The notes under the pieces: generated by a model | The model's input: only the letters and a program-made list of their open reading frames with translations | What the model was told of the DNA's origin: nothing | Database searches by the model: none | Position numbers and translations under genes: made by a program | Origin: a virus | Lineage: Duplodnaviria > Heunggongvirae > Uroviricota > Caudoviricetes | IMG/VR virus record: IMGVR_UViG_2537561691_000015 | Length of the DNA: 23,647 nt | Strand: one strand, 5' to 3' | Shown here: piece by piece, positions 1 to 23,647 of the stretch | How positions within the stretch are numbered: the stretch's first letter is position 1 | How the letters are laid out: each line of letters begins with the position of its first letter

Positions 1-1002
1 TTACCCTCTATTGTCAAAAGGGTTTAATTCAACAGCAGCCTCTAAATGACCCGGAGCAAAATGCGCATAACGCATAGTCATTTTTATATCGCTATGCCCC
101 AGTATTTTTTGCAACACAAGAATATTTCCGCCCCGCATCATAAAATGACTAGCAAACGTGTGACGTAGCACATGAGTTAATTGCCCATCAGGGAGCTCTA
201 TCTTCGCTCTCTTAATTGCAGCGTCAAAAGCCTCATAACATGGTGAAAATAGCGCTCCTCGTTTTTTAGGAAGCATAGCCTGCAATTGAGGTGAAATCGG
301 TACAGTGCGGTTCTTCTTTCCTTTAGTTTTAACAAATGTGATTCGACCGGGCAGTACTTGAGATTGCTTTAATCCTTCTGCTTCACTCCACCGAGCACCA
401 GTCGCAAGCCCAATACGGACAACAACCCCCAAATCTTTATTCCGTGACTCATCACACGCAATCAAAAGGCGTTCAATCTCATCTACATACAGAAACGCCA
501 GCTCCTTTTCTTCCTCACGAAACTTGCGAATTCCAGTCAGGGGGTTTTCACCAGACCACTCCCCAAGGCGCTTCAGTTCGGCAAAAACAGCATGTAGATA
601 TGACTGCTCGCGATTAACGGTTGCTTCACTAAGTTTTTTCTTCCCCTTGGGATTCCATTCTCCTGATAGCCTTCTTTCCCGATAAGTAGCAAACATATTT
701 TTGTCAAACTGAGAAGCAAATGGATCTCCCAGCCTAGAACAAATCGCCTCAAGTTTGACTTTGCGCTCTGCACCAGAGGACAAGGTTTTGCCGTACATCT
801 CAAACCAACGAGCAATCAACTCAGAAAGACGAGGACCAGAACCATCTTGAAACTCGTCTCCAACTCTACTATTCATTAAACGGCGCTCATAAGAGAGCGC
901 CTCACTTTTTGTCGCAAACTGTTTACGAATGCGTTTTCCCGATGCTCCGTAGGGATAACATTCGCAAAGCCATTTACCTGATGGAATCTTACGAACCGAC
1001 AT
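1..1002 (-). CDS. int: Tyrosine integrase (P2 Int-like), complete, stop codon at window edge
   Basis: 333 aa ORF; C-terminal catalytic box 'LRHTFASHF...GHSDIKMTMRYAHF' typical of tyrosine recombinases; last gene of the repressor operon as in P2. Confidence 0.9.
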   Translation of the reverse strand: MSVRKIPSGKWLCECYPYGASGKRIRKQFATKSEALSYERRLMNSRVGDEFQDGSGPRLSELIARWFEMYGKTLSSGAERKVKLEAICSRLGDPFASQFDKNMFATYRERRLSGEWNPKGKKKLSEATVNREQSYLHAVFAELKRLGEWSGENPLTGIRKFREEEKELAFLYVDEIERLLIACDESRNKDLGVVVRIGLATGARWSEAEGLKQSQVLPGRITFVKTKGKKNRTVPISPQLQAMLPKKRGALFSPCYEAFDAAIKRAKIELPDGQLTHVLRHTFASHFMMRGGNILVLQKILGHSDIKMTMRYAHFAPGHLEAAVELNPFDNRG

Positions 1003-1007
1003 TTTTG

Positions 1008-1355
1008 TTACTTATCACATAAATCAAATGCAGCCTTAGTGACGTCCCCCAGATTCTTTTTTAACCCAGGGGCGGCATCATTATCTAGCCAAAATGGATT
1101 ATTGTTATCTAACGGTAACGCACCAAATGTTTTACCTTTTATTCGAGCCAAACCTGTAAGCGCATATAACTTATTATCGTCAAAATTCATCACATAAGGA
1201 TTACCATCAAGACACTGCAATTGAACCTCATCTGTATTAAATGGCCATACTCCATTGAAACTCTCACGTTCAATAGTTTTAAAAGGCATTGCGACGGCGG
1301 AAAAAGAAAACATAGATAAAAAAGCAACTAATAGTTGAACCTTTTTTACTTTCAT
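1008..1355 (-). CDS. Small secreted/periplasmic protein of unknown function (cargo in lysogenic operon)
   Basis: 115 aa; N-terminal signal peptide 'MKVKKVQLLVAFLSMFSFSAVA'; two Cys (possible disulfide); GAGG ribosome-binding site upstream; stop 5 nt before int start. Confidence 0.6.
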   Translation of the reverse strand: MKVKKVQLLVAFLSMFSFSAVAMPFKTIERESFNGVWPFNTDEVQLQCLDGNPYVMNFDDNKLYALTGLARIKGKTFGALPLDNNNPFWLDNDAAPGLKKNLGDVTKAAFDLCDK

Positions 1356-1384
1356 GTCATTGCCTCAATTTAGCTCAAGTAAGA

Positions 1385-2035
1385 TTACAAATTAAAAAAC
1401 ATCCTAGAAATGGCTCCGCCTACCAAAACCCCTACGCAGATAAAGAATATTATTTCTTTTGGATAAAATCGGATTAATTCTGAAGCACGAAGGCGGACTT
1501 CTGGTAAGGTCGAATTCTCTGTGTGGCTTGATACCGATTGTTGCTCTAACCACGACAATGCAGACTGTAACTGAGAACGAGTAAGATCGTTTAAACGTCC
1601 TGTACCGAAATTGATATGGCAATACCGCAGAAGTTTTTGTCGAAGTCCACAGTCTTCACTGTTACGTAATAATAAACTTACAAGAGTCTTACAGGCATCA
1701 TGATCTTTACATCGCTCAAGCATTGCATGCAGAAAACTCTCCGCTGTTTTATATTGATTTATTGTCATATCATCAATACCAGCTACACCAATCTCCGCAT
1801 GTACTTTTTGCCAAATAATAAACGCTTCAGTATTGCTAGCTTCTGCAATAGCAGCAACCAAGCTATTTAGCTCCTTACGCTGTGCCTTAAGCAAAGGGCG
1901 AGCGTCATCATCATTATTCGAAGGGATTGCGATATTGACGGTATGAGAACCATCATATCGCTCTATCTGAATATTCTTTTCGTGAAAATCACGCCCAGCA
2001 ACGCGATTGTTTGAACCGTTTGAGTTGACGGCCAT
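1385..2035 (-). CDS. Tail-anchored membrane protein of unknown function (cargo in lysogenic operon)
   Basis: 216 aa; single C-terminal hydrophobic helix 'IIFFICVGVLVGGAISRMFF'; strong RBS GGGAGGTGA before ATG; starts 15 nt after repressor stop; N-terminal motif 'NNRVAGRDFHE' echoes the repressor C-terminus. Confidence 0.6.
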   Translation of the reverse strand: MAVNSNGSNNRVAGRDFHEKNIQIERYDGSHTVNIAIPSNNDDDARPLLKAQRKELNSLVAAIAEASNTEAFIIWQKVHAEIGVAGIDDMTINQYKTAESFLHAMLERCKDHDACKTLVSLLLRNSEDCGLRQKLLRYCHINFGTGRLNDLTRSQLQSALSWLEQQSVSSHTENSTLPEVRLRASELIRFYPKEIIFFICVGVLVGGAISRMFFNL

Positions 2036-2050
2036 GTCACCTCCCTACTA

Positions 2051-2455
2051 TCACCTACCCTTAGTTTCGTTATAGTCACGACCAGCGATACGGTTATTAC
2101 CACCAGAAATATTTAACTCACGCCCTGATGGCTGAGTTTCCTTTTCACTGCCCGCACTTTTTAAAGCCCCGATCACCGCGTTTTTTACATCTAACGAAGC
2201 TGCTCGAAAGCGAGTAATCAACTCCTGCTCATCATCGTTATAAGTTTCAGGTGAGTGAATTCCCAACACAACATACTGAACATCAAGGCCAAAACGAGAC
2301 AGCGCTGCCAAATACGCAGCATCAGGAAAGCTATCTCCTTTCTCATATCTAAGCTGAGTTAGCTTTTTGACTCCACCAATTTCGCTCATAGCAACTTGAC
2401 TAAGCCCCAATCTTTCCCTTTCCTCACGCAACCGCTGACCAATATCATTTTTCAT
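2051..2455 (-). CDS. HTH XRE-family immunity repressor (P2 C / 186 CI functional analogue)
   Basis: 134 aa; N-terminal helix-turn-helix 'LREERERLGLSQVAMSEIGGVKKLTQLRYEKGDSFP'; divergent from the early operon; first gene of the repressor-int operon. Confidence 0.8.
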   Translation of the reverse strand: MKNDIGQRLREERERLGLSQVAMSEIGGVKKLTQLRYEKGDSFPDAAYLAALSRFGLDVQYVVLGIHSPETYNDDEQELITRFRAASLDVKNAVIGALKSAGSEKETQPSGRELNISGGNNRIAGRDYNETKGR

Positions 2456-2470
2456 ACAAAAACCTTGACA

Positions 2471-2488
2471 GGTATCTTTTTTGATACC
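2471..2488. promoter_or_regulatory. Putative operator: perfect 6-6-6 palindrome GGTATC-TTTTTT-GATACC in the repressor/early-operon switch region
   Basis: Seen directly in sequence; lies between a TTGACA hexamer (2465-2470) and the early-gene start; GATACC half-site recurs at 2549-2554. Confidence 0.4.
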
Positions 2489-2530
2489 AAAATGATTTCA
2501 CGAGCTATTAGATGATCACAATATACCACT

Positions 2531-2737
2531 ATGAAACAAGTTCTTCACGATACCAGATCACGCATTCCGCGTAACACCGCCACAGGTCCAAGACTGGCAC
2601 TTCGGCTGTCCCTCGAAGAGCGAGCCGTCATTGATGAAATGGCAGCTAAAGAACAACGCTCATCCTCTAACATGGCGCGCATGATCTTCCTTCGCGGCCT
2701 AGAGCTAACCCAGAAAGAACAAAACAAATCTTCCTGA
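2531..2737 (+). CDS. Small DNA-binding regulator, first gene of early operon (Cox/Apl position; possibly ribbon-helix-helix)
   Basis: 68 aa; position equivalent to P2 cox / 186 apl; segment 'LALRLSLEERAVIDEMAAK...MARMIFLRGLE' resembles RHH-type regulators; family assignment not verified. Confidence 0.5.
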   Translation: MKQVLHDTRSRIPRNTATGPRLALRLSLEERAVIDEMAAKEQRSSSNMARMIFLRGLELTQKEQNKSS

Positions 2738-2753
2738 TCAGGAGGCTAGTGGG

Positions 2754-2957
2754 ATGTCAGGTATAACCATCAATATCAATGTGAATGCCCCCTATGTATC
2801 CCTGCAGAAATATGCAGAGATAACAGGTATCCCTCTTAATACATGCAAAAAGATGTTGGCTGACGGTCGAATTATTATCCGCCCCAAACGTGCCAAAATG
2901 GAAAAGCCTGAAGTAAACCTTGTGGCGATGTTAAAAGACGCTTTGGCTAACAGCTAA
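2754..2957 (+). CDS. Putative excisionase/AlpA-like HTH DNA-binding protein
   Basis: 67 aa; 'YVSLQKYAEITGIPLNTCKKMLADGRI' resembles excisionase-type winged HTH; RBS CAGGAGG upstream. Confidence 0.5.
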   Translation: MSGITININVNAPYVSLQKYAEITGIPLNTCKKMLADGRIIIRPKRAKMEKPEVNLVAMLKDALANS

Positions 2958-2978
2958 AACAATGAACAGAGCATCATC

Positions 2979-3329
2979 ATGAAAAAACACGCTAATAATC
3001 CATACTCCAAATTTCGTAATGGCGTAGAACGCCATATACACCACGTCGCTACCAGTGCATCACGTAGTAACAATCGCTATAACCTGAACGAGACGCACGC
3101 AACACCAGATGGGCACGCTGTAAAACAAATCGGCGAACACACCTGGCTGATTGAGAAAGCTGGAATAGTGGTTCACAGATGCTCACGCAATCCGTTTACC
3201 GGAAACCGCATTTTTGCATTAAGCAACGGCGATAATCAGTTCGGGCAGGATTTTACATTGTACGAAGCACTGCGCACAGTCGATCGTTTGCTTCGCGGGC
3301 AAAGTTTTATTAAACAGGCTGATTTATAA
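2979..3329 (+). CDS. Hypothetical early-operon protein
   Basis: 116 aa ORF with ATG start, co-directional and tightly spaced in the early operon. Confidence 0.5.
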   Translation: MKKHANNPYSKFRNGVERHIHHVATSASRSNNRYNLNETHATPDGHAVKQIGEHTWLIEKAGIVVHRCSRNPFTGNRIFALSNGDNQFGQDFTLYEALRTVDRLLRGQSFIKQADL

Positions 3330-3339
3330 CAGGTGCTTT

Positions 3340-3618
3340 ATGACTAAAGACCATGCACAAGGTGTATTTATCCGCTTTATTGATTTTCGCGGTGAACTGT
3401 TATTACGCGCATCAGCTATTGACGGAGTAGTTCCATCTGAAAAAAATGCAGCTACCTACGTTTATCTGAACGGTACGCGCCTGACAGTAGAACTTCCGTA
3501 CCAGACCGTTCGCGAAATAATTAACGAAGCTGAAAAAGCTCGTCAGGTTAATGGCGATGAACCCTATATCGAAATTATCTGCATGGATTCAGAAGCTGAA
3601 ATTCAGAAAGCAGATTAA
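3340..3618 (+). CDS. Hypothetical early-operon protein
   Basis: 92 aa ORF, ATG start, RBS-like AGGTG upstream. Confidence 0.5.
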   Translation: MTKDHAQGVFIRFIDFRGELLLRASAIDGVVPSEKNAATYVYLNGTRLTVELPYQTVREIINEAEKARQVNGDEPYIEIICMDSEAEIQKAD

Positions 3619-3629
3619 AGGGCGTTGCG

Positions 3630-3872
3630 ATGGGCAAAGAATATAAGACTCTCATAAACAAAGCACTTGAGCGTTTTTATTTTCGCTTAAGTGCATCAGG
3701 TACTCATGCTGAACGTGCAGCCCGTGACTCATTAACCAGGGCAATCCGGAGTCTGTATGACGTGGCTTTTTACGCTGATGATCTGGATGCACTTAACGAA
3801 CTTTCCGAGCTGATCTGTGCCGCAGAATGCGGGGAGCATATTGAACCGTATAAGCTGGGGAATATTGCATGA
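3630..3872 (+). CDS. Hypothetical early-operon protein
   Basis: 80 aa ORF, ATG start 11 nt after the previous stop. Confidence 0.5.
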   Translation: MGKEYKTLINKALERFYFRLSASGTHAERAARDSLTRAIRSLYDVAFYADDLDALNELSELICAAECGEHIEPYKLGNIA

Positions 3873-3982
3873 GTATATTTATCTCATGGCTTGTTCTGAT
3901 TATTTCGGTGGTCTGCGCCATTGGGATTATGCGAATTATTCGTTCAGTAAAAAAGATTGACCGCTTTTTCACTGGCGAATAA
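3869..3982 (+). CDS. Small hydrophobic peptide (37 aa), possible small membrane protein
   Basis: ORF MSIFISWLVLIISVVCAIGIMRIIRSVKKIDRFFTGE read directly; start overlaps upstream stop (ATGA); below the length cut-off of the ORF track. Confidence 0.3.
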   Translation: MSIFISWLVLIISVVCAIGIMRIIRSVKKIDRFFTGE

Positions 3983-4069
3983 CAGCGCAAATAAAAACCC
4001 TAGGTTAAATAAGAAAATGTAAAAACAATCCGCATTCGCGGAGGTATTCGCACACGCCCAGGAGGTGTA

Positions 4070-4273
4070 ATGGCAATTAAGCATTTTCCTGTCGTTCGTT
4101 TCACTTCCAGAGGACGTGAATACGAAGTCGACGAACGCCTGATTACCACAATCGACAAACACCGCTCAGAAAAGGATGCACACCACATCTATCTCACTGA
4201 CGGTACTTACTTCTGCGCCACTAATGTGGTGCGGGTGAATCTTATCCGACAGGTACAGGATCCACGCAAATGA
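4070..4273 (+). CDS. Hypothetical early-operon protein
   Basis: 67 aa; strong RBS CAGGAGGTG before ATG. Confidence 0.5.
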   Translation: MAIKHFPVVRFTSRGREYEVDERLITTIDKHRSEKDAHHIYLTDGTYFCATNVVRVNLIRQVQDPRK

Positions 4274-4488
4274 GCAGGAGAAGAATCACTCGCAAACATC
4301 ACCGCACACACCTGAATTCCTCAGCAACGCTAAAGGCACTTATTAAAAGCGAGATCGGTGATTTCTTCGCGGGAGTTGGCTCGCCAGGTGAACCAGAAAC
4401 ACCAGAAGCGATACAGCGTGAGCTCATGATACGCATAGATAGCACTTTTGATTTCTTCTACAGCATGCACGGAATTAAACAGAAATGA
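4270..4488 (+). CDS. Hypothetical early-operon protein
   Basis: 72 aa; ATGA overlap with upstream stop (translational coupling). Confidence 0.45.
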   Translation: MSRRRITRKHHRTHLNSSATLKALIKSEIGDFFAGVGSPGEPETPEAIQRELMIRIDSTFDFFYSMHGIKQK

Positions 4489-4596
4489 ACCTCAAGCCAG
4501 CAATAACTACTCGTAGAACGCCAATTCCTGTAACCGACCGCTTCTGAGTTTTTTGGCAGGAAGCCTTCGCACATCCTTAGTAGAGAGAATTGCAGC

Positions 4597-4986
4597 ATGA
4601 TTGACGCTCATGACTTCACAAGATGGGTGCGCACACAGGACACCCGTCTGGCTCCCGTTCTTCAGGGATTATTTGATCTCTACATCCGTAGTCGTGACAA
4701 CAGAGCACGCACTACAAAACCGGAGAATGCAGACACCCTTTATTTCACAGTAGACGACTGCTACCGCGTGGACTTAACACCACACGGGCTGGCGTTGCGC
4801 TGCCTGACACCGCATGGCGAATCACTGCTGGCGTATTACGACTCCCCGACCTCCGTATTTGCGGCAATGCTGGCGCATCACACTGCTGGCGGGTGTGCCT
4901 CGCTGAGTGAATACACCGCTGAATTTAACCGCCTTTCCACCCTCTTCTCGCAGGAGTGGCAGCGCGTGACGGGATACCAGCCATGA
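4597..4986 (+). CDS. Hypothetical early-operon protein immediately upstream of the replication gene
   Basis: 129 aa; its stop overlaps the ATG of gene A (ATGA). Confidence 0.5.
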   Translation: MIDAHDFTRWVRTQDTRLAPVLQGLFDLYIRSRDNRARTTKPENADTLYFTVDDCYRVDLTPHGLALRCLTPHGESLLAYYDSPTSVFAAMLAHHTAGGCASLSEYTAEFNRLSTLFSQEWQRVTGYQP

Positions 4987-7748
4987 GTGAGTTTGCATGG
5001 AGCTGGAATGAACCACGGCCAGCCATTGATCCGGACAGATTTACGGAGCGCAGGCAGGAAACTGAAACCGAGCTGCAACGCGCCATCCGTTACTACCTTG
5101 AGGCGGACAAAAAGGCCCGTAAAGAACAGGAAGCGAAGGAGGAAGCCTTTTTCGCACAATCCACCGTGGGTAAAAAACTCATGGCATCCCTTGAGGAAGC
5201 CGGACAGCGTGAAAAGCTGGCACAAAGCATCATCAGCAAGCGTCAGGCAACAGAACAAGACCCGGTGGCCCGTGCTTTTGCCACACTGAAGGTGCTTCCC
5301 GTTTATCTGCGTGAACCTCTGAGCCGCCACCTCTCTTTCCTGCGCAAAAAACAGGAATCCGATCGTCAGAAAGGCAAAAAGAGCTGGCAGGCTGAACGCT
5401 ACGCGCGCGGAACCCTGCGCAAAATATTCGTACGTCTGGACCGCACCGACAGCCGTTGGCTGACACCGGGTTATCGGTCCCTTGCCGGACGTGAACGCCT
5501 GGACGATTTGCTTTACCTGCCGCAACTCAACAAACACCAGATACAGACGCTGGCCACCATGACGGCGGCGATGTTCAGCAGCACCTTCGAAAAACTCTGC
5601 GATGGTTTTGGCGCGACCGATGGCGAGCTGACCATGGATGTAACGCTGAAGGCGTATCAGATGCTGGCCCGCATGGCGTTACACTTGCACGCCATGCCTC
5701 CGCATTATGACGCACTGACAACAGACAAAGACCGGAGGAACGAACCGGACACAGAACTGCTGCCGGGCGCAATCCTTCGCCTGACCTGTGCGGAATGGTG
5801 GAAACGCAAACTGTGGCTGTTACGTTGCGAGTGGAGAGAAGAACAACTCCGCGCCGCCTGTCTGGTTTCCAGAAAAACATCGCCCTATTTGAGCCAGGAC
5901 GCGTTAAGCGAGTTTCGCGCACAGCGCGAGAAAACACGCGATTTCCTGAAAAGTTTCATGCTGGAAAACGAAGACGGGTTCACGATTGATCTCGAGACGG
6001 TGTATTACGCGGGAGTAAGTAACCCGGTTCACCGTAAGGCAGAAATGATGGCCACCATGAAGGGGCTGGAACTTCTGGCCGAAGCCCGTGGCGACAAAGC
6101 GGTGTTTCTGACTGTCACCTGCCCGTCAAAATACCACGCCACAACAGAGAACGGTCATCCGAATCCCAAATGGAACGGGGCCACCATGCGCGACTCCAGC
6201 GATTACCTGGTTAACACGTTTTTTGCGGCGGTCCGCAAAAAACTGAACCGCGACGGTCTTCGCTGGTATGGCATCCGCACGGTGGAGCCTCACCATGACG
6301 GCACCGTGCACTGGCATATGATGGTCTTTGCTCATCCGGAAGAAATCGACAGCATCGTGGCCATCACCCGCGATATTGCCATTCAGGAAGACCGCCACGA
6401 GCTGGGCAATGATATTACTCCGCGCTTTAAGGCGGAGTATGTCGACGGCTCAAAAGGCACACCAACCAGCTATATCGCGACCTACATCGGAAAGAACCTG
6501 GACAGCCGCGCCGTGGATGGCATCGACCCGAAAACGGGCAAGCCACGCGTTGACCACGAAACCGGAAAATCAATGGCCGAGAGTGTGGAGCGCGCCATCG
6601 GCTGGGCGCGCCTTCATCGGGTCCGCCAGTTCCAGTTCTTTGGCATCCCCTCCCGTCAGGTGTGGCGTGAACTGCGCCGCCTTGCCAGCCAGATGGCACG
6701 CAACCCGGAAGGCCCGCAACGACTGAAAGATGACGCAATGGATGCGGTACTCGCTGCCGCCGATGCCGGGTGTTTTGCCACCTACATTGAAAAACAGGGC
6801 GGCGTACTTGTTCCACGCAAAGACTACCTGATTCGCACCGCCTACGACCTCGCAGATGAGCTGAATGATTACGGCGAACAGAGCGTACAGATTTACGGGA
6901 TCTGGTCACCACTCATCGGGGAATCCTCCCGTGTGTGCACGCATCCGGATAACTGGAAACTGGTAAGACGTAAACCGGAAACGGAAGACAGCGCCCGCGA
7001 AAATGGTTTTGACCTTCAGGGCGGCCCTGCCGCCCCTTGGACTCGTGGCAATAACTGTCCCCGTGTACAGGAAACGGACAACAACGGGACAGAACAGCCG
7101 GAAGAACGGCCAGCACCGTGGCCGCGGCTTCCTGAAGGCGTTGACGTGAATGAATGGATGCGCTCACTGAAACGGCACGAACGCCGGGCACTGATGCGTT
7201 CGCTGCGTGACAAACAGGCAAAAAACAGCAGTGATGAAATGCAGAACTGGACACAGAGCCGCAAACAGCCACAGCCTTTGCCTGATAACCACGAGTTACT
7301 CGCTAAAGAATGGCGGGAGGCTGCTGAATCTCTCGGCCTGCATATCGGTGAACAGCAGATGCAGCACCTGTTACGAGGCGGCAGTCTGTACGTTGGCGGC
7401 AGCATCATTGCACCGCAGGGATTTGAAATTGTACGCAAACAGGATACCCGCCCGGACAGCCGAATCACGCAGCTCTGGCAACGCCTGAGTCGTAATCACG
7501 GCGTAAGCAGCACGGAGATCCGCCATAACCCGGTCGCCAGCTATCTGGAACAACTAGAGGCATCAGACCCTGAAGCCGCCGCACGCCTGGCATCCACACT
7601 TCAGCAAGACCAGAACACCATGAAAACACCCGTTACCGTACTTTCTGACATGCTGCGCGCCATCCGCGACGCAGAGCACGCACAGAGAATCAGTGAAACC
7701 ACTAAACATGCTCGCAAAAAAATCAGTTTATTGCATCGAACACGATAG
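4983..7748 (+). CDS. A: Rolling-circle replication initiation endonuclease (P2 gpA family)
   Basis: 921 aa from ATG 4983 (the track's 4956 start is GTG); HUH-type motif 'VEPHHDGTVHWHMMVF' closely matches my recollection of P2 A; last gene of early operon as in P2. Confidence 0.9.
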   Translation: MSEFAWSWNEPRPAIDPDRFTERRQETETELQRAIRYYLEADKKARKEQEAKEEAFFAQSTVGKKLMASLEEAGQREKLAQSIISKRQATEQDPVARAFATLKVLPVYLREPLSRHLSFLRKKQESDRQKGKKSWQAERYARGTLRKIFVRLDRTDSRWLTPGYRSLAGRERLDDLLYLPQLNKHQIQTLATMTAAMFSSTFEKLCDGFGATDGELTMDVTLKAYQMLARMALHLHAMPPHYDALTTDKDRRNEPDTELLPGAILRLTCAEWWKRKLWLLRCEWREEQLRAACLVSRKTSPYLSQDALSEFRAQREKTRDFLKSFMLENEDGFTIDLETVYYAGVSNPVHRKAEMMATMKGLELLAEARGDKAVFLTVTCPSKYHATTENGHPNPKWNGATMRDSSDYLVNTFFAAVRKKLNRDGLRWYGIRTVEPHHDGTVHWHMMVFAHPEEIDSIVAITRDIAIQEDRHELGNDITPRFKAEYVDGSKGTPTSYIATYIGKNLDSRAVDGIDPKTGKPRVDHETGKSMAESVERAIGWARLHRVRQFQFFGIPSRQVWRELRRLASQMARNPEGPQRLKDDAMDAVLAAADAGCFATYIEKQGGVLVPRKDYLIRTAYDLADELNDYGEQSVQIYGIWSPLIGESSRVCTHPDNWKLVRRKPETEDSARENGFDLQGGPAAPWTRGNNCPRVQETDNNGTEQPEERPAPWPRLPEGVDVNEWMRSLKRHERRALMRSLRDKQAKNSSDEMQNWTQSRKQPQPLPDNHELLAKEWREAAESLGLHIGEQQMQHLLRGGSLYVGGSIIAPQGFEIVRKQDTRPDSRITQLWQRLSRNHGVSSTEIRHNPVASYLEQLEASDPEAAARLASTLQQDQNTMKTPVTVLSDMLRAIRDAEHAQRISETTKHARKKISLLHRTR

Positions 7749-7793
7749 AAATATAGAGCTAAGGCCGCCCTAGGAATAAGGAGGCCTTGAAAA

Positions 7794-8603
7794 TCAACCT
7801 ATCTTCTTATGAAGTAAAATTAATTTCTGTATTAATTTGGAATGAAACATTGATATATCAGAAATTCTTATTTCATTAGGCGAGTCTATATGATTGGAAA
7901 CTTCTTCCTCCAAGGAGTCACAAATACTTTCTAGATTTTCAATATCTGCATTTAATTCTGGAAAACTATTAAACAAATATAATGAATCCCGTAACTCTCC
8001 TAGTTTTGGTAAAAGAGTATTACTGAATACACTAAGAAACTCCTCTTCTGATAATGCCATGGAGTTTTTAAAACTTTGCACAACATCGAATGCCAACCCA
8101 TTAATTTTAGGCATAATTACTTCTCTTACCCAATACCCTTCATTAATAGCTTCTTTACGTTCTTTTCTATGTTGAACACAAGGAATAACAAAGGATGAAA
8201 CTAAAGCAAATAAAGAGATGCCAATAGAAATCCACTCTGGACCATTTTCCGGAACCTTTACAATATTATATATATCATAGGAATTTGGAACATCTTTGAA
8301 ATAATTAGCAAATAAATCTTTTTTGTTATCCCTTGCCAGAGATAACTTATGAAAGGTGTCGTTTGCCTTTTCACAAAACATCAAGCCATCATTCGGGTTT
8401 CCGGATAACAAAAACGGTGATGATATACCACTAAGTCCTGAATCGGAAATATAAAAAGGCGTGTTTGGATAAAGTGATTCATTACATTCAATGTTTTCTT
8501 TATTGGAAAAATCTGTCACAGAGCAAGCTGCGGGGAATATAAAAAAAATGACAGACAGCGCTGTCATTTTGATTTGAAAAATATTTTTAAAAGAAGGGAA
8601 CAT
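7794..8603 (-). CDS. Membrane protein with N-terminal signal peptide and one internal transmembrane helix (third gene of cargo operon)
   Basis: 269 aa; N-terminal 'KNIFQIKMTALSVIFFIFPAACS' signal-like; TM 'WISIGISLFALVSSFVIPCV'; AAGGAG RBS; overlaps upstream gene by 17 nt; AT-rich codon usage. Confidence 0.6.
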   Translation of the reverse strand: MFPSFKNIFQIKMTALSVIFFIFPAACSVTDFSNKENIECNESLYPNTPFYISDSGLSGISSPFLLSGNPNDGLMFCEKANDTFHKLSLARDNKKDLFANYFKDVPNSYDIYNIVKVPENGPEWISIGISLFALVSSFVIPCVQHRKERKEAINEGYWVREVIMPKINGLAFDVVQSFKNSMALSEEEFLSVFSNTLLPKLGELRDSLYLFNSFPELNADIENLESICDSLEEEVSNHIDSPNEIRISDISMFHSKLIQKLILLHKKIG

Positions 8604-8931
8604 TTTTATGTAAGCCTCTCCTTACAGCTCTATCTAATTCAGAAAGCATACCTTCTTTATATTCACGACCATCAAGTACAGTGCGACTATAAAATTCGCT
8701 AGGCGAAGAAAATTTCGGCAAAACCGTTTCAAGCATACCTAGAAAGTATGAGCTTGATACAACAATTCCCTTGGGGATCAATAGATATAATCTATCATTA
8801 CTGGTTGTGCAAAATTTCCCTATATTAAAGTAATCATAGGCCTGGCGCCCATTAGAACGTCCAGCAAAAAGTTTCTTGTTACTATCTTTTACTAACTTAT
8901 TGAAATCTATGGTGATGTCAGCCATTTTCAT
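8587..8931 (-). CDS. Small STAS-like (anti-sigma-antagonist / DUF4325-like) protein, second gene of cargo operon
   Basis: 114 aa; 'IDF...GIVVSSSYFLGMLETVL' resembles the SpoIIAA/STAS phospho-serine region; starts 10 nt after gene-1 stop with a GAGGA RBS; family call from memory only. Confidence 0.55.
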   Translation of the reverse strand: MKMADITIDFNKLVKDSNKKLFAGRSNGRQAYDYFNIGKFCTTSNDRLYLLIPKGIVVSSSYFLGMLETVLPKFSSPSEFYSRTVLDGREYKEGMLSELDRAVRRGLHKNVPFF

Positions 8932-8941
8932 GTACCTGTCC

Positions 8942-10321
8942 TCAAGTTCGCTGGGTGGCGTTTTCTGGTAGAGGAAAACGAATATTGATCATAACTCCAG
9001 GAAATCGAGCATCCTTCATACGCTTAAGATAGTTGCGATCCGGTTCAGATTCAAGCCCTACATCATTAAAAGGGTAAGTAAAAATGTCACTTTCCTCGTC
9101 ATTAACCAACCTTTGCTTTAATTTATATGATCCATCAAAGTTAATATGAGTACTACCAGATATTAAAGTCATTTTTATCCCACCTTTAATATCTCTTCCC
9201 ATTTTTTTAAGATTATCATGCATATCTTGAAATAACTTCAATAATTCAATTGTTCCGGTGCCAGAACTGTCAGTTTCTTTCTCGTTTTTACAACTCACCC
9301 GCCCTTGCAAGGCCGCTACTGTTGTTAATCCTTCCTTAAACATACCCTTTTTCTTAATATGCTTATTTATGTATGGATTAACTTGTTGACTTAATGAAAA
9401 ATGATCCTCAGGTAAATTATCAAAAGTTTCGCTGATAGTTTTCCCAAAATTGAAAACAGCCAACTCACATATGGGGTTTCGTACGTTATTATTAACAAAA
9501 CCTCTCAAATACCAGCGTGGGCGTTGCTCTAACCCACAATGCCGCTCCGCATTATCAAGGAGTTCCCCCATGCAGGAAGTTAAATGCTTTTCTGCCTCAT
9601 GTACAAGTTTTAAATTATGATCATTTAAGCATTCGTTTATGTATGCGGTAAATTTTTCAGCAGTGACATTTTTTCTGTCATGGGCAAAGGCAGAAGCATT
9701 CTCCTTTCCGATACTATCAGCAGAGAAGATTCGTTTCTTCGGATTCGCTTTTTTCGATGCTTCAGTAGAGTCCAGAACTTTACCTGGTGCAGCATTACTA
9801 ATCTCTTTTACAAGCCCGACATCCCTGATAATTTCAAGATACTGTTCATCTTTAGGGTAGATACCATTAATCTGAATCATCGTATCTTTGAAATTTATAT
9901 TACTTTGCCTTGCTGCTGTAAGAGCAACACCTAATAGACACTCAAGACCAAGACAGTGTTTTTTGTTTTTCTTGTAATCAAAAATATATGATTTCCATTT
10001 ACCTCTTGCAATTAATTTTGTGGCTGCACTAATAAATAGCAGAGATTTCTCTGGATTGTCATATAAGTCAAAATATTTAGGTATTAATATCTTCTCTGCG
10101 TCACGACGAAGAATTGATGAGTCATACTCTTTTATAATCGATATATTTTCAATGAACGTAGCGACTTGGTTTTGGACAGGAGTTGTTTCATCGGAAAAAC
10201 GAAGACTACCATTTTTCTCTTGCGCAGGCTTTTTTTTCTTAGCTCTCTCAACGCTACGAAGAAATCGCAACCATCCACGTAAAAAGGTTCTTTTAGAATC
10301 TTCTTTATTGATTTTTTTCAT
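8942..10321 (-). CDS. GHKL/HATPase_c-like ATPase-domain protein (SpoIIAB/RsbW-type N-box), first gene of cargo operon
   Basis: 459 aa from ATG 10321 (the track's 10417 start is TTG and lies inside phased repeats); N-box-like 'GELLDNAERH' (E-x3-N-A-x2-H) and G2-like 'DSSGTGTIELL' in the C-terminal half; N-terminal ~230 aa basic region of unknown function; AT-rich. Confidence 0.6.
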   Translation of the reverse strand: MKKINKEDSKRTFLRGWLRFLRSVERAKKKKPAQEKNGSLRFSDETTPVQNQVATFIENISIIKEYDSSILRRDAEKILIPKYFDLYDNPEKSLLFISAATKLIARGKWKSYIFDYKKNKKHCLGLECLLGVALTAARQSNINFKDTMIQINGIYPKDEQYLEIIRDVGLVKEISNAAPGKVLDSTEASKKANPKKRIFSADSIGKENASAFAHDRKNVTAEKFTAYINECLNDHNLKLVHEAEKHLTSCMGELLDNAERHCGLEQRPRWYLRGFVNNNVRNPICELAVFNFGKTISETFDNLPEDHFSLSQQVNPYINKHIKKKGMFKEGLTTVAALQGRVSCKNEKETDSSGTGTIELLKLFQDMHDNLKKMGRDIKGGIKMTLISGSTHINFDGSYKLKQRLVNDEESDIFTYPFNDVGLESEPDRNYLKRMKDARFPGVMINIRFPLPENATQRT

Positions 10322-10400
10322 TTCCAAATGTTCCTGCAAAGTTAACGTAGCCCACAAGGCGCTAAGTATACTTTCTGCTATATTTTTTTCACTATACAAA

Positions 10401-10427
10401 TGCACAATAGTGCACAAATTTGCACAA
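10401..10427. promoter_or_regulatory. Three helically phased direct repeats TGCACAA (starts 10401, 10411, 10421) upstream of the cargo operon; candidate operator/activator site
   Basis: Seen directly; exact 10-bp periodicity; on the operon strand they read TTGTGCA and sit just upstream of -10-like TATAGT and TATACT hexamers. Confidence 0.4.
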
Positions 10428-10801
10428 TTTTTTTGAACGACTTTTTGCCCTTCCGGCCCGCATGGTGGCTGGATCCGTCAAGGATCCGTGCGTGCACAAA
10501 AAAACGCATTTTTTCTGCGCGCAGGTGACGGGGGAACAGCCCGCGTTTCAGGGGGTAAATAGCATCCCCTGAACGATGTCGCAGCGACACAACAGAATGG
10601 CTGTATTTCTCACGCTGAGCGTGAAAAAGACGTGAGGGCTTTTGATTTGATGGGGTGAAAGGTAAGGCCGTCAAAATCGCACTGAGACGGCGAGAACATG
10701 CAGTCAACGCGGTGGGATTGCGTAAGAGTCTGACTGTCGATGATGGCAATCAGCAGGAAAGCGTCGTGAAATTATCTGACTGATACAGGAGCTGGAGAGT
10801 C

Positions 10802-10824
10802 GGGGCATAAATTTTTTATGCCCC
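10802..10824. terminator. Stable hairpin (10-bp stem GGGGCATAAA/TTTATGCCCC) just downstream of portal gene Q; putative terminator
   Basis: Perfect inverted repeat seen in sequence, about 30 nt past the Q stop on the minus strand; no clean U-tract, so function is uncertain. Confidence 0.35.
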
Positions 10825-10851
10825 GGCGAAGCAGCAGACAAGCGAAGCGCG

Positions 10852-11898
10852 TCAGGATGTGGGCTGGGTGTCTAACAGTGCGTAAGGGTTAAAGCGGATC
10901 ACCTCTTCGCCAAGCCAGTCATTGATGTGCTTCATGGCCTCCATGACGGGCATCAGCTCGTTAATTGCGTAAACCCGCGCGGCCTTCTCCACATCACCAA
11001 ACGCACTTTTTTCGCCCGGCATCGCCCCCATCAGTTGCGGCGGAACGCGGTGCGCAGCCAGCACATCATCACGGGATGCCGCCTTAACATTCATGAACTC
11101 ATCTTTTGCGGTGATCTGCTGGAACGGCAAAATTTGCACCCCTTCTTTGCCCCCGTTGGGCGCATGAATGAGCACGTTTTTAAATGCACCACCACCACGC
11201 GCACCCTGTAACGTTTCTTTCAGGGAGTCCATGCTTTCGCGGTTTACCTGCGCTGCACCGATGTAGATGATGCACCCGGCGTGGGATCCGTTGTCGTAGT
11301 ACAGTTTTCTGAACATGTCCGCCGAATGAGAAAGGCTGGCCGAGAGTAATGCGCCAAGATATTCCGGCATGCCGTAGATTTCCTGGTTAATATCCGGATT
11401 CATCAGGTGGCACACTTTGCCAGGGCGAAACTGGAACGCGTCCTTGCCATCCTGCACATACCACCATGATTCAAGATCGCTTCCGCGTCGCATGTATTTC
11501 GCCAGGGCGTGCCGTAATTTAAGCGGTTCGCCGAGCATATTGCTCCGAAGCTCAAGGAATGCGTTACCGAACACAAACCAGTCCAGCGCCAGCGCCGAGA
11601 AATCCTGCCGGGAAAGCAGCGGGTGCGGGATGTAGCAACCGAGTAATACATTGCGCTTAAAGTAAAGCGCAGACTGATGCCAGGACGTTTGCCGGGCGGC
11701 TCTTGCCAGACCGTACCAGTCCACCGGGGTTTCATACCACCGCCCGTTATCAGCACAGTACATATTGTCCAGCAGGTCATGCCCGGTCAGGCGATAAGGA
11801 CCATCAAATGTGAATGCACTGAGCGATGATTCTTTCCTGAGCGCATCAGCGAGATCAATGCGTGAACTCATGCGCACTTTTTTATTTTTTCTGCTCAT
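10852..11898 (-). CDS. Q: Portal protein (P2 gpQ-like)
   Basis: 348 aa (P2 Q about 344 aa as I recall); start overlaps P stop (ATGA); canonical position next to large terminase. Confidence 0.9.
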   Translation of the reverse strand: MSRKNKKVRMSSRIDLADALRKESSLSAFTFDGPYRLTGHDLLDNMYCADNGRWYETPVDWYGLARAARQTSWHQSALYFKRNVLLGCYIPHPLLSRQDFSALALDWFVFGNAFLELRSNMLGEPLKLRHALAKYMRRGSDLESWWYVQDGKDAFQFRPGKVCHLMNPDINQEIYGMPEYLGALLSASLSHSADMFRKLYYDNGSHAGCIIYIGAAQVNRESMDSLKETLQGARGGGAFKNVLIHAPNGGKEGVQILPFQQITAKDEFMNVKAASRDDVLAAHRVPPQLMGAMPGEKSAFGDVEKAARVYAINELMPVMEAMKHINDWLGEEVIRFNPYALLDTQPTS

Positions 11899-13649
11899 CA
11901 GAACTCCATAACCGTGAAACGCTCGTTTTCTCCTTCGCCGCCAATTGGTTCGTTAATGACAGCAAGCATGGTTGCCCACGCAAGGTCGCCGTGGCTGATC
12001 CCCCTCGCGCGGTCCGTTTCGTAAGTGATAAAGCCGCCCGGTGTTTTCACCTTACGCACGGCGTTAAAGGCCGCGACCAGCTCGCGTTCGGCGCGATCGT
12101 ATTCCCACCGCCCTGCACGCATTATTTGCAGCATTTTCAGTACCAGCGACCGTTTTGATGACAGCGTGAAGGTGTACGGAATAGCGGCAGGGAAAAACCG
12201 TTTCACTATCTGATAAACAGCCTCCCCGTTCCCGCCCGTCACATCAATGCCGATGTGTTCCACGTTGTAGTGACACGTGAACTCTTCAATGACTCTGGCC
12301 TGTTCTTCAAACTCCAGCCCCTGAACGCGTCGCGTCTCCACCGTTCGAAAACGGCCACCAGGAACAGCCGGAGGAACCACCACGGACACAGCGCCGCTGT
12401 CGCCGTTGCCACTGCTGCCGTTTGCGTCATACCCAATCCATACCGGGCGATTCCCCATCGGGCGGGGAGCAAAAGGTTTCCAGTCTTTCCAGTCGTCGTA
12501 TCCGTCAACACCACAGCCAATCAGGATATTCAGGTTAAATGCCGATTCCCCTTCGCGGACAAACTCACACATATAGAGATTGAGGAACTCGTCTTCGGTG
12601 TTTTCATCACGAATTTCATCAATATCGGTGTGTTTCCAGCCGTGATTAACCACATCTTCCAGCGTGACAATTTGCCGCCACGTCCGGTCAGGGCAGATAA
12701 GCCCGTTATGCAGCGTTTTCCAGTCCACAGAAAAACGCTGGCGTTTATGCGTGGCCTTTTTCTCGTTCCAGCGGTCGCCGTTCCAGTAGGCGTATGCCTC
12801 GTGCGTTTCGGTGGATGGCGTGGAGAAGTAGGTGCGCCGCAGTCCGCTGAGGGTTGCCATAGCGCCAGCCACCTTGCGCAGTTCAGCAAAGCGACTGACC
12901 CAGAAGAATTCATCAAAATAAAAATTGCCCGTATAGGACTGTGCCGACGCAGCAGAAGTGCCGAGAAAATGCAGCTCTGCGCCGTTGGAGAGGATGATTT
13001 TATCGCCCCCTTTCAGCTCCACATCAACTTCAGCCGCGGCCTTCTGAATAATGCTTTTAAACTGGAACGCCTGACGACGCGACGCAGACAAAAAAATCTG
13101 GTTACGCTGATAAGGTTGCACCACATCGTCACGCAGCGCCATCAGCAGTGCTTCCTGTGCAAAATACCAGGTCGCCCCAATCTGTCGGGATTTCAGGATC
13201 ATCCTGTTACGTATCCCGGCTTCCCTGCAAAGGGTCAGGGAGTCAAACCAGCCCCGCTGATGCCACTCCAGCCTGCTGATGATTTTTTCCCGCAGTGCGG
13301 CAATCTGTTCCGGCGTGAAATGATTTTTGAGTTTTTTCGCCCGGCCTTTCTTTCCTGCGGCCATCACATCCGGCTGGCCATCATGCAGCTTTTTAAGCTG
13401 CCGTGTCAGCAGGTCTATTTCCTTGAAGTCACCGCCTGTTTTATTCTGTTTTTCAGTAAGCTGGATGAGGCGCGCATCAATGGATTGCGTGACACGCTGC
13501 ACGGGTGGCGTTTCATCCCACTGGTCGCGTTTTTTCCACGCATAAATCGTGTTCGGGTTTATTCCCATCAGACGTGATATTTCTGCGGGCGGATAACCCT
13601 GCCAGTAAAGTTGTCGCGCACGCTGGCGCACAAAAGCGTCCTGAATCAT
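11898..13649 (-). CDS. P: Terminase large (ATPase) subunit (P2 gpP-like)
   Basis: 583 aa; GGGGGAG RBS; divergent from the O operon exactly as in P2. Confidence 0.9.
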   Translation of the reverse strand: MIQDAFVRQRARQLYWQGYPPAEISRLMGINPNTIYAWKKRDQWDETPPVQRVTQSIDARLIQLTEKQNKTGGDFKEIDLLTRQLKKLHDGQPDVMAAGKKGRAKKLKNHFTPEQIAALREKIISRLEWHQRGWFDSLTLCREAGIRNRMILKSRQIGATWYFAQEALLMALRDDVVQPYQRNQIFLSASRRQAFQFKSIIQKAAAEVDVELKGGDKIILSNGAELHFLGTSAASAQSYTGNFYFDEFFWVSRFAELRKVAGAMATLSGLRRTYFSTPSTETHEAYAYWNGDRWNEKKATHKRQRFSVDWKTLHNGLICPDRTWRQIVTLEDVVNHGWKHTDIDEIRDENTEDEFLNLYMCEFVREGESAFNLNILIGCGVDGYDDWKDWKPFAPRPMGNRPVWIGYDANGSSGNGDSGAVSVVVPPAVPGGRFRTVETRRVQGLEFEEQARVIEEFTCHYNVEHIGIDVTGGNGEAVYQIVKRFFPAAIPYTFTLSSKRSLVLKMLQIMRAGRWEYDRAERELVAAFNAVRKVKTPGGFITYETDRARGISHGDLAWATMLAVINEPIGGEGENERFTVMEF

Positions 13650-13803
13650 TGCTCCCCCTGAGTAATTACAGGAAGATTACCCGCGCGCGAAACCGTTCTC
13701 CTTAACCCCCTGTTCTGACTGTTTTCTTACAACAAAAGCCCTTTGTATCAGCCTGTTACGCTTTGCCATCATGACTGAAGAACCAGTCAGAGGGGCAAAA
13801 ACT

Positions 13804-14640
13804 ATGGCTAATGAAAAAAAGACATCCCGCAAAAAGTTTCGCGTGGCTGTCTCCGGTGTAACGGCAGACGGGCGCGAAATCAACGGCGACATGCTGAAAG
13901 CTGCCGCCACCAGTTATAACCCGTCCGTTTATGGTGCACGTGTGAATATTGAGCACATCTTGTCACCACTCCCCGGTAGCGAGTTTTCCGCTATGGGCGA
14001 TGTTGTGGGGTTGAGCACCGAAGACATAACCGATGGCCCGCTGGCAGGTCGCACGGCACTGTATGCCGAAATTGAGCCGACCGCTCGCATGATGTCCCTG
14101 CTTAACGATGGTAAAAAAATATACTCCAGTATTGAGCTGGAACCACAGTCAACCATCACGGGAGGCCCTTACCTGCGCGGGCTGGCAATGACCGACACCC
14201 CCGCCAGCCTGGGCACGGAACGTCTGGCCTTTGCGGCACAACAACGTATGCAACTGATGACATTCAACTGTCAGCAGGGAGACGTGGCGATGTTTACCGC
14301 CGCTATGGAGTCAGAACTTATCGAACTCACCGAACAACGTCAGGAAGAAGGCACCCAGTGGTTTAACCGCGTTATGGGGATTATTGGCCGTGGCCGCAAA
14401 GCGGATGACGCCAGTTTCTCCCGTATTCAGGAAGCGGTGGAAGGTGTCGCAACGTCACAGGCCGACATTATCGACCGTTTTAATGCGCTGGAAACCCGCC
14501 ATCAGCAGGACAGCCAGAAAATCACTTTACTGACCACAGAGCTGACAGCACTGAAGGAAAAACTGCGCACGCAGGACGGCGATCCGCAGAACCGGTTCAC
14601 CGCAACGGGCGCAGCCTCCGATCAACTGGCTGACTTCTGA
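13804..14640 (+). CDS. O: Capsid scaffolding protein (P2 gpO-like)
   Basis: 278 aa from ATG 13804 (RBS GAGGGG; N-terminus 'MANEKKTSRKKFRVAVSG' parallels recalled P2 O); an in-frame ATG at 13771 is possible but lacks an RBS. Confidence 0.85.
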   Translation: MANEKKTSRKKFRVAVSGVTADGREINGDMLKAAATSYNPSVYGARVNIEHILSPLPGSEFSAMGDVVGLSTEDITDGPLAGRTALYAEIEPTARMMSLLNDGKKIYSSIELEPQSTITGGPYLRGLAMTDTPASLGTERLAFAAQQRMQLMTFNCQQGDVAMFTAAMESELIELTEQRQEEGTQWFNRVMGIIGRGRKADDASFSRIQEAVEGVATSQADIIDRFNALETRHQQDSQKITLLTTELTALKEKLRTQDGDPQNRFTATGAASDQLADF

Positions 14641-14663
14641 TAAGACAAAGGAGCAATTTTTTT

Positions 14664-15716
14664 ATGAATCTGGTGATGTCAGATATTACCCGCAACAAGC
14701 TGGGTTGCTATATGGCGCAGCAGGCGTCGCTTAACAACATCCCGGTATCTGCACTGGTATCGCGATTTACCGTGGAACCCTCGGTGCAGCAGCGTTTTGA
14801 AAACGCAGTAAAGGAGAGCACTGAATTTACAAAAAAAATTAACGTGTTCGGTGTGACCGACCAGAAAGGCGAAAAAATCCTCCTGGACACCACCGGGCCG
14901 ATTGCGCGCACGAATACCAGTTATGACGGCACAAAACGCCGTAACCCGAATAACGTGGTTGATCTGAAAAACCGCAAATATCAGTGCGAACAGGTGAACT
15001 ACGACACGTTTATTTCGTATCCGCAGCTTGATGCCTGGGCGGCACACCCTGATTTTCAGTCACGCGTCAGCACACAGATTGCCCGGCAGGTGGCGCTTGA
15101 CCGCATCATGATCGGTTTCAACGGCACGTCTCACGCAGATGAGTCCAACTTCAGCACCAACAAGCTGCTTCAGGACGTTAACGTGGGATGGCTGGAGCAC
15201 ATCAGAACCGACGCCAGCGAGCGCGTAATGAATGACGTGACGCTGACCTCCCGCAACATGGACAACACCGTGGCGCACGCGGGTAAGTATGCGAACGCTG
15301 ATGCACTGGTACAGGACGCGCGCTCATCCCTGCTGGATGAATGGCACAAGGAAGCTGACGACCTCGTGGTGATTATGGGGCGCAACCTGTTTAACTCGCT
15401 GCGTCTGCCCGTGCTGAACAGCATCAGCGGCCAGAATCCCAATGCGGAATTACTTGCCGGACAGCTCATCCTGTCATCGCGCGCCATTGGCGGGCTGGAT
15501 GTATTCCTTGCGCCGTTCTTCCCGGATTCAACGATGCTGATCACCTCGTTCAATAACCTGTCGATTTACTGGCAGAAAGGAACAATGCGTCGCCTGATGA
15601 AAGACGAGCCGGAATACAACCGCATCGCCACCTACCAGTCCATCAATGACGCTTATGTCGTTGAAGACTATGGCAAGTGCGCGATGGTCACTGGCCTGAA
15701 GTTCGCCGACAGCTAA
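14664..15716 (+). CDS. N: Major capsid protein (P2 gpN-like)
   Basis: 350 aa; segments 'RFTVEPSVQQ', 'NLSIYW', 'YVVEDYG' match my recollection of P2 N; AAGGAG RBS. Confidence 0.9.
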   Translation: MNLVMSDITRNKLGCYMAQQASLNNIPVSALVSRFTVEPSVQQRFENAVKESTEFTKKINVFGVTDQKGEKILLDTTGPIARTNTSYDGTKRRNPNNVVDLKNRKYQCEQVNYDTFISYPQLDAWAAHPDFQSRVSTQIARQVALDRIMIGFNGTSHADESNFSTNKLLQDVNVGWLEHIRTDASERVMNDVTLTSRNMDNTVAHAGKYANADALVQDARSSLLDEWHKEADDLVVIMGRNLFNSLRLPVLNSISGQNPNAELLAGQLILSSRAIGGLDVFLAPFFPDSTMLITSFNNLSIYWQKGTMRRLMKDEPEYNRIATYQSINDAYVVEDYGKCAMVTGLKFADS

Positions 15717-15725
15717 TCAACTCAC

Positions 15726-15744
15726 GGCGGGCATCATGCCCGCC
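15726..15744. terminator. Intercistronic hairpin after the major capsid gene (possible attenuator)
   Basis: Near-perfect palindrome GGCGGGCAT-c-ATGCCCGCC 10 nt after the N stop; no following T-run. Confidence 0.3.
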
Positions 15745-15761
15745 TGTAACGGAGAGAAAAA

Positions 15762-16562
15762 ATGATTACTCCTGCACAGCAACACTGGCAGAACGTGATG
15801 GCACAGCGCGCAGGCCGGGCGAATGAAGGCGTGGACCACGCCGCGCGTACCGCGCATGAAGAGGTGCTGTATCGTCTGCGTCTGGCACAGGCCCGACTTA
15901 AGGGGGTACAGGCCAGAAGCGCGAAAGCCGCCATCAAAAAAGAGTTGTTGCCGGACTTTTCCGGCTGGATTGAGGGAACGCTGGAGGCTGACGGCGGGCA
16001 GCAGGATGAAGTGATTGCCACGCTGATGGTGTGGGCAATTGACTGCGGCGATCTTCCGCTTGCGCTGCGTATTGGTGCGTATGTGGTCCGTCACAACCTC
16101 ATCATGCCGGATAACTTTGGCCGTACTGCTGCCACGGTACTGACCGAAGAAATCTGCAACCCGGTACTGACGCAGGCCGGGACGGATGCCGACGCGGATT
16201 TGTCCGCCTTTATCGAACCACTGGACACACTTTGGGAAATTGTCGCCAACCAGGATATGCCGGACGAAGTGCGAGCCAAATTATGCAAGGCGTGCGCCTT
16301 TGCCCGCCGTAGCCTGAGCGATGCGGACAGCATGGCCTCATCACTGAAGCTGCTGCGCGAAGCGATGCACCTGAACCCGAACGCAGGTGTGAAACGCGAG
16401 ATTGCAACCCTTTCCCGCGCTCTGAAAAAAGCCGATTCCGCAGCCGCACCAGAAGATGCCAGCACACCACAGGCGCAGAACGAAAGCAGCAAAAGTAAAA
16501 AGACAACGCGGAAGCCTGCAACACGAAAAACCACCGCGACGCAGAAGGCGAAGCGCGGTTAA
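15762..16562 (+). CDS. M: Terminase small/endonuclease subunit (P2 gpM-like)
   Basis: 266 aa; 'MPDEVRAKL' and overall layout match recalled P2 M; basic C-terminal tail. Confidence 0.85.
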   Translation: MITPAQQHWQNVMAQRAGRANEGVDHAARTAHEEVLYRLRLAQARLKGVQARSAKAAIKKELLPDFSGWIEGTLEADGGQQDEVIATLMVWAIDCGDLPLALRIGAYVVRHNLIMPDNFGRTAATVLTEEICNPVLTQAGTDADADLSAFIEPLDTLWEIVANQDMPDEVRAKLCKACAFARRSLSDADSMASSLKLLREAMHLNPNAGVKREIATLSRALKKADSAAAPEDASTPQAQNESSKSKKTTRKPATRKTTATQKAKRG

Positions 16563-16663
16563 CGACTGACCCCGTCAGCGGGCGGCGTGCGCGGTGTTCC
16601 GGTTTGACTCCGTGACCGTTTACACCGCGCACCCACCGCCCGATTTTTTCAGGAGTGAACCCC

Positions 16664-17158
16664 ATGAGTATGGTTGCCAGAACCAACCCCGGACCCGCAG
16701 AGGACGACATCACCGATACCGATGATGGTGATACCCGTATTTCAGCGGGTGCATTCTGGCCGGATATTGTGCTGCGTGAGCTGCGTCTGGCGGTACGACT
16801 GCCGGGGCGCGTGACCACCTCCCGCCTGCTGCATACCGCCACCGGGGCGGTGGCTCACGTTACCCGCGAGCTGGAAGCATGGCAGCAGGAACAGCAGGCG
16901 GCTGGCCATCAGACGCTGGCCGATGTTCCGGCACCCGTAATTAACGGAGAAAGCGTCAATCTCTGGCACTGGCGCAATGCCGTTTATACCGCCACACGCG
17001 CCCTGATTCTGGAGCGTTACCGCGATGCGGACACAACGGATAAGGGCGACCGCCGGGCGGACGCACTGGATATACAGACATCGGATTTGTGGCGCGATGT
17101 GAGCTGGGCCATCTCTGACATTCTGCGCCGCCCGCGAATTTTTGCGGAGTTGTGCTGA
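16664..17158 (+). CDS. L: Head completion/stabilisation protein (P2 gpL-like)
   Basis: ATG 16664 with AGGAG RBS (track start 16655 is GTG); about 164 aa; position after M. Confidence 0.8.
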   Translation: MSMVARTNPGPAEDDITDTDDGDTRISAGAFWPDIVLRELRLAVRLPGRVTTSRLLHTATGAVAHVTRELEAWQQEQQAAGHQTLADVPAPVINGESVNLWHWRNAVYTATRALILERYRDADTTDKGDRRADALDIQTSDLWRDVSWAISDILRRPRIFAELC

Positions 17159-17358
17159 TGAAAGTGAAGGCACTGGAAGGCGACACCGTGGATTCGCTCT
17201 GTTTCCGGTACTACGGCACGACGCAGGGCGTCACCGAAAAGGTGCTGGATGCCAACCCCGGACTCTGTCAGCAGGTATTTCTGGACGCCGGGCAGGACGT
17301 GGAGATGCCGGAGCCGGAGAAGAAGAAACGAGAAATGATTCAGTTGTGGGGGGAGTAG
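17158..17358 (+). CDS. X: Tail protein X (LysM-like small protein)
   Basis: 66 aa from ATG 17158 overlapping the L stop (TGATG); size and position match P2 X. Confidence 0.7.
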   Translation: MKVKALEGDTVDSLCFRYYGTTQGVTEKVLDANPGLCQQVFLDAGQDVEMPEPEKKKREMIQLWGE

Positions 17359-17360
17359 CA

Positions 17361-17684
17361 GTGAGCACCATTCAAACAGGGATCACAGAGCAGGTTATTG
17401 CGTGGCTCTTTGACCACCTGCCAACGGTGTATGCAGTAGGCGCGGCAGTCAGCATTTCCGCGCTGATGAGTCTTTATGACGGACGAACACTGGTTCAGAC
17501 CGTAACGGGATCGCTGGCGTGCGGCGTTCTTGCCATGGCCGTGGCCGGGTCGTTGCGCTTCTTCGGGTTTCCTGAAGATGCCGTGACGTTTATCGGCGCA
17601 TCAATCGGTTTTATGGGCGCAGAGAAAGCACGCGACAAGGTTATTGCGGCCTTTAATCGCAGGGGGAAGGAGAAGGACGAATGA
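17361..17684 (+). CDS. Holin
   Basis: 107 aa from GTG 17361 preceded by GGGGGAG RBS; two to three hydrophobic helices and a charged C-terminus 'RRGKEKDE'; immediately upstream of the endolysin. Confidence 0.6.
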   Translation: MSTIQTGITEQVIAWLFDHLPTVYAVGAAVSISALMSLYDGRTLVQTVTGSLACGVLAMAVAGSLRFFGFPEDAVTFIGASIGFMGAEKARDKVIAAFNRRGKEKDE

Positions 17685-18073
17685 GCAACACATTTAAATT
17701 CAGCAGCCGGAGCGAAAAGAATTTGCAGGGCGTAAATCCTGATCTGGTGAAAGTGACCCGACGGGCACTGGAAATTTCGGAAGTGGATTTTGGTATCACC
17801 GAAGGGTTGCGCAGCCGTTACCGCCAGAAGCAACTTGTGGCCACAGGTAAGAGCCAGACCATGAACAGCCGCCACCTTACGGGACATGCCGTGGATGTTG
17901 TGGCTTATATCGGCAGCCAGGTGTCATGGGAATGGCCGCTGTACGAAAAAATCGCAGCAGCATTCAGACAGGCCAGCCGGGAGCTGAATATTCCGGTGGA
18001 ATGGGGCGGCGACTGGAAGACCCTGAAAGACGGACCGCATTTTCAGTTACCACACGGAGTCTATCCGGCATGA
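17681..18073 (+). CDS. Endolysin, zinc peptidase M15 type (L-alanyl-D-glutamate peptidase-like)
   Basis: 130 aa; 'SRHLTGHAVDV' (S-x-H-x2-G-x-A-x-D) and C-terminal 'DGPHFQ' match the M15 zinc-ligand pattern; ATGA coupling to holin. Confidence 0.75.
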   Translation: MSNTFKFSSRSEKNLQGVNPDLVKVTRRALEISEVDFGITEGLRSRYRQKQLVATGKSQTMNSRHLTGHAVDVVAYIGSQVSWEWPLYEKIAAAFRQASRELNIPVEWGGDWKTLKDGPHFQLPHGVYPA

Positions 18074-18477
18074 AGCTCTGGCCCACGCTGGGTGTCGCTT
18101 TCCTTCTGATTGCCGCATGGGGAACATCCATGCGTCTGTCATGGTCGCTGGGCCGGGAGAACGCCAGAAACGAAGCGCAGGCCAGCACCCTGAAACGTAC
18201 CGCCGACACCCTGAATATCATTAGCGCCGGGGTACAGGATATGCAGCAGGTGCTGGCGCAACTCCGCGTGGAAAATCAGCAACGCAATCAGGACGGAGAG
18301 GCAAGACGTGAACAGCTACGCAACGATATTGCAAAAGATGAATGCGCCCACGCTTTGCCTGACGCTCGTTTTACTGACAGGCTGCGCAGGCACGCAGAAC
18401 GCGCCACGGCCAGCGCCGTCAGTCCGGCTTATACCGCAGACGCTGACCATACCGGTAACGCCTCCCCCCTTCCCTGA
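18070..18477 (+). CDS. lysB: i-spanin (Rz / LysB-like)
   Basis: 135 aa from ATG 18070 (ATGA overlap with endolysin stop); N-terminal TM 'LWPTLGVAFLLIAAWG' then Q/R-rich coiled region. Confidence 0.6.
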   Translation: MKLWPTLGVAFLLIAAWGTSMRLSWSLGRENARNEAQASTLKRTADTLNIISAGVQDMQQVLAQLRVENQQRNQDGEARREQLRNDIAKDECAHALPDARFTDRLRRHAERATASAVSPAYTADADHTGNASPLP

Positions 18478-18628
18478 CACTCCCACATGGGGAAATCTCG
18501 GTATATGGGGCGACCGCCTTCTGGATGCACTGGAAACCTGTAACGCGGATAAACGGGCCATTGAATTACTGGAACAGCGCAGGCTGCAACGACTGAACAA
18601 CGAGGACAACAACCATGCTGAAAACTGA
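18338..18628 (+). CDS. lysC: o-spanin (Rz1 / LysC-like outer-membrane lipoprotein), overlapping the i-spanin out of frame
   Basis: 96 aa from ATG 18338; lipobox 'LLTGC'; proline-rich; begins inside the i-spanin gene and extends past it, as in P2. Confidence 0.6.
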   Translation: MNAPTLCLTLVLLTGCAGTQNAPRPAPSVRLIPQTLTIPVTPPPFPDTPTWGNLGIWGDRLLDALETCNADKRAIELLEQRRLQRLNNEDNNHAEN

Positions 18629-19082
18629 TTCCCTGCGTGAAGCCATGACCCGTTCATGCCGATGGTGTCAGGCCAACCCGGAAAAATTCACCATTTTCGT
18701 GGAGAGCGGCAACATTGAAACGACCGGAGAAACGCCCTCGTTTGTTTACCGCTATCAGATGGTGATGTTTGTCATGGATTACGCCGGGGAGCTGGACGAC
18801 CTCACGCTGCCGCTACTGGCGTGGTTATCCGAAAATCAGCCACAGTTGTTGCTCAATCCGGAGCGTAATCAGGACATCAAATTTTCCGCCGTTATCAATG
18901 ACGATGACAGCGCCGATCTCCTGTTTACGCTCCCCCTGCGGGAACGCGTTCGCATTACGCGCAGCAGTCAGGGTACACCGCAGGCAGAACACCTGCCAGA
19001 GCCAAAACCCCGTCTGCCCTCTTCCGAAGGCGACTGGTCGCATGTATTCCAGGATGTGACGTGGGGTGAAAGCGATGGATAA
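18615..19082 (+). CDS. R: Tail completion protein (P2 gpR-like)
   Basis: 155 aa, the same length I recall for P2 R; position after lysis genes. Confidence 0.8.
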   Translation: MLKTDSLREAMTRSCRWCQANPEKFTIFVESGNIETTGETPSFVYRYQMVMFVMDYAGELDDLTLPLLAWLSENQPQLLLNPERNQDIKFSAVINDDDSADLLFTLPLRERVRITRSSQGTPQAEHLPEPKPRLPSSEGDWSHVFQDVTWGESDG

Positions 19083-19710
19083 GGCATTCACCCGTGTGGA
19101 TGAAACCTTTGAGGCCATCCGCGACAGCCTGAATCAGCAGGTCATCAATAACATCGCCAGAAAGCTGGCACAGGATTTACGCCGCGCCCAGCAGGCACGT
19201 ATCCGGTCACAGAAAGCGCCGGACGGGACCGCGTGGACACCTCGCAGACGCCGCGTAACCCGGATACAGGAGCGCATTCGCTTTATCTGGAATAACGAAG
19301 CACGCACGCTGAAAAACTGGCATCACGACACGGGGAAATACGGGCGAACCATTACCGGGTGGGATGAGGATAAAAACAATATCCGCACGTTTTACCGGGA
19401 TGACATCGACCGTTTTCTGGAAATACGCACCCGGCGCATCAACCAGGACAGCACAAAGCGCGTCCCCATGTTCGTAAAACTGCGCACCGCCCGCTACCTG
19501 AAAGCCCGTGCAGATGCTTCCGGTGTGACGGTGGGTTACAGCGGCGTGGCCGCACGTATTGCACGCGTTCATCAGTTCGGTGAGCGCGATCAGGTTGCGC
19601 CGGGCATTTTCACCGATTACCCGGTACGTGAGCTGCTGGGTATCAGCCAGGCAGATGAGCGCCTGATTTATAACACGGTGCTGGGTCGGATTGCGGAGGC
19701 TGTACGGTGA
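19075..19710 (+). CDS. S: Tail completion/virion morphogenesis protein (P2 gpS-like)
   Basis: ATG 19075 with GGGGTGA RBS, overlapping the R stop; 211 aa; position between R and V. Confidence 0.7.
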   Translation: MDKAFTRVDETFEAIRDSLNQQVINNIARKLAQDLRRAQQARIRSQKAPDGTAWTPRRRRVTRIQERIRFIWNNEARTLKNWHHDTGKYGRTITGWDEDKNNIRTFYRDDIDRFLEIRTRRINQDSTKRVPMFVKLRTARYLKARADASGVTVGYSGVAARIARVHQFGERDQVAPGIFTDYPVRELLGISQADERLIYNTVLGRIAEAVR

Positions 19711-20288
19711 GCGCAGAACTCATGCGACTGCTGAGCAATATCATCCGTACCGGGATCATCTCTGAAGTTGATGAGAAGTCCTGGCGCGTGCGCGTTCGCA
19801 GCGGCGGACTGGAAACAGGCTGGCTGCGCTGGAACACCACGCGCGCGGGAGCCTTCAATGTGTGGCTGCCGCCATCACCCGGCGAACAGGTGGTAATTGC
19901 CTGCATTGGCGGCAACCCGGAAACCGCCATGATAATTGGCAGCCTGTGGAGTGATGCCAGTCCGCCCCCCGGCAAAAGCCTGAAAGAAATCGTGGTCAGC
20001 GCGCCGGACGGCGCGGTGTTCCGCTACGACGCGGACGCAGGCGCGCTGAGCGCCAGCGGCATGAAAACAGCCACCCTGCAGGCATCCGTCAGCGTGACAC
20101 TGGACGCGCCCGTCGTGGAATGCACAGACCTTCTGAGAACAGCGACGCTTGACGTCACAAAAGGGGGAAAGATGAGCGGCAATATCACGCACAGCGGCGG
20201 CGATTTCACCTCAAACGGCATCACAGTGCATACGCATAAACACGGTGGCGTGAAAGGCGGCAGCGATTCGACAGGAGGCCCGCAGTGA
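19707..20288 (+). CDS. V: Baseplate spike/assembly protein (P2 gpV-like)
   Basis: 193 aa from GTG 19707 (GTGA overlap with S stop); 'IIRTGII' and 'HTHKHGG' match recalled P2 V; alternative ATG at 19722. Confidence 0.8.
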   Translation: MSAELMRLLSNIIRTGIISEVDEKSWRVRVRSGGLETGWLRWNTTRAGAFNVWLPPSPGEQVVIACIGGNPETAMIIGSLWSDASPPPGKSLKEIVVSAPDGAVFRYDADAGALSASGMKTATLQASVSVTLDAPVVECTDLLRTATLDVTKGGKMSGNITHSGGDFTSNGITVHTHKHGGVKGGSDSTGGPQ

Positions 20289-20635
20289 CAACCCGCTACA
20301 CAGGAATGAATCCGGACGGGACGGGAAACCTGAACGATATGGAGCACCTGAAACAGTCAGTCAGGGACATCCTGACCACCCCGCTGGCAAGCCGGGTTAT
20401 GCGACGGGAATATGGCAGCCTTGTGCCTGATTTGATTGACGAACCCATGAATAACACCACGCGTCTGCAATGCATGAGTGCTGCCGTGATTGCGCTGACA
20501 CGATGGGAACCCCGCATTGCCCTGGATGCCATCGACGTTGTCTGGAAGGCAGGAGGCCGCGCCGGGGTGACGCTGTCGGGCACTGTCATGCAGACCATGC
20601 AGAATGTTGAATTAACCATCACGCTAAGGGAGTAA
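20285..20635 (+). CDS. W: Baseplate wedge protein (P2 gpW / gp25-like)
   Basis: 116 aa from GTG 20285 (GTGA overlap); N-terminus 'MTTRYTGMN...RVMRREYGSL' matches recalled P2 W. Confidence 0.85.
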   Translation: MTTRYTGMNPDGTGNLNDMEHLKQSVRDILTTPLASRVMRREYGSLVPDLIDEPMNNTTRLQCMSAAVIALTRWEPRIALDAIDVVWKAGGRAGVTLSGTVMQTMQNVELTITLRE

Positions 20636-20638
20636 ATC

Positions 20639-21535
20639 ATGCCCGCCGTTGACCTTTCACAGTTACCGGACCCCGCCATCATCGCGGAGCCTGACTTTGA
20701 GGCAATTCTGGCTGACACAAAGGCCATGATGATTGCGGCTTATCCCGCCGAACAGCGTGAAGCCGTCTCCGCCGCGCTGGAGCTGGAATCGGAACCCCTG
20801 AACGTTATCGCCCAGACAACAGCGTTTCGTGAAATGCTGTTACGCCAGCGGGTCAATGAGGGGGCACGCGCCTGCATGTTAAGCCACAGCGCCGGGACAG
20901 ACCTGGACAACCTCGCGGGCAATATGAACACAAAGCGCCTGGTTATCACTCCGGCAACGAATACCACCGACGCGGTGATGGAAAGCGACACCTCGCTGAG
21001 ACTGCGGGCGCAACGGGCGTACGACGGCCTGAGTGTTGCTGGCCCGTCAGGTGCATACGAGTATTTTGCCCGCAGCGCCAGCGGTCTGGTGCGTGATGCG
21101 CGGGCTATCAGTCCGTCTCCGGCAAATGTGACGGTTTCCATCCTGTCCACTGAAGGCGACGGCACAGCAACGGAGGCGTTGCTTAATACCGTTCGCGCCG
21201 TTCTGAATGCAGAGGATACCCGCCCGGTGGCCGACCGCCTGACCGTACAGAGTGCCAGAATCGTGACATGGCGGCTGAATGCAAAACTGTACTTTTACCC
21301 CGGCCCGGAATCCGAACCTATTCTGGCCGCGGCGGAATCGTCGTTCAGCAAGTGGCTGGCTGAGCAGGGGCTTATCGGTCAGGACGTGGCGTTATCCGCC
21401 ATTGCTGCCGCACTGCATGTGCACGGTGTGCAACGCGTGGAGATAATCGAACCCACACAGAATATGGCCATCAGCGACATACAGGCGGCGCGCTGTGAGT
21501 CGTTCACCATCAGCGAAGGTGGGCGCAATGAGTAA
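20639..21535 (+). CDS. J: Baseplate protein (P2 gpJ-like)
   Basis: 298 aa (P2 J about 302 aa); AGGGAG RBS; position. Confidence 0.85.
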   Translation: MPAVDLSQLPDPAIIAEPDFEAILADTKAMMIAAYPAEQREAVSAALELESEPLNVIAQTTAFREMLLRQRVNEGARACMLSHSAGTDLDNLAGNMNTKRLVITPATNTTDAVMESDTSLRLRAQRAYDGLSVAGPSGAYEYFARSASGLVRDARAISPSPANVTVSILSTEGDGTATEALLNTVRAVLNAEDTRPVADRLTVQSARIVTWRLNAKLYFYPGPESEPILAAAESSFSKWLAEQGLIGQDVALSAIAAALHVHGVQRVEIIEPTQNMAISDIQAARCESFTISEGGRNE

Positions 21536-22058
21536 TTCGCTGTTACCACCATCAGCCAGCAATTTCATGCGTTGCGCCGAAGCTGTCGGAGCGCGCATTA
21601 CAAACATCCCGGTAGACCTCAACACGCTGTGGTCACCGGATACCTGCCCGGTGCATCTGCTGCCTTATCTCGCCTGGGCATTTTCCGTTGACCGCTGGGA
21701 TCGCAACTGGCCGGAAGAGACAAAGCGACAGGTTATTCGTGATGCATGGCTGATACACCGACACAAAGGGACCATCAGCGCACTGCGCCGGGCCATTGAG
21801 CCGCTGGGATACCTCATTCGCGTGTCTGAGTGGTGGGAGTTCGGCGGAGAACCGGGAACATTTACCGTTGAAGTCGGCACGCTGGACAGTGGCGTGACGG
21901 AGGAAATGTATCTGGAAATGGAGCGGTTGATTGCTGATGCCCGCCCGGTCAGCCGCCACATGACAGGGCTGAATATCATTCAGGAAATTCCGGGGGATAT
22001 TTTCGCAGCGGCGGCAACTTATGACGGTGAAGTTATTACCATTTATCCAGGCGATTAA
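21528..22058 (+). CDS. I: Baseplate/tail protein (P2 gpI-like)
   Basis: 176 aa from ATG 21528 overlapping the J stop by 8 nt (track start 21495 is GTG); length matches P2 I as I recall it. Confidence 0.8.
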   Translation: MSNSLLPPSASNFMRCAEAVGARITNIPVDLNTLWSPDTCPVHLLPYLAWAFSVDRWDRNWPEETKRQVIRDAWLIHRHKGTISALRRAIEPLGYLIRVSEWWEFGGEPGTFTVEVGTLDSGVTEEMYLEMERLIADARPVSRHMTGLNIIQEIPGDIFAAAATYDGEVITIYPGD

Positions 22059-22060
22059 GC

Positions 22061-23647
22061 ATGAGTACCACAACACGAAAATTTAAAACCGTTATCACCG
22101 ATACGGGTGCAAAAAAATTAGCTCAGGCAGCCGCGCCAGATGGTAAGCCTGTCCGCCTGACTCATATGGCCGTGGGCGACGGTGGCGGCGCGTTGCCCAC
22201 ACCAGACAGTAAGCAGACCCGTCTGGTGCATGAGGTGTGGCGACACACTGTTAATCGCGTCATCCTGGACGCAACACATCAGAACCGCATTATTGCGGAG
22301 CTGGTTATTCCTCCTGAAACGGGCGGATTCTGGATCCGGGAAATTGGTGTATTTGATGAGCACGGCGATTTAATCGCGGTGGGCAATACTGCCGAAAGTT
22401 ACAAACCAACCGTTGCCGAAGGGTCCGGACGTGCACAAACATTTCGCACTATTCTGACCGTATCCAGCACTGCCACCGTGGCGCTTACCGTGGATAACAC
22501 CATGGTGATGGCCACAGTGGATTACGTGGATGACAAACTGAAAGAGCATGAACAGTCACGACGTCACCCGGACGCCTCGCTGACCGCAAAAGGCTTTGTT
22601 CAACTCAGTAGCGCCACTAACAGCGATTCTGAAACGCTGGCTGCAACGCCGAAAGCGGTTAAGGCCGCGTATGACCTGGCTAACGGAAAATATACCGCTC
22701 AGGACGCCACGACGGCACGAAAAGGGATAGTCCAGCTCAGCAGTGCAACCAACAGCACGTCTGAAACGCTGGCAGCGACACCAAAAGCGGTTAAGGCGGT
22801 AATGGATGAAACGAACAAGAAAGCCCCATTAAACAGCCCGGCACTGACCGGAACGCCAACAACACCAACTGCACAACAGGGAACGAATAATACCCAAATC
22901 GCAAGCACGGCTTTTGTTATGGCCGCGATTGCCGCACTTGTAGACTCTTCACCTGACGCACTGAACACGCTGAACGAGCTGGCGGCGGCGCTGGGCAACG
23001 ACCCGAATTTTGCGACCACCATGACTAACGCGCTTGCGGGTAAGCAACCGAAAGATGCCACCCTGACGGCGCTGGCCGGGCTTGCTACTGCGGCAGACAG
23101 GTTTCCGTATTTTACGGGGAATGATGTTGCCAGTCTGGCAACCCTGACAGAAGTCGGGCGGGATATTCTTGCGAAATCGACCGTTGCCGCCGTTATCGAA
23201 TACCTCGGTTTACGAGAACTCGGCACAAGCGGGGAGAAAATACCGTTACTCAGTACAGCGAATACCTGGACTAATCGACAAACATTCAGCGGTGGCCTTT
23301 CTGGTGAACTATCCGGCAATGCTTCTACAGCTGCAAAATTAAAAACTGCCAGGAAAATAAGCAATGTGGCTTTTGATGGTTCCTCCGATATCACATTAAA
23401 AGCAAGTCATGTTGGTGCGTTTGCCTTAGGGAAAACAGGAAGCACCGTTGCGAATGATAAAGCAGTTGGATGGAACTGGAGTAGCGGAGCCTATAACGCA
23501 ACTATTAGTGGTGCATCAACGTTAATTATTCATTTTTATATGGGAGAAGGAAGTTGTCCTGCAGCTCAGTTTCGGATTAATTATAAAAATGGCGGTGTTT
23601 TTTATCGTTCAGCCCGTGATGGTTATGGTTTTGAAGCCGACTGGTCC
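22061..23647 (+). CDS. H: Tail fibre protein (P2 gpH-like), 3'-truncated by the window edge
   Basis: Open frame from ATG 22061 to the end of the window (529 codons, no stop, hence absent from the ORF track); N-terminus 'MSTTTRKFKTVITDTGAKKLA' and internal 'QLSSATNS.SETLAATPKAVKA' repeats are typical of P2-family tail fibres. Confidence 0.85.
   Translation, partial: MSTTTRKFKTVITDTGAKKLAQAAAPDGKPVRLTHMAVGDGGGALPTPDSKQTRLVHEVWRHTVNRVILDATHQNRIIAELVIPPETGGFWIREIGVFDEHGDLIAVGNTAESYKPTVAEGSGRAQTFRTILTVSSTATVALTVDNTMVMATVDYVDDKLKEHEQSRRHPDASLTAKGFVQLSSATNSDSETLAATPKAVKAAYDLANGKYTAQDATTARKGIVQLSSATNSTSETLAATPKAVKAVMDETNKKAPLNSPALTGTPTTPTAQQGTNNTQIASTAFVMAAIAALVDSSPDALNTLNELAAALGNDPNFATTMTNALAGKQPKDATLTALAGLATAADRFPYFTGNDVASLATLTEVGRDILAKSTVAAVIEYLGLRELGTSGEKIPLLSTANTWTNRQTFSGGLSGELSGNASTAAKLKTARKISNVAFDGSSDITLKASHVGAFALGKTGSTVANDKAVGWNWSSGAYNATISGASTLIIHFYMGEGSCPAAQFRINYKNGGVFYRSARDGYGFEADWS
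22592..22801 (+). repeat. Two diverged direct copies of an ~80-bp tail-fibre repeat unit inside gene H
   Basis: Peptide units 'GFVQLSSATNSDSETLAATPKAVKAAYD' and 'GIVQLSSATNSTSETLAATPKAVKAVMD' about 130 bp apart, seen in the translation. Confidence 0.5.

Follow-up and report, generated by a model that had tools for sequence, protein, structure and literature searches.

The stretch of DNA analysed here in its entirety (the window; 23,647 nucleotides) belongs to a P88-like phage of the Peduoviridae (Xuanwuvirus), and an E. coli prophage adjoining yecA is 100% identical to it. On its minus strand lies a four-gene lysogeny operon comprising a repressor, a 216-residue membrane protein that we term the partner, a 115-residue secreted protein that we term the cargo and the integrase, and this operon holds two different things. 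The features of the region are the following.

1..1002, minus strand: P2-type tyrosine integrase (int), the last gene of the operon (Pfam Int_N 5e-32, Phage_integrase 2.5e-22)
1006..1532, minus strand: variable cassette, which takes in the linker- and anchor-encoding 3' end of the partner gene as well as the cargo gene, delimited by breaks in DNA homology
1008..1355, minus strand: cargo gene, predicted secreted 115-aa protein of the DUF2511/YebY family (Pfam DUF2511, phrog_2950 1.7e-39)
1385..2035, minus strand: partner gene, 216 aa (Pfam PF27202 Flk_N; NCBIfam Flk 6e-15; phrog_5825 2e-101)
1388..1453, minus strand: membrane anchor at the C-terminus of the partner (residues 195-216), within an AF2 helix at 183-214
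1523..1900, minus strand: helical Flk_N domain, residues 46-171 of the partner, predicted to be cytoplasmic
1979..2029, minus strand: N-terminal motif of the partner, VNSNGSNNRVAGRDFHE (residues 3-19), in a region predicted to be disordered
2051..2455, minus strand: immunity repressor, 134 aa (Pfam HTH_31/HTH_3; repressor families phrog_8/3/4)
2066..2116, minus strand: tail motif of the repressor, LNISGGNNRIAGRDYNE (residues 114-130), followed by the basic end TKGR
2456..2957, plus strand: region of the divergent switch, with the first genes of the early operon (promoter scan, PHROG matches)
2465-2493, plus strand: promoter-like site from the promoter scan, TTGACA-17-CAAAAT
2531..2737, plus strand: Arc-like ORF (phrog_3431 1e-28)
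2754..2957, plus strand: Cox-like ORF (phrog_575 1.2e-27)

As in P88, the repressor and int share one strand and diverge from a cox-type early operon, but the repressor of the window is of a 134-aa XRE type and is placed two genes before int, unlike a P2-type C gene, which adjoins it. The original prediction, which placed two tightly packed genes with good ribosome-binding sites between repressor and int, was accurate to the nucleotide: the run of four genes has gaps of 15, 29 and 5 nt, GGGAGGTG stands ahead of the ATG at 2035 and GAGG lies 7 nt upstream of the ATG at 1355, with int beginning 5 nt past the cargo stop without a clear Shine-Dalgarno sequence. The comparison of C-int spacing that it had called for points the same way; int and C are only 66 bp apart in P88, and the two extra genes are therefore truly present in the window phage. 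Consensus scans, which are weak evidence, found no terminator-like site on the minus strand between 1 and 3400 and no promoter-like site upstream of the cargo gene, which is embedded in the operon. From this layout we infer that both genes would be expressed constitutively in the lysogen.

Judged by its sequence and that of its relatives, the 115-residue gene is true cargo. The slot directly upstream of int has at least 9 different contents among related prophages, including DUF2511, DUF8087, two distinct proteins of similar size (one of 288-292 aa, whose Klebsiella copy has a BRCT domain, and another of 291 aa), a membrane protein of 242-244 aa, a secreted protein of 126 aa, a pair of ORFs, a protein of 440-459 aa and nothing at all. 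A sister prophage of E. coli, also located at yecA, carries a different cargo and has integrase DNA that is 90% identical; DNA homology to it stops at 1005/1006 and resumes at 1533. Two Klebsiella prophages with different cargo diverge between the same two points, one ~136 nt ahead of the stop codon of the partner gene and the other right where int starts. The GC content of the gene (35.9%; GC3 28.4%) deviates from that of the window (50.9%) and of its neighbours (44%). Replacement among relatives and deviating base composition, two hallmarks of a moron, are hence found in the 115-residue gene, the former being absent from the constant 216-residue gene; a promoter and terminator of its own, a third hallmark, did not emerge from the consensus scans, weak as these are. 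Of 5426 complete E. coli genomes, 507 carry the cargo gene; in one strain, OkiPb01684, it is disrupted by IS1A, a knockout that is tolerated.

The product of this gene is predicted to be a periplasmic, disulphide-bonded member of the YebY family, in agreement with the earlier description of a secreted protein. Its N-terminus (MKVKKVQLLVAFLSMFSFSAVA/MPF) is by inspection a Sec signal of the classic type, complete with AXA site, the signal peptide spanning residues 1-22, and the conserved cysteine pair of the DUF2511/YebY family is found as Cys48 and Cys113. The match to Pfam DUF2511 (PF10709) scores 25.9 bits against a gathering cutoff of 21, with PF10709 also assigned to the homologues, and the alignment with YebY of PDB 7n0j (E 0.0067) ends at the C-terminal Cys. 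The yobA-yebZ-yebY copper operon context is missing, as the gene sits between the partner gene of the phage and int. That this protein serves in superinfection exclusion or lysogenic conversion, as originally proposed, is a reasonable guess; most likely acting at the envelope, it might exclude an incoming phage or bind an envelope-acting compound.

The 216-residue protein consists of an N-terminal motif mirrored in the repressor, a helical Flk_N domain, a variable linker and a C-terminal membrane anchor. The AF2 model shows disorder at residues 1-44, helices with pLDDT of ~90 at 49-171 and a further helix at 183-214. Since this C-terminal helix is hydrophobic, the run IIFFICVGVLVGGAI being the extreme C-terminus of the protein, we consider the protein to be tail-anchored, which upholds the prediction on this point. 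The position of the anchor is conserved and its sequence is not; only the anchor varies across genera, the cytoplasmic domain remaining ~60% identical. Membership in the Flk_N domain family is clear, with PF27202 on all close homologues and a match to NCBIfam NF007987 (E 6e-15) over residues 38-168, and the tail anchor with its predicted cytoplasmic body is also of the Flk type. Equivalence to full-length Flk, on the other hand, does not hold, the match being 55 bits against a cutoff of 353 for a protein of 216 aa with one Flk_N domain, vs. two matched stretches in Flk family members of 320-430 aa. A search of 140 family clusters yielded no natural fusion of HTH and Flk_N, the only fusions being Rha or AntA N-domains joined to half of Flk_N. 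A PADLOC scan of repressor, partner and cargo gave no relevant match to a known exclusion or defence protein, and the PHROG families of partner and cargo are of unknown function; our literature search found nothing relevant on membrane-anchored repressor partners or prophage Flk-like proteins.

The repressor comprises an XRE-type HTH domain (residues 5-64, AF2 pLDDT ~90), a helical hairpin (74-101) and a disordered C-terminal tail (102-134, pLDDT <52), and is homologous to the annotated repressors of phages B3 (ORF18), BcepMu (gp17), KS10 (gp13) and Ps59. The tail consensus, [IV]N[IV]SGxGNR[VI]AGRD[YF]NE, is kept in ~60 of the 120 listed repressor homologues, and a basic cluster (e.g. KK, KKRK or RRRKTK) ends every tail. 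In the partner, residues G6, N9, R10, D15 and E18 of the corresponding motif are invariant in 38 homologues from many genera of Enterobacterales.

The C-terminal tail motif of the repressor is thus mirrored at the N-terminus of its partner, with both regions disordered in AF2 and lying beside well-folded domains. For the window pair, the local alignment of tail and head scored 62 (z = 9.3 vs. shuffles), and similarity of this kind was seen in 10/10 cognate pairs bearing differing motif variants, with z of 3.7-9.3 when shuffles of the same composition serve as reference; the cores that align span 13-25 residues and are rich in G, N and Q. Across these ten pairs, the motif variant changes jointly in repressor and partner, the cognate alignment scores summing to 444 vs. 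a mean of 235 for derangements (sd 27, max 367), with 0 of 73,693 derangements reaching 444. The variants are partly related, as a Q-x-F-x-G-x-V-G-Q theme is found in BcepMu and loci L027, L031, L035 and L036 and an NRxAGRD theme in B3 and the window, and a non-cognate head outscored the cognate one for L031, L036, BcepMu and B3; inspection by eye within the NRxAGRD class revealed no fine residue-by-residue co-variation of tail and head. Identical residues use the same codon in only 84 of 190 cases (44%), which argues for selection on the protein and rules out gene conversion as the source of the motif. The motif also outlasts changes in the rest of the partner: B3 ORF20, with two TM segments, and the partner at locus L037, with a zinc ribbon and TM segments, lack Flk_N while retaining the N-terminal motif and a membrane segment. 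KS10 gp12, on the other hand, has the motif and no obvious membrane anchor, a point against a partner held at the membrane.

Every tail-bearing repressor examined has a partner gene directly downstream. The order of tail-bearing HTH repressor, partner and int recurred in 13/13 species-level genome loci, the same linkage of repressor and partner was seen in prophages of Klebsiella, E. coli, Citrobacter and Salmonella, and the pair was also found on metagenomic contigs and in transposable phages of the Mu-like kind, both those of Pectobacterium, Gilliamella and Pseudomonas and the phages B3, BcepMu and KS10. The genes of the cognate pairs are collinear and 0-55 nt apart. In the one locus of the converse type examined, a related E. 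coli P2-like prophage, the repressor has no tail and there is no partner. The module occurs in ~510 of 5426 complete E. coli genomes (~9%), including O157:H7 strains, and on hundreds of contigs among which Klebsiella records predominate, one partner variant alone being on 754 contigs, mostly Klebsiella; a tblastn search of phage records with the P. aeruginosa partner gave no match. The lytic regulators, Cox in the P2-like and Ner in the Mu-like phages, are not homologous, and the repressor-partner pair is therefore the only part common to both phage types. This lack of relationship also rules out a single mobile cassette of repressor, lytic regulator and partner. B3 and locus L031 have Ner proteins that are 100% identical and repressor-partner pairs and motif classes that differ, indicating that the pair is exchanged as a unit.

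The constant linkage, the absence of the partner alongside a tailless repressor and the co-varying motif lead us to consider the 216-residue gene as part of an immunity module and not as an insertion. The original prediction that both genes are cargo therefore stands for the 115-residue gene, with its GC of 35.9% and its slot of at least 9 different contents, and fails for the 216-residue gene; among homologous phages the two behave in opposite ways, the DUF2511 gene being swapped and the 216-residue gene remaining constant with tail-bearing repressors. Our best reading is that the repressor and the 216-residue protein probably form a conserved two-protein immunity module. The reading as a whole, that such a module and a true cargo gene share one operon, we hold to be somewhat better supported than its denial.

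Among the alternatives, the shared motif may be a tag for a third factor, either a host protease or chaperone (FtsH, ClpXP or Lon) or a phage protein, with the partner serving as a competing pseudo-substrate or an adaptor that controls repressor turnover. There are precedents, in that lambda CIII controls CII turnover and the Mu repressor tail acts with ClpXP. Both motifs sit at exposed, disordered termini, the basic clusters that end all repressor tails are reminiscent of MuA-type ClpX tags, and membrane anchoring would set the partner beside FtsH. Against this, Pectobacterium has both the NRVAGRDYHE and the QIFNGDISGQF classes and P. aeruginosa has both the B3 and QQF classes; as motif classes coexist within one host genus, cognate pairing is a more economical explanation than one host reader. 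A search of all six frames of the 23.6-kb window found no third motif copy, only the two known copies and an unrelated hit at 17287, and the P2-like and Mu-like carriers have no other gene in common. We consider a third factor unlikely.

Both genes could instead be morons, accessory genes that act independently and are transcribed from the promoter of the repressor, like lambda rexAB, P22 sieA and K139 glo. The tail-anchored protein would then keep the DNA of a superinfecting phage from crossing the inner membrane, while the secreted one would act in the periplasm. The position in a lysogeny operon and the predicted membrane and periplasmic locations would suit this scheme, as would the behaviour of the 115-residue gene as a swappable cassette. 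For the 216-residue gene, however, it is at odds with a constant association with tail-bearing repressors that extends to Mu-like phages with unrelated virions and injection machinery, with a cytoplasmic domain conserved across genera where the anchor alone is variable, with the mirroring of the repressor tail and with the lack of a PADLOC model matching either protein. We thus judge this scheme to be improbable for the two genes together; the 216-residue protein may, all the same, have an exclusion role besides its repressor-linked one.

The homology to Flk is real (NCBIfam NF007987, Pfam Flk_N), and one may ask whether the 216-residue protein mimics cellular Flk, manipulating the flagellar type III secretion switch to alter motility or block flagellotropic phages. 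This is very doubtful, given a score far below the Flk cutoff with one Flk_N unit and not two stretches, the retention of motif and membrane segment in partners without Flk_N and the mirrored motif that it leaves unexplained; in addition, the variant on 754 contigs comes mostly from Klebsiella, and K. pneumoniae is non-flagellate. Least credible of all is a functionless relic of a small tandem duplication at the junction or of a split ancestral gene. The motif copies are indeed only ~30-60 nt apart in the DNA, and the window ORFs are in the same frame with TGA TAG TAG and three further codons between them. However, tail and head have stayed alike in ten diverged pairs, which come from Enterobacterales, Orbales, Pseudomonas and Burkholderia and whose flanking linkers diverge; residues of the motif count among the invariant ones in both protein families, codon identity at identical residues is low, and frame relation and spacing vary between loci.

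Returning to the two-protein immunity module, we infer direct binding of tail and head from their co-variation. The partner would face the cytoplasm, held at the inner membrane by its C-terminal anchor, and we surmise that homotypic beta-strand pairing most likely joins the motif of the repressor tail to that of the partner head. In this manner, the membrane-bound partner may capture or tether some of the repressor molecules, or modulate them in another way, and this modulation may tune or trigger the switch between lysogeny and lytic growth. Because the partner shares the transcript of the repressor, which would be odd for a simple anti-repressor, a post-translational trigger would be needed. 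We also entertain, as a rather long shot, a stronger version wherein the shared motif is a prion-like (amyloid) signalling element by which the partner switches the repressor off in an irreversible, self-propagating and SOS-independent fashion. A membrane-proximal cue would cause the partner to cluster, and its N-terminal motif would then template the repressor tail into an aggregated cross-beta state. Motif classes would in that case act as private channels for heteroimmune phages, and the pair would be an induction (or anti-immunity) switch of P2-like and Mu-like phages across Proteobacteria.

For the most part, P2-like and Mu-like phages are not induced by the SOS response, and to our knowledge the natural trigger of their switches is poorly understood. 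The repressor-partner pair points to an undescribed way of controlling phage dormancy; if our reading is correct, a membrane partner tied to the repressor through a private, co-varying motif would be a new lysogeny control element that links repressor activity to the cell membrane. The module is common, and its occurrence in B3 and BcepMu, both model phages, should make it easy to test. The slot ahead of int is a cassette site with well-defined limits, and its contents (DUF2511, DUF8087, the BRCT-domain protein and membrane proteins) provide a list of candidate lysogenic-conversion or defence genes.

With respect to known systems, the cargo resembles YebY (PDB 7N0J), MlbQ and the DUF2511 family in its signal peptide and its Pfam match above the gathering score, with Cys48-Cys113 at the same numbered positions as the YebY disulphide, and differs in an identity of only ~25-30% and a location outside the yobA-yebZ-yebY copper operon. 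The YebY paper describes homologues in Enterobacteriaceae whose neighbours are a phage CI-type repressor and a XerD-like recombinase, and non-copper contexts thus exist. In PSP3, a DUF2511 gene (gp28, 29% identical) lies exactly between cI and int, but that cI is a different 286-aa repressor without a Flk_N partner. K139 likewise has accessory genes, orf2 and glo, between repressor and int; we set glo beside the cargo by description only, as a periplasmic protein treated as an immunity or exclusion gene of its family.

For the partner, cellular Flk (Fluke/RflH of Salmonella and E. coli), which acts on the specificity switch of flagellar type III export (PMC13344023), has the same Flk_N helical domain, C-terminal tail anchor and cytoplasm-facing orientation. 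It differs in being ~330 aa long with two Flk_N-like stretches and in not lying beside a repressor. We know of no NRxAGRD motif at the N-terminus of cellular Flk. Antirepressors of the Ant/Rha type are related insofar as the first half of Flk_N matches C-terminal regions behind Rha or AntA N-domains, and the partner matched the phrog_245 Ant family weakly, with an ORF6C protein as best viral fold match; these Ant/Rha/ORF6C matches are all weak (E 1e-5 to 1e-2), and the window partner, unlike such antirepressors, is membrane-anchored and has no Ant, Rha or BRO N-domain.

The lambda cI-rexA-rexB genes (the PRM operon) resemble the present arrangement in that genes are co-transcribed with the repressor in the lysogen and one encodes an inner-membrane protein; besides exclusion, RexA and RexB have been reported to influence the lysogenic-to-lytic transition via contact with CI. 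There is, however, no relation in sequence or fold, RexB is polytopic and not tail-anchored, no terminal motif is shared with CI, and rexAB is lambda-specific whereas the repressor-partner pair is spread over P2-like and Mu-like phages.

The architecture is most reminiscent of amyloid-signalling pairs (Bab/Agp of E. coli, BASS11; Bell/NLR, BASS1-10; fungal HET-S/NWD2), wherein a short motif at the C-terminus of one protein recurs at the N-terminus of the product of an adjacent collinear gene, just as in our ten cognate pairs. The motif of the module, in a G/N/Q-rich terminal segment predicted to be disordered, looks similar in this respect to theirs, both have several unrelated motif classes, each matched within its pair, and Bab/Agp also resides in an E. 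coli prophage. In contrast to these pairs of an NLR/STAND or TPR sensor and a membrane-targeting, pore-forming Bell/HeLo killer, the protein with the C-terminal motif is here a DNA-binding phage repressor and the one with the N-terminal motif a small tail-anchored Flk_N protein, and the motif is rather short (~17-26 residues; BASS/HET-s motifs have ~20-25). Were templated aggregation to occur in this module, amyloid signalling would reach beyond the pairs that act in cell death and defence and include a transcriptional switch.

The window is a prophage of E. coli from the P88 group (Peduoviridae, Xuanwuvirus), is integrated next to yecA, and matches strain GMM076 at 100% and Escherichia phage 520873 at 96.5% identity. 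Its lysogeny operon consists of four minus-strand ORFs, one behind the other:

ORFs of the lysogeny operon
2455..2051, minus strand: XRE-type HTH protein, 134 aa (the repressor)
2035..1385, minus strand: 216-aa protein (the partner)
1355..1008, minus strand: 115-aa protein (the cargo)
1002..1, minus strand: P2-type integrase (Int_N 5e-32, Phage_integrase 2.5e-22)

Because Arc-like and Cox-like genes run divergently from it, the HTH gene occupies the position of an immunity repressor, and its product is homologous to annotated repressors of phages B3, BcepMu, KS10 and Ps59. The original prediction held that two cargo genes, encoding a tail-anchored and a secreted protein, sit tightly packed with good RBSs between repressor and int. 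As an observation this was right in all checkable details: the gaps in operon order are 15, 29 and 5 nt, GGGAGGTG precedes the ATG of the 216-aa gene and GAGG that of the 115-aa gene, and the int-to-C distance in phage P88 is 66 bp; its interpretation is only partly supported, in that the 115-aa gene is real cargo and the 216-aa gene is not. No terminator-like hairpin was found on the minus strand of the operon. The repressor and partner ORFs share one reading frame (2035-2053), being separated by three consecutive stops (TGA TAG TAG) and three codons with the SD sequence; other loci do not keep this frame and spacing. The Arc-like ORF (68 aa, 2531-2737, plus strand; PHROG 3431 Arc-like repressor, 1e-28) is followed by the Cox-like gene, and the 45-aa ORF called opposite it in RefSeq for an identical E. 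coli record is probably a mis-annotation. In strain 22AR0750, a natural ISKpn26 insertion separates the switch region from the Cox-like gene (L048, about 3000-4250) and probably locks the prophage.

The 115-aa cargo protein belongs to the DUF2511/YebY family (Pfam 25.9 bits vs. a cutoff of 21; phrog_2950; PDB YebY 7N0J at E 0.0067), with a signal peptide of the Sec type; its cysteines 48 and 113 sit where periplasmic YebY has a structural disulfide (YebY paper). Its gene has a GC content of 35.9% (GC3 28.4%) vs. 50.9% for the window, and in strain OkiPb01684 it carries a natural IS1A insertion (L049, 1308-2432). The slot between partner gene and int, which it fills here, varies in content among related loci:

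Content of the slot before int
DUF2511: window; Rosenbergiella L014; Klebsiella L041-43; Citrobacter L044-45
DUF8087: E. coli L010-13 (yecA site, as in the window); L016; L022
288-292-aa protein: L006-9, L017 (BRCT domain found in the Klebsiella copy)
Unrelated 291-aa protein: L019-21
242-244-aa membrane protein: L015, L024
126-aa secreted protein: L023
Two small ORFs: L026
440-459-aa protein: L046-47
None: L025

The break points of this slot are sharp and recurrent. Compared with the sister E. coli prophage, DNA homology breaks off right before the int ATG (1005/1006) and returns at 1533. A pair of Klebsiella prophages that share an att site and are 90-93% identical on either side differ exactly from ~136 nt before the partner stop to the int start. 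We therefore define the cassette as 1006..1532, which takes in the linker and membrane anchor of the partner. Among 5426 complete E. coli genomes, the cassette (507) and the repressor allele (520) travel together. A DUF2511 gene whose product is 29% identical to the cargo also lies between cI and int of phage PSP3, of which the cI differs, and such contexts of homologs were already remarked in passing (YebY paper); this part of the operon is ordinary and of a kind already known. We can only guess that the cargo may serve in periplasmic exclusion, as with glo of K139, or in binding an envelope-acting compound, by analogy with MlbQ, which binds a lantibiotic (YebY paper). The 288-aa slot protein of many Klebsiella prophages (L006, 5647-6513) bears a BRCT domain at its N-terminus (Pfam 5e-5, above cutoff), unusual in a phage accessory gene. 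A P2-like E. coli prophage whose repressor has no tail encodes, between repressor and int, a 117-aa protein with CxxC and a tail-anchored one of 140 aa (L033, 3357-4132). The N-terminus of the former resembles, by eye, that of the first of two slot ORFs in L026 (4609-5257); the position may here be taken by a further small, membrane-linked module.

Elsewhere in the window, a low-GC island (7750-10450; 34-40% vs. 53-60% in the flanks) separates replication gene A (4956..7748) from a portal-like ORF (10852..11898):

ORFs of the low-GC island
7794..8603, minus strand: 269 aa
8587..8931, minus strand: 114 aa
8942..10417, minus strand: 491 aa

None of the three had a Pfam or PADLOC match. The island's position matches the tin/old anti-phage hotspot of P2, and it is thus a candidate for a defence system not yet described.

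The 216-aa partner behaves differently from the cargo. It bears a Flk_N domain (PF27202; NCBIfam Flk 6e-15, yet 55 bits vs. a cutoff of 353), with weak fold matches. In the AF2 model, residues 1-44 are disordered (pLDDT below 50), 49-171 form a helical domain of high confidence, and 183-214 a C-terminal helix that is the membrane anchor, so that the protein is tail-anchored by design. A partner-family profile found 13 species-level genome loci (hosts Rosenbergiella, Mixta, Izhakiella, Enterobacter, Erwinia, Kosakonia, Symbiopectobacterium, Yersinia, Hafnia and Serratia), all of which have the order repressor, partner, slot, int as far as the contigs reach, that of L018 breaking off early. Decisive is the search from the repressor side: homologs in Pectobacterium, Gilliamella, Pseudomonas aeruginosa and metagenomes belong to transposable phages of the Mu-like type, with rve transposase, MuB-like ATPase and Mu protease, where a small protein, mostly membrane-anchored and often Flk_N-like, directly follows the repressor; the same order is found in B3 (ORF18/ORF20), BcepMu (gp17/gp18) and KS10 (gp13/gp12). 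Since the lytic regulators Cox (P2-like) and Ner (Mu-like) are unrelated, and the Ner proteins of B3 and locus L031 are identical but their repressor-partner pairs differ, the pair is the unit of inheritance; partner and tail-bearing repressor are strictly linked across unrelated phage types. In a related P2-like prophage of E. coli, the repressor lacks the C-terminal tail and no such partner is present. A Salmonella enterica contig (L046, 767-2801) carries three tandem repressor paralogs (141, 124 and 121 aa) before one Flk_N partner, the first two with full NRVAGRDYNE tails, the third with a degenerate one, and a 135-nt spacer holding a GRDYH remnant in another frame; this row may be a stacked-immunity array.

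The repressor tail and partner head carry the same motif:

Matched termini of repressor (tail) and adjacent partner (head)
Window: tail ...LNISGGNNRIAGRDYNETKGR; head MAVNSNGSNNRVAGRDFHEKNIQ
Pectobacterium: tail QIFNGDISGQFAGNQIIN; head QEFNGTAQGQFSSRDIIN
Gilliamella: tail GQIAGGNIY; head EQIAGRDIY
P. aeruginosa: tail QQFNGPVGTVTSGDVVN; head QQFHDRVHQVAAGDIKN
Metagenome L035: tail NQTFHGSVGQSVAGSITN; head SQDFHGEVGQAAGGDINN
L036: tail FHGDVGQVVNAD; head FDGPVGQAIQAD
L037: tail NHGQVVE..NH..GP; head NFGQIAE..NHYAGP
B3: tail ISVTGDGNRTAGRDFHE; head IEVTGSNNIVAGRDFIE
BcepMu: tail QVFHGSVGQAV; head QEFNKPVGQAI
KS10: tail MVASGSGITQVG; head MSASGFGIIQVA

Roughly half of the 120 repressor homologs listed have the tail motif [IV]N[IV]SGxGNR[VI]AGRD[YF]NE, and G6, N9, R10, D15 and E18 of the partner are invariant in 38 homologs; other repressor branches have very different tails, and each time the adjacent head bears the matching variant. 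In local alignments of the last 40 repressor vs. the first 40 partner residues, cognate pairs scored 33-62 (z = 3.7-9.3 over composition-preserving shuffles). Their sum over ten pairs was 444 vs. 235 ± 27 (maximum 367) for derangements, with 0 of 73,693 reaching 444, a result to be read as class matching and not as ten independent events, since the variants are partly related (a Q-x-F-x-G-x-V-G-Q group of L027, L031, L035, L036 and BcepMu; the NRxAGRD theme of the window in B3) and the best non-cognate head outscores the cognate one for L031, L036, BcepMu and B3. Only 84 of 190 identical residues share the same codon, so the likeness is held by selection on the proteins; gene conversion as its source was rejected on this count. 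Both motifs are predicted by AF2 to be disordered, that of the repressor as a tail behind a folded HTH and helical hairpin. Partners that are not Flk_N-like, namely B3 ORF20 (two TM segments) and the L037 zinc-ribbon protein with TM segments, keep both N-terminal motif and membrane segment; what stays constant is thus that the termini match and that, nearly always, the partner is attached to the membrane (KS10 gp12 has no obvious anchor). Some partners have two tandem motif copies, as in BcepMu gp18 (QEFNKPVGQAIQAGEAN then GSVAGRDIVNVNHG; L039, 2863-3645) and protein P0298 (NRTAGRNYYE then NNVAGRDVIHV), recalling the pseudo-repeats described for some BASS/HET-s motifs.

From these data we lean, on balance, toward a mechanism in which the two motifs would bind each other, whereby the membrane-held partner would capture or modulate repressor molecules and influence the switch. 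That the 216-aa protein is at least some functional companion of the repressor, and not cargo, claims less and is highly probable. It is unlikely that a third factor, e.g. a protease, reads both motifs while the partner serves as pseudo-substrate or adaptor. That both are plain exclusion or conversion genes, the original proposal, agrees with a 115-aa gene that relatives replace; for the 216-aa gene, which follows the tail-bearing repressor at every locus examined, it is quite unlikely. A Flk mimic acting on flagellar export, to which the Flk_N domain might point, is improbable, the partner being abundant in Klebsiella prophages and sometimes without that domain; that the tail-head likeness is an evolutionary relic is the least probable of all. 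The first half of Flk_N is also found C-terminally in regulatory proteins of the Rha and AntA types (P0370 and P0395, behind Rha [Phage_pRha 6e-26] and AntA [3e-24] plus ORF6C N-terminal domains), which links it to C-terminal modules of phage antirepressor-type proteins and fits a role of the partner in repressor control only loosely.

Literature searches found no description of the partner or motif, and nothing relevant on membrane-anchored repressor partners or prophage Flk-like proteins; KS10 gp12 is listed with no significant match and BcepMu gp18 annotated merely as a membrane protein. Amyloid-signaling pairs (BASS motifs of Bell/NLR pairs, fungal HET-S/NWD2, and Bab/Agp, the Abi system of an E. 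coli prophage) are defined at the genome level by just this layout, in which the C-terminal motif of one protein recurs at the N-terminus of the protein encoded next and several private motif classes exist. The motif-bearing proteins here, a repressor and a small tail-anchored protein, are entirely unlike those, and amyloid behavior is putative; we therefore do not file the pair in that family, which it resembles in layout only. Functionally, the nearest analogy is lambda cI-rexAB, in which genes reported to modulate the switch are co-transcribed with the repressor. The repressor-partner motif pair, common and easily tested, has a layout already known, here in a functional context that is new.

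Follow-up and report, generated by a model that had tools for sequence, protein, structure and literature searches.

What is encoded by the three tightly packed minus-strand genes that lie between the replication gene A and the portal gene Q of a P2-like prophage in E. coli? The first-pass annotation of this DNA saw in them a candidate anti-phage system, undescribed and acquired horizontally, in which an ATPase and a STAS-like protein are joined to a membrane protein. We have examined the locus, its three products and their relatives, working from a window of 23,647 nucleotides that covers this part of the prophage. We call the three genes of the cassette A, B and C, in the order of transcription, and the flanking replication gene gpA. 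The arrangement is as follows.

4956-7748, plus strand: gpA replication endonuclease (flank)
7794-8603, minus strand: gene C, 269 aa, predicted bitopic inner-membrane protein (RefSeq WP_001548207)
8587-8931, minus strand: gene B, 114 aa from ATG 8931 (RefSeq WP_000763711, 112 aa from 8925)
8942-10321, minus strand: gene A, 459 aa from ATG 10321 (RefSeq WP_000723541)
8942-10417, minus strand: long open reading frame form of gene A, 491 aa from a TTG
10852-11898, minus strand: portal gene Q (flank)

A foreign operon in the gpA-gpQ hotspot

The flanking genes, gpA and Q, bear out the placing of the cassette at the P2 tin/old hotspot, that is, the gpA-gpQ hotspot of P2 as defined previously (PMC9122126). 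This hotspot of P2-like phages houses validated defence systems, and also cargo unrelated to defence, with about one quarter of the loci carrying partition systems and about 2% a cytolethal distending toxin (PMC9122126). Genes A and B are separated by 10 nt (8932-8941) and genes B and C overlap by 17 nt (8587-8603), exactly as first annotated. Between the stop codon of gene C and the end of the convergent gpA lie 45 nt, with no further cargo gene on the minus strand. At 2.65 kb, the cassette is compact.

The base composition of the cargo is foreign to its surroundings. The GC content is 0.348 over 7794-10400 (0.361, 0.357 and 0.319 for genes A, B and C, respectively), as compared with 0.562 in gpA, 0.539 in Q and 0.529 in the rest of the window. 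The cargo junctions lie at about 7749 and at 10400/10401, and from 10401 onward the same sequence occurs in P2-like phages with other cargo, phage P88 among them. The contrast between a cargo of about 35% GC and a backbone of about 53% thus supports the horizontal acquisition proposed earlier.

The true start of gene A is almost certainly ATG 10321, because MKK or MRK at the equivalent position opens all 44 aligned homologues, the RefSeq annotation also has 459 aa, and no promoter-like site precedes gene A except the one at 10392-10365, which falls downstream of the TTG. On these grounds the TTG start was set aside.

Protein A combines STAS-like and SpoIIAB-like domains

Protein A consists of a basic N-terminal helix followed by two domains.

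9707-10114, minus strand: STAS-like domain of A, approximately aa 70-205
8966-9676, minus strand: GHKL (Bergerat-fold) kinase-like domain of A, approximately aa 216-452

In the STAS-like domain, E127 and G153 are invariant, the motif (C/S)-L-G-x-E-x-L-L-G opens helix 124-139, and position 122 is Y, H, F or W in 35 of the 45 homologues. The second domain is SpoIIAB-like and has the Bergerat fold. Three of its elements are invariant in 45/45 homologues: E253, N257 and H261 of the N-box (E253-x3-N257-A-x2-H261), whose E-x3-N supplies the Mg/ATP and catalytic residues in GHKL proteins, the lid Q339...S343-x-K345, and both glycines of the G2 box (D-S-x-G354-T-G356-T), a G-x-G motif that opens a helix. 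The domain ends with the motif F440-P-G442. The G1 box is canonically D-x-G-x-G, with the Asp contacting adenine N6. In A its position was set by the location of the strand end in the model and by the register against D190-F-G-V-G of VapK, and it reads N291-F-G293-K-T295; the Asn and the Gly are invariant and no homologue (0/45) has an Asp. The first-pass annotation had overlooked this atypical G1 box. In Hsp90-type GHKL proteins, an Asp-to-Asn change at G1 abolishes ATP binding; judging from N291-F-G-K-T, protein A may therefore be no ordinary ATP-dependent kinase.

Profile searches place A at the edge of the known families. The window's protein A itself has no Pfam match at E<=1. Among the 45 homologues, three match HATPase_c_2 and two HATPase_c, the best HATPase_c_2 match (E 0.007, 16.8 bits) being below the cut-off of 27.4. 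The description of A as a GHKL-like ATPase thus stands on fold, N-box and G2 box, but it reaches neither the Pfam gathering score nor a canonical G1 box (NxGxT instead of DxGxG).

Protein B is a probable, divergent DUF4325/STAS-like protein with an invariant serine cluster

Protein B is small, and its conserved C-terminal tail, R-R-G-L-H-K-N-x-P-F-F, is disordered. The AlphaFold2 (AF2) model has a pLDDT of 89.6, falling below 50 for tail residues 108-112, and it has no significant match among solved structures. The homologues of B form 33 clusters, and B together with its 32 close homologues gave no direct Pfam DUF4325 or STAS match at E<=1. A profile of the family detected 101 relatives, 8 of which match Pfam DUF4325 (best E 3.7e-8), the only family matched by more than one of the 101. 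B is thus probably a remote relative of DUF4325 ("STAS-like"), by way of these intermediates. The earlier STAS-like call is thereby supported only indirectly, and not by a direct Pfam match.

8749-8757, minus strand: codons Ser57-Ser58-Ser59 of B (112-aa numbering), where helix 58-65 begins

These three serines are invariant in 33/33 close homologues, at least 90% of 102 remote relatives share S59, and 'SSYFLG' is retained in Vibrio, Aeromonas and metagenomic loci. Helix 58-65 of the model begins at the cluster, so that a conserved Ser stands at the N-terminus of the second main helix. In the hhalign register S58 lies opposite Ser48 of VapS, in an alignment that is statistically non-significant. 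Ser57-59 is a candidate phospho-acceptor, aligned with VapS Ser48.

Protein C is a predicted single-pass membrane protein with a variable outer segment

Hydropathy and the topology pattern of the homologues agree with the first annotation that the third gene encodes a membrane protein. Its predicted parts are:

8523-8603, minus strand: signal peptide of C, aa 1-27 (hydropathy)
8241-8522, minus strand: predicted periplasmic segment of C, aa 28-121 (identity profile)
8172-8240, minus strand: transmembrane helix of C, aa 122-144 (Kyte-Doolittle mean over 19 residues as high as 2.26)
7797-8171, minus strand: conserved cytoplasmic domain of C, aa 145-269 (helical)

The signal peptide comprises the n-region MFPSFKNIFQIK, a hydrophobic core and then a lipobox-like F-P-A-A-C27|S. 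Most homologues likewise have a Cys following the core (TAC|S, TGC|S, PGC|S), and in a few an AxA-type signal takes its place; this pattern makes C a putative lipoprotein. Secretion signal and bitopic topology are kept across genera. Residues 28-108 are hypervariable, a short, low-complexity stretch that ranges from about 45 aa in one homologous locus (L006) to about 95 aa here, and they are followed by the conserved juxtamembrane motif Y-N-x-V-x-V-P-E-x-G-P-E-W. Enterobacterales homologues are 7-42% identical to the window protein over aa 28-108, 46-69% over aa 109-121 and 49-72% in the cytoplasmic domain. The latter carries the motif x-I-N-E-G-Y-W158-x-R160-E-V162-I-M-P165 after the transmembrane helix and then L-G-E-L-R205-D-S-L; W158, V162 and P165 never vary among the homologues from E. 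coli, Klebsiella, Vibrio, Aeromonas and metagenomes, and R160 and R205 hardly do. C has no match to PIN or any other Pfam family, and none of the 21 clusters of homologues falls in a Pfam, NCBIfam or PADLOC family. The best PADLOC-DB match of C, PDC-S02 (E 0.031, 12.4 bits), is at chance level.

The triad is conserved across genera and recurs beside defence genes

Of 5426 complete E. coli genomes, 23 (about 0.4%) contain the cassette; the flanks are common to 1404 genomes. All 23 copies consist of three intact coding sequences, and decay was not seen. In the six other loci inspected (Klebsiella, Vibrio, Aeromonas and metagenomes), the three genes are always together and in the same order. One of these loci is in the same P2 hotspot, and another occupies the CI-int slot of a P2-like prophage; one adjoins a type I restriction-modification system and an AAA_15 ATPase, one belongs to an integrase-flanked island with a type III restriction-modification system, and one, in a lambdoid prophage, neighbours HNH-SRA, NERD and HipA genes. 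Neither a sigma factor nor a PP2C phosphatase gene was found in the cassette or in these six loci. No relative of A was found in 50,697 GenBank phage records.

The claim that the system is undescribed must be qualified. PADLOC-DB v2.0.0, NCBIfam and Pfam provide no named system for A, B or C, in line with the first-pass annotation, and A and B have no family match in PADLOC-DB v2.0.0. However, the exact triplet is already listed as P2-hotspot system 19 by Rousset et al. 2022 (Table S5B), with the label 'HATPase_c | DUF4325', 155 occurrences and the remark '1 TM in protein 3'; the HATPase_c label came from HHpred. A and B are identical to system 19 over the printed part, and C differs at two residues. 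System 19 is a catalogue entry only, with no name, test or proposed mechanism, and the cassette is missing from the tested systems (Rousset et al. 2022, Table S2). Gene B was moreover flagged by DefensePredictor (2026) as a 'predicted novel defense gene' (mean log-odds 7.46), and the architecture is known from VapKSC. What stands is that our literature search found no experimental test of this cassette and no paper naming its accessions.

Comparison with VapKSC and other kinase-STAS systems

The only characterised relative is VapKSC, in which a STAS-GHKL kinase, a DUF4325 antitoxin and a PIN toxin give anti-phage activity, with about 2-log protection against Bas42 (Chambers et al., EMBO J 2026, PMC13373217). 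The present cassette shares the three-gene operon, the order kinase, small STAS protein, effector, the lack of a phosphatase gene and the frequent proximity to other defence genes. A, like VapK, has a STAS domain and then a SpoIIAB-like GHKL domain. B, like VapS, is a protein of about 115 aa, probably of DUF4325 type, with a conserved Ser at a helix start and a C-terminal tail; in VapS, the serine and the C-terminal region are both needed to neutralise VapC (PMC13373217), and VapS itself matches DUF4325 with an E value of 2.7e-17. The differences are also clear. The third gene encodes a single-pass membrane protein with a signal peptide and not a PIN nuclease such as VapC; A (459 aa) is larger than VapK (302 aa) and has long inserts and an additional basic region at its N-terminus; its G1 box reads NFGKT and not DFGVG; and VapKSC is experimentally supported, whereas the cassette is known here from sequence alone. 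Profile comparison gave no significant homology (A-family HMM against VapK, -4.1 bits; B-superfamily HMM against VapS, 6.4 bits), and the hhalign probabilities were 0.4% for A and VapK and 2.3% for B and VapS; nonetheless, the motifs were in register.

CapK-CapS likewise pairs, in anti-phage loci, a GHKL kinase containing an internal STAS domain with a STAS-domain partner, CapS, which is phosphorylated on a conserved Ser (PMC13373217). CapK has an N-terminal HTH, and CapS a C-terminal winged-helix DNA-binding domain that represses the downstream operon; B, with only 112-114 aa, has no DNA-binding domain. As for SpoIIAB-SpoIIAA and RsbW-RsbV, they differ from the cassette in that its operon holds no sigma factor or PP2C phosphatase, the kinase domain of A is fused to its own STAS-like domain and falls short of Pfam HATPase_c_2, the third partner is a membrane protein, and the context is Enterobacterales prophage cargo instead of a developmental or stress regulon. 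P4-hotspot system 69 bears the same label, 'HATPase_c | DUF4325' (Rousset et al. 2022, Table S1B). Its protein 1 shares the order of A (basic N-terminus, 'F-P-x-x-F-S-I-Y' strand, STAS-like block, N-box, G1) and is collinear with it over 194 columns (hhalign E 0.006, probability 6%), but it has a canonical G1 (YDLGVGI), is 368 aa long and belongs to a different mobile element.

A model for the cassette and its alternatives

We propose, at somewhat less than even confidence, that the cassette is a VapKSC-type module, that is, a kinase-gated, toxin-antitoxin-like abortive-infection system with a membrane effector. A would be the sensor-kinase and B its substrate, acting as antitoxin. In the uninfected cell, the STAS face and the conserved C-terminal tail of unphosphorylated B would bind the conserved cytoplasmic domain of C and keep C inactive. 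An infection cue, which by analogy with CapK and VapK may be phage-derived ssDNA held between the two domains of A, would activate A; A would then phosphorylate Ser58/59 of B, and B would release C. Freed C would damage or depolarise the inner membrane, so that the infected cell is stopped before the competing phage finishes its cycle. We infer that the cassette acts in defence, that A is a kinase for Ser58/59, that B binds C, that an infection cue activates A and that C is toxic to the membrane. Several observations point to this model: the hotspot site, the conserved and undecayed triad, the invariant motifs of A, the link of B to DUF4325, the operon layout, and two independent assessments, namely the label of Rousset et al. 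and the DefensePredictor score. Against it stand the non-significant homology to VapK and VapS, the lack of a direct Pfam match, the non-defence cargo of the hotspot, the atypical G1 of A, the lack of a significant structure match for B and the absence from phage records. In addition, C would be an unusual effector, as it spans the membrane once and carries both a signal peptide and a domain in the periplasm.

The G1 box bears on whether phosphotransfer occurs at all. A could be a pseudokinase or nucleotide-sensing binder, comparable to the kinase-inactive anti-sigma factor UsfX, that sequesters B or the cytoplasmic domain of C until a shift in the nucleotide pool or a phage protein swaps the partner and frees C. 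We consider such a switch unlikely. The invariant Asn for the G1 Asp and the Thr for the second G1 Gly in 45/45 homologues would fit it, as would the STAS-like domain of A, which could serve as an internal competitor, and the absence, from the cassette and the other loci examined, of a phosphatase gene that would reset phosphorylated B. However, the invariant E253, N257, Q339/S343/K345 and G2 glycines are hard to explain without nucleotide chemistry, and the invariant serines of B are exactly where STAS substrates get phosphorylated. Moreover, VapKSC is also devoid of a phosphatase, yet it works by phosphorylation-mimic logic (PMC13373217). The direction of signalling could also be reversed, with C as a sensor or membrane anchor whose hypervariable periplasmic segment detects phage attack at the envelope and whose conserved cytoplasmic domain signals to A and B, and A as the effector that phosphorylates host or phage proteins to block infection. 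The arms-race pattern of C, with a periplasmic segment far more variable than the cytoplasmic domain, and its conserved secretion signal and topology speak for this. C is moreover single-pass, and such proteins are unusual as pore-forming effectors. Yet a short, low-complexity stretch that changes in length also fits an unconstrained spacer, and the third gene is the toxin in VapKSC. SpoIIAB-type kinases are, furthermore, dedicated to their own STAS partner and are not broad-specificity effectors, so that this reversal also has a low probability in our estimation. Still less probable is a pathway combining both ideas, in which the lipid-anchored hypervariable segment of C would sense phage at the envelope and relay this by way of the conserved cytoplasmic domain to A, and A, with its Asn G1, would have a non-canonical nucleotide specificity or act as a pure partner-switch.

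The cassette may also have nothing to do with defence and serve lysogenic conversion or prophage maintenance, for example as an envelope lipoprotein with its level or activity set by a kinase/STAS switch, as a superinfection exclusion system at DNA entry or as an addiction (toxin-antitoxin) module. The partition systems and toxins of the hotspot, the lipoprotein-like appearance of C and the lack of a PADLOC-DB match are compatible with this. We think it rather improbable, since the triad recurs outside P2 prophages, next to restriction-modification systems and further defence genes, an independent machine-learning prediction (DefensePredictor) calls it defence, the architecture is that of the validated anti-phage system VapKSC, and superinfection exclusion would itself be anti-phage.

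If the VapKSC-type model is validated, the pair of GHKL kinase and DUF4325/STAS protein would be a portable control unit: beside the transcription factor CapS and the PIN toxin VapC, which it is known to gate, it would here gate a membrane effector. The partner-switching logic of sporulation and stress would thereby reach another class of abortive-infection effectors. Two questions go beyond the VapKSC precedent: which nucleotide, if any, A uses, given its invariant G1 Asn, and whether the hypervariable periplasmic segment of C senses outside the cytoplasm. An outside-in partner-switching immune pathway, if real, would have no described counterpart in phage defence.

Putative regulatory and junction elements

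The compact size, a promoter-like site and the well-defined hotspot make cloning and testing of the cassette straightforward. Three elements border the genes.

10365-10392, minus strand: promoter-like site, GTGAAA-16 nt-TATACT
7754-7773, minus strand: weak terminator-like hairpin 3' of gene C, in the 45-nt spacer facing the gpA end
10401-10432, strand not assigned: conserved element of the backbone, outside the cargo, at the junction on the Q side

The promoter-like site belongs to the AT-rich cargo and precedes ATG 10321 by about 45 nt; with 9/12 consensus matches it is weak evidence of a promoter, the regional count of such sites being no higher than in shuffled sequence. ATG 8931 of gene B is preceded, at 7 nt, by a Shine-Dalgarno sequence, GAGGA. 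The overlap of genes B and C, 17 nt here, is 4 and 14 nt elsewhere, and these overlaps suggest that the two genes are translationally coupled. On the plus strand, the three TGCACAA repeats of the element at 10401-10432 form a hairpin, GTGCAC-AAATTT-GCAC, with a T-run behind it; the element is kept in phage P88, which carries other cargo, and in a Klebsiella P2-like prophage.

Genetic organization of the cassette

The window is a P2-like prophage of E. coli (Peduoviridae, P88/Xuanwuvirus-like). The first-pass annotation had described three minus-strand ORFs between gpA and Q, the first two separated by a 10-nt gap and the last two overlapping by 17 nt, in AT-rich DNA set against a GC-rich backbone. 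This arrangement and both spacings (A-B, 10-nt gap; B-C, 17-nt overlap) proved exact, and the GC content is 0.348 over 7794-10400 versus 0.53-0.56 in the flanking phage genes. The relevant features are the following.

1-1002, integrase
4956-7748, plus strand, replication gene A (gpA)
7794-8603, minus strand, gene C ORF, 269 aa
8587-8931, minus strand, gene B ORF, 114 aa
8942-10417, minus strand, gene A ORF, 491 aa when read from TTG
10392-10365, minus strand, promoter-like site, the only one upstream of A
10401-10432, backbone element at the Q-proximal junction, three TGCACAA repeats with 10-bp spacing (plus strand)
10504-10520, minus strand, terminator-like hairpin with a T-run (GCGCAGAAAAAATGCGT + TTTTTTGTGC), downstream of portal Q
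10852-11898, minus strand, portal Q
11898-13649, minus strand, terminase P, followed by capsid, lysis and tail genes

The start of gene A is better placed at ATG 10321 (459 aa), because all 44 aligned homologues begin at an equivalent MKK/MRK, the RefSeq annotation is 459 aa and the promoter-like site lies downstream of the TTG; the 491-aa form was rejected on these grounds. The Q-proximal junction of the cargo is sharp (10400/10401), and the sequence beyond it recurs in P88 and other P2-like phages, whose cargo differs. On the plus strand, the conserved element at 10401-10432 reads as a hairpin (GTGCAC-AAATTT-GCAC) with T7 behind it. P88, which has different cargo on the plus strand, shares this element, and a P2-like prophage of Klebsiella shares it less well. 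The element resembles a plus-strand terminator or insulator bounding the hotspot. The threefold TTGTGCA repeat upstream of gene A was considered as a cargo operator and rejected, since it is conserved backbone present in P88 with other cargo. Given the hairpin at 10504-10520 downstream of Q, read-through of the late Q-P transcript into the cassette is probably limited, and the cargo is probably driven by its own promoter. An Rfam scan of the entire window gave no match.

The triad is mobile and associated with defence genes

The order A-B-C was kept in all six other loci examined, including the following.

Klebsiella P2-like prophage: triad in the same gpA-gpQ hotspot
Vibrio parahaemolyticus island: triad adjoining type I R-M genes, an AAA_15 ATPase and an IS element
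Metagenomic integrase-flanked island: triad with a type III R-M system
Aeromonas lambdoid prophage: triad adjoining an HNH-SRA nuclease, a NERD protein and HipA
L006, another P2-like prophage: triad in the CI-int interval

At L006 (9691-10345), the public gene call gives a C of 93 aa only, but an open frame of about 205 aa runs through without interruption and encodes the signal peptide, the conserved cytoplasmic domain and the TM helix, so that this locus also has all three genes. A-B-C is a mobile, defence-associated triad.

Among 5426 complete E. coli genomes, 23 carry the cargo, always with three intact CDS, versus 1404 that have the flanks. At the nucleotide level over the whole cassette, 21 of these copies share at least 99.7% identity, whereas two represent a 78% allele; the triad therefore circulates in E. 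coli as two lineages or more. Protein A was absent from 50,697 GenBank phage records (tblastn). The carriers of the 78% allele are NZ_AP045789.1 and NZ_AP045800.1 (hits H52 and H53). The prophage of E. coli WS1933D (L001) is 100% identical to the window over the cargo and its flanks (7600-10800) and differs in the early lysogeny/regulatory region (window 1-4950 versus L001 1-6400), which is mosaicism of P2-like prophages around a common cargo.

A second AT-rich accessory slot seems to lie on the minus strand at 1008-2035, between the integrase and an HTH repressor (2051-2455). Its GC content is 0.36-0.41 versus about 0.53 for the backbone, and it codes for two proteins, one of 115 aa belonging to DUF2511 (Pfam E 1.3e-5) and one of 216 aa without Pfam or PADLOC match. 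This slot may also exchange cargo, because the triad at L006 occupies the CI-int interval.

Sequence features of the three proteins

Direct profile searches with A gave no Pfam, NCBIfam or PADLOC match above threshold; in PHROGs it matched phrog_3364, of unknown function (E 2.9e-7). At 90% identity the A family falls into 59 clusters, whose named members are all gamma-proteobacterial and all annotated as hypothetical. All 45 homologues keep the N-box residues E253, N257 and H261, the lid residues Q339 and S343 and the G2 glycines G354 and G356 without exception, and K345 of the lid is nearly invariant (41 of 45). The G1 box reads N291-F-G293-K-T with an invariant Asn, whereas the GHKL norm is D-x-G-x-G. 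Only three of the 45 homologues gave HATPase_c_2 matches, all below threshold (best E 0.007, spanning the N-box to G1). A profile search of PDB sequences with the family alignment returned no match at E<=10, and hhalign gave an uninformative probability of 0.14% against an approximate B. subtilis SpoIIAB sequence. In hhalign, the N-terminal domain of A aligned with the B superfamily at a probability of 0.6%, over a stretch that is the equivalent strand-helix motif but that we do not count as evidence.

The close family of B (33 clusters) is strongly conserved. Numbered on the 112-aa RefSeq form, the invariant positions are G22-R-x-N25-G26, V55-x-S57-S58-S59-Y60 and a C-terminal R-R-G-L-H-K-N-x-P-F-F tail. 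An AF2 model (pLDDT 89.6), confident outside the tail, places the serines at the predicted N-terminus of helix 58-65. Foldseek of this model against the PDB gave no significant match (best E 0.46), and the profile search of PDB sequences with the B-family alignment gave none at E<=10. Pfam matched neither B nor its close relatives, and NCBIfam, PADLOC and PHROGs gave nothing above threshold for B. HMMER with the B-family profile retrieved 101 relatives from 1.84 billion representative proteins, and DUF4325 ("STAS-like domain of unknown function") was the sole Pfam family matched more than once among them (8 of 101, best E 3.7e-8). Because of these eight relatives B may be called STAS-like, a term that here denotes a transitive sequence link and not a fold.

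Protein C had no family match above threshold in Pfam, NCBIfam, PADLOC or PHROGs, the matches being at chance level. In most homologues a positively charged n-region precedes a hydrophobic core, after which comes a Cys in a lipobox-like setting (F-P-A-A-C|S in the window; TAC|S, TGC|S or PGC|S elsewhere); a few have an AxA-type signal. The stretch that follows varies in both length and sequence, and leads to a conserved juxtamembrane motif (V-P-E-x-G-P-E-W), a single membrane helix (aa 122-144) and a conserved cytoplasmic domain beginning I-N-E-G-Y-W-x-R-E-V-I-M-P. Among Enterobacterales homologues, identity to the window protein is 7-42% over aa 28-108 and 49-72% over aa 145-269. These features suggest a lipoprotein with a periplasmic N-terminal part and a cytoplasmic C-terminal domain.

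Relation to catalogued and characterized systems

Rousset et al. 2022 (PMC9122126) defined the gpA-gpQ interval as a hotspot, in which 18,150 loci showed 1,650 arrangements. Table S5A of that study lists WP_000723541 (A), WP_001548207 (C) and WP_000763711 (B) together repeatedly, and system 19 of Table S5B is the exact triplet with sequences, labelled "HATPase_c | DUF4325", with 155 occurrences and "1 TM in protein 3". The label and the triplet sequences are both absent from Table S2, which lists the tested systems. We therefore rejected the validated P2 system of "3 hypothetical proteins" conferring P1 resistance ("three genes without predicted domain") as the identity of the cassette, none of the three sequences being in that table. 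In DefensePredictor (PMC13092281), WP_000763711.1 figures among the entries labelled "predicted novel defense gene" (mean log-odds 7.46), which is a prediction only. No functional description of the cassette was found in literature searches under DUF4325, STAS with anti-phage terms and the RefSeq accessions. The overall observation of the first-pass annotation was correct and its domain intuition good, but its term "undescribed" needs qualification: the cassette is unnamed, yet it has been catalogued, it has been flagged computationally as candidate defence and it has a characterized architectural relative. As a candidate it is well founded and simple to test, but not surprising.

That relative was described by Chambers et al. 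(EMBO J 2026, PMC13373217), together with CapK (HTH, STAS and GHKL kinase domains) and CapS (a STAS-wHTH repressor). The vapKSC operon encodes a STAS and GHKL kinase (VapK), a STAS protein with a C-terminal tail (VapS) and a PIN toxin (VapC). VapC is bound by VapS and thereby neutralized; neutralization fails with the phosphomimetic S48E and also when the tail is deleted. Against phage Bas42 the operon protects by about 2 logs, an effect abolished by VapC D28A, VapS S48A or VapK F54A, F54 being the predicted ssDNA-contact residue (PMC13373217). Using the VapS and VapK sequences extracted from the authors' AlphaFold3 file, we found VapS to be a clear DUF4325 member (Pfam E 2.7e-17) and VapK to match HATPase_c below threshold (E 8.5e-5); the label "HATPase_c | DUF4325" of Rousset et al. 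therefore denotes a VapK/VapS-type pair.

The cassette has the architecture of vapKSC in gene order, in a kinase (putative for A) with an internal STAS domain, in the lack of a phosphatase gene and in a tailed protein of about 115 aa that carries a conserved Ser and is of DUF4325 type in VapS and, by the transitive link, probably in B. The families differ, however: the A profile scored -4.1 bits on VapK and the B profile 6.4 bits on VapS, with hhalign probabilities of 0.4% and 2.3%, respectively. Within these weak alignments, E253/N257/H261 of A fall opposite E156/N160/H164 of VapK, N291-F-G293 opposite D190-F-G192, and S58 of B opposite S48 of VapS, a register that we take as a lead, not as proof. 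The putative effector differs completely, a membrane protein in place of a PIN nuclease, and the cassette is set apart from VapKSC by effector class, kinase G1 motif and family membership. The HATPase_c protein of P4-hotspot system 69 (Rousset et al.) is collinear with A over 194 columns (hhalign E 0.006, probability 6%) and, unlike A, has a canonical G1 box (YDLGVGI).

A tentative mechanism and its alternatives

We propose, giving it somewhat less than an even chance, that the cassette is a VapKSC-like, kinase-gated abortive-infection module, in which we infer everything from kinase activity onward. A would be a kinase activated by infection, and B both its substrate and an antitoxin that restrains C through the latter's conserved cytoplasmic domain. 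Once B is phosphorylated on Ser58/59, C would be released and would compromise the inner membrane, thereby aborting the infection. A stoichiometric B-C pair would fit the translational coupling of the two genes, which overlap by 17, 4 or 14 nt depending on the locus (three loci), and a docking-peptide role would suit the B tail because it is conserved yet disordered.

The invariant Asn in the G1 box of A, together with a structural similarity to the kinase-inactive UsfX, would suit a partner switch without phosphotransfer by A, but the invariance of the catalytic and phosphate-binding residues makes this unlikely. The roles could also be reversed, C being an envelope sensor, as its hypervariable periplasmic segment might suggest, and A the effector kinase; we hold this to be improbable, as the segment is short, variable in length and of low complexity. 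Finally, the mixed content of the hotspot would accommodate lysogenic conversion, envelope exclusion or plain addiction, but the recurrence of the triad beside R-M systems outside P2 makes such a non-defence role improbable.

For the kinase-gated module, ssDNA is a candidate trigger by analogy with CapK and VapK. Position 122 of A, which precedes the STAS helix and is mostly aromatic (Y/H/F/W in 35 of 45 homologues), is a possible equivalent of VapK F54.

Follow-up and report, generated by a model that had tools for sequence, protein, structure and literature searches.

[quoted passage not shown] In the VapKSC operon, which protects against phage Bas42, VapS is the antitoxin of the PIN toxin VapC, and a phosphomimetic VapS frees the toxin; the trigger of both CapK and VapK is single-stranded DNA (PMC13373217). 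Within the collection of papers searched, no other one links STAS, GHKL and phage defence. The locus described here is a cassette of three genes, called K, S and M in the order of transcription (genes 1, 2 and 3), found in a stretch of viral DNA of 23,647 nucleotides (the window), a P2-like prophage. By analogy with VapKSC, the cassette is plausibly a phospho-switch of the same kind, in which a membrane effector replaces the PIN toxin; this reading is held slightly better than even (about 0.55).

Genomic context and distribution of the cassette

The cassette and the surrounding phage genes are located as in Table 1. Judged by the genes at its borders, the interval between replication gene A and the portal gene corresponds to the P2 cos-proximal hotspot, described as a reservoir of anti-phage systems (Rousset et al. 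2022, PMC9122126).

Table 1. Position of the cassette, of its signals and of the flanking phage genes in the window
Feature	Position	Strand	Remarks
Integrase	1..1002	-	
HTH repressor-like gene	2051..2455	-	
Replication gene A (gpA)	4956..7748	+	Pfam Phage_GPA
Low-GC island holding the cassette	7750..10400		32-39% GC versus 53-60% GC in the backbone; from composition
Gene 3 (M)	7794..8603	-	269 aa, WP_001548207; putative effector
Hairpin, 10 bp perfect, then eight U	8537..8570	-	just past the gene 2 stop, within the gene 3 signal-peptide codons
Gene 2/gene 3 overlap	8587..8603	-	17 nt, gene 3 start inside gene 2 end
Gene 2 (S)	8587..8931	-	114 aa from ATG at 8931, or 112 aa from ATG at 8925 (WP_000763711)
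Ser59-Ser60-Ser61 codons	8757..8749	-	candidate phospho-acceptor, N-terminus of predicted helix 60-67
Gene 1/gene 2 junction	8932..8947	-	TGA 8944..8942, GAGGA Shine-Dalgarno overlapping the stop, 10-nt spacer; sequence read directly
Gene 1 (K)	8942..10321	-	459 aa, WP_000723541, RefSeq ATG start at 10321
Asn291 codon of gene 1	9449..9451	-	in place of the G1 Asp
HCLG, gene 1 residues 121-124	9952..9963	-	start of helix alpha-2 of the STAS domain
Sigma-70-like promoter match	10365..10392	-	~44 nt upstream of the gene 1 start; consensus scan
Portal gene (gpQ side)	10852..11898	-	Pfam Phage_portal
Large terminase	11898..13649	-	

The cassette has been catalogued before. Rousset et al. 2022 (PMC9122126) list it in their Table S5B as P2 hotspot system 19, under the label 'HATPase_c | DUF4325', and count it 155 times in E. 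coli. Proteins 1 and 2 of this system are identical to those of the window as far as they are quoted in the table, while protein 3, for which a signal peptide and 1 TM are noted, differs at two residues. System 19 is a catalogue entry only, and no mechanism is proposed for it. Three sequence motifs searched for are found in the catalogue table alone and are missing where that paper tabulates the systems it cloned and tested, which gives no sign of the cassette having been among them (PMC9122126). The domain labels were hence already known, but not a function or a mechanism. Identity of the cassette with Rst_3HP ('hp + hp + hp'), a system validated by Rousset et al. 2022 which likewise consists of three hypothetical proteins in the P2 hotspot, was considered and rejected, as the protein sequences are unrelated.

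The full cassette occurs at near identity in 23 of 5,426 complete E. coli genomes, where each of the genes carries the annotation of a hypothetical protein. All three genes are found in the same order in 17 of the 18 IMG/VR loci encoding a gene 2 relative, and the K-S-M order is the same in each prophage or mobile-element locus examined. The cassette is not confined to P2 hotspots: a Morganella prophage and a Serratia-type element carry it too, and another contig has it beside a tail gene. In locus L014, a P2-like prophage of Rahnella type, the gene for a large KAP-family NTPase (1..2784) adjoins the cassette in the same hotspot. The cassette region of the window (7700..10800) is 100% identical to the corresponding region of E. 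coli WS1933D (NZ_CP035836.1), whose annotation was used for this region alone. The early regions of the two prophages differ, that of WS1933D being ~2.3 kb longer than the one in the window (about 1..4600), and including a SPFH-domain gene. Since the cassettes are identical and the early regions are not, the same cargo resides in non-identical P2-like backbones.

Residence in the hotspot does not by itself denote defence, and the cassette may be seen as an addiction/maintenance or stress-response module of the prophage. Many hotspot cargos, such as partition systems and toxins, have functions other than defence, and three of eight additional P2 hotspot systems tested were active (PMC9122126). 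Yet, the nearest relative, VapKSC, protects against phage Bas42 (PMC13373217), a KAP NTPase gene sits next to the cassette at the same hotspot position in the Rahnella-type locus, and the cassette moves among different mobile elements. A role unrelated to defence is regarded as very improbable.

The gene 2 product

The 114-aa ORF singled out by the original prediction was confirmed on the minus strand as a conserved gene, and its reported start 10 nt past the gene 1 stop codon was borne out. Homologues of the protein fall into 41 clusters (42-99% identity), mostly from Enterobacterales and Aeromonas. The dN/dS ratio is 0.05-0.10 against five homologues, dS being saturated for two other, more distant ones. 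Gene 2 is a conserved coding gene under purifying selection, and a chance ORF is excluded. The start is uncertain by two residues, because Met3, where PGAP/RefSeq sets the start of an identical copy two codons later (WP_000763711), is invariant across the family.

Invariant features of the family are KLFAGRxNG, the SSSY..G.L motif (Ser59-Ser60-Ser61, Tyr62 and Gly65) and a C-terminal E..RA..R. The serine triplet, which is part of the segment GIVVSSSYFLGML (residues 55-67), is invariant among 37 aligned homologues; Ser61 and Gly65, conserved in at least 90% of the sequences, are the top-conserved residues in the alignment of a 121-member superfamily. In the AF2 model (pLDDT 89.8) a helix is predicted to begin at residue 60. 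Matched to solved STAS structures, the model gave no significant hit.

Assignment to a family required intermediates. Scanned directly against Pfam, the gene 2 protein does not match DUF4325 even at E up to 1, and direct scans of all three cassette proteins against Pfam, NCBIfam and PADLOC returned nothing usable. The superfamily was collected with a profile of the gene 2 family, which was run against 1.84 billion representative proteins and retrieved 121 of them with E values of 1e-3 or lower; 13 of the 121 match DUF4325 (PF14213, 'STAS-like'). The single-domain proteins P0208, P0219 and P0236 (107-111 aa) exceed the Pfam gathering score, and do so over the very region aligned by the profile. 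P0208 supports the assignment independently of the profile. It is the middle product (107 aa) of a metagenomic cassette located beside a Phage_GPA gene. The first product of that cassette (434 aa) is clearly orthologous to the gene 1 product (E 3.7e-97), the third (294 aa) is a homologue of the gene 3 product (E 1.9e-8), and the second and third genes share the same 17-nt overlap found in the window. Because P0208 sits in an orthologous K-S-M cassette, the middle gene is recognisably DUF4325 in a distant variant.

VapS, the sequence of which was taken with that of VapK from the supplementary model file of PMC13373217, is a strong DUF4325 member (Pfam, E 2.7e-17), and its Ser48 aligns with Ser60 of the gene 2 product when the alignment is made through intermediates. 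Compared by hhalign with VapS alone, the gene 2 family alignment gave no significant score (E 0.098). The comparison with a small DUF4325 alignment gave a probability of 97.6%, a figure which is partly circular because the members of that alignment were picked from the matches of the gene 2 family itself. Among PDB sequences the sole match of the gene 2 profile was the anti-sigma antagonist TM1081, at a non-significant E of 0.42; this sub-threshold alignment places Ser61, which precedes the conserved Gly by four residues, at the canonical phospho-Ser position. The serine-rich stretch thus lies where antagonists carry their phosphorylatable serine, as had been proposed, Ser60 corresponding to VapS Ser48 and Ser61 to the TM1081 site. 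The STAS-like label of the original prediction fared less evenly: homology to DUF4325 holds at the profile level, but neither a direct Pfam match nor a significant match to solved STAS structures was obtained. On the basis of these alignments, the gene 2 product is classified as a divergent DUF4325/VapS-like, 'STAS-like' protein. An attempt to query Pfam with remote homologues concatenated by Gly-Ser linkers was dropped, as the linkers gave rise to spurious Serglycin matches and to summed scores.

The S domain occurs in a variety of arrangements. In P0128 (169 aa) the S domain comes after an initial fragment similar to the GHKL lid region, and in P0195 (362 aa) a bona fide DUF4325 domain precedes a second S-like region; two S-like stretches are present in P0160. 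The phrog_5816 family shows weak similarity to VapK in the middle and to VapS at the C-terminal end.

A tblastn search with gene 2 found no match in 50,697 deposited phage genomes. A lone 106-aa homologue, 42% identical and retaining the Ser triplet, was detected in an AT-rich jumbo-phage lineage (28-29% GC), at 4007..4327 in L038 (IMGVR_UViG_3300011202_000010, 341.6 kb) and at 5148..5468 in L005, two contigs ~90% identical to each other. Neither a kinase nor a membrane partner is encoded in the fetched flanks of this gene. The lone S homologue could be a decoy, or an antitoxin mimic directed against K-S-M type systems.

The gene 1 product, a putative kinase

The mechanical ORF of gene 1 reaches a TTG codon at 10417 (491 aa), upstream of the RefSeq start. 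A promoter-like sequence is found before the gene (Table 1), in a region in which the count of such matches is not above the shuffled expectation. The protein is predicted to consist of a basic N-terminal helix (~1-60), a STAS-fold domain (~65-205) and a SpoIIAB-like GHKL kinase/ATPase domain (~215-459). Its best structural match is the anti-sigma factor SpoIIAB, and it resembles RsbW as well. It matches phrog_3364 over the whole 304-position profile (E 2.4e-7), and the same family is matched by VapK (E 3.6e-38); the hhalign comparison of the gene 1 product with the single VapK sequence was not significant, and a profile search against PDB sequences gave nothing. K is predicted to be a STAS domain fused to a SpoIIAB-like GHKL domain, and is related to VapK.

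The STAS domain of K carries the residues HCLG at the site where SpoIIAA-type proteins have the phospho-Ser, and VapK has HCRF there. No aromatic residue is found at the HCLG site, which in VapK hosts Phe54, the proposed ssDNA-contacting residue. The comparison is at the level of motifs, given the non-significant hhalign score of the two proteins.

The nucleotide-binding pocket is unusual. The N box (E253, N257, H261), which includes the Mg-binding Asn, and the glycines of the G2 box (G354, G356) are invariant among 53 homologues. The G1 box reads NFG rather than DxG in 53 of 53, and SLG in the distant orthologue encoded by L018, so the Asp that contacts adenine in GHKL enzymes is missing, replaced by Asn291 or, in L018, by Ser. 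To judge from the sequence of the pocket, the predicted kinase may use nucleotides differently, or may have lost catalysis. K may accordingly be imagined as a nucleotide-binding scaffold or pseudokinase, with S binding K or M in unphosphorylated form and the Ser triplet playing a structural role. The invariant replacement of the G1 Asp fits such a view, as does the lack of a Pfam HATPase_c match, though HATPase_c is the label given in the catalogue entry for system 19 (Rousset et al. 2022, PMC9122126). Preservation of the N and G2 boxes, and of a Ser triplet located at the phospho-acceptor position of S, argues for an active kinase instead, and a catalytically dead K appears quite improbable.

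The gene 3 product and the gene junctions

Gene 3 has no match in Pfam (to PIN or any other domain), NCBIfam or PHROG. In PADLOC, genes 1 and 2 have no match, and gene 3 has only one at E 0.031, to PDC-S02. The protein starts with a signal peptide carrying a lipobox-type, nearly invariant Cys27, and has one transmembrane helix (~124-146) followed by a conserved cytoplasmic C-terminal domain of ~115 aa. These features make M a bitopic membrane protein, the signal peptide of which is of the lipoprotein type. The periplasmic segment varies strongly among homologues, whereas the TM helix and the cytoplasmic domain are conserved; the latter includes INEGYW.REVIMPKIN, ELRDS and an invariant Cys-Asp pair.

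Prophage lipoproteins which block phage entry exist. M could similarly be an envelope sensor or a superinfection-exclusion lipoprotein rather than a toxin, its periplasmic segment meeting the phage or the receptor, and K-S regulating M or relaying its signal. The lipobox-type signal peptide, and the variability of the periplasmic segment over a conserved TM helix and cytoplasmic domain, speak for this role. It leaves the cassette without a separate effector, however; moreover, it is the cytoplasmic domain that is most conserved in M, and variability in the periplasm may reflect weak constraint. The sensor or exclusion role is considered decidedly unlikely.

The three genes are tightly packed. 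Genes 1 and 2 are separated by -20 to +12 nt across cassette variants, a spacing compatible with translational coupling. The overlap between genes 2 and 3 measures 17 nt in 11 of 11 variants (the window, L002, L006, L009, L010, L012 and L014-L018), and is kept even in the distant L018 cassette, in which the gene 2 protein is distantly related to that of the window. The link between genes 2 and 3, being invariant in length, is tighter than that between genes 1 and 2.

A hairpin (arms AAAAUGACAG and CUGUCAUUUU; z-score -3.17) follows the gene 2 stop. It is 100% paired in seven loci, in which the gene 3 proteins are 42-60% identical and the flanking sequence is variable. A single compensatory substitution (A-U to G-C) was noted in L014, and a single wobble change in L017; covariation is statistically weak, 77 of 500 shuffles reaching the observed score. 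No such hairpin exists in L002, L006 and L009, cassettes that are more distant. It may be an attenuator or terminator acting between genes 2 and 3, and lowering gene 3 expression.

The order of interactions could be that of classical SpoIIAB/SpoIIAA modules. According to this scheme, K would keep its output protein, be it the cytoplasmic domain of M or something else, inactive; S in its unphosphorylated state would displace this target, and phosphorylation of S by K would reset the switch. The likeness of K to SpoIIAB and RsbW lends some credit to the scheme, as does the fact that S-type proteins antagonise such kinases in classical systems (PMC13373217). Unlike in a classical anti-sigma partner-switching module, however, neither a PP2C phosphatase nor a sigma factor is found in the cassette or its flanks. 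The gene 2/gene 3 overlap, being invariant, points to S and M as the pair, not to K and M, and in the closest characterised system it is the toxin that S binds (PMC13373217). The classical topology is hence deemed unlikely.

Proposed mechanism

The association of the three genes, their family assignments and the conservation of their motifs are established results. From the analogy with VapKSC we infer that S binds M and is phosphorylated, that M is toxic, and that the cassette responds to a trigger and acts against phages. In uninfected cells S would be bound to the conserved cytoplasmic domain of M, and M would be held inactive. The invariant 17-nt overlap, and possibly attenuation at the hairpin, would keep the level of S at or above that of M. 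Infection or DNA damage would activate K, and activated K would phosphorylate S at Ser60 or Ser61. Phosphorylated S would release M, which would then damage or block the inner membrane, and infection would be aborted. A phospho-switch partnered by the ATPase was already envisaged in the original prediction, which is supported in part: its family, partner and logic have held, while the fold match and the phosphorylation are still putative; gene 3, and the STAS domain of K itself, had been overlooked.

A fuller version of the VapKSC-like switch may be tentatively drawn, and is clearly more doubtful than the switch as such. The cassette would be an abortive-infection system, in which a kinase with an unusual pocket (Asn for the G1 Asp) phosphorylates the VapS-like S and sets free an effector, a bitopic lipoprotein, at the inner membrane; the fast-evolving periplasmic segment might sense the envelope, and the lone S of jumbo phages could serve as a decoy antitoxin.

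The cassette goes unrecognised by current defence-finding databases. If the VapKSC-like switch is confirmed, a function would be provided for a cargo that ranks nineteenth by frequency in the E. coli P2 hotspot, with its 155 occurrences, and the notion of the kinase/STAS sensor pair as a reusable module of bacterial immunity would be supported. The cassette would represent a new variant of a recently described type of system, an experimental lead more than a surprise. Experiments could start from the 17-nt overlap with its invariant length, from the hairpin, and from the kinase pocket with its Asn.

Comparison with known systems

VapKSC and the cassette are both three-gene operons with equal gene order, in which the third gene is, or would be, the output. 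In each, the gene for a STAS+GHKL kinase (predicted as such for gene 1) directly precedes that for a DUF4325-type STAS protein of ~115 aa, in which a conserved Ser sits where a helix begins, and both operons reside on mobile elements or near defence genes. Differences are manifest as well. VapKSC has been characterised experimentally (PMC13373217), whereas the cassette is known here from sequence and predictions alone, and direct sequence similarity of its proteins to VapS and VapK is below significance. K is longer than VapK (459 versus 302 aa), having an extra basic N-terminal helix and insertions; unlike VapK, it carries Asn for the G1 Asp, and the ssDNA-binding aromatic residue (F54 in VapK, W68 in CapK) has no obvious counterpart in it. 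The third protein of VapKSC is the PIN-domain nuclease VapC, that of the cassette a lipoprotein-type bitopic membrane protein.

CapK-CapS shares with the cassette a STAS+GHKL kinase encoded immediately upstream of its STAS substrate, and the association with immune loci. CapS, however, is a repressor with a winged helix-turn-helix domain, whereas the gene 2 product lacks a DNA-binding domain; CapK begins with an HTH, and a separate immune operon lies downstream of CapK-CapS, where the cassette has only gene 3. If the reading preferred here is confirmed, switches made of a GHKL kinase and a STAS protein would control a membrane effector, besides transcription, as in CapKS, and a PIN nuclease, as in VapKSC.

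Follow-up and report, generated by a model that had tools for sequence, protein, structure and literature searches.

Results

A three-gene cassette in the gpA-gpQ hotspot of a P2-like prophage

The window analysed here is the whole 23,647-nucleotide stretch of the IMG/VR virus record IMGVR_UViG_2537561691_000015, and it carries a low-GC cargo island holding three consecutive minus-strand genes, which we call genes 1, 2 and 3 in operon order.

4956-7748, plus strand: replication endonuclease gpA (listed ORF), flanking the cargo island
7750-10400: low-GC (33-38%) cargo island between gpA and gpQ, the P2 'hotspot'
10852-11898, minus strand: portal gpQ, flanking the cargo island
10365-10392, minus strand: promoter-like hexamers 5' of gene 1, matches at chance frequency in this region
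8942-10321, minus strand: gene 1, 459 aa (RefSeq start), from RefSeq and fold comparison
8587-8931, minus strand: gene 2, a basic protein of 112/114 aa, pI 9.4, from its ORF and alignment
7794-8603, minus strand: gene 3, a 269-aa membrane protein, ATG start at 8603
7759-7773, minus strand: weak terminator-like hairpin directly past the gene 3 stop, from a consensus scan only

The reading frame of gene 3 is real, as it is intact in homologues of 38-61% identity and the same CDS is annotated in RefSeq at an identical E. coli locus. In 21 complete E. coli genomes, at at least 99% identity, the frame is full-length and has no indels. The first ATG of gene 3 lies inside the gene 2 ORF, giving a 17-nt overlap (gene 2 stop ending at 8587), and a second in-frame ATG (Met13) is at 8567. 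The overlap recurs in all P2-hotspot homologues examined, which bears out the close physical link to gene 2 that an earlier note on this DNA had proposed. The order of a kinase-like protein (K, ~450 aa), a STAS-like protein (S, ~110 aa) and a membrane protein (200-280 aa) was kept in 13/13 loci examined, drawn from Escherichia, Klebsiella, Citrobacter, Raoultella, Rahnella, Aeromonas, Vibrio and two metagenomic contigs, and in none of these 13 was gene 3 seen without genes 1 and 2. The trio is found in 32/5426 E. coli genomes, only 35 relatives were present among 1.84 billion representative proteins, and a search of species-representative genomes with the close alignment gave only 2 related loci.

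Experiments support the view that the gpA-gpQ hotspot of P2-like prophages serves as a store of anti-phage systems (PMC9122126). In that survey, Rousset et al. 2022 list a P2-hotspot system 19, 'HATPase_c | DUF4325', with 155 loci and the remark '1 TM in protein 3' (PMC9122126, Table S5B), and this is the identical trio, its listed representative proteins being genes 1-3 with two substitutions in protein 3. System 19 is a catalogue entry only, outside the set of cloned systems (PMC9122126), and we found no mention of the protein accessions of the trio in the literature. The same table records a two-gene 'HATPase_c | DUF4325' variant in P4 satellites that is without the membrane protein (PMC9122126, Table S5B), and the K-S pair can therefore work with another partner. 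We also considered whether the trio is the validated 'hp + hp + hp' system (Rst_3HP, pFR109), and rejected this as the Table S2A sequences are unrelated by eye; the pFR109 proteins are listed at >330, >350 and ~226 aa, and the trio has no PADLOC match. Scans of genes 1-3 against PADLOC, Pfam and NCBIfam, as well as single-sequence and profile searches of the PDB with all three proteins, returned no match, and in PHROGs genes 1 and 2 match two families of unknown function with gene 3 unmatched.

Gene 3, predicted to be a small inner-membrane protein, is the third and fast-evolving member of a three-gene cassette that a P2-like E. coli prophage carries in its defence hotspot. A different role for the trio has to be weighed here, namely that it is non-defence cargo for prophage maintenance, control of induction or lysogenic conversion of the host envelope, with gene 3 as a regulated membrane protein. 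P2-hotspot cargo does include non-defence genes such as partition systems and cytolethal distending toxin (PMC9122126), ParM/StbA-type genes adjoin the trio in one locus, and Chambers et al. emphasise that the genes found with CapK/CapS may serve in general stress responses (PMC13373217). However, the trio also occurs outside prophages in classical defence islands amid restriction-modification and toxin-antitoxin genes, and its low-GC, rare and patchy occurrence is typical of defence cargo, so that we regard this explanation as rather unlikely. One trio locus outside gpA-gpQ is flanked by a P2-like CI repressor and integrase, and other loci adjoin type I/II/IV restriction, AAA_15/21, NERD, HipBA, HicAB and Phd-ParE genes.

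Predicted export signal and topology of gene 3

8523-8603, minus strand: residues 1-27, basic n-region, hydrophobic stretch and Ala-Ala-Cys27, from hydropathy and charges
8268-8522, minus strand: residues 28-112, hypervariable extracytoplasmic segment, from alignment and AlphaFold
8082-8267, minus strand: residues 113-174, the most conserved block, from family alignments
8175-8237, minus strand: residues 123-143, TM helix, from hydropathy and conservation
7800-8141, minus strand: residues 155-268, cytoplasmic four-helix bundle, pLDDT 84-91 across most of the bundle

Gene 3 has two hydrophobic segments, with Kyte-Doolittle 19-residue peaks at residues 17-24 and 131-136; two Lys lie N-terminal to the first and five K/R fall within residues 144-160. 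The peaks and their flanking charges therefore predict the topology given in the earlier note, an export signal, an outside segment, one TM helix and an acidic C-terminal part inside, the latter (residues 144-269) having 21 D/E against 14 K/R and a pI of 5.07. The order of these elements stands, whereas their lengths need correction: the distance from Cys27 to the TM helix is ~95 aa rather than ~120, and the cytoplasmic part measures 126 aa rather than ~105.

The N-terminal hydrophobic stretch closes with Ala-Ala-Cys27, of which the Cys is almost invariant in alignment A1, and the export signal is probably of the lipoprotein type because [AGS]-Cys recurs at the signal end in 21/38 family members. 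The local sequence F-P-A-A-C27 has a Pro at -3 and is atypical against the strict lipobox [LVI][ASTVI][GAS]C, and most family members carry Ser, not Asp, at +2. A lipoprotein signal combined with a C-terminal-side TM helix is also the layout of phage T1 gp11, a unimolecular spanin, and the lipobox-like Cys, the Ser at +2 and the position of the TM helix would all suit a protein that is anchored in the outer membrane by a Cys27 lipid and in the inner membrane by its TM helix, and that fuses or disrupts both membranes once released. We consider this extremely improbable, given that 17/38 relatives are without the Cys or the whole signal peptide, that gene 3 has the additional 126-aa cytoplasmic part, where a spanin of this type has next to none, and that it finds no PHROGs family. 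As the prophage's own spanin or holin gene 3 was rejected, because the holin, endolysin and LysC genes sit elsewhere in the prophage and gene 3 lies outside the lysis cassette.

A conserved membrane core and a variable outside segment

Conservation is distributed unevenly along gene 3, with residues 28-112 just 12-41% identical among relatives and the rest of the protein 49-71% identical. Over residues 1-116 the AlphaFold pLDDT is < 50, which is weak evidence as the alignment held 14 sequences, and distant relatives have no signal peptide and merely ~15-30 residues ahead of the TM helix. In these alignments the outside segment is not a conserved domain and appears dispensable in distant relatives, and the extracytoplasmic sensor 'domain' that the earlier note envisaged is not supported. 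The most conserved block reads NIVKVPExGPEW, then the TM helix, then QHxKERKEAINEGYWxREVIMPKINGLAFDV. Within the TM helix an invariant face of small residues is formed by S126/S130/A133/S137/P141, and the periodicity of conservation peaks at 100 degrees, a value reached in 0/5000 permutations. W158 and P165 are invariant throughout the wide family. The conserved core of gene 3 comprises the TM helix face, the motif SIxDxFWxREVIxP and the predicted cytoplasmic four-helix bundle, with the outside segment excluded. Foldseek searches with the gene 3 model returned generic four-helix bundles only (best match E 0.14), including a weak likeness to the TM-proximal parts of NarQ/Tar-type sensors (E at least 0.14), and with a single TM helix and a generic bundle no toxic or enzymatic feature is recognisable in gene 3.

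This distribution of constraint bears on whether gene 3 might be a superinfection-exclusion lipoprotein or membrane protein. Like Cor, Llp and SieA it would directly block the use of a receptor or the injection of DNA, in its case through the outside segment, and genes 1 and 2 would only regulate it. Such a role would suit an envelope protein that is encoded by a prophage, probably lipidated and fast-evolving in its outside segment, but here it is the outside segment that is least conserved and in some relatives missing, and the cytoplasmic bundle that is conserved. Gene 3 also matches no phage family in PHROGs, and exclusion proteins are not known to have an obligatory kinase-like partner, which makes this a very improbable account.

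Kinase-like gene 1 and the candidate STAS-like partner gene 2

By fold comparison, gene 1 consists of a basic N-terminal helix, a STAS-like domain and a SpoIIAB/RsbW-like GHKL domain. Its GHKL motifs are ELLDNAERH (E253, N257, H261), G354-x-G356 and FPGVMINIRF, and E253, N257, H261 and G354-x-G356 are invariant in the gene 1 alignment. In the strand that lines up with the G1 box of VapK and the P4 kinase, the sequence is FNFGKT, where an invariant Asn291 replaces the Asp of GHKL enzymes, so that the kinase activity of gene 1 is uncertain. Gene 2 has invariant S58, S59, Y60 and G63 (VVSSSYFLGM), S58/S59 being invariant in 21 sequences. The earlier note had called gene 2 STAS-like, and the label is plausible because the invariant Ser-Ser sits at the expected place and Rousset et al. 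give the DUF4325 label; the sequence itself, however, yielded no significant match. Nothing in Pfam or the PDB matched gene 2 and a DNA-binding domain was also not found, and profile-profile comparisons with the gene 1 STAS-like domain, with VapS and with the P4 DUF4325 protein were not significant. We treat gene 2 as a candidate STAS-like (DUF4325-like) partner or antitoxin. Its charge is complementary to that of the cytoplasmic part of gene 3 (pI 9.4 against pI 5.07).

A conserved hairpin in the 5' coding region of gene 3

8537-8570, minus strand: conserved mRNA hairpin, 5'-AAAAUGACAG-(6 nt loop)-CUGUCAUUUU, then more U, from covariation

The earlier note pointed to a 12-bp palindrome, GACAGCGCTGTC, at 8554-8565. 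The palindrome is present, but it carries no meaning as such: the window holds 3 palindromes of this length against 5.8 +/- 2.2 in shuffles, its centre is unconserved in homologues, and we rejected it as a significant element on these grounds. It forms instead the middle of a larger conserved RNA hairpin of 10 bp followed by a U-tract, whose stem is supported by compensatory changes among homologues. The hairpin covers gene 3 codons 12-22, begins 17 nt past the gene 2 stop and includes the Met13 AUG, and together with its U-tract it probably limits gene 3 expression. An Rfam scan of 7600-10900 gave no relevant match.

Discussion

The closest characterised analogue of the trio is VapKSC, with a membrane protein here in the place of the toxin. 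In VapKSC the kinase VapK (STAS+GHKL) phosphorylates Ser48 of VapS (STAS, 116 aa) and thereby frees the PIN toxin VapC (PMC13373217), and the system protects against phage Bas42 (Chambers et al., EMBO J 2026; PMC13373217). Both systems share the operon order of a kinase-like protein, a ~115-aa STAS-type protein and an effector, the first protein of each joins a STAS-like domain to a following SpoIIAB-like GHKL domain, the conserved S58 of gene 2 aligns with VapS Ser48 (in an alignment that is itself non-significant), and both occur in or close to defence loci. However, the third protein is a PIN nuclease in VapKSC and a TM protein with a four-helix bundle here, and Pfam DUF4325 is found in VapS at E 2.7e-17, with no Pfam match in gene 2. 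Gene 1 is longer than VapK by about 150 aa, with its basic N-terminal helix, and has Asn for Asp in the G1 box. The kinase of VapKSC is itself the sensor and is activated by ssDNA through a conserved aromatic (CapK W68 / VapK F54) (PMC13373217); gene 1 shows no conserved aromatic at the VapK F54 position (CLGxE), in an alignment that is unreliable there. Direct comparison of genes 1 and 2 with VapK and VapS was not significant by hhalign (P 0.15-0.16) or by hmmsearch, where 332 and 379 of 2000 shuffles scored at least equally, and tblastn of VapS against plasmids gave one match, too few for a DUF4325 profile.

CapS, from the CapK/CapS relatives of VapKSC, has a wHTH, in contrast to the just 112 aa of gene 2, and compared with SpoIIAB-SpoIIAA and RsbW-RsbV the trio is without a sigma factor, has its STAS-like and kinase-like domains fused in gene 1, has a membrane protein as third partner and is mobile cargo rather than a housekeeping regulator. 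Like the single- or few-TM effectors of abortive infection (CBASS, Pycsar, retron and the P2-hotspot system '2TM + 1TM + TIR'), gene 3 is a small membrane protein whose gene closes a defence-type operon and whose presumed action is to kill or arrest the cell. No sequence or specific fold relation to them was found, and such effectors do not usually combine an N-out/C-in arrangement with an export signal and 126 cytoplasmic residues. The transmembrane proteins of known defence systems are generally regarded as suicide effectors (PMC9122126).

By analogy, we suggest that gene 3 is a membrane-acting effector (toxin) of a three-gene cassette that a P2-like prophage carries as anti-phage cargo between gpA and gpQ, a reading to which we give roughly an even chance of being correct. 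The earlier note had left the choice between envelope sensor and membrane effector, and the latter fits better because constraint falls on the TM face, the membrane-proximal motif and the bundle, and because gene 3 stands at the position of the VapKSC toxin; sensing through an extracytoplasmic domain is unsupported. In such a mechanism the N-terminal signal would export gene 3, with Cys27 probably lipid-modified, so that the single TM helix would sit in the inner membrane and the acidic four-helix bundle in the cytoplasm. In uninfected cells the basic gene 2 protein, translationally coupled through the overlap, would hold the bundle inactive, and the hairpin and U-tract at codons 12-22 would either hold gene 3 expression under that of genes 1 and 2 or make it depend on the translation of gene 2. 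The gene 1 protein would sense an infection cue and then either phosphorylate gene 2 at Ser58/Ser59 or capture it by partner switching, and the freed gene 3 may self-associate via its small-residue TM face and compromise the inner membrane, by which the infection would be aborted.

Gene 3 could alternatively be the input of the cassette. As a sensor or anchor it would keep the kinase/STAS pair at the inner membrane and signal a change in the envelope, for instance the entry of phage DNA, a depolarised membrane or lost contact with the outer membrane, whereupon gene 1 would phosphorylate or sequester a host or phage target. Its outside segment, single TM helix and cytoplasmic helical bundle do give it a receptor-like layout with a weak Foldseek likeness to NarQ/Tar-type sensors, yet those matches are to generic four-helix bundles at E at least 0.14. 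An arms race could explain why the outside segment evolves fast, but no confident fold is predicted for this segment, and distant members that retain the TM helix and bundle lack it. The K-S pair of P4 satellites, without a membrane protein, may carry its own output; against this, the cassette would be left without a recognisable effector, and in the one characterised analogue the sensor is the ssDNA-activated kinase itself. On this evidence we think an input role unlikely.

A more speculative arrangement is that gene 3 spans the envelope as a tripwire, with a lipidated N-terminus in the outer membrane, the TM helix in the inner membrane and a flexible, fast-evolving tether of ~95 aa between them, such that phage entry switches the choice of partner between the kinase-like and STAS-like proteins; we hold this to be quite improbable. 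The cues in that case would be mechanical or enzymatic (tail penetration, local peptidoglycan digestion or membrane separation), and the conserved TM helix, together with the motif that follows it, would relay the signal to the cytoplasmic bundle and on to partner switching. If true, the trio would be a system of defence in which a partner-switching module serves to detect the phage as it enters through the envelope.

Should the effector role of gene 3 be confirmed, the kinase/STAS control logic of VapKSC would be a module with exchangeable output, a nuclease in one case and a membrane effector in the other, and the anti-phage systems would gain a P2-hotspot cassette that is fairly common, with 155 E. 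coli loci counted in a single survey. Gene 3 would then found a new family of membrane effectors with a rare type-I-like topology and a sharply defined core made of the TM face and SIxDxFWxREVIxP. Moreover, the covariation-supported hairpin in its 5' coding end is a possible example of how a prophage under-expresses a potentially lethal gene relative to its controllers.

Prophage setting and composition of the cassette

The window is a portion of an E. coli P2-like prophage, with a cassette identical to that of strain WS1933D. In RefSeq the cassette is surrounded by genes for integrase, Cox, gpA (the replication endonuclease), portal, terminase, capsid and lysis, and it occupies a 2.65 kb cargo island between gpA and the portal gene (33-38% G+C against a 52-60% G+C background). 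Only the right-hand 450 bp, beside the portal gene, is common to sequenced P2-like phages, and the cassette was present in 0 of 50,697 phage records. The island carries three minus-strand ORFs, all of them 'hypothetical protein' in RefSeq.

Features of the cargo island and its borders
ends at 7748, plus strand: gpA, left border of the island
7794-8603, minus strand: gene 3, 269 aa
8537-8570, minus strand: hairpin and U-tract; on the mRNA it takes up gene 3 codons 12-22, beginning 17 nt past the gene 2 stop
8587-8931, minus strand: gene 2, 112 or 114 aa
8942-10321, minus strand: gene 1, 459 aa from the RefSeq start
10852-11898, minus strand: portal gene, right border of the island

A mechanical ORF list extends gene 1 through 10322-10417 to a TTG at 10417 (491 aa); in RefSeq and in all homologues the start is the ATG at 10321 (MKKINK..., 459 aa). 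Elsewhere in the window, two candidates for further accessory cargo are an SPFH-domain protein annotated in the prophage early region (3124-3954; 4425-5255 of locus L001) and another stretch of low GC (35.8%) near 1001-1500.

The gpA-gpQ region has been defined as a hotspot of anti-phage systems (Rousset et al. 2022, PMC9122126), and exactly these three proteins are system 19 of that catalogue, 'HATPase_c | DUF4325', with 155 occurrences and the remark '1 TM in protein 3' (Table S5B). Their sequences are absent from the systems cloned and tested in that study; its validated 'hp + hp + hp' system was considered as a match and rejected, being a different trio. At every locus opened the three genes stand together in the same order, and in distant loci the third gene is a diverged representative of the gene 3 family. 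The trio lies in the gpA-gpQ hotspot of E. coli, Klebsiella, Citrobacter, Raoultella and Rahnella. Another P2-like element carries it between integrase and CI repressor, and it also stands beside a Com/methylase pair, an SRA-HNH enzyme, NERD and HipBA in an Aeromonas prophage, beside HsdR and AAA_15/21 genes in Vibrio parahaemolyticus, and between HicAB, Mrr_N, Eco57I/XhoI and Phd-ParE genes on a metagenomic contig. A non-defence cargo function is a lesser alternative for the cassette. At two loci the gpA-gpQ hotspot holds other cargo along with the trio, a 1090-aa KAP-family NTPase beside the trio in Rahnella (L015:1512-4784) and a ParM/StbA-type partition pair in one E. coli strain (L018:2212-3484).

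Gene 3 and its membrane-associated core

Three details reported in the earlier note are correct: the coordinates of gene 3, the 17 nt by which its first ATG overlaps the gene 2 end, and a palindrome at 8554-8565. The predicted topology likewise keeps the export signal, outside segment, single TM helix and acidic inside part proposed there, with the lengths corrected to ~95 aa outside and 126 aa inside. Hydropathy gives two hydrophobic segments (residues 13-26 and 123-143), two Lys precede the first and five K/R fall within 17 residues past the second, and the last 126 residues have an acidic pI of 5.07. Because [AGS]-Cys is found at the equivalent place in 21/38 family members, mostly with Ser or Thr at +2, and the remaining members have a signal-peptidase-I-like end or lack any signal, lipidation is probable for the window allele, whose first hydrophobic stretch ends in Ala-Ala-Cys27, yet it is not a family-wide requirement. 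A superinfection-exclusion protein and a spanin-like protein are lesser readings of gene 3.

Gene 3 is full-length and free of indels at >=99% identity in 21 complete E. coli genomes, and 11 more carry one of two divergent alleles (nucleotide identity 69% and 68%), for a total of 32/5426; at both divergent-allele loci that were opened the trio is intact, again in the gpA-gpQ hotspot. The family is very small: 21 clusters came from a word-indexed search of 5.8 billion proteins, and 35 proteins at E <= 0.001 from 1.84 billion representatives searched exhaustively with a profile, and no Pfam domain was found in these relatives. One member, 99% identical to the E. coli protein, is encoded on a contig labelled Planococcaceae bacterium UBA3378 (L006, DEQA01000158.1, 3147 bp); contamination or mis-binning is the most likely source of this short MAG contig, rather than a genuine presence in Firmicutes.

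Conservation is strikingly uneven along the protein, homologues being 12-41% identical to the window protein over residues 28-112 and 49-71% identical over residues 113-269. The best-conserved block, N113-V174, comprises NIVKVPExGPEW, the TM helix and QHxKERKEAINEGYWxREVIMPKINGLAFDV. Within the helix conservation is helically periodic, peaking at exactly 100 degrees (0/5000 permutations were as high as the observed value), and S126, S130, A133, S137 and P141 form an invariant face of small residues, as would be expected from helix-helix packing in the membrane. In the wide family of 35 sequences W158 and P165 are the only invariant residues, with A133, S137, R160 and V162 nearly so. The window allele has Cys142 (8176-8178) and Tyr108 (8278-8280) where the Rousset et al. 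representative has Tyr142 and His108; most sequences of the family alignment have Tyr at position 142.

The AlphaFold2 model (14 sequences) places a TM helix at 123-152 ahead of a four-helix bundle at 155-268. Most of the bundle has pLDDT 84-91, and residues 1-116 fall below pLDDT 50; Foldseek against the PDB returned generic four-helix bundles only (best E 0.14). Distant members P0138, P0139, P0141 and P0142 lack a signal peptide, and their TM helix is preceded by only 15-30 residues. Together, TM helix, membrane-proximal motif and cytoplasmic bundle form the functional core of gene 3. The outside segment is a fast-evolving accessory tether, probably unstructured, rather than a sensor domain, although the shallow alignment could also explain its low model confidence.

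A conserved hairpin near the 5' end of gene 3

The 12-bp palindrome remarked on in the earlier note is present but does not exceed chance, and its central bases vary among homologues. It is the centre of a 10-bp inverted repeat, AAAATGACAG / CTGTCATTTT, which has a loop of 6 nt and a T-run behind it. The structure of this larger hairpin is conserved, and covariation is strong. Across eight loci with gene 3 proteins of 38-61% identity, 80/80 stem cells pair and 6/10 pairs show compensatory double changes; 0/500 shuffles reached the observed values and in slid controls only 39-71% pair. For seven loci the predicted stability ranges from -9.9 to -14.0 kcal/mol. Both degenerate codons that lie in the hairpin and encode an invariant amino acid are spelt identically in 7/7 loci, against 5/64 elsewhere (Fisher P 0.01, on small numbers). 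The Met13 AUG, the second in-frame AUG of gene 3, lies within the hairpin, and if the signal peptide is cleaved at Cys27, initiation at ATG 8603 or 8567 would yield the same mature protein. In the distant variant L009 the start AUG, the only possible one and 3 nt past the gene 2 stop, also lies in the 5' arm of a hairpin. Candidate roles for the conserved hairpin are that of a leaky intrinsic terminator or attenuator separating gene 2 from the main part of gene 3, or that of start-codon sequestration, which would make gene 3 translation dependent on ribosomes finishing gene 2.

Genes 1 and 2 resemble a kinase-STAS control module in layout

Members of the gene 1 family (59 clusters) occur in Enterobacterales, Aeromonas and Vibrio. 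The top Foldseek matches of its model (pLDDT 81.9, pTM 0.83) are all anti-sigma-F factors, with weak E-values, on which basis gene 1 encodes a STAS-like domain fused to a SpoIIAB-like GHKL domain with a basic helix in front. E253, N257 and H261 (ELLDNAERH) and G354-x-G356 are invariant. Where VapK and a P4-encoded relative have the DxGxG G1 box, the aligned strand of gene 1 reads FNFGKT with Asn291 (9449-9451; invariant in 29/29 family members), and the protein may be a non-catalytic binder or use nucleotide differently. Gene 2 (33 clusters) encodes a basic protein (pI 9.4) with invariant F8, L19, F20, G22, N25, G26, V55, S58, S59, Y60 and G63, and it matched nothing among Pfam and PDB sequences, profile search included. 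In a non-significant profile alignment Ser59 is faced by an invariant Glu127 of the gene 1 STAS-like domain (~9941-9943), which could be a built-in 'phosphomimetic', only a lead.

Chambers et al. (2026, PMC13373217) describe CapK (HTH-STAS-GHKL) and CapS (STAS-wHTH) as regulators of adjoining immune operons, and in vapKSC they propose that VapK (STAS+GHKL) phosphorylates Ser48 of VapS, a 116-aa STAS antitoxin, whereupon the PIN toxin VapC is freed and protects against phage Bas42. VapK and VapS sequences transcribed from their deposited model, VapS being Pfam DUF4325 (E 2.7e-17), have no significant similarity to genes 1 and 2. The alignments are colinear, gene 2 Ser58 falling on VapS Ser48 and gene 1 ELLDNAERH on EIYANSFEH, and the cassette layout is the same; the third gene is wholly different in kind. 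The ssDNA-binding aromatic of CapK/VapK has no conserved counterpart at the aligned position of gene 1, in an alignment that is not reliable. Judged by sequence, the cassette is not demonstrably a member of the VapKSC family. The first protein of P4-hotspot system 69 is colinear with gene 1 over 195 aligned columns (hhalign P 0.017); this system, also 'HATPase_c | DUF4325', has two genes at 9 loci in P4-like satellites and lacks a membrane protein (Table S1B, PMC9122126).

Gene 3 as a candidate effector

The VapKSC analogy together with the conservation pattern suggests that gene 3 may well be the effector, a reading about as likely as not. Its protein is predicted to sit in the inner membrane; beyond this location, we infer that the gene 2 protein would keep it inactive by binding to its acidic bundle, that upon an infection cue gene 1 would phosphorylate or capture gene 2, and that the freed gene 3 protein would self-associate through its small-residue TM face and damage the membrane. 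The main rival, an unlikely one, makes gene 3 a sensor or anchor: the two-gene K-S variant of P4 satellites (PMC9122126) speaks for it, and against it stand the dispensable outside segment and a cassette that would be left without an effector. Of the two earlier suggestions, the envelope sensor is not supported and the membrane effector is the better reading. The cassette itself was catalogued earlier, and a recently characterised system is analogous to its control module; the new elements are the putative membrane effector and the hairpin, either proposed role of which would suit a need for gene 3 at a level below gene 2.

Follow-up and report, generated by a model that had tools for sequence, protein, structure and literature searches.

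A predicted STAS-GHKL kinase in a conserved three-gene operon of a P2-like prophage: a possible anti-phage partner-switching module

The window analysed here is a 23,647-nucleotide stretch of DNA from a virus of the Caudoviricetes (IMG/VR record IMGVR_UViG_2537561691_000015). It encodes a protein that RefSeq labels 'hypothetical' (gene A, Table 1). A preliminary description of the sequence had proposed that gene A joins a sensor or effector domain to a regulatory kinase or ATPase. What would such a protein do in a prophage, and with which partners? On balance, and with considerable room for doubt, we favour the reading that gene A is the kinase of a prophage-borne three-gene partner-switching module (genes A, B and C), most likely an anti-phage one of an abortive-infection or toxin-antitoxin-like kind. 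Partner switching between GHKL kinases and STAS proteins is a classic form of bacterial signalling, known from sporulation and the general stress response. In A-B-C the same two-protein switch would drive a membrane protein, a third kind of output.

Table 1. Positions in the window of the three genes, their domains and motifs, and flanking elements.
Feature	Position	Strand	Remarks
Gene A, 459-aa STAS-GHKL protein	8942..10321	(-)	WP_000723541.1; RefSeq label 'hypothetical'
Gene A residues 1-30, Lys/Arg-rich N-terminal helix	10232..10321	(-)	helix 6-28 in model
Gene A residues ~70-205, STAS-like domain (approximate boundaries)	9707..10114	(-)	conserved P81, F84, D115/H116, D123-L-x-A-E127, G153, G169
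Gene A residues ~216-452, GHKL (Bergerat-fold) kinase/ATPase domain	8966..9676	(-)	
N-box GELLDNAERH, residues 252-261	9539..9568	(-)	E253, N257, H261 invariant
G1-box position FNFGKT	9437..9454	(-)	Asn291 replaces canonical Asp; G293 invariant
Long ATP-lid insert, residues 296-350, family motif TVAALQGRVSCK	9272..9436	(-)	T334, A337, L338, Q339, S343 nearly invariant
G2 box DSSGTGTIELL, residues 351-361	9239..9271	(-)	G354, G356 invariant; T357 in 75/77
Gene B, 114 aa, small alpha/beta DUF4325/STAS-like	8587..8931	(-)	WP_000763711.1; RefSeq start 2 codons downstream
Gene B Ser59-Ser60-Ser61, N-terminus of helix 60-67	8749..8757	(-)	Ser61 = candidate phospho-acceptor
Gene C, 269-aa membrane protein	7794..8603	(-)	WP_001548207.1
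Gene C residues 1-27, signal peptide with lipobox-like ..AAC↓S	8523..8603	(-)	homologues: canonical L/I-T/S-A/G-C
Gene C residues 124-145, single transmembrane helix	8169..8234	(-)	
Gene C residues 146-166, basic juxtamembrane motif RKERKEAINEGYWVREVIMPK	8106..8168	(-)	W158, V162, P165 invariant in alignment A5
Three TTGTGCA direct repeats, 10-bp spacing, upstream of gene A	10401..10427	(-)	possible operator/promoter element
Terminator-like hairpin right after gene C stop	7754..7773	(-)	

Fold and conserved motifs of the gene A protein

The longest reading frame of gene A spans positions 8942 to 10417 on the minus strand and has a TTG start. The ATG at 10321 gives a protein of 459 aa; this is the start of the RefSeq entry, and it agrees with the MKK start conserved in homologues. 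The N-terminal part had been described as lysine-rich, and its composition bears this out: residues 1-230 contain 13.5% lysine versus 8.3% in the remainder, with 22.5% lysine and 12.5% arginine in residues 1-40. The basic pattern of the N-terminus is conserved (homologue alignment A1). That this part holds no recognisable motif was a fair remark at the sequence level, since no Pfam, NCBIfam or PADLOC model matched the gene A protein, Pfam HATPase_c_2 included. HATPase_c_2 was matched by three of 77 family members (best E 0.007), and matches to Pfam STAS and HATPase_c_2 occurred in few members, all below threshold. A tblastn search of deposited phage genomes with gene A also returned no match. 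The family comprises at least 1,178 clusters at 50% identity and is annotated in no database.

Sequence and profile searches with gene A against the PDB found no match, so its folds were recognised only by structure comparison. The structure model (pLDDT 83.8, pTM 0.83) contains both a STAS and a SpoIIAB-like GHKL fold, and both the comparison and the order of secondary structure elements place the STAS domain directly N-terminal to the GHKL domain. The Bergerat alpha/beta sandwich is present, and the closest fold is that of SpoIIAB, a minimal kinase whose entire length is aligned. On this model gene A is a predicted SpoIIAB-like protein kinase fused to a STAS regulatory domain, which supports the earlier proposal of a two-part regulatory protein.

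The same comparison bears on whether gene A could instead be a GHKL ATPase that acts on phage DNA in the manner of MORC, MutL or the topoisomerases. Hits to these proteins cover only the shared ATP-binding core (~110-130 residues), and the best hit is to SpoIIAB. The chain stops at the final strand of the GHKL fold in the model, with no transducer (S5-fold) domain or nuclease after it, and the partner protein B is STAS-like, as in kinase systems. We consider a DNA-acting role exceedingly improbable, and rejected a MORC, MutL or topoisomerase identity because the transducer domain is absent and SpoIIAB is the best full-length match.

Conservation was measured on 77 diverse homologues with a mean column identity of 28%. 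The segment GELLDNAERH, previously read as an N-box of the SpoIIAB/RsbW type, is present at residues 252-261, and E253, N257 and H261 are invariant in all 77 homologues. Equally invariant are G354 and G356 of DSSGTGTIELL, the segment at residues 351-361 that had been called G2-like. Only 0.003 matches to E-x3-N-A-x2-H are expected in a protein of this size and composition, and the gene A N-box aligns with those of VapK and of P4 system #69 (both described below). In the model, the G2 box lies where a GHKL protein would place it, at the end of the ATP lid and the N-terminus of helix 356-373. A canonical D-x-G-x-G G1 box, whose Asp binds adenine, was not found in gene A, which reads N291-F-G293-K-T at this position. 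N291 aligns to the Asp of DFGVG in VapK and of DLGVG in system #69; across the gene A family this residue is Asn in 68/77, Ser in 8/77 and Asp in 1/77, and the second Gly is replaced by Thr or Ser. With the G1 Asp and the second Gly missing, ATP use or kinase activity of gene A is not assured.

Two partner genes in a conserved operon

The three genes are separated by gaps or overlaps of -17 to +11 nt: gene B starts 11 nt past the stop of gene A, and the last 17 nt of gene B are also the start of gene C. A search for related loci, which used the narrower alignment A1, showed that the A-B-C order is retained in 23/23 usable loci from Gamma-, Beta- and Alphaproteobacteria and Bacteroidetes.

Among 23 diverse homologues of gene B, residues G24, G28, S61 and G65 are invariant, and Ser61 is the sole invariant Ser/Thr in the wide gene B family. 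S60/S61 align with S48 of VapS and also with the phospho-Ser region of TM1081. Gene B itself has no match to Pfam PF14213 at E<=1 and none to any Pfam, NCBIfam or PADLOC model. DUF4325 ranks first of the Pfam families that its relatives match (2/23, best E 4.4e-4, below threshold), and it is also the HHpred-based label given to this system by Rousset et al. (Cell Host Microbe 2022, Table S5B, PMC9122126). No HTH was found in the 114 aa of gene B, and neither gene A nor gene B contains a nuclease, HTH or NADase output domain.

Gene C has the features of a membrane protein with a single transmembrane helix, and Table S5B of the same study likewise lists a Phobius signal peptide and '1 TM in protein 3' (PMC9122126). 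A cytoplasmic helical domain follows the juxtamembrane motif. No recognisable toxic domain was detected in gene C by Pfam, PADLOC or profile comparison with the PDB: no PIN domain matched, no Pfam, NCBIfam or PADLOC family was assigned (PADLOC PDC-S02 at E 0.031 is not significant), and the PDB comparison returned weak coiled-coil or helical-bundle noise only. The C proteins of Alphaproteobacteria, Bacteroidetes and some Enterobacterales (L013) have an N-terminal transmembrane helix only, without the periplasmic part. Enterobacterial and alphaproteobacterial C proteins are equated here by position and architecture only, since comparison of their HMMs gave no detectable homology.

These features raise the question of whether C acts at the end of the pathway or at its beginning. 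As a sensor, the periplasmic lipoprotein part of C would detect an event at the cell envelope, for example the adsorption of a phage or the injection of its DNA, and signal across the membrane to B and A, and the kinase output would go to a host or phage target. The signal peptide and lipobox, together with a periplasmic segment that is highly variable among enterobacterial C proteins (mean column identity 0.47 versus 0.72-0.78 elsewhere), fit a sensing surface in an arms race, and the lack of a recognisable toxic domain points the same way. However, the exposed part is missing from the C proteins of the lineages named above and therefore appears dispensable for the core function, and A and B offer no alternative output domain. 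CBASS, Pycsar and retron systems often use short proteins with one transmembrane helix as their terminal effectors. Systems carrying 1TM-3TM proteins have also been validated in the P2 and P4 survey (Rousset 2022, PMC9122126). We regard a sensor role for C as distinctly unlikely and treat C as the probable effector.

Comparison with known kinase/STAS switches

The closest characterised relatives of the A-B-C operon are CapK/CapS and VapKSC, the systems that, as recently as 2026, first connected GHKL kinase/STAS partner switching with phage immunity (Chambers et al., EMBO J 2026, PMC13373217). In both, a STAS-GHKL kinase phosphorylates a conserved STAS serine, which releases a toxin or repressor. 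VapKSC consists of the STAS-GHKL kinase VapK, the DUF4325/STAS antitoxin VapS and the PIN toxin VapC, and it protects against phage Bas42; CapK/CapS pairs an HTH-STAS-GHKL kinase with a STAS-wHTH repressor (PMC13373217).

The A-B-C operon resembles VapKSC in its three genes, ordered kinase, small STAS-like protein and third protein, and in its defence neighbourhoods. VapK, like gene A, has a STAS domain ahead of a SpoIIAB-like GHKL domain, and VapS, like gene B, is ~115 aa long and has its conserved Ser where helix 2 begins. Both gene A (E 2.4e-7, residues 75-453) and VapK (E 3.6e-38) match phrog_3364. A direct hhalign comparison with VapK was colinear but weak (E 0.039). The third protein differs, being a PIN nuclease in VapKSC and a membrane protein with a signal peptide and one transmembrane helix in A-B-C. 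Gene A is also ~160 aa longer than VapK: it is extended at the N-terminus by ~70 residues, the basic helix among them, and has additional strands as well as a long insert in the lid. It has Asn where VapK has the G1 Asp. Pfam DUF4325 recognises VapS (E 2.7e-17) but not gene B.

Gene A shares with CapK an additional N-terminal element before the STAS domain and the N-box Asn (N257, equivalent to N218, which is essential in CapK). As in CapK/CapS and VapKSC, the kinase gene is followed directly by a gene for a STAS-type or DUF4325-like protein, and in the gene A family that protein carries the invariant Ser (23/23 loci). The N-terminal element is an HTH in CapK and a single basic helix in gene A. 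CapS has a wHTH and represses a downstream immune operon, whereas gene B has no DNA-binding domain and no immune operon follows A-B beyond gene C. The aromatic residue that stacks on ssDNA (F54 in VapK, W68 in CapK) aligns, provisionally given the weak alignment, with the variable K121 column in gene A (N, K, E, R or T). Because this aromatic is not conserved and the beginning of STAS helix 2 is lined by conserved acidic residues, the trigger of gene A is probably not ssDNA; residue conservation does not support the mode of activation known for CapK. Gene A also differs from the classic SpoIIAB/SpoIIAA and RsbW/RsbV modules: a single chain joins its STAS domain to the kinase, it lacks the G1 Asp, and its operon sits in a prophage hotspot rather than in a developmental or stress regulon. 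No sigma factor or PP2C phosphatase gene was found in or beside the operon, nor in the other contexts examined.

By analogy with VapKSC, B would hold C (or A) inactive in a complex in the uninfected lysogen. A phage-derived cue, sensed via the N-terminal and STAS parts of A, would turn the kinase on, and A would then phosphorylate B at Ser61 (or the adjacent Ser60). Phospho-B would be released, leaving C to act at the inner membrane and stop the infected cell.

The replacement of the G1 Asp by Asn or Ser in 76/77 homologues would also suit a switch without catalysis. A would then be an ATP-binding or pseudo-GHKL protein that works by stoichiometric binding, as SpoIIAB and RsbW do in their anti-sigma role. 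The sequestered partner would be B, the C protein's cytoplasmic domain, or some factor of phage or host origin. Its choice would depend on nucleotide state and on the STAS domain within A, and phosphorylation of B would not be the switch. SpoIIAB and RsbW are each both binder and kinase. The internal STAS domain of A has acidic residues (D115, D123 and E127) at the start of helix 2, the phospho-Ser site in STAS substrates, and may be a built-in pseudo-substrate; a PP2C gene that could reset a phospho-switch is lacking. Nevertheless, the strict invariance of Mg-binding Asn257, catalytic-type Glu253, His261 and the two G2 glycines makes a catalysis-free reading hard to sustain. The single invariant Ser of B appears to fall exactly at the position phosphorylated in STAS substrates, and VapKSC, the nearest characterised system, also has no phosphatase yet depends on its serine (PMC13373217). 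We consider non-catalytic partner switching unlikely.

Within the kinase reading, we tentatively suggest, as a possibility well short of our main proposal, that A-B-C is the founding example of a large family whose kinase has a non-canonical nucleotide pocket (Asn instead of the G1 Asp) and responds to a cue other than ssDNA, and in which a phosphorylated DUF4325-like protein gates a single-pass membrane effector. If true, such a family would form a membrane-killing branch among kinase/STAS immune switches, and here too the acidic STAS domain of the kinase may serve as an internal pseudo-substrate. Should it defend, the E. coli operon would offer a tractable model for kinase activation without the ssDNA-binding residue, for a GHKL pocket with Asn in place of Asp, and for cell arrest by a protein with one transmembrane helix.

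Genomic setting and possible role in defence

The operon lies in a low-GC island (35-38%) that separates gpA from the portal gene in an E. coli P2-like prophage. This interval is the known old/tin defence hotspot of P2-like prophages, and the best-studied prophage defence hotspot. A promoter scan was uninformative (8 sites versus 9.4 expected). Elsewhere the operon adjoins type I or type III R-M systems, AAA_15 (OLD-like) ATPases, HNH, NERD and HipA genes and integrases.

A location of this kind could also house a prophage accessory module with no part in defence, serving lysogeny or induction control, a stress response, or stabilisation of the element as an addiction toxin-antitoxin cassette. 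Rousset et al. place partition systems and a cytolethal distending toxin in the P2 hotspot as well (PMC9122126), and Chambers et al. describe the boundary between stress response and immunity as fuzzy (PMC13373217). No PADLOC model exists for A, B or C. We find a non-defence role quite improbable, since the operon recurs beside the defence-type neighbours listed above and occupies two distinct P2-type hotspots, VapKSC, a probable member of the same family, defends against phage, and genes of no assigned function from the sister P4 hotspot were protective in 6/8 random tests. If A-B-C defends, it would add a widespread system to the known repertoire and support the kinase/STAS pair as a portable sensor module; if it does not, A-B-C remains a well-delimited signalling cassette carried by a prophage.

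The hotspot survey of Rousset et al. contains related entries. Its Rst_3HP ('hp + hp + hp', E. coli E1114), which protects against P1 (PMC9122126), likewise consists of three unannotated genes in the P2 gpA-gpQ hotspot. We rejected identity with A-B-C, as the protein sequences in Table S2A are unrelated by inspection and there were no PADLOC hits. P2-hotspot system #19 and P4-hotspot system #69 are both labelled HATPase_c and DUF4325 (Tables S5B/S1B, PMC9122126). Protein 1 of system #69 aligned to gene A by hhalign with a probability of 85% (E 6.5e-6); this system differs in having two proteins listed and a canonical DLGVG G1 box. The A-B-C operon is system #19, with no differences in proteins 1 and 2 and two changed residues in protein 3. 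System #19 is a catalogue entry only, absent from the table of tested systems, and the entry neither mentions the STAS domain of protein 1 nor states a mechanism (PMC9122126). It is recorded with 155 occurrences in P2 hotspots (PMC9122126).

Domain organisation and nucleotide pocket of gene A

The longest frame of gene A on the (-) strand runs from a TTG at 10417 to 8942. Counted from the ATG at 10321 the protein has 459 aa; RefSeq uses this start (WP_000723541.1, annotated as "hypothetical protein"), which agrees with the MKK start conserved in all homologues. The N-box and G2-like motifs claimed in the preliminary description are both present, as GELLDNAERH (residues 252-261) and DSSGTGTIELL (residues 351-361). 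Only 0.003 matches to E-x3-N-A-x2-H are expected by chance in a protein of this composition, and all 77 relatives compared (mean column identity 28%) carry E253, N257, H261, G354 and G356. The N-terminal ~230 residues are indeed lysine-rich (13.5% Lys in residues 1-230 versus 8.3% elsewhere). Gene A had no matches among Pfam, NCBIfam or PADLOC models, and profile searches of PDB sequences found nothing.

The AlphaFold2 model, built with 43 homologues in the input, is confident (pLDDT 83.8, pTM 0.83) and therefore supports a three-part architecture. This agrees with the earlier suggestion of an N-terminal domain fused to a regulatory kinase or ATPase; the half described as unknown consists of a basic helix followed by a STAS-like regulatory domain. 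STAS helix 2 has conserved acidic residues (D115, D123 and E127) at its start. The alternative that gene A is a DNA-acting ATPase of the MORC/MutL type is barely credible. Gene A belongs to a large family with little variation in protein length. Searching 1.84 billion representatives with a profile recovered 1,178 proteins at E<=1e-3, of which 563 reached E<=1e-30; the best 150 relatives listed are mostly 400-500 aa with near full-length matches.

The canonical adenine-binding Asp of G1 is absent from gene A, which has Asn291 instead; across the family this position is Asn in 68/77, Ser in 8/77 and Asp in 1/77, and the second G1 glycine is replaced by Thr or Ser (77 members). The missing Asp prompts an alternative reading in which gene A acts by non-catalytic partner switching. 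Given the invariant N-box and G2 residues on the other side, we consider this unlikely.

The lid insert contains a nearly invariant, family-specific motif, T334-V-x-A337-L338-Q339-x-x-V-S343-x-K345, which directly precedes R353-G-x-G-T; position 353 is Arg in 70/77 relatives and Ser in the window protein. Possible roles for this motif are substrate docking or autophosphorylation at S343.

Features of the A and C proteins, the upstream repeats and the flanking genes
Feature	Residues	Window position	Remarks
Gene A Lys/Arg-rich helix	6-28		AlphaFold2 model
Gene A STAS-like domain	~70-205		AlphaFold2 model
Gene A GHKL domain	~216-452		AlphaFold2 model
Gene A N-box	on helix 241-262		AlphaFold2 model
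Gene A G1	directly after strand 284-292		AlphaFold2 model
Gene A long lid	296-350	9272-9436	AlphaFold2 model; after G1
Gene A G2	at start of helix 356-373		AlphaFold2 model
Gene C signal sequence	N-terminal		lipobox-like ..AAC|S; homologues have canonical L/I-[TS]-[AG]-C
Gene C exposed segment	28-118 (~90 residues)	8250-8522	mean column identity 0.47
Gene C TM helix	124-145		single
Gene C basic juxtamembrane motif			RKERKEAINEGYWVREVIMPK
Gene C conserved helical domain	~105 residues		mean column identity 0.72
TTGTGCA x3		10401-10427 (-)	exact 10-bp spacing; ~80-105 nt upstream of gene A start
Additional TTGTGCA		10493-10499	
Inverted repeat		10410-10425	GTGCACAAATTTGCAC; overlapped by TTGTGCA repeats
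gpA replication-endonuclease ORF		4956-7748	930 aa from first GTG; 915 aa in RefSeq
Second low-GC island		1008-2035 (-)	38-41% GC
Integrase		1-1002	island border
DUF2511 protein		1008-1355	within island
Unannotated 216-aa protein		1385-2035	within island
HTH repressor-like gene		2051-2455	island border

The operon and its membrane protein

Gene B (114 aa) starts 11 nt after gene A and shares 17 nt with gene C (269 aa). The three genes sit in an island of 35-38% GC, surrounded by DNA of 53-58% GC, with gpA (replication endonuclease) on one side and the portal gene on the other. We regard the domain assignments of gene A, and the three genes forming one functional unit, as highly probable.

The conserved helical domain of gene C is predicted to be cytoplasmic because of the positive-inside rule. 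That gene C is an envelope sensor and not an effector is a quite unlikely alternative.

The topology of gene C is unusual in combining a lipobox with a TM helix further downstream. Its exposed segment evolves much faster than the remainder (mean column identity 0.47 versus 0.72-0.78) and is wholly missing in the Erwinia (L013), alphaproteobacterial and Bacteroidetes operons. The TTGTGCA repeats upstream of gene A could be an operator or promoter element of the operon.

Relation to described kinase systems and a possible mechanism

CapK, an HTH-STAS-GHKL kinase, responds to ssDNA by phosphorylating the STAS-wHTH repressor CapS at Ser54. The vapKSC operon protects against phage Bas42; in the mechanism proposed for it, the STAS-GHKL kinase VapK phosphorylates VapS (DUF4325) at Ser48 and so frees the PIN toxin VapC (Chambers et al. 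2026, PMC13373217). The VapK and VapS sequences used for comparison came from the supplementary model file of that paper (PMC13373217); VapS clearly belongs to DUF4325 (E 2.7e-17). Both VapK (E 3.6e-38) and gene A (E 2.4e-7, residues 75-453) match phrog_3364. An hhalign comparison of the A family with VapK gave a weak match (E 0.039) that is colinear across STAS, N-box and G1, and a plain HMM alignment also matches the last strands (FPGxxIxI / FEGTILNI). The kinase of P4 hotspot #69 ('HATPase_c | DUF4325') is a clearer gene A homologue (probability 85%, E 6.5e-6). These comparisons suggest that gene A is a remote relative of the CapK/VapK kinases, outside both described groups. Gene A is ~160 residues longer than VapK, has a basic helix where CapK has an HTH, and carries an Asn G1 box. 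The ssDNA-stacking aromatic F54 of VapK aligns, in a weak alignment, to the variable K121 of gene A and has no conserved counterpart. The closest characterised relatives, published in 2026, have a different output module, a different trigger residue and a different nucleotide pocket.

We lean modestly towards a prophage-borne kinase/STAS switch that governs a membrane protein. By analogy with VapKSC, the N-terminal/STAS part of gene A would sense a phage cue, on which A would phosphorylate B, which carries an invariant serine, at Ser61 (or Ser60). Phosphorylated B would then interact differently with the cytoplasmic domain of C (or with A), and the freed C may damage or depolarise the inner membrane, aborting infection. 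Our confidence in each of these steps is lower than in the overall picture. No phosphatase gene accompanies the operon, which is consistent with a suicidal switch that, like VapKSC, works in one direction.

The gpA-gpQ interval of P2-like phages is a defence hotspot, and system #19 ('HATPase_c | DUF4325') of Table S5B has 155 occurrences, its protein 3 being annotated with a signal peptide and one TM helix (Rousset et al. 2022, PMC9122126). System #19 is the system of the window: proteins 1 and 2 are identical and protein 3 has two residue differences. It is absent from the table of tested systems in that study (PMC9122126). The validated 'hp+hp+hp' system Rst_3HP (PMC9122126) was ruled out as A-B-C, as the sequences are unrelated. 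A full-text paper search found none of the accession numbers of A, B and C, and no other paper among those covered deals with DUF4325 in connection with defence. The system thus has a catalogue entry, though neither a test nor an explanation so far. As a candidate defence system it is widespread, unannotated and easily testable; it is no surprise in kind, but its one-TM output and the Asn in its G1 box are two puzzling features.

Distribution and genomic setting

The E. coli P2-like prophage that makes up the window is 100% identical to strain WS1933D across the tested 3.2 kb. The complete island occurs in 23 of 5,426 complete E. coli genomes, each time flanked by the replication endonuclease and portal gene. 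Related loci were collected by distant-homologue look-up and a scan of one genome per species. In 23/23 usable loci the order is gene A, a B-like gene and a third gene encoding a short protein with a TM helix; this count includes three apparent exceptions resolved by hand. The hosts are Enterobacterales, Vibrio, Aeromonas, Idiomarina, Pseudoalteromonas, Roseateles, several Alphaproteobacteria and one Bacteroidetes MAG. Homology of gene C is demonstrable across the gamma- and betaproteobacterial proteins (jackhmmer, E down to 1e-23). Those of Alphaproteobacteria and Bacteroidetes resemble them in position and architecture only: they lack the exposed segment and have a TM helix at the N-terminus, a basic stretch and a helical domain.

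The neighbourhoods are typical defence-island settings: type I R-M and AAA_15 proteins in Vibrio, type III R-M and integrases on metagenomic contigs, a prophage with methylase, SRA-HNH, NERD and HipA in Aeromonas, and the int-cI hotspot in another P2-like prophage. Next to this context, we give little credence to a non-defence accessory or addiction role of A-B-C.

Another P2-like prophage carries a distant version of the system (L003 8001-10340; A 463 aa, B 107 aa, C 202 aa) between its CI repressor and integrase genes, and the cassette therefore moves between both P2-type hotspots. The window carries a second low-GC cargo island at the equivalent position, whose two proteins had zero PADLOC hits. 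The entire 3147-bp contig L008 (DEQA01000158.1) encodes a gene A 100% identical to that of the window, together with the same B and a C that is nearly identical. It is deposited under the Planococcaceae (Firmicutes) MAG UBA3378, most likely through mis-binning of an E. coli prophage fragment. No gene A relatives were found by tblastn in 50,697 deposited phage genomes (INPHARED), in contrast to the 23 complete E. coli genomes and the 155 P2 loci of Rousset's survey. The gpA ORF ends 46 nt ahead of the low-GC A-B-C island and is presumably longer than phage P2's own gpA.

Follow-up and report, generated by a model that had tools for sequence, protein, structure and literature searches.

P2-like phages and the satellite P4 carry a cos-adjacent defence hotspot (Rousset et al., PMC9122126), and a sequence element at the edge of such a hotspot may be part of the cargo or part of the phage. 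This question is raised by three short direct repeats at 10401-10427 of the DNA analyzed here, a stretch of 23,647 nucleotides referred to below as the window. A preliminary description had placed the repeats in the leader of a minus-strand cargo operon and had read them as a binding array for a regulator that couples expression of the operon to infection. The window is a P88-like (P2-family) Escherichia coli prophage, with 100% identity to prophages of E. coli EC21Z-147 and WS1933D, and its relevant genes are as follows.

1-1002: integrase
4956-7748: gpA replication protein (PF05840)
7794-8931, minus strand: second and third cargo genes, 114 and 269 aa (from the list of open reading frames)
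8942-10321, minus strand: first cargo gene, 459 aa, starting at ATG 10321
10852-11898, minus strand: gpQ portal (PF04860 and annotation of relatives)
11898-13649, minus strand: gpP large terminase (annotation of relatives)
15762-16562, plus strand: gpM terminase small subunit (PF05944, 9.6e-37; phrog_74, 6.6e-82)

The repeats lie between the gpA-side accessory region and gpQ, together with the G-rich core considered below, and this gene order is the same in relatives. Within the gpA-gpQ interval, 7794-10400 has a GC content of about 33-42%, against about 50-58% on either side. Three open reading frames of the mechanical list cross the repeats and the core (10020-10436, plus strand; 10378-10749, minus strand; 10420-10572, plus strand), and P88 and Chuche annotate small "hypothetical proteins" there (compare 4094-4385 of record L001); these frames are unlikely to be genes. 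An Rfam scan returned nothing except a sub-threshold match to the gyrA RNA at 10793-10846 on the plus strand, which scores 22 bits where the gathering score is 45 (E = 0.0097), falls immediately beyond the 3' end of gpQ and is probably due to chance.

The repeat array and the edge of the phage backbone

Three copies of TGCACAA do lie at exact 10-bp phasing on the plus strand, as first described, and the sequence of 10400-10434 is aTGCACAAtagTGCACAAattTGCACAAttttttt. A fourth copy on the same strand, at 10493-10499, had been overlooked; it starts exactly 72 bp after the third. The elements of the extended array are listed below.

10401-10407, plus strand: R1, TGCACAA; the leftmost base of the conserved backbone and the least conserved copy, exact in 136 of 170 loci
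10411-10417, plus strand: R2, TGCACAA; its CAA reads as TTG 10417 on the opposite strand; exact in 158 of 170 loci
10421-10434, plus strand: R3, TGCACAA followed by a T7 tract; exact in 167 of 170 loci and the most conserved part of the distal cluster
10471-10487, plus strand: GGATCC-N5-GGATCC direct repeat with two Dam GATC sites, within the 72-bp spacer; kept in P88-type relatives
10493-10504, plus strand: R4, TGCACAAAAAAA, 72 bp past R3 and 31 bp before the cosN core
10524-10542: putative cohesive-end core (cosN), GGTGACGGGGGAACAGCCC, placed by its similarity to the annotated P2 cosL/cosR, GGCGAGGCGGGGAAAGCAC, with predicted nick positions

The heptamer itself is not enriched, with 9 copies in the window against 5.4 expected, and it is the arrangement that stands out. 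Apart from R1-R3, the 23.6-kb window has no 7-mer that recurs exactly in three copies at a lag of 10 or 11, and no such triple arose in 5000 shuffles that kept composition within 300-bp blocks. All four same-strand copies are located within 125 bp of the core. As R1-R3 are spaced by one helical turn and R3 and R4 by about seven turns, the four copies lie on roughly one face of the helix. By inspection, the consensus sequences of Ogr/delta (TGT-N12-ACA), CRP, IHF and DnaA do not fit the array. Tandem repeats of 10-11 bp that contain TGCACAA were also observed in four unrelated viral contigs (L187, L192, L218 and L233), where neither a cos core nor a portal gene is nearby; they probably serve other phages as iterons or operators, and the word TGCACAA alone is thus not diagnostic.

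The left end of the array coincides with an abrupt end of homology. When 10250-10860 was compared with phage records by blastn, the matches began only at query positions 150-152, corresponding to 10399-10401 of the window, and homology breaks exactly at 10401 in comparisons with P88, Chuche, 520873, Shae_phiSM, 569R5 and the distant phiT5282H. In an alignment of nine phages, the sequences to the left of the T of R1 are unrelated, whereas those to its right are 93-97% identical. Enterobacter phage phiT5282H shows 73% identity over the matched stretch, yet keeps all four repeats and the G-rich core. The neighbors on the left are diverse: in P88, 520873, Shae_phiSM and 503458, the left genes next to gpA (parM, partition) are on the plus strand, and R1 of 520873 and 500465-2 is directly preceded by a terminator hairpin, GCGCCGATAAGGCGCTTTTTTT.

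This pattern extends to larger samples. Loci were surveyed in IMG/VR, 80 via portal alignment and 80 more via the repeat pattern, with some contigs in both sets. Clustering of 170 loci by the 40 bp to the left of R1 gave 58 unrelated clusters, against only 19 for the 40 bp to the right of R3, and many of the 58 left flanks are terminators of genes converging on the repeats. Among 5426 complete E. coli genomes, 1106 matched part of the query spanning the cargo-cos junction; because phage matches began at 10399-10401, this part was taken to be the cos segment. This particular cargo (at least 80% of the query matched) was found in only 23 E. coli genomes. The array is conserved backbone that begins exactly where cargo homology ends. 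It adjoins the promoter of the cargo operon, but it is not heritably part of the operon leader.

The cargo operon and its promoter

The longest open reading frame of the first cargo gene starts within the repeats, at TTG 10417, and the preliminary description had argued that this start is spurious and that the gene begins at ATG 10321. The corrected start is borne out by homologues of the first cargo protein, which are 443-467 aa long, and by alignment, in which Met1 of an Aeromonas homologue corresponds to residue 33 of the TTG-started frame, that is, to ATG 10321. The RefSeq/PGAP annotation starts the gene at the same ATG, and AGGAA is found 9 nt upstream of it. TTG 10417 is merely where the longest mechanical reading frame begins.

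It was also rightly noticed that, on the minus strand, the repeats are upstream of -10-like hexamers, namely TATAGT (10396-10391), TATAGC (10382-10377) and TATACT (10370-10365). The only promoter-like site found in a promoter scan includes the last of these.

10392-10365, minus strand: probable cargo-operon promoter, GTGAAA-16-TATACT, from a consensus scan; 9 bp left of R1

A block corresponding to the scanned promoter, TGAAAAAAA..ATA..GTATACT, is kept upstream of the operon in Aeromonas. The copy of the operon in Aeromonas dhakensis is located at a non-phage chromosomal site, and 9.4 kb of this chromosomal copy (L293) contain no TGCACAA or TTGTGCA. As the Aeromonas copy keeps the promoter block without the repeats, the promoter moves with the cargo and the repeats move with cos. 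The same three-gene operon was also observed in P2-type hotspots of Yersinia and other Enterobacteriaceae, and the set of three genes (459, 114 and 269 aa) was found in the loci L293, L294 and L296-L298.

The window resembles the P2/P4 hotspot in that a low-GC cargo of three genes (7794-10321) fills it and the variable DNA ends at cos. It differs from the hotspot as described by Rousset et al. in that the boundary is resolved to the base, at the left edge of R1, and in that the cargo is unannotated: its proteins had no match in Pfam, PADLOC or NCBIfam, and PHROGs returned only a family of unknown function. In the 459-aa protein we observed the GHKL-like motifs ELLDNAERH and DSSGTGTIEL. Its AlphaFold model has a pLDDT of 83, and the Foldseek hits of this model are weak (E of at least 0.07), the top-ranked matches being mostly histidine-kinase ATP-binding domains or SpoIIAB-type anti-sigma factors; the predicted structure thus bears a weak resemblance to the GHKL fold. 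The three-gene operon is a candidate for an undescribed defence system.

A comparable junction is present in P2 itself. The promoter of the P2 old gene (-35 TTGAAT, 17 bp, -10 TAAAAA; P2 33432-33460, corresponding to 2433-2461 of record L010) is interleaved with the TGCAT repeats that P2 carries at this place. In this old-tin promoter, which was deduced backwards from the annotated transcript starts, the -35 element TTGAAT overlaps R1 and is positioned between R1 and R2, just downstream of R2. Both phages have a leftward cargo promoter directly abutting the distal cos repeats; in P2 the deduced -35 element overlaps R1, whereas the promoter block of the window stops 9 bp short of the array and is passed on together with the cargo.

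The cos region in P2, 186, P4 and other clades

The cos sites of P2, 186 and P4 have 19-nt cohesive ends and a 55-bp conserved core, according to Ziermann and Calendar (1990) as quoted in later work (PMC5694545, PMC9594776), and the flanks outside this core give about 2000-fold higher cosmid transduction (PMC9594776). Inspection of the right ends of P2, 186 and P4 revealed the arrangement TGCAT-N7/8-TGCAT-N5-TGCAT, then, 72 bp further on from start to start, another TGCAT, and then 29 bp to the cohesive end; Erwinia phage ENT90 has the same layout. Across P2, 186, ENT90 and the satellites, this 3+1 layout has spacings of 10-13, 10 and 72 bp, about 30 bp to cosN, and the motif TGCAT. The window shares with the P2/186/P4 cos the position between the gpA-side hotspot and gpQ, the G-rich 19-nt core, the 3+1 layout, the 72-bp spacer and the location of the cos-proximal copy about 30 bp from the core. 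It differs in the motif (TGCACAA against TGCAT), in the R1-R2 spacing (10 bp against 12-13 bp) and in the spacer, which is unrelated in sequence to that of P2, 186 and P4 and carries GGATCC-N5-GGATCC. The cores differ as well, that of the window being identical to that of P2 at 13 of 19 positions by manual count, and the cohesive ends of this phage are predicted from its sequence. In aligned relatives, the core of the window is invariant. Judging from these sequence comparisons, the feature is probably the form that the P2-family cos site takes in P88-type phages.

The record of phage Chuche (L002) is without 7 bp, GGGAACA, that align to 10532-10538 of the window, within the predicted core. 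The gap probably arose during assembly, where the genome physically ends, and would then indirectly support the placement of cosN.

The strictness of the layout is apparent from a conservation profile, for which 149 cos regions were anchored on the proximal copy and reduced to 39 sequences less than 85% identical. The most informative positions are those of R1-R3 and the T tract, those of R4, where the peak is strongest, and those of the core, and the spacer drifts. In 17 of the 26 regions with a spacer less than 50% identical to that of the window, TGCA[CT] is present at exactly -72, and in the others it is mostly within 1 bp of this position. Spacings of 10, 10 and 72 bp are present in at least 45 loci. 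The 72-bp register of the repeats is with cosN and not with any promoter. Many Peduoviridae and P4-like satellites, among them P4, 186 and the loci L009, L045 and L058, also have a second, moderately conserved block with the consensus GGCGCGGTCTGAG about 25-40 bp to the left of their cos-proximal repeat, and the diverged equivalent of this block in the window is 10462-10470.

The satellites are informative with regard to function. P4 and P2 are reported to share the cos region only (PMC9122126, PMC9594776), and as cos is their sole shared DNA, the shared part is there for packaging. From 80 loci of P4-like satellites fetched with Psu, 74 were readable, and all 74 keep the 3+1 layout, even in satellites with 62-64% Psu identity and diverged spacers. 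No TGCACAA-type cos was found in satellites, since all Psu-anchored loci were of the TGCAT type and a scan with the repeat pattern for TGCACAA-type satellites returned only phages and the four unrelated arrays. What precedes the triple is, in 186, the terminator t95b, which ends a rightward operon, and, in P4, the 3' end of psu; a leftward operon is absent at both places. Because the array occurs beside unrelated cargoes and in 186 and P4, and is absent from the Aeromonas operon, its conserved function is therefore tied to cos and packaging and not to regulation of the operon.

In other clades, another motif takes the same place. Aeromonas phage LPM4 and Shewanella phage M16-3 have a triple repeat of the GGATC type in the distal position, and in LPM4 this distal GGATC differs from the cos-proximal TGCAT, so that one protein need not read both modules. 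A clade-specific motif at a constant place is, on these comparisons, the pattern that would be expected for a recognition motif co-evolving with a phage protein. Inspection of the 1.5 kb next to gpQ in Fels-2, the Ralstonia and Burkholderia phages, Pseudomonas phi3 and Klebsiella phi15.3 either did not locate cos or gave an uninformative region.

Proposed terminase recognition and its alternatives

Taken together, these observations make it likely that terminase recognizes the repeats as a cosB-like array within the packaging signal and, with this, that R1-R3 mark the fixed edge of the defence hotspot. R1-R3 would be the distal module of cos, forming a fixed-geometry array with R4 and the cosN core. 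An oligomer of terminase, most likely of gpM, would bind the repeats, the spacer with its T tract would be bent or wrapped, or else bridged by the oligomer, and the large subunit gpP would thereby be placed on cosN for the staggered cut. The cargo operon would bring its own promoter, which happens to abut the array. As an array needed by the phage sets the rightmost limit of recombinational replacement, the variable island would end exactly at R1. A landing pad of this kind would explain why the cargo island ends where it does and why satellites keep the array, why the length of the spacer is fixed and its sequence is not, and the approximately 2000-fold effect of the flanks (PMC9594776). By analogy, gpM is the most likely candidate for the protein that binds the TGCACAA repeats, and the gpM proteins of P2 and the window are 37% identical. 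Both binding and function are what we infer here, and the protein that binds could be either terminase subunit, gpM or gpP, or one of the host. Points against the packaging model are the degeneracy of R1 in one fifth of relatives, the unlike distal and proximal motifs of LPM4, and the position of the array away from the terminase genes. The published minimal cos of P2 and P4 is reportedly about 125 bp; R1-R3 are 99-123 bp away from cosN, and they may be at the limit of this minimal site or outside it and do no more than stimulate.

In phage lambda, the small terminase subunit gpNu1 uses the R sites of cosB (R3-I1-R2-R1). The array of the window is similar to cosB in having several copies of a short motif beside the nicking site, helical phasing, a bendable intervening segment and clade-specific motifs. 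This likeness is one of functional analogy only. The two also differ: cosN separates the array from gpQ/gpP, whereas lambda cosB is on the side of the terminase genes, and by inspection no IHF consensus is present in 10428-10492, whereas lambda cosB has an IHF site between its repeats. P2-family phages, in addition, are reported to package from circles rather than concatemers (PMC8537503). At most, the array may work like cosB, and it would not be a member of the lambda type.

Several other explanations have to be weighed against terminase recognition. The repeats would lie at about -43 to -69 from the likely transcription start, predicted near 10358 (predicted -35 at 10392-10387 and -10 at 10370-10365), which is a typical position for an activator, and the P2 old-tin promoter overlaps the equivalent R1; a regulator that couples expression of the cargo operon on the minus strand to infection could have its operator or activator sites there. 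We regard this reading as very unlikely, given that the repeats are absent from the Aeromonas operon while the promoter block is kept, that their left neighbors include at least 58 unrelated flanks, in many cases the terminator of a gene running towards them, and that the repeats persist after t95b in 186 and after psu in P4, where nothing is transcribed leftwards. Moreover, their 72-bp register is with cosN instead of the promoter, and they occur in 1106 E. coli genomes against 23 for the cargo. Of the original proposal, a protein-binding array is still probable, whereas its role as regulator of the cargo operon and the coupling to infection are not upheld, because repeats and operon are not co-inherited. 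There is somewhat more room, though the idea is still improbable, for a double use in which a packaging element, through terminase bound late in infection or as A/T-rich phased DNA resembling an UP element, also modulates the adjacent cargo promoter. The geometry in the window, the P2 -35 element TTGAAT between R1 and R2, and the A/T-rich adjoining DNA with its T7 tract agree with it, but this evidence is purely positional, and the junction in most relatives consists of converging genes or terminators. Any effect on a promoter is possible, but it cannot explain the conservation of the array.

Instead of being sequence-specific terminase sites, the repeats could have an architectural role in shaping cos, either by binding a nucleoid protein of the host or through intrinsic bending of the DNA. 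The TGCA core common to TGCAT and TGCACAA is compatible with a common host factor, the conserved T tract after R3 and the strict length of the spacer would also fit, and lambda cos uses the host protein IHF. Nonetheless, the consensus sequences of IHF, CRP and DnaA do not fit by inspection, the motif differs among clades on the same host E. coli (TGCAT in P2, 186 and P4; TGCACAA in the P88 type), and GGATC replaces it in other genera. A phage-encoded reader fits these differences better, which leaves the architectural reading with a low probability. Hardly any weight can be given to chance, to a role of the repeats as replication iterons or in partition, or to termination at a weak hairpin of R2-R3 with the T run. 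A terminator scan does flag GTGCACAAATTTGCAC followed by T7, and tandem arrays containing TGCACAA do occur in the unrelated viral contigs; the shuffles described above speak against chance, and the parM gene of the P88 type, which bears on a partition site, adjoins gpA and not the array. The replication origin of P2-family phages lies inside gene A. The hairpin was rejected, as it has 5 bp and -6.1 kcal/mol and is not conserved in the TGCAT clade, and so was an iteron or partition site, as no par genes were seen beside cos in P2, 186 and P4, yet the array is kept there.

With terminase recognition as the preferred reading, a tempting "regulatory array" is re-assigned to the phage backbone, and the start of the first cargo gene is corrected. 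In addition, the right edge of the P2-type defence hotspot is fixed to the base, which is useful for delimiting cargo automatically. None of the papers on P2 and P4 cos covered in full text names these repeats, and the explicit 3+1 repeat grammar may be under-described in that literature. The extended map of cos (R1-R3, the 72-bp spacer, R4 and cosN) could be of use in designing P2/P4-type cosmids and transducing particles as well as in predicting packaging compatibility between helpers and satellites.

We further propose, as a tentative idea that we hold to be rather doubtful as a whole, that the 3+1 array with its 72-bp spacer and clade-specific motifs is an unnamed cosB-like specificity determinant of packaging in Peduoviridae, and that terminase assembly on it could switch the adjacent defence genes. 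If this were true, the array would decide which helper packages which satellite or cosmid, and, as hotspot promoters abut or overlap the array (for example, that of P2 old), the late assembly of terminase could switch the neighboring defence genes.
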